Under the pieces are notes generated by a model. The model saw nothing but the letters and a program-made list of their open reading frames with translations. It was not told where the DNA came from and made no database searches. Below are positions 1 through 64,000 of a stretch of 64,000 nucleotides of DNA, in pieces. Origin of the DNA: Trichoplax adhaerens (Eukaryota > Animalia > Placozoa); contig NW_002060947.1 of the NCBI RefSeq assembly GCF_000150275.1, forward strand, positions 8,278,043 to 8,342,042. Reading direction: 5' to 3'. Within the stretch, counting starts at the first letter, position 1. Every line of letters begins with the position of its first letter. The position numbers and the translations under genes were made by a program.

Positions 1-624
1 ATTGTTTCGCTAAATTGTAAAGATAAATTATTAAGTTCTACCTTCTTCCTTCATGGAGTCTATTTACGTTACCTTTCCTACTCATCGTGCATTTTATTAA
101 TGCTGTGTAGTGGGGTAGAAGCAAAGTGTAAAAGAATTGTTGATTTGTAGTTATTCAACAGCTGAAACAGTTCTTTGGATTTGCTTTGGATATCTAAGAA
201 ATAAAAATTAGCTTGACTTGGATTACTACTAAACTATAACCTATTTCCTGTCCAAGTTAATGGACACTGTAAAGTACATCTATTTTCCTCATCATTCTAG
301 TCAATAAAACGTAAAATTGAATACCAGCCAATTATATTAGTATTGTAGGCACATAACATAGTCATTCAATCAAAAATTGAGCTAATTCTATCTAATTCAT
401 TTCAAATCTTCTCTCGTAATCTCATCGGCTAATAGTATTGAAATTTGATCAACATTAATGACAATTTAAACTGTATGCTATCTTTTACCGTAGGCTATTC
501 GTATGTAATCCTTAATCAATCTTGCTAATACACATGGGATTGAACTCAGTAAATTTATATAAAATTAGCCTATTTGTAGAATCAAATAAATGTCTCCTAG
601 CAATTTAAACTCCTTATAATTTCC

Positions 625-1975
625 ATCTGGACTTCAATTTCAAATTCAATGATTCCTAATCTTCCATGCAGACATTGATGCACCTTTTTCCGCATTATAC
701 AGCAGCTAATACAGTTGGGAAATGTTAGTAAAGTATGCCGGTGTAGCAGCAAATCTAACCCAACCATCACACTCAAATTGTGCACAATAAGGTAGCATTT
801 ATCTCTACATTTTTCAGCGTTTCCTTTCTATTTAGCAACTTTCTAGTTGGATAATAATGTAGAGTTTCGTATCTGAACATTAATTTCCAATTTAATGGTC
901 TCTCATCTTGAACACAGACTTTGATGCATCCCTTTCTATATTATATAGTTAATAGAGATGGAAATAAAATGTCTGCTAATAATTTAAACATTCTATGAGG
1001 CATATCTGAAGCTCGATCTCTAATTCGATGCTCCCTAACTTTCCACATAGACATTGATGCCTTTCTTTCCATAAGATACTTGCATAGTTAATATAGTTGG
1101 AAAAAGTTAGTAAAGTGAGCTATCTTAGTAGCATCCACAGTCTCTAATTATGAAGCTTAAATATGTACAAAAGGACAGTATTTAACTCTAGATTAATCCG
1201 TGTTTTCTTCTCGCTTTAGTAGCTATTTAGTTGCATAGCAATGCAGACTATACTATCTAGATTTCAATCTCCAATTCAACAGTCCCTCATCTTCCACACA
1301 GACTTTGATGCATCTCTTCTCGCGCTATAGAGTTAGAGTAGGTGAAAATAAATATCTCTCAGTACTTTAAACTTTATGAAAAGCGTATCAGGGCTTTAAT
1401 TTCTAACTCTATGGTCTGTAATCTTATAATCAGACTTTGATGCATCCCTTTCCGTACTATACAGATTGATAATGGTAGCAAAGTCTGCTTGCTTAGCAAC
1501 AAATCGATCCAACCATCAATCTCCAGTGGTGCACAATAGGATAGCATCTGCCACTAGATTAGTCAATATTTCTTTTCTCTTCAGCAGGAAATCTGCTTTA
1601 ATAATAATGTAGATTTTCGCACCTTGTCTTCAATCTCCAACTTAATGGTTCCTCGTCTTCCATACAGACTTTGATACATCCCTATCCGTAGTATCTAGTT
1701 AAAATAGATAAATAAATACCTACCACTTCTTTAATCTTTCTACATAACGTATCTAGACTTCAATCTCGAACTCAAAGGTCCCTAATCTATTACACAGACA
1801 TTAATGCATCCGTTTCAGCATTGTACAGATAGAAAATAGTAGTAAAGTCTGCTGGCTTAACAACAAATAGATCTAACCATCAAGCTCCAGTTGAGCACAA
1901 TAGGACAGTATTTACCTCAAGGTTAGTCAGCGTTTCTTTTCTTTTCAGCAGCAATCTGGTTGGATAATAATATAG
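625..1975. repeat. Degenerate higher-order tandem repeat: ~120-135 bp monomers arranged as a ~365-380 bp trimer, about 3.7 units
   Basis: The core TCAATCTCCAA...CAGACTTTGATGCATCCCTTTC recurs near 670, 916, 1049, 1299, 1431, 1665 and 1795, with spacing alternating ~245/~132. The long spacer holds a more diverged third monomer (e.g. TCAATCTCCAGT at ~1516). No sustained ORF on either strand. Confidence 0.8.
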
Positions 1976-2297
1976 TCTTAGAGTTTGCTATAGGCTAGTA
2001 ACCATATTGTTTGATTTCCTCTTTTTTAAATTTTACTATACTAGTAAACAAATCTTTCTTCACGTGATACCTTAGGGGGCCAACGGTTTGTGGCAAAGCT
2101 TTTAATGTTTTCAATAATAACGCTTAGAATTTAAATTTGAATTCTATAGAAAGTATCCTTTGCTCCATAATGAACCTTGTATTAGACCTACTATCAATAG
2201 CTAGCAGATATAACGCCAGTTGACAGCGAATTTAACGAACCTACGACAAAGAAATTACATCATTTGATCCTTAGATATTCAAGGGAAGAATTCAAGA

Positions 2298-4660
2298 ATG
2301 GCATCCATCGGTTTACCTCAGGATTATGGCTACTGTGTTTTGGTAGCTGCTGATAGCGTCTTGGTTTTGATCTACTTGGGCATTCGAGTAGGTCGAGCTC
2401 GTAAAGAATTTGGAGTTGAGGTAAAAACATAAAAGCAAGATAATGATCGAGTAAAAGTTAAATGTCAGCCATTTTTCAATCGATCGATGTATCTAGCCAT
2501 GATGGTAGGCACTAACACAGTCTATTCGTTGCTCGAACTAAAAAACTTCATTTTTTCGATGATGTCGAGGATTTCACCTATTTTTCGTTGATACTGTTTG
2601 TGAGGTTCGCAAGTTGTTTTACTCATCTCACGTACTTGTTGTAAACATTATCTAGTATCCAAAAATGTATGATGATTCCAAGCCAATCTTCAACTGCTAC
2701 CAACGTGCCCATCAAAATACGTAAGTTGCCTAAGTGGAATATTCTTCAAGTTGTGCAGAAAAATAAATTGATAACATTAAGAGAGACAGAGTTTGATGAA
2801 ACAAACCTTATTTCAACTATTTTACTTGACTGACTATAATTGTAATTTTGCAATTTGCTTTTTATTCCTGTTACCGTTTCTCAATGCCAATGCAAAATCT
2901 ATGATCAGTTAAAGTACGAAAATTGCCGAAAGAATGGACGGATTGATTTCATAAATCGATCATCCATTTGATCGCCATTTTCAATCCAAATTACAATAAA
3001 ATAAATCAAGCAAGTATCACTAGAGAAATATATTTTAGGTAATGATATTTGCTTGATTTCTTAATTTGATATTTCTTTCATGTTAGCTTAACCGTGCACT
3101 ATTAGTTTATTAATCACAATATTAATTCGATAGTAGATAGATGTAGACGGCAGTGGATGCTAACGAGTGCTTTTTACGGTCATATACGAGTAATTTGATT
3201 TAAAATGGCCAACATTTAAGTTATCCTACTCTTAGGAACGTATCTGTCCATTCATTTTGTCATCCAGTGTCTTTTAATCATTATTCAGTGTAAATTTGTT
3301 TCCGTGAGAGCGTTGATATACAGTAGTTATCAGGATTAGAATGTGTAGATGTAATCTCTATCGAACCCTAAATGAACAACTAATTAATCCGTCAATTATA
3401 TACGTATATGTTGACCTATTTACGTGGTTACTGAACTTAATTTGAATAGGTTTCCAATATTAAGGCGTTGTTAGGCTTAATGACTTGATTAATAAGATGG
3501 ATTTTACCTAAAATTGTACGGTAGTTAATCTGGTCCAACGCCAAAACTTTCTTAACGCATCCTTTTGTCGTGAGCTGTTACGATTGGGCATTAGAATATT
3601 GGAATTACAGATACTACGACTATTAGTGGTTGAGAGAACGTAACAAACTAACTCACTGACACCAACTTTAATGGCTTTTACTTCAATTTTATTTAATTAT
3701 TAATTACAGCTATTAAGTTATAGTCTTCATTACGTCTATCCATCTTTACTACTGCACCCAGTTTAAGCTAGACTGGGCTCGTAGTCCAAGCATCCTTTCT
3801 ATCCCATACCTACAATATTCTTTTGAGATTGATTAGTAAACTGCAGACAATATTTTACACACGGTAATAGTTATATTTTAAGGGCAATCTAGATAACGTA
3901 AACGCATACTACCGAAATTTTTAAGGTATTAACAGCCTGACTGAAGTTTTAATTCTTATCTCATTGATCATGATCACCCAGGTTGGAAATTTACTCACAA
4001 TTCTTGGCAATGATGTTGCTTGGAGGTTTACAACACCCAGTAAGTATTATTCATAATAATTAGTATAGATTAACCTTGAATAATTCAGCCAAGATTGGAA
4101 TTATTTGTATTCTAACTTTAAAGACAATCGCGAGACGCTTATTATTAATCACAAATAAAACTAGCTAATCGAATACAGTTATAAGTATTTATAATACTGA
4201 AAGCCAAATATTAACTAATAGTCTTTAGCTGAGTCTACCCTTGTAGCGAAATATAATTTATGCATGACATGGAAAGAATTTTTCCAGTGTTTGGAAAATT
4301 GCATCATTCATTAAATTTAATTACTATTTACAGCGTATTAGTGCCGCATGTGGAGCTCTTTGGGTTGTTAGCCGTTTATTTTATGCTCATGGCTATTATA
4401 CTGGAGGTGAGCTAGTAAACAATTTCATCTTAGCAATAAACAAAATAGTAAAATGTTTTCATTTTAATGGTAAATGATATCATATGGACGAATCTTGGAG
4501 ATCAGTACTATTTGTTACCGGTAATTAACACTAATAATAATTATTATTTTTGCCCATAGATCCAGCTAAAAGAATGCGTGGAGCTTGGGGTGGACTCGGT
4601 TTACTAGGATGTCTTGGCTGCACCTTTTCATTAGGTCTACACATGTTGGGATACTTTTAA
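2298..4660 (+). CDS. MGST3: Microsomal glutathione S-transferase 3-like (MAPEG family), copy A, 139 aa, 5 exons
   Basis: Exons 2298-2420, 2656-2720, 3982-4039, 4334-4406, 4560-4660 (420 nt, all GT-AG). Translation: MASIGLPQDYGYCVLVAADSVLVLIYLGIRVGRARKEFGVE/YPKMYDDSKPIFNCYQRAHQNT/LEIYSQFLAMMLLGGLQHP/RISAACGALWVVSRLFYAHGYYTG/DPAKRMRGAWGGLGLLGCLGCTFSLGLHMLGYF*. The FNCxQRAHQNxxE and YAxGYYTGDPxKR motifs are typical of MGST3. Confidence 0.95.
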
Positions 4661-6584
4661 TCAATTTACGATCCAGTTCAAATAACTTCAGTATAGATGA
4701 ATTACAATCTTGCTCAACATATGAAGATTGTATATTTTTGCCTCAACTTTCAAAAATTTTGATACCAGTAGCTTAAAGCTGTCAATCCTATCTTACGCTC
4801 GTAAAGTAGGCGATGTAGGGCAGTGGTAATGTTTCATTAGTTTCAAGTACATGTTCATGTATCTATTGACGATAAATTAAAATAAACTGAAAAAATAAAT
4901 ATTAATAAAGAAATTCAACGCTAGCAGTTGATATATAGTAAAAAATAAATACCAGGAATAAAGCTGAAAAAGGTTTAGCATTTTCATTTCTTTCCAGTAA
5001 GATTGTCGTTCGATACTAAAAACGTACAGAGATTATGTATCTCAATGGTACCGGTAATATTGCAGGACTTGAATTTCTTGTTTAACTCCATTCTCATAAA
5101 TCAATTAGCTGTTTTACTTAGTGCATTTGCATCCTTCTTAAAGCTGGCAGATCATTTACGAATAGTTATTTGTAGATTTACATTCAAACCTATCTATAAG
5201 CATGATAAATTTTTGGAATGCATAGTACAGGCAAATGCGTATGAATAGTACGTTGCTGATTTAGAGGAAACAAAGTTAGTTTAGACAGCGAACTAAATTA
5301 ATATAAGGTTTAATTTGCAATTCTTTGAGATAAAAATGATCACTTTTGATGTATTCATTTAGTCATAATTTAGTATGATCATCTTACCAAGCCTAGCTCA
5401 TCACTGCAGATATGTTTACTACAGTATATGAGGTAAATAGGAACCTTAGCATTGACTAGAAATTATTTATTTATATTTATTATAAACTTTTCTAAACGAA
5501 ATATTGCAAAGCAAACTGATTTACGAAAGTTTCGCTGCTGCTAATGTAACATAACCGCTGGTAAACTGCCAAATCGTTACATATTATTGTATCGATTTGT
5601 GTAACTTGAAGTTGGCGGTATTTAGCTTAGAATTAATAATAAGAACGTTCAAATTTTGAGATATCGACTAAGACGAAATCAAGCAAAGACAATCTCCAAT
5701 TGTATTTAATGCTTGGGTGGTAAAAAATCAAAAGAGTTATTGACTTTATAGACAGGAGGTGCAAATAAAGGAATAGAGTAGGTACAGAAACTCAGCGTGA
5801 TTATGTTAATTTATAATTAGCGGTTATATAGGGCTACTGTTCTTGTTACATCCTTCACTATTTTCCTTGCAGCGAGTTATAGAGGAAGAATTAAAATTGA
5901 AGACATATTTTCTATTGTAAATTCTGTTCAGAGGTTACCAACAGCTTGGATAAGCGTGATTTGCAATCAGTTTCATACTCACCATTGATACTCTTAGTAG
6001 TAGATCAATATTAGACTACAGTTTCGATTAGCCTATGGCCTACAACCTTTAACAAAACTGAAATGATTTCAAAATTCATTAGCTGCGAATGGCTGTAAAT
6101 TATCTGTCTAAATGATGCCCTATTAAAAATTACGGTATCTTTACCATGTACGAACAATTCCATAATTACTATTTTACAGCCATGTCCAGGCTCCACCTTT
6201 GTATACTTGCACATATTACTGTTATTAATGTTAACGCCGTCCACTCCGCTTGTAAATTTCCACAAAATCATTACCAATCCAAATTTTTATGAATAAAATC
6301 AGTGCATCAGTAATACTTTATTAAATAAGTCATTCAAACAATACAGTAGCGAAATTATAGTATATGTTAATTGATTGGCAAGGCAGAAAATGGCATTGAA
6401 ATGGGTCGATAAACTCAATGATAGTTTCCTAAAATCCAAGACAGATCATAACACAGCATATCCAGTGCTCAAGCGTTGGGCAAATAGGTCTAGCTGATTC
6501 AAAATATTACTCCGAAAGTGCTTCTTTATTCAGGAAGAAGGCAAATTCAGATAGTATATAATGTCATATAGCGATAAAAATAAA

Positions 6585-6875
6585 GTAGCTTAATCTCTTT
6601 CGTTCTGAATTTGTTGAGCGATTAATTATAACTTAAAAATGAAGACGCGTTCTCCTTGACAAGTAAAAACAGGGCTAGAATCATGATGAATTTTTGATGC
6701 TATTGGCATAGGGATGTGAATACTGCTAGTCATAGCTAGCCGTTATTCTACTATATTTCTGCTAGTCTATGATATGCAATGTTTCCTTTAGTTCAACTAG
6801 GTGTCCTTAGAATGCATGTAGATTATATTGCTGTTGATGTTAACTAGTTGTTTGGCAGGTATGTCTTCTGCGAAC
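6585..6875 (+). pseudogene. Decayed duplicate of exons 1-2 (signal peptide) of the downstream D8C/EGF gene
   Basis: CTTAAAAATGAAGACGCGTTCTCCTTGACAA (~6632-6662) aligns with CTTGAAAACAAAGATGAGCTTTCCATGGCAA (~7352-7382), with ATG>ACG and TGG>TGA. A 37-nt exon at 6822-6858 (IILLLMLTSCLA, tag|...|gtatgtct) mirrors 7675-7711 ([12 protein letters not shown], tag|...|gtatgtct). Confidence 0.65.
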
Positions 6876-7364
6876 AATAAAATTTATAGTCATTTTCATC
6901 GCCATTTTAAAGATAGAATCTTTTGATCATCATAATTTAAAAAATTGCATGAATTGCCTGCCTATTGTCAATAGTCATCAAAGAATCCCTTAACATTACA
7001 AGGGAAATTTAATGATTTACCATCGGAAATATTAATAAAGTAAAACAATGCTATAGCAGAATTCAGTTGATATTAAAAAAGAAGATCATTTAAATGAGTA
7101 GCGGTACATAAGCCTTCCTGAGACTTTCCTCATATTTATTTTGCTAAGGATCAAAGTTCGGAGTAAACAAGTAGTAGATTGGCAGGTAAATCCAATAGTT
7201 CAAATAAACTGTTGACAATGCATTCTGTAAGGTCCTAATTTATTCGAGAATTGGGTAAAACCAATCAATCCGTATTGGATACTTGATGAAAATCGAAAGA
7301 AAGTGACTTAATTTTCTTTTGTACTTGGCTTAATACGCGATTTAGAAACGTCTTGAAAACAAAG

Positions 7365-10300
7365 ATGAGCTTTCCATGGCAATTGCAGTCCATGGTTAGA
7401 ATTATTAGCTTTAGATACAGCCATCGTTAGATAATTCTGCGAGCTTGTTGGATACAAAACATTAGTAATTCAATGTATCTTCTCTCCGGGAAATGCATAT
7501 TTGAAATCTATACTTAAAATGCCTTTCAATAAACTGAATTAACATCTCGTACTCTATTTTTCTGCAAAATGATTAGTTGCGATATTGGATAATATTTAAA
7601 TTGCATAGAATTAAGAGTTTATTTCATGACCTGCTTTTTATTCAAATTTTTTATCTCTATGTGCTTTTTTATAGGTATTACTGTTGCTGATCTTGCCTTG
7701 TTGCTTTACAGGTATGTCTTTTACGCGAAAAGAAACATTTTTCTTCATACGCATTTAAGCTAATGTACTTATTTTATAAACGATAATACGATAATTATAA
7801 TAAGTAAGAGATATTAAAAATATTACCTTACACCGCATGTTACTCAGTACGCTAAGCCATATAGGTTGAGATGATTCAGATTGCTGTAGTTCATAGACAG
7901 ATAAGAAATTAAAACCTATTCCTCCGTGTTTCTCTGTATCTAAGATATCTATTATAAGATCACCTATATCAGTACGTAAAATGGTGATTATAAGCAATCA
8001 AATCTCACGTTTTGCTGTATCGCAAACCCTGGATTATTAATTTTGTAGTTTGCATGTTAAGTTGAATCCATTTTCTAAAGAAAGTACCCATTTATCAGAA
8101 TATTCAATTTGTAAGAACTGTCTAAATCATTTGTTGACTTACTAGAGAGTTAGAGTGTTTAGTCAATAGACATGAAAAATCTTAATGCAGTTACATCTTG
8201 AAGCATGAAAACAAGATTGATCAATCGAATGCAAATAATGGGTTGATTCTCTTGCAGATCCTTGCCAAAACTATCGTTTCTTAAATGATTCTAGCCGATC
8301 AGTTTATGCACAACTACAGAGTAGTCTCATCTCTGATGAAAAGCTCAATAACAGTTGGTATCGATTTAATGGTGGACAAGATAGTCAAGCAATTTTAACT
8401 AAATGCGTAGAAACTTATGGAAAATGTGGATCATTATCACCAGGATGGATGAGGGGTAAACATCCACAAGGTAAAGCCGCGGTCATTCTGCTAGAAGGAT
8501 AATCAGCAAGATAGCGCTAACCAGGGACTACTTTCCACTTTACTTCGTTCTAAAAGAAGTGGAGCAGCAAAATTGGATAGTAGTCCCTACGTAAAGTAAT
8601 TTTATTTCATTTGCCAAGTTCTTCTGGCAGTTTAATGATTAATATAATTTTTATTTTGGATCCTTCAAGTTGGAGATGGCATAGTCAACAGAACAGCCTG
8701 TTTCTACTTTTTCAGTGACTGTTGCGCTTTTAAAGCATCGATCCAAGTTAAAAACTGCAGAGCCTTTATTGTCTATCGCTTACCATCGACATCGCTTCTT
8801 CCTATCAGTAGCCGCTATTGTACAAAGCAGTTAGGTAAATTTAATAGAATACTTTGAATTTGCTACTTAAAACTTGATGATAGCAATTACAAGAGGATAT
8901 AAAATTGGATTATTTGTATTCCGCCACTGGTTTAATAAAATGACTTAGTTCCGCTAACACAAATTGTGCATGCATACCTATAATAGAATGGAAACGATTA
9001 CAACGATACTATAAATTAGCGAAACCCAAGTTAATTCAATTTAAACGCATACTAATTGTATTAACTTTCGATCTATTGATCTCGACAACAAATTCAATCT
9101 AATATCTAGATCGTTGTGATCCAAATCCTTGCATTAATAATGGAGTTTGTAACAAATCAATAGACGATTACACTTGCACATGTGCTGCAAATTATACTGG
9201 AAAAAACTGTGAGATAGGTGCAGTACCCATATTTAAGTAATAGAATCGCAAATTATGCTTAAGATATTGTCTAATTATAAATAATTTTATATTTTGTCCG
9301 ATTTTAATGGGTAAATTTATTGTAATACCAAGACCTCTGCAATCCAAACCCGTGTTTTAACAGTGGAATTTGCAATAGATTAAAAGATGATTATACGTGT
9401 ACATGTATTGCAAATTATACCGGCAAAAATTGTGAGAAAGGTAAGATATTCACGATGTCCTTATTTTACTAATTAAATAATCGATGAATCAAACTCGTTA
9501 ACGTTGAGTTTTATTTTTAATACTGGTGTAGGTGCGTTACATTATTTTGACTAATTTCAATCATGTTCAACCGATTAATTTTAAAATCATTTGAAATTCA
9601 CGCAGCTATTAATTCTTTACCAGTTTTGACGTACAGCTTCAACTAATGCACTAATACGAAGATCATATTTAAATTAGATATCGATCCGTGTAGACGGCAG
9701 CCTTGTGTAAACGGGTTTTGCCTTAGAAACAACTATAGCTATCATTGCTTATGTCTTTCTGGGTATACTGGACAAAACTGTGAACAAGGTTAGAATACCA
9801 TAATATGAGCTTAAGCAAGCATTTAATTTGATATTATCAACCACAATGCTAACAATCGAATAAAAACTTATTCAGCTACTTTGATATACGCATATAAATC
9901 TTAATTTTAGTATAGTATTGACTTATCAATCAAATTTTTATAAATTTATTTCCTGATATCCATTTGTAGATATTGATGAATGCCAAGACGAAGCCAACCC
10001 ATGTCAAGAAATTTGTGTCAATACTTTAGGAAGCTACCGATGCGATTGCAAAGTGGGCAATATCTTACTCAGTAACAAGGAGTGCTATGGTAATGTCGAT
10101 ATCTATGGCATCAAAGATTAAAATAGATAGCCATAAAATTTTCCAGCAGGCAATACTTAACTTCGCAATACAGTGATTGATAAATTGCTAATGGGATAGG
10201 GTAACGTAAGTAATCCACCAACACTAACAACTATAATTACTACAACGATCCGGTTATGAAGTGTAAATCAATGACATTTATAGCTATCGATATATAAAGA

Positions 10301-13300
10301 TGAGGAGAGTAACTCTATAAATATAAAGGCAAAGGTAGTAAACGATTACAAATAGTTATGCGATAACTGTACAATGTGCAATAGGTACTGATGATTAAAT
10401 AGGTAAACATAATCATCGTTAATTATATACAAGTGGATAATTAAGTTTACTGTTTCTTTATCGAAATAGATCCCTGCAAAAATCATACTCAAATTATTGA
10501 CAAAACTAGATCGATTGATTGGAACGATAAAAGCCAAATTCAAAGTGATCATGATAGAATGAATAATACTTGGTATCGATTTAATGCCGACATTAGCAGT
10601 CAGATGTTGGTAACTTATCCAACTTCCATGCTTCAGTGTGGAGCAATATCGCCAGGATGGTTAGCAAGCAATCATCCACATGGTATAATCTCTAATTAAA
10701 TTGTGCTAGATATTAATTGACTTAGATATCGGTATTGCTTGTAGTTCAATATCTGAATACGTACTTCTATCATCTCTCATCCGTTTACAATGTCCATTTA
10801 TTTCGATCCTATACGTAACACCCAATACTAAAATATTTTATCCGTTCTAGAGTAAGAGATTTTATATTTATATTACCTAGTTTCGCAAGGCATTACAGTG
10901 GGTACAGTTTGTTTTGCATGGGCCAATAGCATTTGTCGATGGAATCGGACGATTCATATTAAAAACTGCAAACATTTCTTTACGTATCGATTACCTTCAG
11001 CACCAAATAAATACCAAAGATACTGTACGGCCAACTTTGGTAAGCAACATTATCAACTAAATTCTCAATATTCTCGATTGTAATACGCCTTAATTGATTA
11101 ATATGCCCGTAAATATCCTGTGCACTTTAAAAATTTCATGTTACGTATTAAATTTTTATCATAGCATAGCTGATTCTATTAGTAACTTATTTGCTTATAA
11201 TTCATAAACTCTAAAGATTAGTTATTGAACAAATGCAAATTAAATAAAAATATATTTAAAATGAATCAATATCATTAAAGCTAAAATTGAATCTTATTTA
11301 TTCCTTGATAATTGATAGACTACTGCGATCCTAATCCATGCGTCAATGCTTCTTGTTTACGTCAATCTGATGATTTTTACTGCAAATGTCGTTCTGGATT
11401 TACAGGAAAACGTTGCCAGCTTGGTAATATAAATTCTAGGATTTAGTAAAAAGAGTAAAATCAAATTTGAGAATCATCAATGGTCTTGATTAGTAGTAGC
11501 GGTTTCCGGTTGTATAAACACCCATTTAATCTTATCGGATCATATTGCATTTGTTTACTACTATATGTGAATAAAATTGAAGATATCAATGAATGCCATG
11601 CTAATCCTTGTAAATACGGTAGCTGCATCAATCTCTCTCCAGGCTACCAGTGTATGTGTGATACAGGGTATACTGGGAACCATTGCCAATATGGTAACAT
11701 TACTTATAATTGATTAATAGCCATATTAGCATAATTATAGCCACTTGCATATACTGTTATAATTATATAACATATATATATATATATATACCAAAGCGAG
11801 CAGCTAAACATCAATTGCTCATATATTACTTGTGACTGATTAATAATCCTGTCAAAATGATTATTGCTACTTGCATACACCTTTATAATTATAGATATAA
11901 ACGAATGTCAACAACAAAATGGCAATTGCTCGCATATATGTATTAATACACTCGGCAGCTATTACTGCAAATGTCCAACGGGTTTCTATCACCAAAATAG
12001 TAATCGATGCTTAGGTAAGCTTGCCTAGTTACTGGTAAGTCGGCTTGCAGCTTAGAAGTGATAGATATGGGCATCATTACTGCATTATTATTCATTATAA
12101 AAGTAAGTCTATAGTTATACCTCATTGTCATTACCAACAGTACAACATATTTTTTCTGAATTTCATCTATCTGTTCAGATATGCCTAAAGTTAGAATAGC
12201 TTTCATGTTGTCTACCTAAATGACTTGAAATTGCTTTCTAAATTCTAAGATAACAAAGCCAGTGATTAGATAATGCATATTTTAGGAAATCATAAATAAG
12301 AATGATTCTTATTCTTCTATTATGTTGATATACAGTAATTATATCCTCTTTCGCTTGAATTATTGCATTAACATTCTAATTAAAATACTAAAATACTCGT
12401 AATTCGAAGATCCATGTAGCACCTATCAAACAATGAAAGATTCTACTCGTCTACTAACAAATACAAACCTGATTCCTATGCACTGCGATGAAAATAACAT
12501 TGAATCCAGTTGGTATCGTTTAACTAGCTATGTTGGCGTTAGTTTTATGCTCCCAACACATTGTCCAACAGCATTAAGATGCCAGACTTCATCTCCAGGT
12601 TGGATTAATGGATCACATCCAAGAGGTATTTACAATAATTCCTTGAGAAAATTAATTTTGAATAGAATAATGAATGACTAAATTTTGTTAATATACGAGT
12701 ATCATAGTTTAATAATGATTATTAATGAAATATTTAAGCTAAAGCATAGTACATTATACATGCAGACAATGATTGCTGTGAAGGAATAATTTATTAACAA
12801 ATCTATCATACTCATTTCACAAATTTGCAATTTTTTCGACATTACAAACAATCTATATTTTTAGTTGAAGATGGCATAGTCAACAGAACAGTTTGTTTTA
12901 ATTGGAATAATAATTGCTGTTTTAAAACCCACGATATTATGGTCAAGAATTGCAAGGGATACCATATTTACTATCTGTCTTCACTAACTCGATATCAGTA
13001 TCCTACATGCTCCAGATATTGTACAAGTCAAATAAGTAAGTCAAATTTTCGAATATTAATTCTAAAATATAATCCATATAATTTGATTGCCCTACATTAT
13101 TGCGGCAATCATTGGACTTGTTAGACGTCATACTAAAATTATTTAACAGATCCATGTGATCCAAATCCTTGCAAATATGGTAAATGCAATGCTGAAAATT
13201 TCGCTAATTTCACTTGTCAATGTCTACCTGGCTATGGTGGCAAGCTTTGTGATCAAGGTAACTATTGTATTTTGTATCTAGTCATTCAGTTTCTGCCCCA

Positions 13301-16300
13301 AATTTTCCAGTTGATTTAGTTGCATATTTAGCTTCATAGCTGTCTAGAATAAGCCAATAAGCGCGCAATTTCTTCTTATAATCTCTATTAGGGATTCTGT
13401 AGGTATCTAAGTTACATTCATCAATAACCAATAGAAGATCACATGAAACATACCATCCTAATATTAACACAAATGCTTTTAATTTGAATATTTCATTAAG
13501 TAATAAATCAATGACGTACCTATCTGATTCAATAAATATCTTAAAATTATACTTTCGTTCGTTGCAATTTAGATTGCTGCTATATCTAGTAATGATAAAT
13601 TAAAAATTGAAGTAAGTGTCGTAATTCCCTGAAAGTTATCCAACATTCCATAGAAAGCTTACCATCTGTATTAATGTAAAGTAGATTTGAAATTGTTACT
13701 TCCGTATCGTCGTTGTTCTGCTATTTAGCTATTGCAATATTATATACTACGATATCAGAATTTATAACGGCAAGATGCCTTGATAATTATTGACTGGCTC
13801 GCACTTTTTCAAGAATCATTCATTTTACGATTAAAAGCTTTTTAACAATACCATCATCCCTTGTATAATTTTTTTCTTAATTATTTATTTTATTTAGAAA
13901 TTAATGAATGTTCCTCTAATCCTTGCTACACCGGGAAATGTATCGATCTTATAAATAACTACACTTGTCAGTGTCCCCAAGGAATGACTGGTCCCAATTG
14001 TGATACTGGTAGCTGCATTAATTGCTCAATTAATCTAAATAGTGGATCTAAACCTATAAAATTCACCTTACTATTTGTACGAGCATATCTTACTGTGATT
14101 AATTTTTATAGTCAATAAAGTCCGATTTATTAACTGTGATCTAATTTTGTTGCTCTACGCTACAATAAGCTATACTAGCTTTCAGCATGCACGTATGTAT
14201 ACTTGAAATACATATATAGATATATATATAATATATATATTTGTGATAAGAATACTTATGTATGGAATTTTCAGTAGAGATCTATTTTTTTGTAATTCCT
14301 ATATAATTCTACGTTATAGTAAGCATATAAGCTTACAGTATACACGAATGCATACTTGAATTATATTTATAAAACATGTAAATATAATCATATGTCAGCG
14401 GTATACTCATATGTGACTATTGTGAGCAGAGATCAATTTCTTTATCATAATTTCTTTTTTCTTTCAGATGTAAATGAATGCTTACAAAATAATGGTGGAT
14501 GCAGCCAATTTTGTCACAATACTTTTTCCAGTTATTCTTGTAGCTGTTCTAACGATTTTGAACTCCAAGCTGATAATCTTAACTGCTTCGGTACAAAGTT
14601 AATCTAAAAATACTGCTATTAGTATTAATAATTGATTAAAATTTATTTTATGTCCATAAAACCGCAGCTACTTGGTTACAAATTATTCATTGATACAATA
14701 TTGCTTTTCAAAAACAATAGGCCAAAGCATTTATACCTATCAAAACTGACATTCTTTCCTAATAAAAATACTACATATCATAATAAATGATTATTTTTAT
14801 TGTAGATCCTTGCTCCATCGGGCATATATCTTTTAATAATACATTTACTCAAGCAATTGATATTGCAACTTTGTCCAATATAAACCATCAGTGTCATCGT
14901 TATACGACCAACAATGAATATTCGCGATGGTATCAGGCTAATTTGCAAGATAACTGCAAACACTTAACCAAGTGGGTCAATAACACTCAACAACAAGGTA
15001 TTATAATTAAATACTGAAGCAAAGAGCTTCTAAATTATTCTAAAAGCAAAATTTTTGTTGATGATCAAATGCGATTATCTAGGAAGCTATGATATCTTAT
15101 TGAAATTTCACTTTAGTAGCGAATCATTATTGCTAATAATCCTTACATTCTTAGTCCAGAATGATATAGCAATAAAAAATCGTAGCCTATGCCTCCATTT
15201 TGGTCTTTCAACTTGCTTGAAAACGATGCCCATTAAGACAAAGTCTTGCGGCAATGGATCCATTGTTTATAAAGTAGATCGCTTTTCTGCATGCATTCTC
15301 AATCATTGCAGTCAAATCACCGATTATGGTATATTATTTATTAGCTTTTATAATAGATAGAATGTAATAGCTTGCACATGACCTGATCATCGATTAATTA
15401 TTAATAAATTAAATGCTTGCTACGCCTATTAAAGATTTTTGTAGCTCATCTCCTTGTCAGCATGGACAGTGCCAATCAACAGCAACTGGGTATGAGTGCA
15501 CTTGTTTTAATGGATATCATGGATTAAACTGCCAGTATGAAGGTAATCAGATTGTACTTAGTGTAAGTAAGACTTTGCAGTAGCAAACTTCTTCAACAGA
15601 GATAGCTTTTCACATAAAATGAGATATGAAAGCTACAAAGTCAATCATCAGTAAAAGTTTTATAGCCGTAAAACGGCTTAGGTATCTAAACAACGTTAAT
15701 TTTATCAATATCAGACACGAATCAAATAGAATTAGCAAAAGTGATTATAAAATGTACCAAAACTTTGAATGAAACAGTCCAGGCATAATATTTGTTATTC
15801 TCCGATAGGATTTTCTGTCTATCTTGAAATGGATATTTATTTAAGTCATGCATTGCTCTATTACACTTTGAATATTTTGTACTCAATAGTTTTAAGTTTA
15901 TATAATCAAAATCATTAATAATGACTTGGATAAACAGTCTATAAATACTTGTTTATAAGGGAAAGTCAACCATCTAATCAATAACAAAGTAATCGACAAA
16001 GCTAAGAATACCATACCAATTTCATTTTCGTCAAATTCCTATCTTGCAGTCGATATGACATAGCAAGAAATTATATCAGCTACCCAATCCTATAAGTAGT
16101 CTTCTGAAGGTTTTGATAGCCAATCAGATTTGAAAGTCATCACTTGATCTAATATAGTACAAGACTTTACATCATATTGAAATAGAAGGGCTTCCAACAT
16201 GATGGCAACTTTCGTTTTGCCACTCTGTGAGCATTTGGATTACTGTGGCGCATCCTTGAACTTTTATTTCATTAATTTCGATTATCATAGTCAGTATAGA

Positions 16301-17439
16301 AATGATATGGTGAATTTTTTATGTCGCTAAATGATATCATTGACTGGTGCTTTTTCGCTTTAGATCCGTGTTTATTCAATCCTTGTCTTCGTGGAGAGTG
16401 TTTAGTCACTAGCAATAGCAGTTATAGTTGTCGATGTTTTCCTTTCTATACTGGAAATCATTGCCAAACAGAACTGATAGAAAAGGCTGGTACGATAATA
16501 TCAATAAATATTTCTCCTTATTTTATTCATTTAAGACAGTATTGATTATAAATTGCTGATGAACATAAGCAATCGCAAATTTTCATCATATCCGAATACT
16601 GCATCTTCTTTATTAATTAATAATTTTTTGACTTGATAAAATGAAATACTAAGAAGTTACTAATCAAAGTCTATATTATTTGATCAGTATATTGTCGAAC
16701 CAGACCTAATTCTTGCCTTGAGCTTGCTAAACAAGTACAAAATAAGAAATTAATTAATCAATACTACGACATCTATGATACTAATACTTGCGATCATCAG
16801 CAACCGAAAAAATGGCGTGTGTACTGTGACTTTAACTCGCAGCCAGGCTATGCTTGGACATTAATAGAATCATTTTCTCTAGCAAATTCTCGTCATTCAA
16901 AAATTAATCGCGCTTTTACATATAATTCTCCGATCAATCATCAACGATCGCAGGTTAAATGGTCCTTGTATCGCATCGGCCGCCCTGAGATGTTGCATAT
17001 ATTCAATCGAAATCGAGATTCAAGCAGCGGAGCTTTATGGCGCGCAACATGTAATTTTAATTCTCTTTCCCTTCCTCTTCCTGCTAATCCTGTCGATTAT
17101 ATGCAAGGCTCCTTTTATAGAAAAGGAGGATTCGATTTCTTGACCAATATTGAAGGATTCGATATCTTACAGTACAGGCGCGATGGGGATTGTCGAAATG
17201 TTGATTACTTGAATATTCGCGGCAATTCTTACAGAGGCAAAAGATTTCAATTTTGGGCTAGCGGCAGCTACCATTTAGTGATCGATTCTTTTCGTACAAG
17301 ATGTGATGGGATAACTATTCCAAGATCTGTAAAGAATGAGCATAATTTCGGCCTTTATGCTGGTCGTAATACTCAATTTACATGCAGCTCCGACTCCTCT
17401 AGTATCACAAGTTGGTGGATAGGAGCAAAAGTCAAGTAA
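7365..17439 (+). CDS. Secreted mosaic protein, ~1226 aa: signal peptide, 4x uromodulin/GP2/OIT3-type D8C domain, 12x EGF/cbEGF, C-terminal divergent fibrinogen-related (FReD-like) domain
   Basis: 23 exons in frame (3681 nt): 7365-7394, 7675-7711 (signal peptide); 8258-8470 + 8670-8834 (D8C-1); 9110-9217, 9333-9440, 9678-9788, 9970-10089 (EGF); 10470-10682 + 10881-11039 (D8C-2); 11319-11423, 11583-11693, 11895-12014 (EGF); 12410-12625 + 12865-13035 (D8C-3); 13150-13257, 13898-14008, 14468-14590 (EGF); 14806-14997 + 15155-15328 (degenerate D8C-4); 15435-15542, 16364-16489 (EGF); 16688-17439 (last exon). D8C motifs: DPC..Y..L.D..R...WYRF...C....PGW..G.HP and GIV.RT.CF....CC.....VKNC....Y.L......RYC. 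cbEGF motif: DINEC. Last exon: SCLEL...YYDIY...VYCDF...AWTLI. The first two exons are less certain than the rest. Confidence 0.88.
11772..11790. repeat. (AT)n microsatellite in an intron
   Basis: Run ATATATATATATATATATA read directly. Confidence 0.8.
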
Positions 17440-19728
17440 TACTGTAGTAGTTGGTTAATATTTTCTTCACTAATTTATATTATTCTTAGCGACCAATCAT
17501 CTTAATTAATAGATAATATGGAGAAATTGCACATCTCATTTAATGATGGACACTGATGGAATAAAAGGTAAAAGTTAATGCCTATAGTCGTAAATAATCT
17601 CATCTAAAATATCATATGGCCCCTACTCTTAAAAGGAAGAATTCTATTAATTATTCTTTCTTCAGCAAAAGAACAGATAGTCGTTCTTTTAAAATAGCAA
17701 TCAACACTAGTAATCTTAATCAACTTCCAATAGCCGATTGTAAGGTAATAAATAATCAAATTGAAATCGAGATAATAACAGTTTAATTTGATTAATTAAG
17801 CTTTTAATCTATTGCTTACGAATTATCAAAGTATTTTGGAATTGATTCAATATTGATTGATCGTATGATGATTAATTAATCTGCAGAAAATAACGTGCAA
17901 TGTGCAATGATATCATATAATAAAGTGCTGTTTTTTTCAAATGTCTTAAATAACTATTGGTACTATCAGTAGGTTTGATCAGAATCATATTGCACTTCAC
18001 TGAGTTACTTATTATCCTTTAACAACAGTAAAATGACAAAATCTTGATATAATTTCTTTTTGATACATTTAATAAAAATCATTTGATCATTTAAATGAAT
18101 ATTATGATTTATTAATTTCTTCTGATAATACAGTATATGCCTTGTAATAAATCATTGCAAATAAAGGCATGTAATAAAATAAGAATTTGCTATGGTGTAG
18201 CATCTGTTATAATGCAATTCTTACAGTTACGATTAATGAACAATTCCTATTAATCACTATCGTCACCAGCATCATTTCCGTATCTTGCAGAATAATTTCC
18301 GTCTGTTGCTGCAAAAAAGCACATAATCAAGAGTGTATAACGTATTCGATACACTATGATTTGAAATTCCATCGGCTTGATGTTTAATTTTATCATTACA
18401 ATGGCAAATTTTATCCCAATAGCTCCATAATCAGGCATATCGTAGCATTCATATTCGCAGCACCACCATTACTACTGACTAGAATTGTAAGTCGATTTTT
18501 TAAGGGTCTGCAATAAATCAGTCTAACTGGATTTAGAACCCGAACTAAGCTTTATTACAATAAAAAACAACCGTAACTGTATTTATAACAAACTACGAAC
18601 AAGAAGAACTCTCGATCTACTCATTGCATGCGCTCATAAATCCTAGCGTACGACTTATTTAGCAATAGTGGTAACATTATAACGCTTCCACACGTTAAGT
18701 ACGGGCTTTAAACTACCATATTTTGCCGGGGCACGAGCAACTAATCGCATTAAACTACGCAAGTATTATAGCCTAAGGTAGTGCATATTAGTAATTATAT
18801 ACTTAATTAAGAATTTAATGCAGTACTAAACTCTTGGTACTGCATAAGTATATCTACCAGTCGCCTTAACTGTATTAACTATATTCAATAACACTACTTA
18901 AAGAAGTCTACTGCGATCTGGAAATTATGACGAGTGAATTAAGATTGGGAATCAAAATCACAAAATAAGTAACCAACATCGACTTATTGACCATAGTAAA
19001 TGATTTTAACAGATAAATTGAGATCAATCTAACCAATTGTATAGAACTTCTGTATACATTTATGTCACGGTATTAAAGACTGCCGTTAACTGTTCTAAGT
19101 CAACTATACGGTGTTGACTATTTTGTATCACTTAAGGGATTTGCTCGATTTTAACAACTCAGAATTTTGAGTTGACAGACTACGAACCTAGTGCCAACAA
19201 CCCGTACACTACAGCAAGCACTACAAATTGGTGGACAGGAACCAAAGTTAATTAATGCAATCGTTATTGGTTGATCTAGTCGCCCGGAGTTAAAGAAAAT
19301 GAAATAGCAATTTTCGGGAAATTATTTTAAATAATTAAAGTCTTCAATTTTAATTAAAAGAAATTAAATCTAACCAGGTATGATATAATCGAACTATTGC
19401 ATCTTTCTTTATCAATTTTTAAACTTTAATCGATGAATATTTATCAAAATTGCAATTTACGAATGAAACATCTAAAGTAATCGTTGTAACGTAAGTGCTA
19501 GTGGCGCATACTTTTTGAATTATTATACAACGTAATAGTTGATTCGGGTATATGGTGCTGTTATTACACGCCATCGAATGCGCATAAATTGAATTAGTGC
19601 ATTGATAAAATCATAGCAGGATGTTTATTGTGCGGTAGTATATTTACATAGCTTTAATGTGGAAAAAGAATAAATCTTACACTCTAGCTTACAAGTTAAG
19701 TTATTCTCGTACAGTCTTATAATAGTAA

Positions 19729-22700
19729 TCTAAGCTATATTTGGGGCTGCACTACATAAGGTATGGAAGATTATATCTAGACAAGACAGAGGCGTATAAT
19801 AATGCATTGGCCTTAGCTTCTATAGGTTGCAATGAAGTTTGCATATCTGAGTTTAATTCTACTTTTAAGGTATACGGAAAATTACATCATAAGATCGGAT
19901 CGCTTATTCCGTTAACCGGCCAAGCGCCAAAGTTCGCTTAGTTATTCTTCTATAATAGTGATAATGAATTGCAAAATAGATTACAACATATCAATAGTGT
20001 TGATGAGAATATATTAAGAAAATTGCGAGATATGCTACATACCGTAAATAGCTATATACATTATACAGTCCTTAAAATGTGCTATTGAAGTTATAAGCGA
20101 AGAAGTAGATATGTCGATAGTCTTGCATGCTGATAAACGTTTACGACCAAATGAAGAGCATTCTGGCGTTATGTTCTACCATCTAGATCTGAAGTTGTGG
20201 TTATAATTCCAGGTGAAACCACAGGCAACTTAGACGTAATACTACGTGGTAGAAATAGTTCACTGCAAAGAATTCAACCCGTACATAGATCATACAATGC
20301 TCTGCATTATCTTTTGCTGTTTCCATTAGGTAATGATAAGTGGAAACTTGGTCTCACCAAAGCCGATCGTCGAACATTGACAGCACCTGATTTTTATAAA
20401 TACCGCCTTCAAATTCAATCAAGTAATTTCAACATTATTTTAAAAAGTATGCAGGTAATGCAACAATACGTAGTTGATCAACGGGCAAAGATTGAATCCA
20501 GCCGCTTAGACTGGGTAAAAAAAAATCATCGAACAATTAGAGCAGAGAAATATTGTGGTTTATACGATGCTGTTAGACAAAATGACGCCGTCAACGCAGG
20601 AAAAAATGGAATTTTACCAATAAGCATTTACGGCAGTCCGAGGTTTTATTCTGAAGCCTTTACAAATACAATGACTATCGTTCGATACCTTGGAAAGCCG
20701 GATTATTTTATAACCTTTGCGACAAATCCTAACTGGAAGAAAATTACTGAATCTCTATTTCTAGGCAATAAGCTTATAATCGGCCAGACTTGTGCTGTCG
20801 TGTTTTTAAAATGAAATTAGATTCTCTTACAGATGATATTTTGAAAAAATGTATCAGGCAAAGTAGTGGCGCGTGTATCAACGATAGAATGGCAAAAGAC
20901 AGGATTAATTCATTGCCGTATCCTTTGATTATGGATACGGAGGGTAAACCTCATACTCCCGAAGTCATTATTTGATGCAGCATATCCAAATTATCATACT
21001 TTAACGCTAAAATATAAATATAATCGATTTATTCTATTTCCAACCATAAACATCATTATAGATAATAGATAAAGTTGTTTCAGCTGAGATTTCTGATGAA
21101 ATCACTAATCCAGACCTATACAATATCGTAACCTGTCATAATATTCATGGACCTTTCGGAGAGTTCAATCCAAGCAGCAACTGCATGACTGTGATAAATG
21201 ATGCTATGAGACACAACAAAGGATTTCCTAATAAGTTACGTAGCCTTATGATTATACAAGAAAACTCCTAACCAGAATATCGGCGTAGATCGCCCGAAAA
21301 TGGCGGTAGAATTCATAAAAAAGGTGATAAATGAATGAAAAACCGTTTTCGGTAATTCTTATGTGGTAGCATATAAATAATCCTTTTCTCTCAATTCGTT
21401 ATCAAGCTCATATTAATGTTGAAGTGTTGTATTCTATACAGGCCGCGAAATACTTATATTGGTATATTCTAAAGGTCCATGATAAAACTGCCATGACTAT
21501 TGAATGCGACAACGTTAACGCTATTATCGGAAATAGCGAAATTCAAAATTACGTAAATGCCAGGTACATGTCTGCAAGTGAGGCATTTTGGAAACATATA
21601 GATTTGAAATACTCAAAAACTACCCTCCTGTGGAAAAATTACCTTGCCATCTACAGAACCAACAAATAGTTTTTTGCAAGAAGAAAATGCTCAAGAAACT
21701 GCTCTGCGAGGTCCACCAGTTACAAAATCGGCCGAGTATATGACTATCTGTATATGCCGAGATATTGCAACCAAACAGATTTTGTAGCCTGATTTTCCGA
21801 GATATTTTACATGGAATCAACAGCGAAAGAAAAGGCAAAGGCGAAAACGAGGAAGGGTAAGTAATATCTATTTCTTATATATCGCTATAATATTATACAG
21901 TACTATTGACTTTCTTAATTCAAATATGATATGTGAATATAAACTTTGTTACAGGAAATAGATTCGGAATCGGGATAAATTAAAGATTTACGAGTACCTG
22001 ATGTATTAGGAAGAATACCGACCACGTCAAAGTGAACAATATTTCCTAAGAATGTTGCTGCACCATAAATGGGGAGCAGTTTCCTTTGAAGATCTAAGAA
22101 TAATCAATGGACAGCTTACGTTTCAAGATGTATGCAAGAGATTAGGGCTAGTGGAAGATGATAGCGAAATAGACGCAGTAATGGAAGAAGCTAAAAAAAT
22201 CCGCTTTGGAAATCAACTAAGAGATATATTCGCCACCATCTTAATTTATTACAGGCAAGCTGATCCAATCCAGTTTTGTGGAAAACGCAAAACGAACTTT
22301 GAGGCGATCATATGAATCAATGTAACATGACTGAGCCATCAGAAACTATAATAAATCAAGTACTTATTTACACCCAGAATAGGCTGCAACGTTAAGGCTT
22401 AGATCTTGCCGATGATTTTCACTTGCCTAGGCCAATTAATCGTAGAACGACATGTAATCTATTGAATGAAGAGACATGTTTTGGCGTATCCTAACTACAA
22501 AATTGCGTAACTGAGCAATATCGAACTCTAAATCCTCAACAACGATAGGTCCAGTATATCTCTTCATATCAATAATATACTATATAATACTGTATATATC
22601 ACCTAAAATTCTAATATCTTCATAATAATTTTTAACCGAAATAGGTTTTTGATAATGTTATAGATTCTATTAATCAACAAGATGGTTGAATATTCACTTT

Positions 22701-24337
22701 GAATGCCCTGATGGCGCAGGGAAAACGTATGTTGTAAATTTAATATTATCCGCAGTACGGACAAATAATCAAATTGCATTAGCTTCGGCTATAAATGGCA
22801 TCGAAGCTACATTATTGGAGAATGGACGAATGCTACATAGCTTATGTAAAGTACCTGTTAATATTACTAAAAACTCAATCTGTAATGTATCTAGGAGGGA
22901 CCAACATGCTGAATTATTTCGATGTGCCAAGATATTGATTATTGATGAAATAAGAATGGGGCATCGATATATTTTTGAATGTGTACATAGAATGCTGTAA
23001 GATGTTCAACAAGATAGTCGACTCTTTGGTTGTATTACCGTTTTATTAGTTGGTGACTGGCGACAAATTTTACCTTTTGCACGCCATTACTCAAGAATAG
23101 AAACTGCGAAGCATGCCTTAAGAACTTATATACTGTACTGTATATAGGATAACGTACATCCACTAAATTGATCGATAAATAAGATAACTGCAATTTCAGA
23201 TACTGATGATCAAGATTATGTAAGATATTTATTAAATATTGGAAACGGGACCGCACCATATCATACGAGCTTACAACAATATAAAGATTCTATTTCCAAC
23301 CATCTGACCATAAACTCTAATTGTATAAATGATCTACTTGATTTCGTATTCGATAATTTATCTGATAACTTTCAAAATACAGCTTAGCTATGTTAAAGTG
23401 CTATTATTTGCCCCATGTATTCTACTGTCGATAAAATTAACAACATCATGCTCAGTAAATTTCCTGGCGAAGTTCGTGAATATAGAAGTTGTTATAAAAT
23501 TCTTGAACACGAATATGATTCTCCACTAGAGTTCATTAATCGATTAAATCCATCAGGATTGCCGCTCCATAACTTACTGTTTAAAAAAGGCTGCTGTATA
23601 ATTGTTTTAAGAAATTTAGACATGAAAAATGGCCATACAAATAGCTGTAGATATGTAATTAAAGAATTGTATGATAACATTATCGACGCAGTCATTGCTA
23701 CAGGCATTAATGCAGGAAAGCAAATATTTATACTACGTTTTAATTCAATTCCAACTGATGCTATTTATCCATTTCATATGTAAAGAAAAAGTTTCCAGTT
23801 CCGGGCTGCATTTGCTATAGCAGCTAATAAATCTCAAGGCCAGATATTAGATAGGATTGGACTGTATCTTGACAGATCAATGTTTACTCATGGTCAATTA
23901 TATGTAGCACTTAGTCGCAGACGCAGTACCAGTATTATTAAAATGCTAACCAAAAACGCGCATTTATCCGATGGTAATACGCAATTTACTGATAATATAG
24001 TATATCCTGAAATTTTGTAAATAAATGCACTTATTAACATAGCATTATCCTATACATATAATATCTACATAGTTGATGTGAGATGATTTTATTGTAAATT
24101 ATCAACGTAAGGCTTGAAATTATATCAATCGTAAATGTAAATTTAAATTAAATTAGGTTATTTTCATGATACCTTTAGTTTTGCGCATGATTTAAATCAT
24201 TAAACAGTGCTATATACAGTACAATACATGCAAATTACAAGGTAAAAATCCAAGAATAGTAGCTGACAAACACGACATTGTCAATATTTTATTATATTTT
24301 CTTCCCTCCGTTCACATGAAAGGGTATTTTTTACTAG
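19729..24337 (+). mobile_element. Decayed Helitron (rolling-circle transposon), probably internally deleted near its 5' end
   Basis: Rep-helicase remnants run throughout. The 3' end is a hairpin CCCT..TTCA-CA-TGAA-AGGG (24304-24324), a short spacer, then CTAG (24334-24337) followed by T, the canonical Helitron terminus. The candidate 5' end A|TCTAAGCTATAT at 19729 is less certain. Confidence 0.9.
19770..24020 (+). pseudogene. Helitron Rep (HUH endonuclease)-Pif1 helicase coding region, disrupted by many stops and frameshifts, with 3 apparent introns
   Basis: Rep-side motifs: YNNALALASIG...FKVYGKLHHKIGSL, GKPDYFITFATNPNW, TIEWQKTGLIHCRI (decayed HUH), AAKYLYWYILK, YVNARYMSASEAFW. Pif1 motifs: GAGKTY, IIDE, GDWRQILP, LNPSGLPLH.L.FK.G..I.VLRNLD, AFA..ANKSQGQ, HGQLYVALSR, ending IVYPEIL* at 24020. 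Apparent introns at 20964-21061, 21857-21954 and 22549-22644. Confidence 0.9.
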
Positions 24338-25889
24338 TACCATCAACTACGACAGGCAATCTTGATTGACAAATTGAGAAATCGAAAATTCATTCGATGG
24401 CTAGGAATTTCTATAGTAAATACCGTAGAGTTAGCTAAAAAACAGGAACTGATGTCTGTATGCAGTAAAGCTGTTAGATAAACTATCGTTACCAATATTT
24501 TATGTAGAAATAAATTGGATATAACTTAAAAATGCCAAAATCTATGGCTGTTGATCATAATAGATATATATAAGTCATATTTGTGATACTTCAAGTATGT
24601 TGATTTCAGCATCGTAGAATATAATACTAATCATAGAATTTTATTCTCGTAACAAGTTCCGTTAATGTTAAGCGAAGCTGTTTCCAATTGTAATGTTGTA
24701 AATAAGCTAGATAAAGTATTTAAGTATCCACGCTTTTCTGTTACTGTTGTTCTCAGTCCTTCTTTTCTAAGATCTGCTATTGTAAGAAGTTTTCCTTGTC
24801 TTTCAGAATTTGTTGCACTATACATAGTATCTCAATCAGTAGAGAATCAGGAATAAAATCTGCTGTAAAAAAATTACTTGTGGGATCTACACTCTAATTA
24901 TAGCGAGTAAGACAGGTTTTGTTACACTGTAGTAGCCATTCAGAGTAGTATACAATCACTCTTCATAGTGTACAATCAATTTCAGTTCAAGATATCGATG
25001 ATTCTGACTACTTATAAACTTTCAATCGGTTAACGAAGTAAAATATTTCCAAACTAATTTCGTATTAAGAACTGATGGAATGACAACGTTCTGTAAGGCA
25101 GCAATGTTTGAAATCTATAATCACTAAAATCATCATAGATATCATAATTTGCTGCATCATGTAATATCGATATTATATAAAAGATTTTGCGCGTGTGTGC
25201 ACATTATAGTATATACTTTGCCACTCTGCAAAGCATATCTACAGGATAACCAGAATGCAGAGTTAAGGCTTATTTTATCGATATTTATAAATTATAGCCA
25301 TGAATGCTCTGTACTACAGCGACTTCTACAAATGCTTTCTATGCTCAGGTATAACCACCATCTGCAGTCAATACAGGCAGCACAAACGTTTCTTGTTCCT
25401 ATAGCTTCTTCACCAGCTAAACCTGATAATACGGTAACACTGTATGAAAATCCGGCAAGACACAAGCCTCCTTACGTTAGCGTTATACCATGCAAGCTCC
25501 GAAGTTATACCTCCAGATCTGATCGCACATCATAAGTCTCCATCAAATTCAGGACGTAACTACCTTGGCGCAAGTCTTAATTTGTAAATGAGAATAAATA
25601 TGTATGCAGTCGTTCACTATAATAACTAGATATTATTCTATAAAGATTTTCTAGAATTAAGATTACACGTTACAAATATTCATATGCGCTAGGATATGTT
25701 ATAATAATTATGTTCTTATCCAATCTTGTTTATTCATTTCGTTTCCTTCATGTTACGTTTCAGTCGCATGCATGATAGTACACTATTCCGTCAAAAGGAA
25801 ATAAATTGAGGGAATCCAATAGCTTAACAGAATAGACATGTTGTCTCATTACAATAACACTAAGAGAGTCCTCGTAACTTTGTAGAAAA

Positions 25890-26230
25890 CTACATCATGC
25901 ATTTACCTCAATTACTATTTTATAGCATACGGTATTAGTATCCCCTGTGAGATATGGGCTATTTATTTTCTTAGTTATATCAGTTACACAAATGATTCTT
26001 AAGCTGGAGGCAAGAAATCATAAAATTTCATCACGCTAAAAATTATAAAAATAGAATGTTTTCATTTTATCATCATGAATAAAGATGGTACAAATAAGTC
26101 TTGGAGGTTAACATAATTTTCGGTAATTAAGAACGAAAATATCACTTTTTTTGTGCCATAAAAATGTGGCTATAAGAACGCGTGAAGGATGTCGTGGATT
26201 AGGTTTGCCAAGAGGTCTTGCACGTTTCCT
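25890..26230 (+). pseudogene. Highly decayed third MGST3 copy (exon 4, intron 4 and exon 5 remnant)
   Basis: Colinear matches to copy A 4300-4620: ATTACTATTT, GTATTAGT..CC..TGTG, CTGGAGG, AATTTCATC, AATGTTTTCATTTTA, TCTTGGAG, CGGTAATTAA, TTTT..TGCCATA, GCTA.AAGAA.GCGTG, GTGGA.T.GGTTT. Splice sites and reading frame are lost. Confidence 0.7.
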
Positions 26231-27659
26231 AAGCTATACGAGTATGCGCGTATATTTGGATAAATAGTTCGCAATCCTACGTAGAATACTGTCGTTTCAA
26301 AGCATTGATTATTTGATTAATGATTGAGAATGACATAGTGTTCCCTAGTTTTAAAATGTAACGATTGCAGAGGTTCCTTACTATGTTCAGTTTACCCTGG
26401 CAATTATTGACCTACGGTCTATAATTGGAAGAGTTACATGGTGAACTTTTGCAACCACGTAAGCGTACACTGTACGGTAAAGTACTTAAATATTGATTTG
26501 TTGACACTAGCTCGGACATCATATCGTTAGCAATATTGCATCAGATTCAAATATGCCTATTGCTGGCCACTTCAAAAGGTACATTGTATTAATCAAAATT
26601 GACTCCAATTTTTGAGTTTGTAGTATTAAAGATAGCATAAAGCGTTTGGAAAATTTTGATAGTTGTTTTATAGCATTGCAATTTCTTGTCAACTTGGCTA
26701 TAAGGTAAACTAATGTCAGCAAGTGCAAGCTAAACAGTATAAATATAGATATAAGGAAAATTAAGTTGGCTAGAATACAACATTGGTTACTACAGGCTTA
26801 GTTTACAGTTCTTTATCGAATGATCACTATCATTGTTGACGAATTATTCCAGTCATGATGATCTGCTGCTAGCTGTATCGAAGTATTCAGGATGTGAATC
26901 TTTCACCATCTCCCTACGCACTTCGGTGATTGCAGTACTTTTGCAGTGTAAAGTGGATTGATTATATTATCATTCTTATGCTTAAGATAATGACTAGAAA
27001 TAGCAGCATTGGCCAAGCAACTATTACTGAGCTCATAAAGCAATGACTACTTTCCTTACTCTGCCTGGATATTTTGTTCTCTTTTATAACATAGTTATCG
27101 AAATGAAGGTGCAAAACGGTACAGTGCTGTAGTTGGAACATTTCTGCTAGCCAGACTAAAGTGCATGATCATCCACTGTCGCCTGTAACAACCCAACTGG
27201 TTATCCATTGTATTTTAGCTGACTCTAGGCTCTCATTAGGCTTGATAAAGTGGATTCATTCAACTGAAAGCTCATTTTCTAATAAAGCTACTATACAATC
27301 GCATAAGATCTATAATTGTAATCCACAACACATTATGTAAACTATAAACTGCATCTCAAGCCAGCCAAAGAGATCGTTGATACTTGAACTGCAGTAGACC
27401 TCATGATGTACGTGCATTGATCACCGCTATCCGTGGACGAACATGAAAGCTCTTCCAACACCATCTGCACTATCTCAAGCTGATTCTTTGTATCGGCTTC
27501 GATCCATTTCTTGATGGATATTGACGAGCTAATTCAAGCCACGAAAGTGGAATATTGGCTCGCTGATTTTCTACCCATCAGTAAAATCAATCAACATGGC
27601 AATGAATGAGTGAGTCACGTAGTCGGCGAGCGAATGACGAAATATTGCTTCGAGGATGC

Positions 27660-28465
27660 GCGAAGTACAGTACGATACGCTTGGATACGTACAGTATCAC
27701 TGTACACTGTACACTGTAGGGTACAGTACGGTACAGTGTACAGTGTACAGTACAAGATGGTTATACAGTAGTACGATGTGAGCCAGTTCTCTTTACAGTG
27801 CTGTTAGGCAAAATAAATGGTAGTAAAGCAGCAAAATTTGCCTAAAATTCTATACATACAGATAGATGAATTCTTCAGCTTTATATTCATATAACTTTTG
27901 TTACATTTTTATTCACTCTGGCGATTTTAGGGTACCTTAAAGTACTCTGATTCGAACTGCTTCACACAGTAGTCAGTGACTCACTGCTGAAAATACTGTA
28001 CTGTGTGGACTGTCATCAAAAAGGTGCAATCAAGCGACAGTGTTTTTGCGTTTATGTCAGTAACGGATGATTTGCCTTACTGTATTGACTTTGTCCCACA
28101 TGATACCCTACGATATAGTATGATCGAGCTGAATGTCAGGTTCTCATTGCAGGCAAAAAGAATGTCACCTAGTCCCTGTATGCTAGCCAGGCACTGTCAA
28201 GGTAGAAATGCCGTTCGTACAGTATTCCAGTCTTGACCGACTCTCATTTCTAGACATTCTACACTTCTTTTGACATCGTTGGCAGACTATTGCCCCATAA
28301 TACTTTCCAGGATTTCACACTGTCCGCTACGCTCAACTGCCGATGCAAGCATAGTTAAGGCATACAGCCATAATTTGGGGGGGGGTTACAGTGCGTATGG
28401 CTGCTCAGTACTACAACTGTATATGTCCTATACTGTACAACGTATGTGGTACGACAGTATATAAG
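27660..28465. promoter_or_regulatory. TACAG/CTGTA-rich upstream region of MGST3 copy B, with two AP-1-type sites nearby
   Basis: Dense GTACAGTAC/TGTACACTGTAC units at 27665-27775 and scattered copies to ~28460. TGAGTCA at 27611-27617 and the quasi-palindrome CAGTGACTCACTG at 27974-27986. A regulatory role is inferred from position only. Confidence 0.5.
27776..27870. repeat. 95-bp dispersed element, copy 1 (internal TAGGCAAA...TTTGCCTA inverted repeat)
   Basis: Differs from 59872-59966 at 6 of 95 positions, ungapped. Confidence 0.9.
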
Positions 28466-28573
28466 GGCGCCAGCATGCGGCTAACCCTGACTAGCAGAGT
28501 TGTTTACTGCAAGCGTTGGACGCGTTTCGACCCGAGGTGATTTGAGGCTGCAGGAAATCTTTTTTTTTCAATC

Positions 28574-31367
28574 ATGTCTTCTCTTGGTTTACCTAAAGAT
28601 TATGGCTACTGTGTTTTGATAGCTGCCGACAGTGTCTTGGTGCTCATTTACTTGGGTATCCGAGTAGGTCGTGCTCGTAAGCAATTTGGTGTAGAGGTAA
28701 GAGAAAGTGTGTTGTTGTTGTTTTTTTCCATCGATATTGGATTGCATCATGATCGAGTCATGACGCAACGACACCGTAAAGTATACTGTATTTCAAGCGC
28801 CATCAGCCTTGCCTCTCCCTTTCAGTTTCCAATTAAACTAGCCATTCAATCAAAAGGGGATACAGATCCAGTTTGATCTTAACAAACATCCATCCATCCA
28901 TTTTCTCCATTTAGAATTCAATATGGAGGAGTAGTTAGACTGCAATAGGCAAGAGTGTTGAGGCGGATTGATTTTGCTTCTCTTCGATTTGCCATTGGAC
29001 CGCTAGATCGTTCGTTACCAATACAACCAAAGTCACCCTACCTTCGCCAAATTGCAAACTGCCACCTTACGATCACAGCTGGCGTAGGATCGCCAAGCAA
29101 TGCAACGCCAGCCAAGTGAATTGGTGTTATACCCATCATCAAACTCCAATTTGCTATAGAAATCAAACGATTGATCTGGTGAATATAGACTATATAGTCT
29201 TTTATAACTTGATCGACTAGTTGTGACGATTGGCTATGCTGAAGGTCGTTTAGATCCCCTGTAAAGACACCGTTTTGCAGTCGGTGTTTTACGATCGATG
29301 CATTTTCCTATCCAATTTCGCTCTACTTTCTGTTATTCACGAAAGTGCAGTCGTGAAGAAAATGCCACTACTTGTATTGATTTAGCCGTGTCCATATACA
29401 TTTTGTTGACCAACTCTAATCCAATTATTTTTTATTAACCATCATATTGCTTTGTCTTTAGTATCCCAAGATGTACGACGACGATAAGCCAATATTTAAC
29501 TGCTTTCAACGCGCACATCAAAACACGTAAGTAGGAAAGAAAAAGTCAAGCAATGAACAGAAAAAAAAATAAAACAAATAATAAAAAATATAATGAAATG
29601 CACGTATGTCCATTTTACGAAATATTATGGAAAATAGATAGACTGTACCTTCTCAAACCAACCGTATACTAATGTCCATCAGTATCTCGATACTATTGGA
29701 TCTTTACAATTGAATCATTGGCATTCAATTATCATTTCTCTACTGTCAAAAATGTTATTCTACTAGTAGTACGGCACCTGATGTCATTATCAATGTTACA
29801 TCACCAAGAATAATTAAAGTAGTCATTATTTTCTAGGTAGCTATTAGCATCAAAATGAGGTTACTCTGTTCTGCTCAGTAGTTTGCTTTTCATTATCAAC
29901 GTCTTGATGCTTAGTCGTTATTTGGCAATCTTTATAAGGATACGCTAAAATCAATAATGCACCGCTTTCGTTTCAGAGTAGGAGAAGTAATGTATCGTAA
30001 TTAGCTATATAGTTTAGTACAATACTTTACAAATTCTTACTAATACTGAATAAATGATATTTTAAAGAGTTTGACGAGTTGGTTACTGCATTGATGGACT
30101 ATTTCTGCTTTATAGTAGAGTGGTGTATCTTCATTAGCTTGGTGGTATGGTACATTAGAAAGGGTTGATTTAGGTGTCATCTGCAGTACTTTACAAATTT
30201 TTACCGATACTGGAAAGTGATGTTTTAAAGAGCTACTTATTGTAAGGACGGATTTTTTTATGGTGATCATGTCCTCCTAATTTACTTATCAAAGTACAGC
30301 ACCTATGATAAATTCTTTGCCTTTCGTAGACTACAAATTGTCAATACTTTTTACTAGATAACGTAATGGTGTCAGACGGCAGTAATAGAATTTTATTTTG
30401 TATGATGCTTTATTGACTTTGTTGTATAAATCTTGATTCATTCCTAGCTTAGTATTTCTGTTTCTACTTACAATAGTTGCATCACATGTATGATATCATA
30501 ATGACTATGTAGGCCCCAGCATAGTTGACTGTAATTTATTCAATTTTGTTACTCATGCAACAAATCCGACACTGCATAATGTACATCGTAACTCCTTAAG
30601 AATGATCGTGATGGCTCTCATTTTGATTTTTACAGCATTATCAGTTAATACAGTAGATATCATTTCGTTACTGGAATTGTTGCCATCAAGATATTGATCA
30701 TTCTTCATAAGCAAAACAGGATAAACTGTAGTCTTTCTGTTACCATACCATGGACTTGTCTGTTTTTTATACTAACGTGAATTATTTCTTGATCATCAGA
30801 TTGGAACACTATCCTCAATTTCTTTCCATGATGCTTCTTGGTGGATTGCAACATCCCGTAAGTGCTGCTAAATAAATGCGATGATGTAAATTCTTGACAT
30901 AAAATCGAACATTGACTTTTCTAATGTTCATCGAATTGATTTCTACTGTTGTATTGTACGATTGCGTAGACAGTGTATTGTATGAGTAACGTAAAAAATC
31001 GATTGCCAAAGTAATTGTGTTCAGCCATGATACACAATAGTAAATATGTTTGCTCCTTTGATCTTTTATGGTATTAGCGATTAAGTGCTGCCTTTGGAGC
31101 TGTTTGGGTCCTTAGCCGATTGTTTTATGCTCACGGTTACTACACCGGAGGTTAGTCTTGTCTTGAATTGTAGAAATGTCACGATAAACGTTACTTTTCG
31201 GATATGTACGTCAATAGCATCTTAACAACTAGAGTCATGGATGCTTTTAATTCTCATAAAAACCAGATCCAGCCAAAAGAATGCGCGGAGCTTGGGGTGG
31301 AATTGGTTTTCTCGGAGTCATCGGCTGCGCCATCTCTTTCGGATTAAACTTATTGGAATACATCTAA
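28574..31367 (+). CDS. MGST3: Microsomal glutathione S-transferase 3-like (MAPEG family), copy B, 139 aa, 5 exons
   Basis: Exons 28574-28696, 29462-29526, 30800-30857, 31078-31150, 31267-31367, the same sizes as copy A (123/65/58/73/101). Translation: MSSLGLPKDYGYCVLIAADSVLVLIYLGIRVGRARKQFGVE/YPKMYDDDKPIFNCFQRAHQNT/LEHYPQFLSMMLLGGLQHP/RLSAAFGAVWVLSRLFYAHGYYTG/DPAKRMRGAWGGIGFLGVIGCAISFGLNLLEYI*. Confidence 0.95.
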
Positions 31368-32828
31368 ACTTACACCCTATTGCTGTGTAGTACTAAATTA
31401 CGTGTATAATCCTATCATTAATGAACTAATTTATGATTCGTCTTGCCTCAGAAGAAACTGGACAACAGTAGCTACTTAAGATGTAAGCTTGTACTATGTA
31501 GACGTCATTTTTGTTATCAAGTGCTAAAGTTCACCCAATTCTAGCTATTGTCTAGATATTGTAAGTCACCATTCTATTGATTGTATTCATAATAATTTAG
31601 CGACTAATGAAGTAGTCATTTTTTGGTATCAGAGGTTGTCCAAGTGTCTATTCCAATAAAGTATTCAATTGAAACTACTCCATGAAGTGATCATAATTGA
31701 CGAAATTCAAATGCACGCATTTTCTTTCCTCGATAAGTTTATCCTTGAAGCATGTTTAATATACCCGTATGATAGAATTGGATAAGCAAAATAGTCAAGG
31801 CCAAACCATTTGACAAAACAATACTGTAGTTGTATCATTTGAACATTAGAGAAGGAAAGGCTTACATTTATGTCCGTACTTACTGTATGTATACAGTTGG
31901 GTTATAGATAAGATAGATTTTAAGTCTTAGAAAGCACGTAAATAGCTGCCACAAGACAGCAATTACAAGTCGAAAATCAATAAGATTTTACAGTATAGAT
32001 TAGGTACGTAGGCAGGTTACCTTGGTAATATCATGAGCAAGGTTCGTAAAATATCCAAGCATTAACCTCTCAAAACTCATATCAAACGAATTACAGCTCA
32101 CAACATGTCTAACTTACGAGAGACTATCTACACTAGAGAGTAGAGGATGACTACGCATTTCGCTACTTTAGTTAGGATCATTAGCGATATATTTCTTGAT
32201 AGCAAACGAACAGTACGTGCTCAACATGGTAATTTTACTAGCAAAATACATGATGAAAATGTATGGCAACAGAGAGGAAAACTGCTAACAAACCAAACAC
32301 GTACAATTACTAGGAATCATCTGATTACATCTAAATGAGAGGTATTACAGCATTATCAGTTTAAGTTGTAGATATTGTTAAAAAAAAATCATCGTTAATG
32401 TACAGATTTAATTATAAATACAGTTAGACTATACAATATAATATAGTTATTCAAGACATGCATTTATATGAGCATAAAGATTTTGGAGTTTTAGAATACC
32501 AGCCCATCTTTACACATTAGGAAGAAATGACGAAAGCATTGATATACAAAAGTTTTTGCCAAGTTTAGAAGGTGAAATCCTAAATCTGAACTCGTAATAT
32601 TTCTCCTTTCTTAGTAGTTGAGTTTAGGCCATATAGAAGGATAATATACGGTTTGTGTTTTACTTACAGCTAATCGCCATTATTGAGTTGCCGTTCATAG
32701 AAACTAATATATATTCGTAAACTAGAAATTGAAAGTATAGTAAAATAGTGACAGACACGATATAATTTTACTTGTCTTTCAATAGTAATCAATTTATGAT
32801 TTCCAATTTGGTTTAGTAACAAATTTTA

Positions 32829-35800
32829 TCATGACCATTGATCTGCCCTCCATATTAATAAATTGGTACTATTTGACTGAGTCTTCATTGGGCGAAATAG
32901 ATCATTGAATCCTTTTCCACATGCCACTACTAACTGTTGCGTTCTGATTGCATCTTGCCTTGCCTGAACCTCGAGTATGCTTTCACTAGGATCACCACCG
33001 GACATGCGATTGATATCCCCCCGAAACTTGGCTGTATTTTTGACAATCATTTTCATGGGTAATAATGAATAAAAAATATTCTGATGGCATCGAAACAGTG
33101 TCATTACTTTCCGGTCCATTGCATGAACGACCACCAGGTAGCCATTACTGCATCCCAAGTACAAGTATTGGTCAATGATGTTAATCGAAGTGATGGATGC
33201 TAATACGTTTCAAGAGTATTGGTTGAAAATTAGTACAACTAGATTGCCTTTAAGATTGTCAATATAATCTTTCCATTTGGTATATATTATTTGTGATATA
33301 ATCGACACATTAAACTACTAGTATATATTGCCTTGACAACAACACTCTACTATTAACGCAAAATTACAGTGTATTTCGGTCAATTTAACTATAAACATGA
33401 TTTGCACCATTCACAATTAAGCAAACGGTAAAAGATTTAATCGATTACTGAAGGCAATTGCAAATGTTGAAAGATCTAGTTAACATTTTAATAAGGCTTA
33501 GTGCGGTAGCAACATTTAACTTTGTAAATATTCATGAATGCTATAATGATAGCCTTGCTATAGATAACCATTGTAACTAACTAAATGAACGGATAAGATA
33601 ATTTACGATTTTTGCAATTGTTTCCAGGTGACAAAATTCAAATACACAGAATTCTTGACAATTTCTAAATAATCATAACCATGTTGATATCTATTTCTTA
33701 CCTGAGAGAATTGCATGCTCTGTATCAACGGTGGAGAGATCGAAAGGTGGCAAAGCTTGTTTGCTCATCGCTGACCAAGAATAAATAGTGCAAGAGTCTT
33801 CACCAATTGCCCAGACTGCCGTAGTCTCAGCGGTTATCTCATGGTGATTTTTGATACAACTATGATTATGGGTTGCATTCGTTGCTAAATTAATGACATT
33901 GCCATGAAAATGATCTATTGATAATTTACATTTAATATTTAGCGAAGCTTCGTCAAGAATTTGCACTTGGCCTCCAGCAAGCCCACACCACAATTCGCCA
34001 CTGTTATCATCTTCGTAATTCACATAGATGATGGAATAGATTGTACAATCAAAACTTTTATTTGCGCATTCGATTAAGGTCAATGAAGGATGTTTCCCAC
34101 TTGATTTGGTCTTATTGAGGTTATTTACAATATTACCAACTTTAAAATTAATATGATGCGGCCAACTACCATACAGTGGGCTTGTATTTTTACCAGGTTG
34201 GCCAAGAGCGTTGATATCTGTATCTTGAGATTCCAGGCTAGAACTTTTATCCGATGAAGTAGAACCTTCCTTTCTTATTCGAGTTAGACTACGACTACGT
34301 GTAGGGGTCTTTAAGACGTCTTTAAATGTAATTAATTTTCCATCCGACAGAGCAACAGCAACCAGATGTTGATCCATAGCATGGACTATTGCTGTAGTAG
34401 AGATCAAGAAGTGATCGCTGACTTGCTGCGACAATAATAACTGATGGCTGGTAGAGTTAAAGATATGCAGATAGCCACCTTGAGTACCAACCCAAACAGC
34501 TTCATCAACAACGCAAATACAAGTAATTGCCGATTTTCCAACAACGATTCTCTATTAGAAGATAAGAAAAGATAGATGTGGTTAGCTAAGTTTCGTATAT
34601 GCTATCATTTGCTTTTCGACTGCTCTATCTTTTTCTATTAACACAGTAGTTATAATCGATTCATATTATAACAGAGATTTCTACAAACTGTACAAAGGCT
34701 CTATCTCTATTAATTATCACTCTCGCATATACTTTATAGGGCTAACAAAGTAATAGAATAAACGCATATACTAAAAATTGCAGTTATAGAAGAGCAAAAT
34801 GTAACATTGTAAACTACTGTTGGCAAATATCTTTCATGCCAAACCTGAATTATAATACTCGGAAATACTACGCTAATAAATTTAGAGCATTACAGGATGA
34901 TATCCGAAAATTCCTGCGACTAATTGCAAAAAAAATTACTAACGAAAGTATCATGAGATTGGCGACCTTGAAAAGTTCCTCTTTAGTTGTAGTTAGGTCA
35001 TAGAAATCAGGATATATATGAGCCAATAGAATTACAAAGTCTGACTGAAACTGTAAGTCACTACTAACAAAAGTTGGTGGGCATAATTTATAATGATAAA
35101 ACTACTTAAAAACATTTAATATAGTTCCTGAAACGAGGATGTACCATAAACTCTTTGGACTATTTGTATTGCTATGTGCTAATTTCATTAATAACAATAA
35201 AATTACTCAATATATATCTACTCCTATCTTGCGAGTATATCAAGCTGGCATAACGTCTTCGTTTAAAGAAATACTTTTAAATTTTCTATAGATTGAATAG
35301 CAATCAAATATTTCTTACCTCTTCGTTCATGATTAAACCGTTATCGAATTGCAATACATTTATTTCACCATAGTTCGTTTCACCATAGCCAAGCCAAATT
35401 TCGTATTCCATACTTTGCTCTATAGCTGTTTCATCTACAACAAGGTTGAAAGTAGCCGATAGCAAAATTAGTTCTCTCTCATAATTTTATTTTATTTTAA
35501 GATCCGATAGTACACTAATTTTAAATCACCTGTCTTAGCATCGCTAGCCTCATCTGGTGAAAGAATAAATGATGCTCCACATGTTACTGGTAATAGCGTT
35601 ACTAACTGGACATTGTCAATCAGTCGTAAAAATTTTGGATTGTTGGCAATATCTAATATTTGTGTAAAAGATGGACGTTCGATAGGATCTTGATTCCAAC
35701 AGCAACGCATTAACTCCAGGAGAGGTAATGGCGTTTCTCTTTTCTAAAAATAAAGTTGAAAATGAAAGTATGAGTTTTAATCCGATTTTAAAGGTTCTAT

Positions 35801-38800
35801 CACCTAAATAAAGATGCTAGTATTGAAAAGCAATCTGTAAGCTACTAAGCAATGCACATGATATAATATATTATTGGGAAAACTTCATATATTAACGAGA
35901 ATCTATAAATTTAATATATCACAAATAATTATTAGACAGTTATTTAAAATATTTAGCGTTACGTGTATCACTAGGAAAATTTCCGGTATTAACAATCCAT
36001 AAATTTAATATATCAAATCATAGTAAGAAAGCGTATTTGTGTAATATTTATAGTTCCATATATCACTTGAAAAGCTTAATTTAGTAACAATAATCTATGA
36101 ATTTAATGTACTATGAATAATTATAATTAGAAGACATCCTTTCGGAGTAGAATATTTTTCGTAGATAGTTATTAAACTAAGCATCAGCCAAATTTAAGCA
36201 GTCTTACTGCTCGAGCATCAATAGTATGCTCATATACTATCGTATTATAAATAAATCATATCTTGGCAATATAAGGATTCTAAAGTAGCGTTCTTTAATT
36301 AATAAATAAATGATCGCATTTCATGTATTAATAGCACGAATAGTTAAGCAACTTTGAAATTCTGGATACAGTATTTTACTAGCATGGCAATGATGAATAT
36401 AAGCAGCCTACAAATACCTTGAAGTAGTAATATATATTGCCTTGTTTAGAAAGTCATGATCCTAAGGAGGGATATCTACTGTATTTAAAAATGCCTACCT
36501 GACGAGAATATTGCGGTCTTTTTCCTTCAAGAATATATTCATTAACTTGAGGAGTTGGAATTTCTTCAAATGGCTGCTTTAATGTCAATAACTCATACAT
36601 AAACATGCCAAAGGAAAAAGAATCAATCTGGCAATTAAAGAAGTAATTAATCAGTCGTATCAAATATAATTATTCACCTACTTCTATCATTATACTGTAC
36701 TGAAAATGGCCTCTATCTACTTAAATTGAAGTAACCCTTACCAGACAATTTTATAGGGTAGTGCGTTAAAATAAAATTTGAAATTGTTATCACACTATTC
36801 GAATTTGCACTGTACCTTTTCCGTGTAAACTTCTTCACCTCCATATTTAATAATTTCAGGTGCCATAAATCCTGGTGTTCCACTAAAGCCTTTTGTACCA
36901 GTTGGCAGCATAGATCGACTAATACCATAATCAGCGACTTTGACTGTGATTGATTCCAAAAATTCATCATTATTGGCGTCTTCTACCGATGGTATAGACC
37001 ATACTAAGACATTTTCTGATTTTAGATCGCGATAAATAATTTTCTGATGATGGAGATATTCCATAGCAGATGCAACCTACATACAAATCAAATGAGAGAA
37101 TAGAAGAAATCATGTGTAGCCTTTCTAATAGATACAAATCGGTTACAGCAAACGTCGAAAATAGTAGCTAGATACATTACAGAAGCAACAGTATTCTAGT
37201 TCGTATTGCTATTGCCATCATTAGTACGATTAATCTCTACCTGTGTAATTATATGCTTAGTTGTGAAGATATTTAGATAGCAACCATGCTTGCGATATTC
37301 CATGAGTAAGATATCTAAGCTGCCGTTAGGCGCCAAAGGTAATATTAGAGAGAGTGGATTTAAGCAAAATCCAACGATTGGCACAATATTGGAATGGCTA
37401 ACGGTGACCAAAATAGACATTTCCTGTCTTGCAGCTCTGTACGAAAACATATCAAATTTATTTCACCTACCTCTGATTACTATACTAATAAATCTTAATT
37501 GGATACTTATTCGATTTAGTACGATAATATATAGCTTAATTCTTCAAGAGAGCAATACAGCCTGCTAACCAATAGCAAATTGTACTTGTAAAAATAATAT
37601 TAGCAACAACCTAAAGACTAAAGTAGCATACCGATATGCATTGTAGGCAGAAGAGGTTGGATCAGCTGCTACAGCTTTACTAGCTGCCTCAATGATAGCT
37701 ATATCCACGGTATTAGCATTTTCGCTAATTCCCTGTTCAGTCATCATTTTAATAGCCACGGGTAATGGTTGTTCATCCAACTATGTAATTATAACAGAAA
37801 AGATAGTCAATTTTAGCTCTTCTATGCCCTTCAAGACATTAATTGTTTGCTATGGGTTACCGCTATTTCGAGCCTTAATCACCGCAAATTTAGATCATAA
37901 TCACAAAGAAATTAGATCTCACCTTTTCGTCATCATACAACTCTCCTTTAAAAACAGATCCAAAGGCTCCTTTGCCTAACAGATACTCTTTAGTGAGTAA
38001 ATCGGGACTAATCATTAAATTAGGAGCTAAATCATGGAATATCTAAGAATCAAAAGCACGTTCTAGCGTTAAATTTATCGAAAATAAACTGAAGCAATAG
38101 ATTCAAAACTATCGAATTGCACATCAAGTTGGTTTAATAGCTTTACCACATCTGGAACTGTAAATTTCATATCTAATACGCCATGGAAAGGACAACTCAT
38201 GTAGTCAATTTGGCTAGAGTAGAGAACACATTCTTCAAATATAAAGGCATGAATCCGAACGCTTTGATCTGAATCAGTTGTCGAAACAGATTGATTTCGA
38301 CTTTCTCGTGTTGGAATTAAATGATTAAGGCGTTCTTGTGAATGATTATCAGCACTATTTTCACTTAATTCGATCGATAATTGCCGATACTTATTTGTTG
38401 TATTCTTGATATCGTTTGCTATACATTTCAATGACAGAAAATGGCAATAAATAATCCTCGAAAATAGTCAAAGTCTGTAATGGTTAAATAGAGAAAGCAA
38501 GGATAGTACTTACCGTCCTCCTCTTGCTCTATGCGTATACGCGTATTAAATTTTGTCTCTGAAATATCTTCTGAAGACGATTCAGGATTCAAATAATCAC
38601 CTTGGGAATTGCACTTTGCTAGTATTTTACGACGTCGCGGTTGATTTTCCAACTTATCACAAAAGACTTCATCAGGCTTAGTAATTTCTTCAATGCTATC
38701 CGCTTCGTTATATTTACAGGATAAATCAGTCGATGAATCATACAGGCAATTACCGGTTGCGCTACTACTGGAATCGTGCGGCTCTTTCTTATTTGTAAAT

Positions 38801-41800
38801 CGTCGTATACGACCTAAATGTTTAAATCCAAATTCTCCTATGGTATGACTTCGTTTAATGGTGGTTACTTCATCATCATCGAATAGTTGTTGATTCTTTC
38901 CATCGCTACGATGATCATTTTGTTCCTCTTTTCGGCATTCGACTAATTCGATACAATATGGACAAGGTACTATACGTCGAATTAATGGATCGCCAGTAAT
39001 GGTCGTTAAACCTCGAGCACCCAATCCAGGATACCAATCTTCAAGTAATGTATCTAAATGCTCAATGCATAATGCATATAATCGATGTGTGCTGGTTTTA
39101 CCATTGCCAGCAATAGCATTTGTCTCATATAAATGATCGGAGAAATCATCCATACTTTCAGTAATACTAGCATAACGACCACAAGCTTGGACAGGATAGT
39201 AGGTTGGCACAGTATCGATATTATCGATAATGATCGCATCGCGTAGAAATTCGCAATCGTCTTGATCTTGTCGTGCTTCCTTTTGGAATAGTTCAATATT
39301 ATTTTTAGGTACATTATATCGTCCCATAGGTCGATCTGCCACTAATTTGGATGGGTGAGAACGATTGGTATTTAAATCAATTGAACTACCAACTGAATTA
39401 CCACGTAAAGGTGTGAATAATCCTTCATCGCTCATATCTTCCATAGAACCAGCAGTCGCATATTTACGCAATAATATCACAACATCGGGTACATATATTT
39501 CAATCATATATAACGGGCTAATATTAAGTTTACGCCAATGTGATGAACGAAATATACTAATATAATGCTCATGTTGCTTATTGGATAAACTTAATTTTCT
39601 AGTATTACTTGGTGTAGCTTGATATTTACGCTCACAAATGCGCAATAATTCAATGCCTTGACACATTAATCGTATACCATTTTGCCAAGCTGTCCAAACT
39701 GGATTGGCTACTTCATCAATTTTATGCATCCATTGATCATTTTCGTCCATGGCTTCCATATCGACATCATCAAATGTACAACAACATTTGGCTGCTTTAA
39801 TAAGATTTTCGTCAGCCATCATTCGCGATACTAATCGAGGCCAAAATCCACTTGGGCAATACGACATCAAATATTGTCGGCGTAACGATTTAAAGGAATC
39901 TGGTGGTCGACGAGTTTCGCTAATTTGTTGGCTATGGCCTAATAATTTCGTATTTGCTAATGAGAATAACTCGTTTCGACGACGTGAATCATTGCTACTA
40001 GAAACTGAGCAAGTACGATGATGTGATGTTGCTGATGAAGCATCCATATCGAAATGAGTTTTACCAAAAGAAAGGTGATTGCTATTTGTATCTGATGCTG
40101 CATACAATATTTCATTGGGTTCTTTATCAGGCAGCAGGGATGGTATTAACAGACGGGAATTATCAATTACTAAGGCTACCTCAAATTTACTCAGAAGACT
40201 AATATATTGATAGCGTAAAGATGAAGGAAAGTTATCATTACGAAAGATTTGTTCCATATCAGTAATCATCATAATACCTAAAAGTCAAGCAGTAGTAGAT
40301 TTAGGGTTATTTGTAGCCTAGTAATTTGGCAAATCCTAGAGACCTGGAGAGACTATACTCTGCAGGATCTCTGGCAACGGCCAATCATGAGTAAAACTGA
40401 AAGCGGATTTAGATTGGAAATTACTTATAGCCTGACGATTTGCAAATACCTAGAGCCCCCTAGAGAGACCAGTCTCTTTAGAGTCTCTAACAATACTTCA
40501 TGATAAATAAAAGCTATTCCTATTTTGCTAGTATCCTTACCGTCTTTAACAAATGGATTAACTGCATGGATAGTTACAACATGGGCTAACATATCGCATA
40601 ACCATTGCGGATCAATAAAGTACAGATCGCATAATGCCGGATCATCGTAATGGAGTAGAATGCCTATAAAATAGTCGATATGAGTATTACTTCAGTGCGA
40701 TGTTAAATGGAATAAGCAAGTAAATGACTACTATAAACAGTTAAGCTGAAGAATATGGCTAATATGAGCATGGAATAGGGATAGTACCATTATCGTGCAG
40801 AAATTTGGTGGCTTGACGAAGTTCTTCCATATCACGAAATTTTATACCTTGTGGCAATAATTCTTCCTCGACTTTAGCTCTACATTAGATAATATATTTA
40901 TGACGATAAGAACATCAAAAATTTTTATATAGTAAGCGGTTAATGATGGGTTGCCAGTGGATAACTTGCATCTAACTCCTCTAATAGATCTCAGTAGATA
41001 CTGGTAGCCAAGGCTACATATCTGATTTTTTACTATCTTAATTTAGATTTACCTAAATTCGCTTGTTGTTAATACCGGCACTTTCATATCATAGCGATAG
41101 CTGACCGAAAGACGTTGCATGGCCTCTTCAAGGGCTAAATAGCTTGCAGGGATTAGCTGTTCCAATAATAGAGCATCTTTACAGCCTGCTTATTAAAAAC
41201 GTAATGAATAACGTTATTAAATCTATATCTACGTAATTAATACACAATTGTATAGTCGTAGTACAACCAATTGGAAATATCTTCATATGTACGCGTATAA
41301 TGAATACGAAGGTAGTGCTACTGCCCTATTAAGATGCGTTGCTATAGACTAACATAACGCTAAATAGATTAATTTATATTTAAAGATAAAATATATATAT
41401 AATGTGTATTTTTATGCTGCAATGAATTGGATGCAAGGAGTTAGATAGTACTTTAATGCTTACTTAGTTTAATAAAGATGTGCTATTACGTTAAAAATAA
41501 ATGCGTAGAACTTTCACTTTGACTGTAAACATTTTGAAAGGGAAAATATTGATCTTAAACTCGATATTACGAATAATTAATTAAGGAATTAGAATTAGGA
41601 AGTCTATAAATTATACCACCAACAACCATAGCGATGGATGTATAGAAATTATACCAACCTGATACTCTTAAATTGTAAGCAGTATCATATATCAGTGTCC
41701 TCAATCCCTTAATTCCATAGCCAGTTTTGCAGCTTACTTCCGTCATATTGATGACTTGAGGTAAACCAACTTCCCTTGCATTATTAATACCTCCAAATTG

Positions 41801-44800
41801 ACCACTGGTATATTTCTTACGAATAAGTATGCGGTATCTTGGTAAATCGTTTTGTCGTTGCTCATGAGTTAATAAATCGAAATGGGTTCCAACAATCAAT
41901 ACCGGAGAATCAGGAGCTCTAGCCTAAATGAAAACCGGAAAGAAGCTAGTTTTAAGGATCGATTATCCGGGACTTCGACAGTAGAAACTTCCATTGATAG
42001 TGATAGGTTAGTGATTACAAGAGTTCTAGCTAAAGTTCTTATAGGCATATAGGATTGGGCAACTTACTTGAATATTAACCAACCAAGACTCCATGGCATC
42101 TATGCCTTTTTCACCATCCGTCATTTTCCATACCAGGATATACAAAGAACGCCGGGACAGGAAACACTGATGAGTAGCATAGTACTCTTTCTTTATAATT
42201 TAAAAATATAAGGATATTATTACAAAATAGAGAGATAATTTAGTCATACATAAATTGAATTGTAGCATCAATTTGATCCGATATATTAGGATATCAGGAA
42301 GAATTTTACCTGCCCTCCAAAATCCCAAGTGCTGAATTTGATTTCTGGTAAACTTCCAAATTTGTAAAAGGAAGTTTTGCGATTGCAGACCCATTCGCCA
42401 ACATCAACACCAACAGTAGAGATTGATAGACGCTTTCGCAAGAATTTTTTCTGCTTGTGAACTTCTCTTTGGTTATTGCTGGATAAGCGATTTACCCAAT
42501 CAGATTGATTTGCTTTCGACGACTTTTTGGAGCCATATTTAATGCGTTGCAATAAGGAAGTTTTACCAATATTTTGTAAGCCGACAAACATTAATTTCAT
42601 TCTTCGATATGGTTTTGATCTGAAAGATTGGATTCAATTTATTACAAACTTAATGGAATACAGATAATAACTACTCTTTATAACTGAGGTAGTTTGCTTG
42701 AAGGAGTTCTACTAATATGGAGTACTAGCGAATTTATCAGCATCGATATGTAACGTCTAGATCGCTCATGGTGTTCTCATCATGGAAAGTAAAAGTAAAC
42801 TAATCTTACAATCTTTGCTATTAAATACTTATTTGCTACCGTAGCAAGAGATATATATCCTTTTTGCGCTTCTCGCTAGGCTAGTTATAATTATAATAGA
42901 TAAAGATTAAATTTTTCTAGTAATGAAGCATAAAAACTTTTCCTATAAAATCTACATAAACTTGATTTTCACTGATGTTGAAGGCACAAGGCAGAAATAT
43001 TAGTCTACTAAAGGTTCAGATAAAGTAAAAGGTCACCTAGCTTTGTATATTAATCACGTAAAAATATAGATGGCTTAAATTTCTTCATCTGTTAAATATA
43101 TAAAGCAGAAGTACTAGTCAATTGGATTGGGGAATGACCACTGTTGCCAGTCAATCCTAGTATACGACTATATTCTAAATGTTAGAATTAAATGTCTAAT
43201 CCTTATGCCTGTAGAAATCAGAACCTGACAGAACTTATCCATCCGACATCGATAGCGCAACTATTTTATGCAACATATTTATTGCAGCAACGTTCTAAAT
43301 ACTTCAATGCTCGTTTTAATCTTCAAACTTATAGGAATAAGAATCTAATCAAAAATTACTCATTCCAACGGAGATCGATGCATTTGCTCTAAAGGACCAA
43401 CTCTATTTGCTACGGAATGTACACTAAATGCAATGTTATAGTTATAGCAAGCTAGCGACGAGATAGACCAGAAACGAATGCTAACTTTGGTTTCACTATA
43501 GCAATAAGTTTCAAGGTGATTGAGATCGAATAGTATAAAGTTATCAAATGTAAATCGACTCACTTCTGTAAGCGGGATAATAGGTAACCAGTAATCACTT
43601 TCGCTTTCTTCTGCTCCATAATGGATGGTGGTGGATCATGAAGGCGCAATCCGTCCATGGATAATTCCCACAATTTAGTTAATAAACCCATCTCAGGTGG
43701 TAATGAAACGATGCTGATGTTACTGCTTAAATTTAACGAACCCAAATTCGACAGATAGGGAATACCTTTAGGTACGAATTTTAAGTTATTGTTGGATATA
43801 TCTAAACTTTTTAAACTAGGATAAATCGTTTTAACAAATTCCTTGCTGGTATCGCCAATTAAATCTTCGTGAAATCGTTTTAACGTTTCTTCATTTTTAT
43901 CCGGTACATCCTCTAGCAATAAATCTAAATCACTTAATTGATTGCATGATACATCTAATGTTTTCAACTGGATTAAGCAATCATGACGACGATGGCGACA
44001 TATAAAATTATGGACCCATGATGATGCCACATTATAAGGCTTACGGCGTGTTGATGCACGATAGCTGTAGCAAGAAACCAAAGATGGTGGCGAAGGAGCT
44101 GCTGGCCCTGGATTTTTATCACGCTCATTGCCAATATGATTATGCGATAAATCTAACAACTTTAAAGCTGCTGGCATCATGGCTGGAATGGGCATTAGAC
44201 TGAGGTAATTATAACTGATGATTAATTGAGATAAATTGGGTGCTAAACATGCTAATGCTTCTGGTATTTCACTTAATTGATTGTGAGCTATATTCAAGAT
44301 AAATAATCGTGATTCAGCAGAGTCTAATATCCTTTCGTTTTCATTTTCTACATTTGTTACTCGTTCACTGAGTAAGTCAGCACGACGGCTACGTGTTATA
44401 ACTGGCGTTAATTCACCACTACTTTGCGATGCAGAATCGCCACCATGATCTAAATCTAAGACCATTTGAACTGATTTTTGACCATCTTCTGATTCAATGG
44501 CAATACGAATATTACTAACACTGGTATTTTTGCTTATTTTACTAACATTTGTGCTGCTATTTTCATGGGATGCTTGCTGTTGATTATCATCACCGAGAGA
44601 AATGCTATCTTGCTTAGACACAGATTTGCTATCTTGTCCTATGCTATTATTGCTCGTATCATTATCATCGAGAGAAAGTTGGCTTTTGGTTTCTGCTAAT
44701 AATTCATCTTCTTCGTCCAATGCCTCACTACAACTTCTTTCACGATCCTCATGATTCGATGGTCTATAATAGGACATATTGGATTGATTGTTAGAGTTGC

Positions 44801-47800
44801 CTACTGGTAATTCACGTAATAAATTGGATGAGACATTTAACACTCTTAATTGTGGTGCGATCCAAATGTTGTAAGGCAATTCTTTAATCTTATTGTTAGA
44901 AATATTTAATGCTTTTAACTTGGGTAAATGAAAGATCCATGTGGATAAACTTTGTAAGCAATTGTTAGCTAGCATTAAATCTTCAAGACGAGAATATTTA
45001 AAGATATTTTCTTGTTGGTAGAGATCATCCCCTTCTAATACTAAATCACTTATAAAATTGTTATTTAAATTTAATATCCTCAAGGATCGCAATTGTAAGG
45101 CAACCATTGGAAAATGTTTTAAATGATTCGATGATAAATCTAATTTGGTAATAGTATTTAACATCATATCTGCTGCTGATGATGGGTTTAAGCAATTTGA
45201 TGCTGCTATAAGCCATCCCTGATGAACATACGGTAAGCGTAATCCATGCCAATCTATAGAAACCGGTGTTTGAGGATAGGAGTGAAGTAAATCGTCGTAG
45301 CTGCTAAAATCGAATCGAGTCTTGTTTGCCACTACTTTATATTCACGATCAATTTGTACACCATGATGAACAAGGAAAATGGAGACAATTTCGGCGTGAT
45401 CATTATCGATTGCATGGTGGAGGCATGTATGGTCTACATCTTTCACGTTATGATGGAGTAATAAGGAAATAATATCTTTATTGCCTTTATCGCATGCTAA
45501 CGACAACGGTGATACTATCAATTTGGCATTTTTCATTGAAAAATCTTGTCTTAACGAATGGCGACGAGCATGTGGACTGGATAAAACTCGATTGTTGGGG
45601 CTAGTTTTGTTATTATTCATTGGTCTTGGAGATAATCCTGATGTTACTGATAGATTATTGCGATTGCCGTTGATATTGCTAACGTTATCCGTATCCACTT
45701 GCAAGATTGCATTAATGTTGGCTCCAGCATCGAGTAGAACTTTGACTGTATCCACATTGCCGTTATTCACGGCTTCATGCAATGGTGTAGAGCCAGTATT
45801 AGACCGAATTTCAAGAGTTGAAATGTGAGAATCGTCATCAGTGAATCCTTTGGCATTTAAACTACGTTGAGATTCATTTTTCGTTTCTTGTTTCCCACTG
45901 CCTTTAATGGATGTGATAAGTAACTTGACAGCTTCCGCTTGGCCAGCAAGAGCAGCAAGGTGTAAGGCAGTCATTCCTACGCCATTGGGAGTATTGATGT
46001 TAATTTTCCATCTTTTAAGGGCAGGTTGATCTATAGAATATGTATCGAAAGAAGGACATGAGCAACTTGCTAAATGAGCTCAAACTAGACATGTCATATC
46101 ACTCAAGGTTGCAGAGGATTAATCTTTGTCAGCATGATACTCGATTTGATCGCAATTTACGCGACTTGGATGTGAAATTCTAAAACAAATCAATTGGGTA
46201 AATGTATTGCAGAATTAAGCGGTTGTTAAATGAGGGCAATAATTAGATCTAGTATCGACAAATGAGTACAGTGGTCAATCTTTACGAGCAAGATTCTGGA
46301 TTTGATCAAGGTTGGAATCTCGGTATGACTCGCCTTTTAATCAAAGTTAAAGTAGCTGCAAGCAAAAGTCTATACAAGGAGTTGTGAAAGACAATCTAGT
46401 TAAACCTAATTCTGCATAAAATAAGCAATTGTCGAATCAGCATAAACTAGATCTACAGTCAGCGATGGCTACGATAATCTACGGCGTTTACATAAGCTTT
46501 ATAGATATGGAGAGAATCATCAAAGTCTTTTAGGATATATACAAACCTGTCGGAGTTACTACTTCTATCCTGTCTACTTCTAAAATATTGATAATGGCTT
46601 CATCGTTGCTGTAAGATTTAAACTCGTAGCGAAAATTTAATAGTGTATTAATGACATCAATATGACCATGAGAGGCAGCTAAATGTAATGGAGTGTTGCC
46701 ATCTTTGCTTTGAAATGTAATTAAATGTGGAAACCAGTGCAGTAATAGTGCCGCAATTTCGGTAAAACCGCGGTCGCAAGCCATATGTAATGGAGAGAGT
46801 CCGGTATGATTATGGATTGCTCCAATGGCACCATGTTGCAACAGAGTCTCAACGATGCTTTTATTGCCAGATTGAATAGCTCTACAATTTGAAATATAGA
46901 TCATGATGGTCATGATAGGTTCATTTTATGAAAATTAAGCGCTTCATTTTCGAAATTTTTCGAAACATAAGTCGATTTGGCAATTTTAGCGAGGTAACTG
47001 TCAATTCAAAATTTTAAACTTTTCATATTGCTTCTATCCCTACATTGCGTTGTTAAATACTAATTAGTCAAACTAGGTTTAATTTGTGATAATGAGGAAC
47101 TGATGATCGCCTAAGTGATTGTAAAAATTTGTTCATCTTCCAATAGGCGATATGCCGAATTTTGCTATATAACAGTTGAATGGTTGAGGATATTTGTATC
47201 ATGATCGTTATTCTCTATCCATTTTATGAAATTTGTTAACGGCGGTATAATACGATGACTATTCTATCGCACATGCAAGTGATGATTTTATGAAATTTAC
47301 TCACTAATTATTAATTAAGAAATGTGTAATATATTTTACAGAAATATTTTCATCGAGCTTATTGGAATAAAGAATTGAAACGAACAATCCTTCTATTTAA
47401 CATAGTACAGATGACCAACCTATGTAACAGAGTGTAGCTATCATCATATGAAATATTGATCGTAGTTCTGTTGACAAAGTTGATATTTTTAAGAACACCC
47501 TGGGTATCACCTTTAGCACAAGCCTGGAATAAATCTATAATGAAATCAGAGCAAGAATAATCTTTCTATGTGGTTTGTTGTAAGCAATATTGATCTATTC
47601 ACAAAACTAATTTATGGCGAACTGAAAGAAAATGACCAAGCGATCATAATCAAAACTAGGCGGACGCACATGTATTACAATATATTTATAGTTAGAAATG
47701 GCTCGTAGTAATTAAGAGGATTAAAATTCTAAATTAGCTCTTTTAAAGTTACTTTTTCCTTGAACTAATCTAATTAATTCTATCGATAATTAGCTATTTG

Positions 47801-48935
47801 ATATTACCTCTCTCTCCTTTAGTTAGCTCTTGTGTCTCTCGTTTTACTAAAATCGGAGCATAATCATGATTAATATGTGCTACAACTTAAGTTGAAAGCA
47901 AACTAGATGATCCTAATTTCTTCCTACAGTCGATATAAAAGGAATAAATAATTCAACTTACAAGCAGTTTTTTTCAATATTTTCACACATTGATGATGAA
48001 GTTCTTGTTGTGCTAAATCTTGAGGTAATCTGCTTTTACTATCACTAATGTGAATCACGGCTCCGGCATCAAGTAATATTGTAACGCATCGATAATGGCC
48101 ACATTTAGCTGCATGATGCAATGGAGTCTAAAAGGATTCAAGATTAGCCAATTACCCATCATGAGGATCGAGATGGATTAGTTTAGGTAACACAATGTTA
48201 TAGTTTAGAATTTCGGCTACTACAGCCTTGACTTTGATATTAAATAGAAATTAAATTGCATGTTGTTCGATATTTCAATATTTATAAGGATTTTCTACTC
48301 TTGCTATAATAGTTTACGCGGCAAGTTTACAAGACTGATGAATTTATTGTATAAAAAGAGCAGAGGGAGATACAGAATGGATGGAAATTAAAAAATTTAG
48401 GTTTGAAGATCAAATTCTACAATGTCGCTATAGAGTATCATGATTGAAATTTTGGTCAAGGCAGCCTTTATGTCAAAAATGATAATTTTACGTAGGGGCA
48501 TGGAAGAATTTTACCCGCCATCTATAAGAATTAATCTGATATAAAACTAATTACGCTGTTCGTAATCAGTGTGGTATAAACTGCAGAACTTAAACCCTTT
48601 GCAAAATCATCTGAATAATCTTTTTAGTTTTATACCGGTTCTATCTCTATTAATAGCCTTACCGAACAGAAATCATCCGGATAAGATACGATATTAACTG
48701 GAAGGCCACGATTCACTAATTCTGTAAGACATCTTGCACTACCCATTTCAGCTGCTGTATGCAACGCAGTTCTACCTCTTTCGTCATGGCTGGATATGTT
48801 TGTCTTTTCTTGTTCATCTAATAGCTGTTGTAGTAATTCGATATTATCGTAGCGTGCTGCGATATGGAGTAATTCTCCAGGGAAGGAATCAACGCCGCTA
48901 TCGCGCTGATCTTCTTCCATATTACCTAGTTTCAT
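32829..48935 (-). CDS. LRRK1: Roco-family leucine-rich repeat kinase (ANK-LRR-ROC-COR-kinase-WD40), LRRK1-like, ~2960 aa, 23 exons
   Basis: Exons (minus strand): 48935-48663, 48127-47962, 47846-47808, 47534-47420, 46881-46547, 46030-43564, 42619-42310, 42190-42068, 41923-41659, 41185-41053, 40879-40788, 40663-40541, 40277-38514, 38418-38147, 38042-37923, 37780-37632, 37436-37241, 37076-36816, 36627-36499, 35743-35530, 35434-35319, 34551-33702, 33199-32829 (8883 nt, phases consistent). Motifs: ankyrin TPLH/TALH; LRR LxxLDLSxN; ROC KLMFVGLQNIGKTS, WDFGGQ, VGTHFD; COR YFIDPQWLC, PSGFWPRL; kinase GKGAFG, VAIK, YRDLKSEN, DYG, GTPGFMAPE. There is no N-terminal armadillo region, so LRRK1-like; exact orthology is untested. 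Confidence 0.92.
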
Positions 48936-51294
48936 TTATTCTCTTTATAAATTTCGATTGTTTTCAATACCTAAGAAGCATAGCAATACTCGTATTTAAT
49001 ATCCATGAGCTTTCTATATTCAAATAAAACATTTTGATATTTAGTGAATTCCAAAATCAGGTAGCAGTAATCGATTATCAGAAAATGGATTGTGCTATAC
49101 ATAGAATATATGCCATGATGTGTATATAGTTACAGATAAATTTCACCTGTCTCAAATGGAAACACTAGGGATTGTAAATTATGGATTTAAAGATTATTAT
49201 TGCTTTCTGATTTATAATGTATAAGTAAAATGAAGAGTAAGGTTTAGAAAATGATTAATTAAAGTAATAAGAATTTGTGCTTGTTTGTTAAAATAAAACA
49301 TGGATGATCTTATGCCAAGAAGATCTAAAAATGCCGAGCCGATTAAATATTGTACGGATAGTTTTGACTTATGATTTTCTACTATATTCTAGCTTAAGTA
49401 AGTTTAATCTTTGTAACTTTATTAATTTAAATGATATGGGAAGATAATATTCAAGTTGATCGATTTGCTAGCTAGAAGAAAAATTAAATTCACTTTCCTT
49501 AAATTTTTCTTTAAAGTATTACTGCATCTACAACTTTACGCCTAGAGTCTACTCAAAGTGATACGCGTATTTCTTCTGAGAAAAGGCAATTTAAGAAAAT
49601 CCTACCGTAGAATAGTTGTTGATATTCTCGCCTATACCATCTTAGAATTTATGAAATAGCAAATATAATGCACTAAACGGGTTGAAATTTAATAATTTAC
49701 GACTCTAGATGTTCAATCGTAAGAAAGTAAAATTGTTATGGATAAATTTTTTATGATTTTGGTTATGTAGTCTCATTCTGATTCTGTTAACATGACGCTA
49801 TCACATTAATTGGTATTACAATTGAATCAGTAACAGTCATGCTAAAAGATCTAACACTAATAAAGTAGCTGTAAAAATAAATATAAGCAATGTATTCTAA
49901 TCTCCATGAGTTAGAAAATCATTTTAATTAAAATATAATGATGAAATTTCTCAAGATGACGATCAGAATATAGGAATCGAGTAGATTACTATAAACTCAA
50001 AATATATGAACGTTATTTTCATGGTTAACATTAGATGGCAAATAGCATTTGATATTATCATGATCATTGAAGAGGTTGTCAATATATAGCATTTTATATT
50101 TACTCGATAAATAACAATAGCCTTATCATACTTATAAATTGTACAACCACATCATTAAAGTAACTAAAAGGGACAAAATAATAAAATATTCACCCAGCTG
50201 TCGGCAGAAGGTTTGGGACAAAAAAAATGACGCATCATATCAACTTTAGAAATGCTAACTATTCGCGTTAGCAGACCATATTGAACTCTATGAAATCTCA
50301 ATGGTAATGGAAATATCATGCTATATATTTAGTAGAAAAATACTACGAAATGGACTTCTGCTTCTTCAAATAACTCAGCTATATTCTATCTTTTACTAGA
50401 GGGTAAATTTTAACATGTGGGAAATAAATTAAAGGTATTTTCTCTTCTTTTCCATTAAAGATTAACTTTACGGTGCGACAGAAATATCAATTCCTGTTGC
50501 TATTTTTGCTTACTATTACATATTGGGAGATCGCCAATCTTTTCATTCAAGTAGTCATTTCAAGTAGGATAGTACGATAGTTACAAGAAAAAGTGCTCAA
50601 TACAGTGGGCTTCCACAGGTAGGAGTTAGGAGGGAGATTAGAGACCGCGATACCATATTTATACGAAGCAGCAATTCCTTAATTACTATGATGGAAAGCT
50701 ATCATTTATTACGTATATACCACCGTAACGATACCGTTTATGAGATAGATACATTGAATATATAATTTATAAACTTCTTCAACAATTTTCTACCATTCTA
50801 TAAAGACCCAAAAATTTTCCATGAAATAAATGACGTTAAAGAACTCAATGTGCCTTAAGGAAGATGATTTTCTTTATCATGAAACGATAAGTATCAGAAT
50901 TAAAATTACTAAGAGCAATTACCGATAAGCTGTAGCCGTAAGCTCCACTGGTTCCTATTGATCTAGATTTATAACTTTTTGCTCTTGTATTAAGTTTATA
51001 ATCAATCGCAAAAAGTGATTTAGAAAGTTTAATGAAGATTTTCAACAAATTTAAATCATTTCAAAGATAATCGAGTATAGTCTACCATAAGGATTATCAT
51101 CTAGTACATAAAGCTAAATTATTTGTGACTAGGGAAAATGGGTAGGTTAAACAATTATTATTTGGTCTATTAGAACATAAATTTGCTATCAAACCTGCAA
51201 AAAATGGATAAAATCTGACTCAATATTTCATGAAGCCGATGTTATACTGAAGAAAGTTACGATATAAGTTATATTTATTGATTTGTAAAATAAA

Positions 51295-51970
51295 GGAATG
51301 AAACGATTTAACCGAAGAAAAATGGATAGTATTCCATTTATATAAAATTAAATAACAATATGACGTTGATGTTTATCCTCGGTAATGGCAATTGAATGGA
51401 TAAAGGTAATTCTAAGTTTTTATCTAGCAGAGCTCTTAGTTATCGTATACTCATCAGCTTATGAAATAAAAGTGTCCTATAGAAGAAAAACGTGCAGTTA
51501 CAAGCTTTAAATTAGGATGGGAGTACATAACGCCGACGTTATTTATGTTGCAGGTAAAAATGGCGATAAAAGGGATAAAATTGACCTTATATTTATATGG
51601 AGGCGCTCTTAACTGTTCGTATATCTATCAACTTATGACATAAAACTGTTTAATAGGAGAAAAATAGACAGTCATGCAATTTAACTTAGGGTGAAATAAT
51701 GTAACGCTGATGTCATTTATTTATTGGTAAATGGCAACTGAAAGAATAAAAATGATTCTGTATTAACCCAGTAAAAGAGATGTTAGTTATATCTATCAAT
51801 TTAGATACAGAAGGAGAAATGAAATGGTTTGATGGAAGAAAAATGCATAGTCATGCACATAGGATCATAATATGACGCCAATGTTATTTATTTATGAACA
51901 GTAATGGCAATTGAATTGATAACAAAGACTGTATATTTTGCCAAGAAGAGCTATATCTGTCAATTTATTA
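51295..51970. repeat. Degenerate ~170-178 bp tandem repeat, about 4 copies, intergenic
   Basis: GRAGAAAAA...AGT, (T)RACGYYGAYGTYATTTAT and GTAA(A)TGGCAAYTGAA..GATAA recur near 51314, 51482, 51657 and 51835. Confidence 0.75.
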
Positions 51971-54634
51971 AGACTGTACTATGCTACTATCTGATCTACG
52001 CCTATTAAAAATATAAATAATGATAGAATCTGTCCCTATCTAAAATAAGAAAATGAATCATACCGTAAAATAGGATTGTAAGGATAAGTGTTATCATGAA
52101 GCGTTAAGAAAGCATGCCCAGATAGAACTGTTAATATCGATGTAGATTTGGCATAAATGTGTAAAAGAGAGAATTTGCCTGAATAGTTATTTATAGTTAA
52201 AGTTTACTGGTTAAATTTTTTAAAATTCGAAGCTACAATCAAATCACGATCGTGAATACGTTAGACAAGCTACAATTGCACTTACTAATTAGATTGGACA
52301 GTGACCATCAAAAGAAGCGGGCCATTTACTTCAAGATGGATGATGTATTCAATAAGTTGGATAATGGAAGCTATTTTTATTTCTATTAGCTAAAACCCGA
52401 TGGGCTTGAAATGAAACCAGCAGTCTTTGGCCTTATGTAACTGCTAAAATTAAATTGCGATTAATTTTACCATATGGTCCATATCACGTGAAATCATTCC
52501 TACCCTATGAAACACCAATATTTGTTTTTCGAATTGCAAATGCTCTACAATCTATAACGCTAGATGGACGTTAGCGTGAGACTGGAATGACATTGGAGTA
52601 ATTTTAGCCATTGTGGTTATTCCTCGTATTTTATTCATGTTGGCTCTTGAATAATATGAATAGGAAAAAATACGTGTAATAACTTATAGTTATGATTCTA
52701 ATTATCTCAATAACAGGAGAGCATGAAAGGATAAAATTAGGATTGCTATATCTTACTCTGATAGATACAGTAATTCCCTCTCAAAATAGAGAGTATATGA
52801 TACAATTAAAATTAGATTATAAATAGTTTTCCATAAATTGATGTAAGGCAAAGATTTATAGCGTACTAATTTTAGTCATTAAGAAAGATTTTTGGATTTA
52901 ATTAATGTTAAAAAACAAAACCGGCAGTGGCGTAGTGATTGCATTGCTTCAACAGCAGACCAATATGAGTTGAGAGGTGAAGAAATGCGTTAAAGTATTC
53001 CTTTTTTGATTAATAATTAATTTACGAGAACAGCGGAGTATTTAATGTTATTAATATTGATCGCTTATTGTTTATATTGACAAAGATTTATAGCATACTC
53101 AATTTTAGCCAAGACGGATGTTTCTGGTATTTATTCCATCTCGATCCTATATAACATTAATTTAGCAAAAATAAGCTAGCAATAATTTATAGTAATTTCA
53201 TTTAACTTGATAGTAGAAAGATAATAAAGAAGGCAAAGAAAAAGACATGATACCATATTTCTGATTGATAGATCAATAGGCTATTTAGTGTAATTAAATT
53301 GATCGATAACAGTGCAATCGAAATATGATTTACAATGGCTAATTTTAACCAATGTGGTGACTACTTGCTGTAATCAAGTAACTTTTAAACATTACCTAAT
53401 GATAATTTTCTATTTAACTTGATACAGCTTTAATATCTATCGTTATCCATCAGTACTTTTAGACGTTTAAAATGTTCTCCAAGACGATATTGAGGGAGAG
53501 AGTAAGAACGAGCAGAGAAAAGTAATAATCTGCATACCTTTTTAAATTACGCGTTCTACTCCACACTAGTTTACTATAAAGATATGAAGGCACTCTTTAT
53601 TCCGTAACTAGTATCAATTCAAATATTGTACTAGAGAAAATTTTAAAATTTATTAATTTCATATCGGTATGGGCTCAGGTCCATTGCATCAATACACATG
53701 CTTATATTGAATTATATGCCAATGTATTTTTGGATATCGGGTAGAATGCAAACACGATAGCTTTTAAACACCTTTACAATATACAGTACCAAGTGGAAGG
53801 ATCTATCATTGTCATACAGTTTTTAAAATTAACTTAGGATCAGTAGTATATAAAAGCCAAAATATTTGCAAAGCAGTCACCAGAAAATTAACATATTAAA
53901 CTTAGACAGATATCTAGTATTAAATGCCTCGTTGATATTTGAAATGGTAGGATAATAATCACGTTGAAATGACAGTAGACAAGATTATTAAAATTTGCTA
54001 CAAACAACCATTATAATATAACCATGCCATTTGGGTACAGTTGGCTATAAACTATGACAAGATATCTATACAGGTATTCCACATACAGAAATAGCAAAAA
54101 AACACAAACTTTTGGTACCATTATTGGTAATAGCATAGAACTATAAAACAACAAGCGTAATCATTTCAATTCTTAATTCAGTCTCAGCGATATTATGCAA
54201 ATAATGGAAAAAATTTATATAAAATAATGTCATCGATACGATATATCACATAGATATAATATATGTCTTTACTAAATGAATATAATACCATTTGTTAGTC
54301 TTCCACAGACTTTTCTACAGCAGGTCCAAAGAATAAGTTTACGAGTATAGTAGCGCATATACTTATTACTAATGCACGAGCAGAAGACATTGTAGGAGTT
54401 ATTAATCTTGCAATGAAAAACTAGTACAATTGACCATATGCGTACTATATGTTATTTAAATTATATCCCCAATGTAATTTATACTACCGCATCCATTCTG
54501 AAATATGTAGTCATTTATTGTATAAATGTCAATATATTATTTATGTTATGCTTTCCTGCATCTCTCTTTCGTAGACTTTATCCTTTTACCAAAAAATTTA
54601 CATTCGTTACTATTTCCAATATCATCAGTTGATT

Positions 54635-57600
54635 TTATGAAGATGATGCTTCAACAGCCTGCTCCAAAAAACAAGATAGAGAGATAAAACGATACCACGA
54701 GTTAGGCAGATATAGATCATCAGCGTTATTAATTCATCATGTAACAATTGAAATGTGACATCAAAGTGTTCATTTTAGGTTTTGTAATTGATGTCATACC
54801 TGCAGAGTGTTGGTAGTAATTCCTTCACTTGCTACTTCATTATCGGCACTTCCATTTACTACGTTATCCTCTGTAATTTTGATATTAGTCCAATTAAAGA
54901 TATGATTTAACCCCATTATTACTAAATGGCTATTCAATAAAGTATAATTTAAATCATGCAATAACTATAATCGGATATACTATTTGTACATTTTAGATGT
55001 TAAGTTGGTTGCTACTAGCAGTAGTAAGCTTACCTAGTGCAATAAGATCGATTTTTGAAACATCATTAAGATTGATGGTTTCGGAGATTAGCTGGCCGCT
55101 TTCACTTTTTACTTCTTCATCACTATTATTCACATCGTTGCTAATAGATTTCAATACAATCTGGTCCGATTGTTCATCATTTGAGTTTGTATCGACTTTG
55201 CTAATATCATTATCTATGTCTTTTTTGTCTTCCATGGATTCAGTTGATGCTGACTCCAACTGACCAATGTTGGCATTCGGATTACCATCTTCGATAGAAG
55301 CTAGTTCCGATATCTGATGATTACTTTCAGATTGTTTGTGATCGTGAGAATCATTGCTAACTTCTGTGATAACTTCAGGCTTGCTTTCACTCGAATTTAC
55401 ATTACTTGATGCATCGCTAATATCTTGATTAGGGCTAGCTGTTGTATTACTTGAATTTTGTTTATCACTTTCAGAAGCTACGTTTCAGAAGCTGGAGGAT
55501 TGCTACTATTTGTATCTTTGTCTTCATTTACCTTATTCGTAAGAAAGCAATGTATTTTGATGTTATGACGAGATTTAATCAATTCGAGGGTTCAAAATCG
55601 AATTGATTGCCTACAAAATCGTGAATTTACCTCTTCTTGACTAGTTGCTGGTACAATACTGGAGCGACGTGCTTTCTGCATTATCATTGCTACACGCTAT
55701 CGTATCAAGATACATTAGAGTTAATTCATTTTGGATATGATCCAAACTGGGAATAGTAAGCGTACAAGCAGTACTTGTACGCTTATAAACAATCGAATCC
55801 ATTCTACTTTACCTGCCGTCTTGCTTGTCTTTCTTCTTCACCTTGCTTTTTACGTAGTTCAGTTTCTTCACGTATTCGTTTCTTTTCCTCTTCTTCTTGC
55901 TTACGTTTCTCTTCTAGTTCTTGTTCCTCTTGTAATCGTTTCTTTTCTAATTCTTCCAATTCCTTTTGTTTTCTCTCTAATTCTTCTAATTCCTTTTGCT
56001 TTTCTTCTTCCTCTAATTCCTTGCGTTTTTCCTCTTCTTTTACAGTATTATTTTCATCATTGATGGTTATTACAGGTTGATTAGCATTTTCTACTTTATT
56101 CTCATTGTCAATAACAGTACTGCTATTATCGTTTTCTATAGCAAGTGTAGTAGTAGATTCTTGAAGTGAATCTTGGCGTTTTACTTCATTATTTACATCA
56201 TTGGAAACAATATTACCATTGTCTAAAACATCAAAAGTTGCAGTACTCTCAATGATCTCTATCGTAGTAGTGACTTGGTTGGTCGATTTAACATTATCAT
56301 CTTTGGTAGCATTGCTGTTGATATCATTTTTACTCGTATTACTCTCAGTCGTTTTTGTAGACGGTTGAGCAGGTGAGCTTAATTGGGTTGTATTTTCAGC
56401 GAAAGGATTTTTATAGACACCTTTACCTCTACCAGCTTTAATTCCTTTAGGCTTACTATCAGTTGATTCATTGGTTTCATCTTTAGATAGAGGAGTAGAT
56501 GAAGGAGTGGAAGGTTTTTCTTTTTTATCACCTTGTTTGCGTTTCGAATTGGTTGGTTGCCTAAACTGTGATGATAAACTTGTTGATGACGACGATTTTG
56601 GCGTTGTAGCGGTAGTTTTATTAGTAGGTGTTTTATTCGGTGCCGATTTCGGCTTTTGAGCGGGTGTCGATTTCTCTTTCGTAGCACTATTTGCGCTATT
56701 TTGTTGCTTGCTAGTAGTAGGAGTACTGGTAGTTTTCTTGCTCCCATTAGCTAGGTTATGTTGGGGCGTAGTCGAAGCAGTATCGCTACTTTTCTTATTA
56801 CCATTAAGCATATTATTTTGTTGCGAAGTAGGAGTAGTGATAGTATTGGTACGTTTTTTATGAACCTGCACTTCATTATTTTGTTGATTTTGCTCTTTTT
56901 TATGGGTTGATGCTGATTGAGATTGGCGTTTTGATTTATCGCTAGTTATTACTGCTGATTTTATAGGTTTACGATTTCGAGGTGATGCAGAACTTGGTCG
57001 AGTTTTAGTACTTTTCGATGTCGATTTTTCTACTTGACTTTCAGCTTTTGTTGTTGAATCTTTTTGACTACTCTGAGTGAAAGTGTTACTTGCTGCTGAA
57101 ATGGGGCGTTTAGGTGATGAAGATTGTCTCCATTGCTTTTTGGATCCTCTTGGGTTGATAGTTGAAGAAGCGGCTCGTGGTTTATATCCTGTTCGACGAG
57201 GTGAAGTAGAACTACTGGTTCGTGGGCGATAAGTTTCCCCTTTCGGTCTTGATTTACGTAGTGCTGGTGCAGACTGAACTCGTAACTTATTCTGCTTGGA
57301 GTTAGCATCGATTTTGCTATCTAATCGTTTGGGTGACTTACGCCCCGTGGATGGGCTAGTCGCAGGTTGGAAGCGAGTTAATTTTTGTCGCCTTTCACGC
57401 TTTTCAGCTTCGACTTGTTCTTTTCGTTGTTTCATTTTCCAATCTCTTTCAGCAAATCGTTCTTGTAGCAATCGTTTTCTTTCTTCTTCACGTTGTTGAT
57501 TCATTTGTCTAATATTTTCCGTTCGTATTCGTGATTTATTGCCCCCCGATGCAGCCATTTGTTGTCGTCGTTCTTTAATTTTTTCATCTCTTAACGCTAG

Positions 57601-59007
57601 TCTATCCTTTAATGATGTGGTACTTGAGCTAATTGATTGCTTACTCTTACGTAATTGTCTCATTCGTATGCGTTCTTTACGATTGCTTTCTAGTGTTAAC
57701 CGACGTTGGCGAACTTGTTCTTCTTTTTGTAAGAGCTTTTCTTTTAATGCTTTAATCCTTTCCTCTTCTTGTTTTTGGCGTATTTGTTTGACTTTTTCAC
57801 GTCTGGAATCAACTACAGCATTATTTTTTCGCCTTACCGGTGATGATTGTGGTCGTCGACCTTTGGCTGGACTACTAAGCGGCCTTTGCTGTTGACTTTC
57901 ATCGAGTTTTGGTGATATCGATGTCGTGCTACTACTGTTCAGATTTTGGTTGTTATCTTGCGATGGCTTACTCTGGTCATTTTCTTGTGTTGATGTATGG
58001 GGATGATGATCTTTTATTTCATTGGTAGGTGTCTTTCCACTTTCAGCATTGCTATCACCTTCATTACTTAATTTATCATTGGTTTGGTTCTTTTGTTCTT
58101 GATGATCGTGCTTTATTTGATTTACCAATAATGAATCATCATTTTGTATCATGTCTATCTTATCCTCCTTTTCTATATCATCCTCTATATAGTATAATCA
58201 AAAAATATGAAAAGCTTCAATTAAAACGACAAGGCATTGAATAACAGGGTTGGCACAACAGAGGTGATTGCCATCCAAGTTCTCATTCAAGCGATGAATC
58301 ATTTTGTCAGTAAATATGGCGCATCAGCTCCCCTCCCCAAAAGAGAGAGAGAGAAAAAAAACAATCTTTTCCAATCAAAACATTAAACAGTTAACCAGAT
58401 CAAATCTTGCATCTTACTCAATAGTCCACTGCCTTTTTTTCCATTCCTATTGTCTATTCAATAGTTGTACACATTACTTTATCTACTATGCTGTACAACA
58501 AGAAAAATGTTATTTTACTACAGTAGCTGTGGACGATAAGATCATTTTCCATGTTGAATTTCAACATGGGCTTAATTTGTGTTGACTAATGGACTAATAG
58601 GGGATTGAGAAAAGAGAGGCTATTTTGATGGTGTAGGATTTGTGTACAGTACAGTCTATGCTCTCCTATTGTAGCGTTGTAGTCCATTGCCGATACTAAA
58701 GAAAGTAGTTAGCCATAGCCAACGCTTCCTGTCTAGCCTTGACTTGTTTCAAACTAGATAAGATTGTTCATACAACACGACTAGGGAAGATATGGGAACA
58801 TGGTTGGAAAGTGATCCATCAACCTCACTGTATCGATATGACAACGAATGAATATCAATCATCATTCTATCATGGAGTTTGCATGGACTTTTATTACCTT
58901 ATACCAATGATGGATTACTCGTATCCCATTGAATGCTATCTAAAGTACTCACCTGATGGTGATAATGGAGTAGGCAACGCTTGATTTTCAACATTGCTCT
59001 CTGCCAT
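54635..59007 (-). CDS. MAP7/ensconsin-like microtubule-associated protein (~1028 aa if the 1-nt frameshift in exon 4 is an artefact)
   Basis: Exons 59007-58953 (MAESNVENQALPTPLSPS), 58184-55813, 55696-55631, 55531-55034, 54870-54800, 54658-54635. Architecture: basic E/R/K coiled coil, long S/T/P/K-rich linker, second E/K/R coiled coil ending EEERQARRQ/RVAMIMQKARRS (resembles the MAP7 motif EERxxRKKRxEEIMKRTR), then an acidic tail. The family call rests on that motif and the architecture. Confidence 0.7.
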
Positions 59008-59379
59008 ATTTGGCTTTCAACGAGCTTGACTGGCTTGCAGACCGAGACAATAGCGAAGAATAATAATAGGCCGCGGCGATGTTATTAACGTAATCCAATC
59101 ACCGTAATACACCAAAGCTAATGAAGATTGATCGAGCTTAGCGGGGAAGAAGATTCGATATGCGTTAACCAACTGTCTAATAAGGTACAAGCTTTCAAAT
59201 GCCTCTTGATGATCCACTCTGGCTCTTCATTGGGCATCGCATCGCGGATGCTTTGGCGTCCTTGGATAGCGTCTCGATTGTGAGCTTTTTTCCTAGATGG
59301 AATTTTTTTTATTGGACTGGCGTGTCGTGCCTCCTTTTCCATACCATACTCTACCATCCGCAGCGGTCTTACTCTGCAT

Positions 59380-60570
59380 TCTACTGTACTATGTACCGTG
59401 AGCAGGAGAGGAATGTGCTACGCCGCGGTCTGACTCATTCTCCATCCTCGACTACCATAGCACAGTATGCCATTTAGGGATGGTTAGCAACAGTATTTAT
59501 TCATCCTCCTCTCACCGACAGTGGGTCCGGTACGGTACTCTACGGCGGCAGACAGGGGTGGACGGTAGGGATTCATTCTTGGCCAATGGGTGTGCCGCGC
59601 TACGAGGTTCAGTCAAGTTGGTACAAACTCCTTGATAATGGTACGGTACCATTTGAATCTTGGGTCTGTTTGAGTGATTTGTGTCGCTGTCACGTACAGT
59701 ACAGTACTGTACAGTAGCAAGACACTGTTCAATGTCACCCGGACCCGTACAGTACGGTACGATAGAATATGACGGTGGCCCAAAAGGGCCAACTTTTTTG
59801 AACTGCGCAGAATCTGTACTGTACAGTACAAATCAGTTATGGAAAAAGAGTACTGTACAGTACAGTACAGAATGTGAGCCAGTTCTCTTTAGAGTGCTAT
59901 TAGGCAAAATAGATTGTAGTAAAGCTGCAAAATTTGCCTATAATTCTATACATACAGATAGATGAAGGAACGAACGATCTATCCATTTTTAAAACTATAA
60001 TTCAGTAAATATCCTCCTGATTTATACACTGTACTGTACAGTGTAGAGTTCTACAGTACATGCTGTACAGTACTGTACAAAGTGTTACAGGGCCAGGCAA
60101 CATTGCGCGAGAAGCTGAAGTGCGCAGCCGCTTTACGTTCCGTCCTATAGTTTGCTCGGCACCTGGCAACGCTTGTAAAAGACTTGTGCAGTACTGTACA
60201 CTGTACAGTATCAGTAATTTCAGTACTGTCATTTCAAGTAAAAATTTGAAAATTTCAGTATACTGTGCACAGTGCGTAGTACTTGAGGCACTCACGTGAC
60301 TCTATTACAGTACTGTACACAGTAACTTCAAAAATACTACTGTACAGTACTGTACTGTACGTACACTGTACTGTATCCAACTTCATCACATCAAAACTTG
60401 TGACTGGCAGTCTACAGTACTGTACTGTACAGACCAGTGCAGCATACTGTACATTGTACTAGTACAGTCATCGCCTAATGGACAGTACGGACAGTACGGA
60501 CTGGAACTCAACCGTACTCTTCTGTTTCAGTAACGACTCTACTAGCGATACACATCTGTACTGTACTGTG
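59380..60570. promoter_or_regulatory. Divergent (head-to-head) promoter region between the MAP7-like gene and SYF2, filled with palindromic TACTGTACAGTA arrays
   Basis: Start codons at 59007 (-) and 60619 (+). Many TACAG/CTGTA units, e.g. GTACTGTACAGTAC at ~59816. E-box TCACGTGA at 60292-60299; TGACTCA at 59431-59437. Confidence 0.65.
59872..59966. repeat. 95-bp dispersed element, copy 2
   Basis: About 94% identical to 27776-27870, same orientation, also directly after a TACAG array. Confidence 0.9.
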
Positions 60571-60618
60571 CCTCAAAAGTGAAAACTACCCTTGTTATAC
60601 AGAACGCTCTTCCGAATC

Positions 60619-62186
60619 ATGGCGTCCACATCAGCAACTTCTGAGGTTTGTGCCACGCTTTAGCCGTTCATTTTTTCATTCCTACTTCAATTGATGCCAT
60701 TGAAACGTCATCATACTTCTTCCATACACGAGCATGACTTGATAAGATTTTGTTTGGCTTATGTTGATTCGTAGGTTGCAGCGAGTAGCAGCCAAGGCGA
60801 AAATGCATCAGGCAATGATGCTGTAAACAAACGAACCGAAAGATTGAAAAGATTGGAAAAGTTATACCATAAGCGGGTAGGTTTCATTGACATACTCAGT
60901 AGCAAGGATAGGTACGTTGCTTGCATGGATAAACAAGTCAGTCTTCTTCTGACTTATTCTAAAAAGTGTCTGATATCGTTGAACAGAATGAAGCTCGTAA
61001 TCTAAATCATCTCCAAGTCGTAGAGGAAGACAAACGAAGTAAGCTACCGACCAATTACGAAGCCAAAAAAGCCAGAGTGGAATGGCAACTACAAGAGGAA
61101 ACAGCTCGCAAAGTAAGACTAGTAAAAATGAATTGCAATCGTTGGTCCAATATAGAGTGTGATAGTAGATGGCAAAATGACCCGTTCATTTTCACAATCT
61201 TGCAGGAAGCGGCGCAAAATGGTGAAGACTTTGAACAGCAGAAGAGACTACAGCAAAGTGCCGATGACCTGGAGAAAATTGAACGAAAGAGAAAGAAAAA
61301 AAATGCTGACCCAGGCTTTTCAGATTATAATGCTGCCCAGTTGCGTCAATATCAGCGTCTTATCAAGGAATTCAAACCAGACATGGGCCAGTATAATAGA
61401 TTGAAGGAGGAATTGTAAGAGCATTACCATATTAACCAACTACTAGAATGCGTAATCAAGTTTGGATAAGCAACTTTGCTCTTGAGTACTTTGCTGGTGT
61501 AAAAATAGTTCATTTCCTTTTATCTGCACTACAATGTAGATACAGCAGACAATACGATGCTGTTCAGCGTTTTATATTGGATTAAAAATGATGGCAGCCA
61601 TAGGCGCAATCATTCTTTCTTTCTACATGTTGTAGGATGATTGACTATAAATTGATTAGGAGATATAGAGAGAGTACAATGTTTTACATTATTTTCCTAA
61701 TAAATTTACAAATACCATGTTACAGAGATGAAGAACTGTATCCCGATGCTGATAGCTTAAGTTATGGTGGCCAAGGCAAAACATCTGAAGCGGCAATAGA
61801 TAGGATGGTAGCAGATTTAGATAAACAGTTGAGTAGTACCTGTTGTATACGTATATACTGTACAGCGTTGAAAGATCACTACAGTTTTGCCTTTTTTATC
61901 AGAATTGAAACCTAATAATAATAAATACTTTAGATAGGATAATATAACTACGTTGTATTAAAGGCTTGTACAGGGAAACAGTGGTTTTAATTGGCTGATC
62001 GACGTCTCTCTTTTATCTAGGATGCAAAAGAGAGCAAAGTTTAGTCGTCGCCGGCAACATTTTGATGAGAATGATGTGGACTACATTAATGAAAGAAATG
62101 CTGTGTTCAATAAGAAAATTGCTCGATTCTACAACAAATATACTGCTGAAATTAAGCAAAATCTTGAACGCGGTACTGCTATCTAA
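60619..62186 (+). CDS. SYF2: Pre-mRNA splicing factor SYF2, 243 aa, 6 exons
   Basis: Exons 60619-60645, 60775-60876, 60987-61112, 61206-61414, 61726-61827, 62021-62186 (732 nt). Motifs: [72 protein letters not shown]. Confidence 0.97.
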
Positions 62187-63309
62187 TGGGCAAATGCAAG
62201 ATGGATTTCGGCATATTTTGTTGACATTTTGATACGTAACCTGCTGTACGTTTACGTTACGCAGGGTTGCAATGTATTATAGTTATTTGTGTCATTATAA
62301 TTCGGCTCCATGGTGTCAATCATTGCGCAGTAGCTAGAGAAAATCTTCGACTTGATGGAAGCTGTTGATGATACTATTGGCTTTATCAGCCATACCTATA
62401 ACCAAGGTTCATGACACATTCGATTGATATGTACATGTTGTATGGAGATATTGCACATTTTGACAACAATGTTTGTATTATTATATTGAATGATCTTTGA
62501 AAACCATTTGCTATAGGACATTAATTGTAAGATATCTCGTATAAGGCTATTACCTTCATGTTTAGATTACATTAATAAACGTGTTGAGTTTCAATGGCAA
62601 TTATTTGGCTGAAAGAAGTTGTTCGTTTCGTCTGAATCCCCACTACTTTGGCATTAAGTGTGTTTTGAGAAATCCAGTAGAAAGTGTACAATATATTCGA
62701 TTAAGCCCTGCTCTATCCATTGACCTTTGGTTGATTAACTGATTTACCTATTCCCTGTTATCTTGTATACTATTTAACGTGCTTGTCGAATCAATACTAT
62801 TAGATATAGTTCTTTGTACACGACGGATGATTGAATTAAGACTTTATTTATGCATTGCAATTGAACCAGTGAGACATGGTGTACAACACAGAGCACACTA
62901 CAGTCTACAGCATCATTTCATTTGGGAATAAACTTGAGCGAAAGGCACTGAGTAGAGTAGTATAGAAATTCACAACATAATAGTGATGTAAAACTGGCCT
63001 TTTAAGCACAATATCAGCGACTGGCCAGAAAGGATTTTCATCCTTCAAGCTAAATACTCCTTCTGTCTTGTGATTATGGGATTGGGATTAAGAATTTCTG
63101 TGGTGATACAGTATTTGTATAGCGATTGCACCCATTTCGGGTTGAAAATCAACAATTTGGTGGGGTTTTATCGGTTTGACAACTGTCCAATGGTGTCCAT
63201 TATTTATCATGAGAGACCCTTAAATTAGTTAGTGTCCATTTAGTGATTGGACTATAAAGACAAAATGCCTGGACTGGACATTCCTTTGGATGGACAGACG
63301 TCTGGCCTA

Positions 63310-64000
63310 CTTACTGTACTGTAGGTCAATAAATTATGTCAAGCACTTTTTACTGTACAGTACTGTACAGTACAATACAGCAGAGTGTACAGTATAGTAC
63401 AGTACAGTACAGTAGTATGGCAGTATTTTACTATGCAGACAGTTGAGTTTGAATTGACTAATTTTTTCTAAATTAAGTAATATTACATTGTATTCCATTA
63501 GCTGTTACTAAGCTCTGCTTGGAAGCAGTAAATTTTAATCATGAATGTTATTCATATTGATACAAATGGTTTAGAGAACAGATATAGAAGATTCATACTG
63601 AGTACTGTATTGTACACTAGTGTACAGTAGTAATTTTTCGGTACAGTATGAAATGTCCGTTTTTTTGCGGAGAGTGTTCTGTCCAGCTGTCCAGATATTT
63701 TTCCAGGAGTCTATGATTAGTTTACACATGGACCGATGCAGTAACATACAAGTAAAGCAAACTGTACTGTACCAATTTGTAAGGAGACGTAACTCTGTAC
63801 CGGTCCGGTCCGGACAAGGCTATTTCTCCATGCTGGACTACTTTACCGCAGTGTATTGTACTGTACTGTACAGTATACTGTCCCCATTGTACAGTACAGT
63901 ACAGTACAGTTATAATAATTACTTCAGCTTGTTTTACCGGCAAGATCATATAGTACAGTACTGTACAGTACGCTACAGTACAGTACTGTCTATACTCAGT
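63310..64000. repeat. TACAG/TACTGTACAGTA array running to the window edge, possibly upstream of a gene beyond the window
   Basis: Examples: TACTGTACAGTACTGTACAGTAC at 63351, (AGTAC)n near 63396-63412 and 63890-63910, and TACTGTACAGTAC at ~63959. Confidence 0.8.

What the first reader, a model, noticed from the sequence alone, without database searches (positions are those of the whole stretch)
7365..17439. Secreted multi-D8C / EGF / fibrinogen-like mosaic protein with no ZP domain: a candidate mucus microbial decoy-lectin
Seen in sequence: SP-[D8C-EGFx4]-[D8C-EGFx3]-[D8C-EGFx3]-[degenerate D8C-EGFx2]-FReD-like, with no ZP module, transmembrane helix or hydrophobic GPI tail (it ends WWIGAKVK*). 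The D8C domains carry many N-glycan sequons (NDS, NNS, NRT, NHT, NNT, NRS). Established knowledge: in vertebrate uromodulin and GP2 the glycosylated D8C/D10C domain is the decoy for the bacterial FimH adhesin, and fibrinogen-related domains act as pattern-recognition lectins (ficolins, intelectins, FREPs). Inference: this protein obtains multivalency by tandem D8C repetition instead of ZP polymerisation and couples it to a lectin-like head, so it could be a microbe-trapping mucus component of an early-branching animal. I do not recognise this architecture from any described protein.
Basis: partly seen in the sequence, partly recalled or inferred. Interest (0 to 1): 0.8.

Follow-up and report, generated by a model that had tools for sequence, protein, structure and literature searches.

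The report
Placozoan D10C–EGF protein with intelectin-like head
This is a real 23-exon Trichoplax gene for a secreted 1226-residue protein that strings four uromodulin/GP2-type D10C modules and EGF repeats onto a C-terminal intelectin-like (fibrinogen-fold) head; the design is undescribed in papers, but it already exists as database gene models and its microbe-trapping role is untested.

Summary
On the + strand, 7365-17439, 23 GT-AG exons give an open 1226-codon frame: signal peptide, four D10C (D8C) modules each followed by EGF/cbEGF repeats (4, 3, 3, 2), and a 249-residue terminal domain ending at a stop. There is no ZP, TM or GPI tail.

- **D10C modules:** the D10C exons match human GP2/uromodulin D10C (E 1e-14 and 1e-9).
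- **Terminal domain:** it has no Pfam hit. It folds confidently (pLDDT 91.7), and its seven best solved-structure matches are all fibrinogen-related domains or intelectin (Z 6.8-8.6). It belongs to the "placozoan intelectin" family of Kamm et al. 2019, with at least 45 copies in this genome.
- **Database models:** Trichoplax sp. H2 has a near-identical, misnamed model (RDD43574.1). At least three paralogues share the design. Corals and an anemone have multi-D10C/EGF proteins without this head.
- **Decoy idea:** weakly supported. There is no beta-hairpin and no sequon at the UMOD N275 position. One of four modules has a sequon at the GP2 N65 position.

No RNA, expression or binding evidence was obtained. 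Other notes of this scan flag further D8C genes and an intelectin-like array elsewhere in this genome. Verdict: new variant of known kinds, moderate interest.

The parts
7365..7394 (+). exon 1: start codon, [10 protein letters not shown] (n-region of the signal peptide)
   Evidence: ATG at 7365, donor GTTAGA. It joins exon 2 in frame. The H2 model uses the same donor. There is no RNA evidence.
7675..7711 (+). exon 2: [12 protein letters not shown] (hydrophobic core of the signal peptide), ends in phase 1
   Evidence: Acceptor ttttatag, strong donor CAG|GTATGT. The 9-residue hydropathy window peaks at 3.2. The split codon G+AT restores the conserved Asp before Pro-Cys.
8258..8470 (+). exon 3: D10C module 1, first half (DPCQNY...GKHPQ)
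   Evidence: Profile of the first halves hits GP2 34-98 at E 1.1e-9. 'DPCQNY' is identical to GP2 61-DPCQNY (PMC8930769).
8670..8834 (+). exon 4: D10C module 1, second half (8 Cys in the module)
   Evidence: PF23283 E 1.1e-4, below cut-off. Profile hit to GP2 101-150 at E 1.4e-14.
9110..9217 (+). exon 5: EGF
   Evidence: PF00008 E 1.3e-9.
9333..9440 (+). exon 6: EGF
   Evidence: PF00008 E 1.6e-7.
9678..9788 (+). exon 7: EGF
   Evidence: PF00008 E 1.6e-4.
9970..10089 (+). exon 8: calcium-binding EGF (DIDEC)
   Evidence: PF07645 E 1.9e-9.
10470..10682 (+). exon 9: D10C module 2, first half (DPCKNHT: sequon at the GP2 N65 position)
   Evidence: tblastn to module 1 at E 7e-16; alignment A3 and its PDB hit.
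10881..11039 (+). exon 10: D10C module 2, second half (6 Cys in the module)
   Evidence: tblastn E 6e-10; alignment A2 and its PDB hit. No Pfam hit for this exon alone.
11319..11423 (+). exon 11: EGF
   Evidence: PF00008 E 3.4e-7.
11583..11693 (+). exon 12: calcium-binding EGF (DINEC)
   Evidence: PF00008 E 4.8e-7, PF07645 E 2.9e-6.
11895..12014 (+). exon 13: calcium-binding EGF (DINEC)
   Evidence: PF07645 E 7.7e-10, PF14670 E 7.5e-9.
12410..12625 (+). exon 14: D10C module 3, first half (NGS sequon at the GP2 N122 / UMOD N232 position)
   Evidence: PF23283 E 0.11; alignment A3 and its PDB hit.
12865..13035 (+). exon 15: D10C module 3, second half (the module has all 10 Cys)
   Evidence: PF23283 E 2.5e-7, 31.2 bits, above cut-off.
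13150..13257 (+). exon 16: EGF
   Evidence: PF00008 E 7.3e-5.
13898..14008 (+). exon 17: EGF (EINEC, probably calcium-binding)
   Evidence: PF00008 E 2.3e-7.
14468..14590 (+). exon 18: calcium-binding EGF (DVNEC)
   Evidence: PF14670 E 8.3e-12; PF07645 E 2.3e-5, just below cut-off.
14806..14997 (+). exon 19: degenerate D10C module 4, first half
   Evidence: Keeps DPC and WY but lacks the CG..SPGW core. No Pfam hit.
15155..15328 (+). exon 20: degenerate D10C module 4, second half (KNRS sequon)
   Evidence: PF23283 E 4.2e-4. 174 nt, phase 1-1. The H2 model P0156 skips it, but paralogues have it.
15435..15542 (+). exon 21: EGF
   Evidence: PF00008 E 3.3e-7.
16364..16489 (+). exon 22: EGF (divergent)
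   Evidence: PF00008 E 0.004, below cut-off; six-Cys EGF pattern.
16688..17439 (+). exon 23: intelectin-like, fibrinogen-fold head (249 aa) and stop codon
   Evidence: 382 homologous clusters. AF2 pLDDT 91.7. FReD/intelectin Z 6.8-8.6. PDB profile hit to intelectins at E 2.5e-9 over the first ~55 residues. No Met precedes the domain in this open frame, so it must be spliced in.

Best explanation
**Shown.** This is one Trichoplax adhaerens gene of 23 exons. It encodes a secreted, Cys-rich (114 Cys) protein of 1226 residues with many N-glycan sequons. The order is: signal peptide; four cassettes of a uromodulin/GP2-type D10C domain followed by EGF and calcium-binding EGF domains (the fourth D10C is degenerate); two more EGFs; and a C-terminal globular head. 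The head is a divergent fibrinogen-fold domain of the placozoan 'intelectin-like' family. The gene belongs to a placozoan paralogue family of at least four members. Their heads form one clade, so a D10C-EGF stalk was probably fused once to an intelectin-like head and then duplicated.

**Inferred.** The EGF/cbEGF runs form a calcium-stiffened rod that spaces four glycosylated D10C modules. By analogy with intelectins, ficolins and tenascins, the terminal head binds a ligand, most likely a glycan, and may oligomerise. The molecule would then act outside the cell as a multivalent cross-linker or agglutinin in the surface coat or mucus, in defence or feeding on biofilms. I put the architecture and secretion at about 0.9, and the lectin/agglutinin role at about 0.35-0.4. 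The confidence given for this entry (0.5) covers the explanation as a whole.
For: - **Gene model:** (all GT-AG, phase 1-1, open 1226-codon frame). The H2 orthologue P0156 is 90-100% identical over most exons.
- **D10C:**, plus PMC8930769. The sequons at the GP2 N122 and N134 positions, which carry glycans in the GP2 crystal, recur here in module 3 and in modules 1, 3 and 4 respectively.
- **EGF and cbEGF:**
- **Head:** family of 382 clusters. Conserved 237-position profile that ends at the same place in all members. AF2 pLDDT 91.7, pTM 0.91. Foldseek and VIA-align top hits are only FReDs or intelectin, at Z 8.6 to 6.8, with the next hit (COLFI) at 4.2. The Atlas neighbours are intelectin-1 and cnidarian Fibrinogen_C clusters.
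- **Link to the published family:** P0010 (TrispH2_001770) and P0012 (TrispH2_000462) hit the head at E 2.4e-29 and 3.4e-25. Both are on Kamm et al.'s list of putative intelectins.
- **Single fusion:** the heads of the D10C proteins form a clade with SH-aLRT 95 next to the stand-alone placozoan genes (quick tree).
- **Secretion:** the N-terminus is hydrophobic, and a signal peptide directly precedes the first D10C in P0297, P0298 and P0304.
- **No membrane anchor:** the stop follows the end of the domain, and a Helitron lies downstream.
Against: - The 5' end has two other splice-compatible readings.
- The H2 model skips exon 20 and is 'partial'.
- The head lacks any Pfam FReD hit. Its C-terminal two thirds cannot be aligned by sequence to intelectins, so no ligand-binding or calcium-binding residue could be checked.
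- The head carries a ~20-residue insertion with lower pLDDT (66-78).
- No cell-type, mucus or binding data exist for this gene.
- FReD-fold heads also serve non-lectin roles, as in angiopoietins, tenascins and fibrinogen.
Confidence: 0.5

Rival explanations
1. It is a structural matrix or adhesion protein of the fibrillin/tenascin type. The EGF/cbEGF rod and D10C modules build or organise extracellular matrix or the glycocalyx. The fibrinogen-fold head serves oligomerisation or binds a matrix or cell-surface partner, not microbes.
For: Tenascins end in a FReD after EGF repeats (their FReDs are among the fold hits). Five cbEGF domains are typical of matrix rods. Kamm et al. called the large FReD proteins 'related to fibrillin'. 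Cnidarian multi-D10C/EGF relatives carry long EGF runs and no lectin-like head. D10C is combined with other matrix-type tails in this genome (scan notes s1-735891 and s1-732983).
Against: By sequence and tree, the head's nearest relatives are the stand-alone secreted 'intelectin-like' genes. Those are expanded in tandem arrays, and the literature places them in epithelial and mucus-secreting cells (PMC12013895). That pattern fits recognition proteins better than matrix.
Confidence: 0.3
2. It is a secreted signalling ligand. The fibrinogen-fold head engages a cell-surface receptor, as in angiopoietins or FGL1, or the EGF repeats act like Notch-ligand repeats.
For: ANGPTL3 and FGL1 are among the best fold matches (Z 8.6 and 7.6). 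Automatic annotation calls the orthologue 'Notch-like'.
Against: The fold similarity is generic to the superfamily. There is no DSL, MNNL or Notch-specific domain. The 'Notch' name comes only from the EGF repeats. At least four paralogues and at least 45 related heads suggest diversification rather than a conserved ligand-receptor pair.
Confidence: 0.08
3. It is a gene-model artefact: two neighbouring genes, a D10C-EGF gene and a separate single-exon intelectin-like gene, read as one.
For: Most placozoan intelectin-like genes are stand-alone ~250-aa, essentially single-exon genes. No RNA junction was seen here.
Against: The head's open frame has no Met and no signal peptide before the first conserved Cys. 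Its acceptor is in phase 1, matching the donor of the preceding EGF exon. The same EGF-to-head arrangement recurs in three paralogous loci and in independent H1 and H2 gene models. The fused heads form their own clade.
Confidence: 0.05
4. It is an unexpressed or decaying paralogue (pseudogene) of the family.
For: Module 4 is degenerate, module 2 has lost four of its ten Cys, and the head has an unusual insertion.
Against: The 3681-nt frame is intact across 23 exons with all splice sites canonical. All invariant and nearly invariant family positions are kept in the head. The degenerate fourth module is shared with paralogues, so it is ancestral. Cysteines are lost in pairs.
Confidence: 0.03

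Closest known systems
Uromodulin / GP2 decoy module (D10C, formerly D8C; PDB 7P6R, 7PFP)
   Same: Clear sequence homology across the whole D10C (E 1e-14 and 1e-9 for the two halves). The opening motif DPCQNY is identical. Module 3 has all ten Cys. An EGF directly follows D10C, as in UMOD and GP2. Sequons sit at the GP2 N122/UMOD N232 and GP2 N134 positions.
   Different: There are four tandem copies instead of one. No beta-hairpin precedes D10C. No module has a sequon at UMOD N275, and only one has a sequon at GP2 N65. There is no ZP polymerisation module and no GPI or TM anchor. Modules 1, 2 and 4 have lost Cys pairs.
Placozoan 'intelectins' (Kamm et al. 2019, PMC6321704; e.g. TrispH2_000462, TrispH2_001770, Ta 60661)
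   Same: The head is a member by sequence (E 1e-25 to 1e-29, 36-38% identity) and by tree. It has the same length, the same Cys framework and the same C-terminal STTxWWxG ending.
   Different: Those are stand-alone ~250-aa secreted proteins with their own signal peptide. Here the domain has none and is the last exon of a 1226-aa mosaic protein. It also carries a ~20-residue insertion.
Vertebrate intelectins / X-type lectins (ITLN1 4WMQ, XEEL 4WMO)
   Same: They are the best sequence-profile hits in the PDB (E 2.5e-9 to 6e-7) over the N-terminal FReD-like subdomain. The fold match is Z 8.5 over 182 residues.
   Different: The rest of the domain is not alignable by sequence, and the head is ~40 residues shorter. 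The calcium-dependent diol-binding site could not be mapped. Lectin activity is unproven.
Ficolins, FREPs, angiopoietins, tenascins (canonical FReD, PF00147)
   Same: They share the fold superfamily (Z 6.8-8.6) and the layout of a globular FReD at the C-terminal end of an elongated stalk. Tenascin also has EGF repeats upstream.
   Different: This head has no Pfam PF00147 hit; 13 of 54 aligned sequences (53 relatives plus this head) give weak partial hits. There is no collagen or coiled-coil oligomerisation region.
Cnidarian multi-D10C/EGF proteins (Porites lobata P0296, P. lutea P0298, Actinia tenebrosa P0304)
   Same: A signal peptide is followed by 2-5 tandem D10C modules interleaved with EGF pairs; 29-33% identity over 42-76% of the query.
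   Different: They end in a long EGF run and a different short C-terminal region, with no intelectin-like head. All are uncharacterised automatic models.

Membership tests
D10C/D8C domain (UMOD/GP2 type, PF23283) | Sequence match to the domain model and to solved GP2/UMOD D10C | tested here: met
   PF23283 hits the second-half exons (E 2.5e-7 above cut-off; 1e-4 and 4e-4 below). Exon profiles hit GP2 at E 1.4e-14 and 1.1e-9, and UMOD at 4e-10 and 1e-6, together covering GP2 62-178.
D10C/D8C domain (UMOD/GP2 type, PF23283) | Ten conserved cysteines forming five disulfides | tested here: met
   Read from the exon alignments. Module 3 has 10 Cys, module 1 has 8, module 2 has 6 and module 4 is degenerate. 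Losses are in even numbers. Disulfide pairing itself was not tested.
UMOD/GP2 bipartite 'decoy module' | Beta-hairpin preceding D10C and forming the glycan-shielding groove | tested here: not met
   Each D10C exon starts at (D)PC one or two residues after the last Cys of the preceding cbEGF or the signal peptide. No extra segment is present.
UMOD/GP2 bipartite 'decoy module' | [quoted passage not shown] | tested here: inconclusive
   N275 position: YRLPS, YRLPS and YYLSS, with no sequon in any module. N65 position: NHT in module 2 only, and not shared by paralogues or cnidarian modules. The glycan type cannot be tested here.
UMOD/GP2-type ZP filament proteins | ZP module with a membrane anchor or cleavage site for polymerisation | tested here: not met
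   The stop comes straight after the head, with no ZP hit in the downstream open stretches. The genome's ZP hits lie in other genes on another contig.
Placozoan intelectin-like family (Kamm et al. 2019) | Full-length homology to listed members, shared Cys framework and C-terminal end | tested here: met
   phmmer E 2.4e-29 (TrispH2_001770) and 3.4e-25 (TrispH2_000462) over residues ~5-248. Alignment A1 and tree agree.
Intelectin / X-type lectin | N-terminal fibrinogen-like subdomain and overall intelectin fold | tested here: met
   PDB profile hits at E 2.5e-9 (7E1E), 5e-9 (XEEL) and 5.7e-7 (ITLN1), but only over ~55 residues. Z 8.5, rmsd 4.0, 182 residues aligned to 4WMQ.
Intelectin / X-type lectin | Calcium-coordinating and diol-binding residues of the ligand site | not testable with these tools
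   No residue-level structural alignment or model coordinates were available, and sequence alignment fails beyond the first subdomain.
Canonical fibrinogen-related domain (PF00147) | Match to the Pfam model at its gathering score | tested here: not met
   No Pfam family at E<=1 for this head. 13 of 54 aligned sequences (53 relatives plus this head) give weak partial hits, and four larger family proteins match only model positions ~4-47.
Canonical fibrinogen-related domain (PF00147) | FReD three-dimensional fold | tested here: met
   The top seven of 48,161 chains are all FReD or intelectin (Z 8.6-6.8, 160-182 residues aligned), well above the next rows (4.2, 3.5). Foldseek gives probability 1.00 to ANGPTL3 but TM only ~0.4.

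The most novel reading that the evidence does not exclude
Placozoans have a lineage-specific family of secreted 'glycan display plus lectin' proteins. Tandem D10C modules, the defence module of uromodulin and GP2, are joined to an X-type-lectin-like head. The protein would work as a soluble multivalent trap for microbes in the surface coat. This would show that the D10C module served epithelial defence before, and independently of, its coupling to ZP polymerisation in vertebrates.
Probability: 0.2. Interest if true: 0.7.

Novelty: new variant of a known kind. Interest (0 to 1): 0.45.

Why it matters
D10C is known functionally only from vertebrate uromodulin and GP2, where one copy on a ZP filament displays a glycan that captures bacterial FimH. 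This report shows the same domain, down to the DPCQNY opening motif and two GP2 glycosylation positions, in tandem arrays in placozoans and cnidarians. In placozoans it is fused to a member of their expanded intelectin-like family.

That gives a concrete, cloneable candidate for asking what D10C did in early animals, and whether placozoan 'intelectins' are lectins at all.

It also corrects public annotation. The 'Neurogenic locus notch-like protein 1' name is wrong, the H2 model is partial, and an exon is missing from it. Finally, it points to a widespread fibrinogen-fold domain family, found in sponges, cnidarians, placozoans and some bacteria, that has no Pfam model.

Tried and rejected
- **My own first start site.** ATG 7626-7674 ([16 protein letters not shown]) is phase-compatible but uses a weaker donor.
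- **The H2 5' model.** It uses the same introns in another frame plus a 64-nt exon at 8047-8110. It is splice-consistent but has no start codon, and it replaces the conserved Asp before Pro-Cys with Tyr. I kept it only as an alternative.
- **RNA or small-protein evidence for the N-terminus.** The search for homologous proteins with exon 3 found nothing.
- **A UMOD-like D10C-ZP gene in the paralogue cluster on C1412.** The ZP hit belongs to a separate Kringle-cbEGF-ZP gene, beyond a ribosomal-protein-like open frame (read by eye only).
- **Head as a fibrillar-collagen C-propeptide (COLFI).** Only Z 4.2.
- **Literature.** No paper holds both D8C and Trichoplax. D10C/VWDE/cnidarian and coral uromodulin searches gave nothing on this architecture. 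The supplement of PMC12013895 has no entry for these genes.
- **Joined model.** The spliced model was not sent to any search or fold tool. All searches used single exons by reference or database proteins. Exons were joined only inside a script, to count length, stops, Cys and sequons.


Full report
**Setting.** The window is AT-rich (30-40% GC) with short introns. Earlier notes of this scan name the genome as Trichoplax adhaerens. The near-identity of the gene to a Trichoplax sp. H2 protein agrees with that.

**Observation.** Translating the + strand between 7.2 and 17.6 kb gives a regular series of Cys-rich open stretches.

- Pfam, run exon by exon and by reference, finds EGF, EGF_CA or FXa_inhibition in all twelve EGF exons. 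Eleven reach the curated cut-off. The last one does not (E 0.004).
- D8C_UMOD (PF23283) matches the second-half exons of modules 1, 3 and 4. Only module 3 passes the cut-off.
- Module 2 is recognised by paralogy (tblastn E 1e-9 to 1e-16).
- Splice-site analysis shows that every exon from the second onward is in phase 1-1.

I joined the exons only inside that script, and only to count.

**5' end.** Three readings are splice-compatible.

Exons 7365-7394 and 7675-7711 give [22 protein letters not shown], then DPCQNY. It uses the strongest donor (CAG|GTATGT) and gives a hydrophobic core. It also restores the Asp before Pro-Cys that nearly all D10C modules have. That Asp corresponds to GP2 D61 / UMOD D172 (PMC8930769).
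- **My alternative.** ATG 7626-7674.
- **The partial H2 model.** It uses another frame plus an extra 64-nt exon.

The last two are less convincing. In the relatives P0297, P0298 and P0304 a signal peptide directly precedes the first D10C. No RNA evidence was found.

**D10C modules.** Profiles of the four first-half and four second-half exons hit only GP2 and uromodulin with significance in the PDB (E 1.1e-9 and 1.4e-14 for GP2). Together they cover GP2 residues 62-178, which is the D10C domain as redefined by Stsiapanava et al. 2022.

- Module 3 keeps all ten Cys. Module 1 has eight and module 2 has six. Module 4 is degenerate, as it is in the paralogues.
- The motif DPCQNY of module 1 is identical to GP2 61-DPCQNY.
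- The sequons compare with the experimentally glycosylated GP2 sites as follows:

| GP2 / UMOD site | Status in this protein |
|---|---|
| GP2 N134 | NRT or NRS in modules 1, 3 and 4 |
| GP2 N122 (= UMOD N232) | NGS in module 3 |
| GP2 N65 (FimH-binding site) | NHT in module 2 only |
| UMOD N275 | no sequon in any module |

- The N65-type sequon is absent from all 17 other modules aligned.
- No beta-hairpin precedes any D10C.

So the domain is a true D10C, but the specific decoy groove of UMOD/GP2 is not reproduced.

**The head.** The last exon (16688-17439) has no Pfam hit even at E<=1. It has 382 homologous clusters at 50% identity.

- An alignment of 54 sequences gives a clean 237-position profile. 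Its six invariant positions include five Cys, and the common ending is STTxWWxG.
- AlphaFold2 on this alignment gives pLDDT 91.7 and pTM 0.91.
- Against 48,161 PDB representatives, the seven best matches are ANGPTL3, intelectin-1, H-ficolin, FGL1 and three fibrinogen chains (Z 8.6-6.8). Then come the procollagen C-propeptide (4.2) and unrelated folds (<=3.5). Foldseek agrees.
- By sequence, only the first ~55 residues align to solved proteins, and best to intelectin-type lectins (E 2.5e-9).
- The ESM Atlas neighbours are intelectin-1 and cnidarian Fibrinogen_C clusters.

**Link to the literature.** Two of the Trichoplax hits, P0010 (TrispH2_001770) and P0012 (TrispH2_000462), are on the list of 31 'putative intelectins' of Kamm et al. 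2019. Those authors describe the same pattern: a short N-terminal FReD, a conserved but unalignable remainder, and tandem gene clusters. [quoted passage not shown] These are plausibly this gene's orthologue and a paralogue, but I could not confirm the identifiers.

Mayorova et al. 2025 place several stand-alone family members in dorsal epithelial cells, mucocytes and gland cells. Nothing is reported for this gene.

**Family context.**

- The T. adhaerens genome has at least 45 near-full copies of the head and 13 D10C second-half matches on five contigs.
- Heads adjacent to D10C exons occur at four loci: this window, two on contig C1412 and one on C1404.
- I read one of them (C1412: 2.625-2.635 Mb). 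It has the same layout, including the degenerate last D10C.
- The H2 proteins P0295, P0004 and P0155 show the same layout.
- In a quick ML tree, the heads of the D10C proteins form one clade (SH-aLRT 95) beside stand-alone placozoan genes. The tree holds 81 rows: the top 70 by score plus labelled rows. The careful search did not finish. The result argues for one fusion followed by duplication.
- Porites and Actinia have proteins with 2-5 D10C modules and EGFs but no such head.
- ZP modules exist in this genome, but in other genes.

**What it most likely is.** This is a secreted, glycosylated, calcium-binding rod carrying four D10C modules and a terminal fibrinogen-fold head of a family proposed to be lectins. 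A role as a multivalent extracellular binder or agglutinin at the animal's surface is the best-supported reading. It rests on homology and family context only. A structural matrix role is the main rival.

The two-gene artefact is unlikely for three reasons. The head's open frame has no Met before the domain, its acceptor phase matches the preceding exon, and the arrangement recurs in the paralogues.

**Novelty.** All parts are known kinds. The combination is undescribed in the papers I could search, but it is present in GenBank as misnamed automatic models. Other notes of this scan, on other pieces of this genome, flag further D10C genes with different tails and an intelectin-like array.

Noticed in passing
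window 19729-24017 (+): Decayed Helitron-type transposon. Helitron_like_N (E 4e-27), PIF1 helicase (E 8e-24) and the Pif1 2B domain (E 2e-9) lie in separate open stretches in different frames, so the element is broken.
   Followed up: partly
window 16688-17439; proteins P0009, P0014, P0020, P0045: The head belongs to a large fibrinogen-fold domain family (382 clusters) with no Pfam model. It occurs in a sponge (Oscarella, two tandem copies), cnidarians and placozoans. It also occurs in a Deltaproteobacteria MAG and in metagenomic proteins with up to four tandem copies.
   Followed up: partly
G000:C1412:2548000-2648000: Cluster of D10C-containing genes with different tails. One has the same D10C-EGF-head design (2625022-2635486). 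Another starts EGF-D10C-EGFx5 and continues into larger non-EGF exons (2642167-2647742).
   Followed up: partly
G000:C1412:2660637-2662627: A gene whose open frames read, by eye, as a Kringle-like domain and calcium-binding EGFs, followed by a ZP module. The ZP part is confirmed by PF00100 (E 6e-9 and 1.5e-5). It is one of only two ZP loci found in this genome.
   Followed up: no
P0155 (TRIADDRAFT_64387): The public T. adhaerens model of a paralogue carries an N-terminal TRAP-delta domain (PF05404, E 8e-29) before the D10C/EGF part. This is probably two genes merged by the predictor.
   Followed up: no
window 15155-15328; P0156 (RDD43574.1): The Trichoplax sp. H2 model of this gene skips the second half of the degenerate fourth D10C. 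It has no start codon and is named 'Neurogenic locus notch-like protein 1', although no Notch-specific domain is present.
   Followed up: yes
window ~17090-17160 (head residues ~135-160): A ~20-residue insertion ([17 protein letters not shown] region) that the other 53 aligned family members lack. It coincides with the lowest pLDDT of the model (66-78).
   Followed up: no
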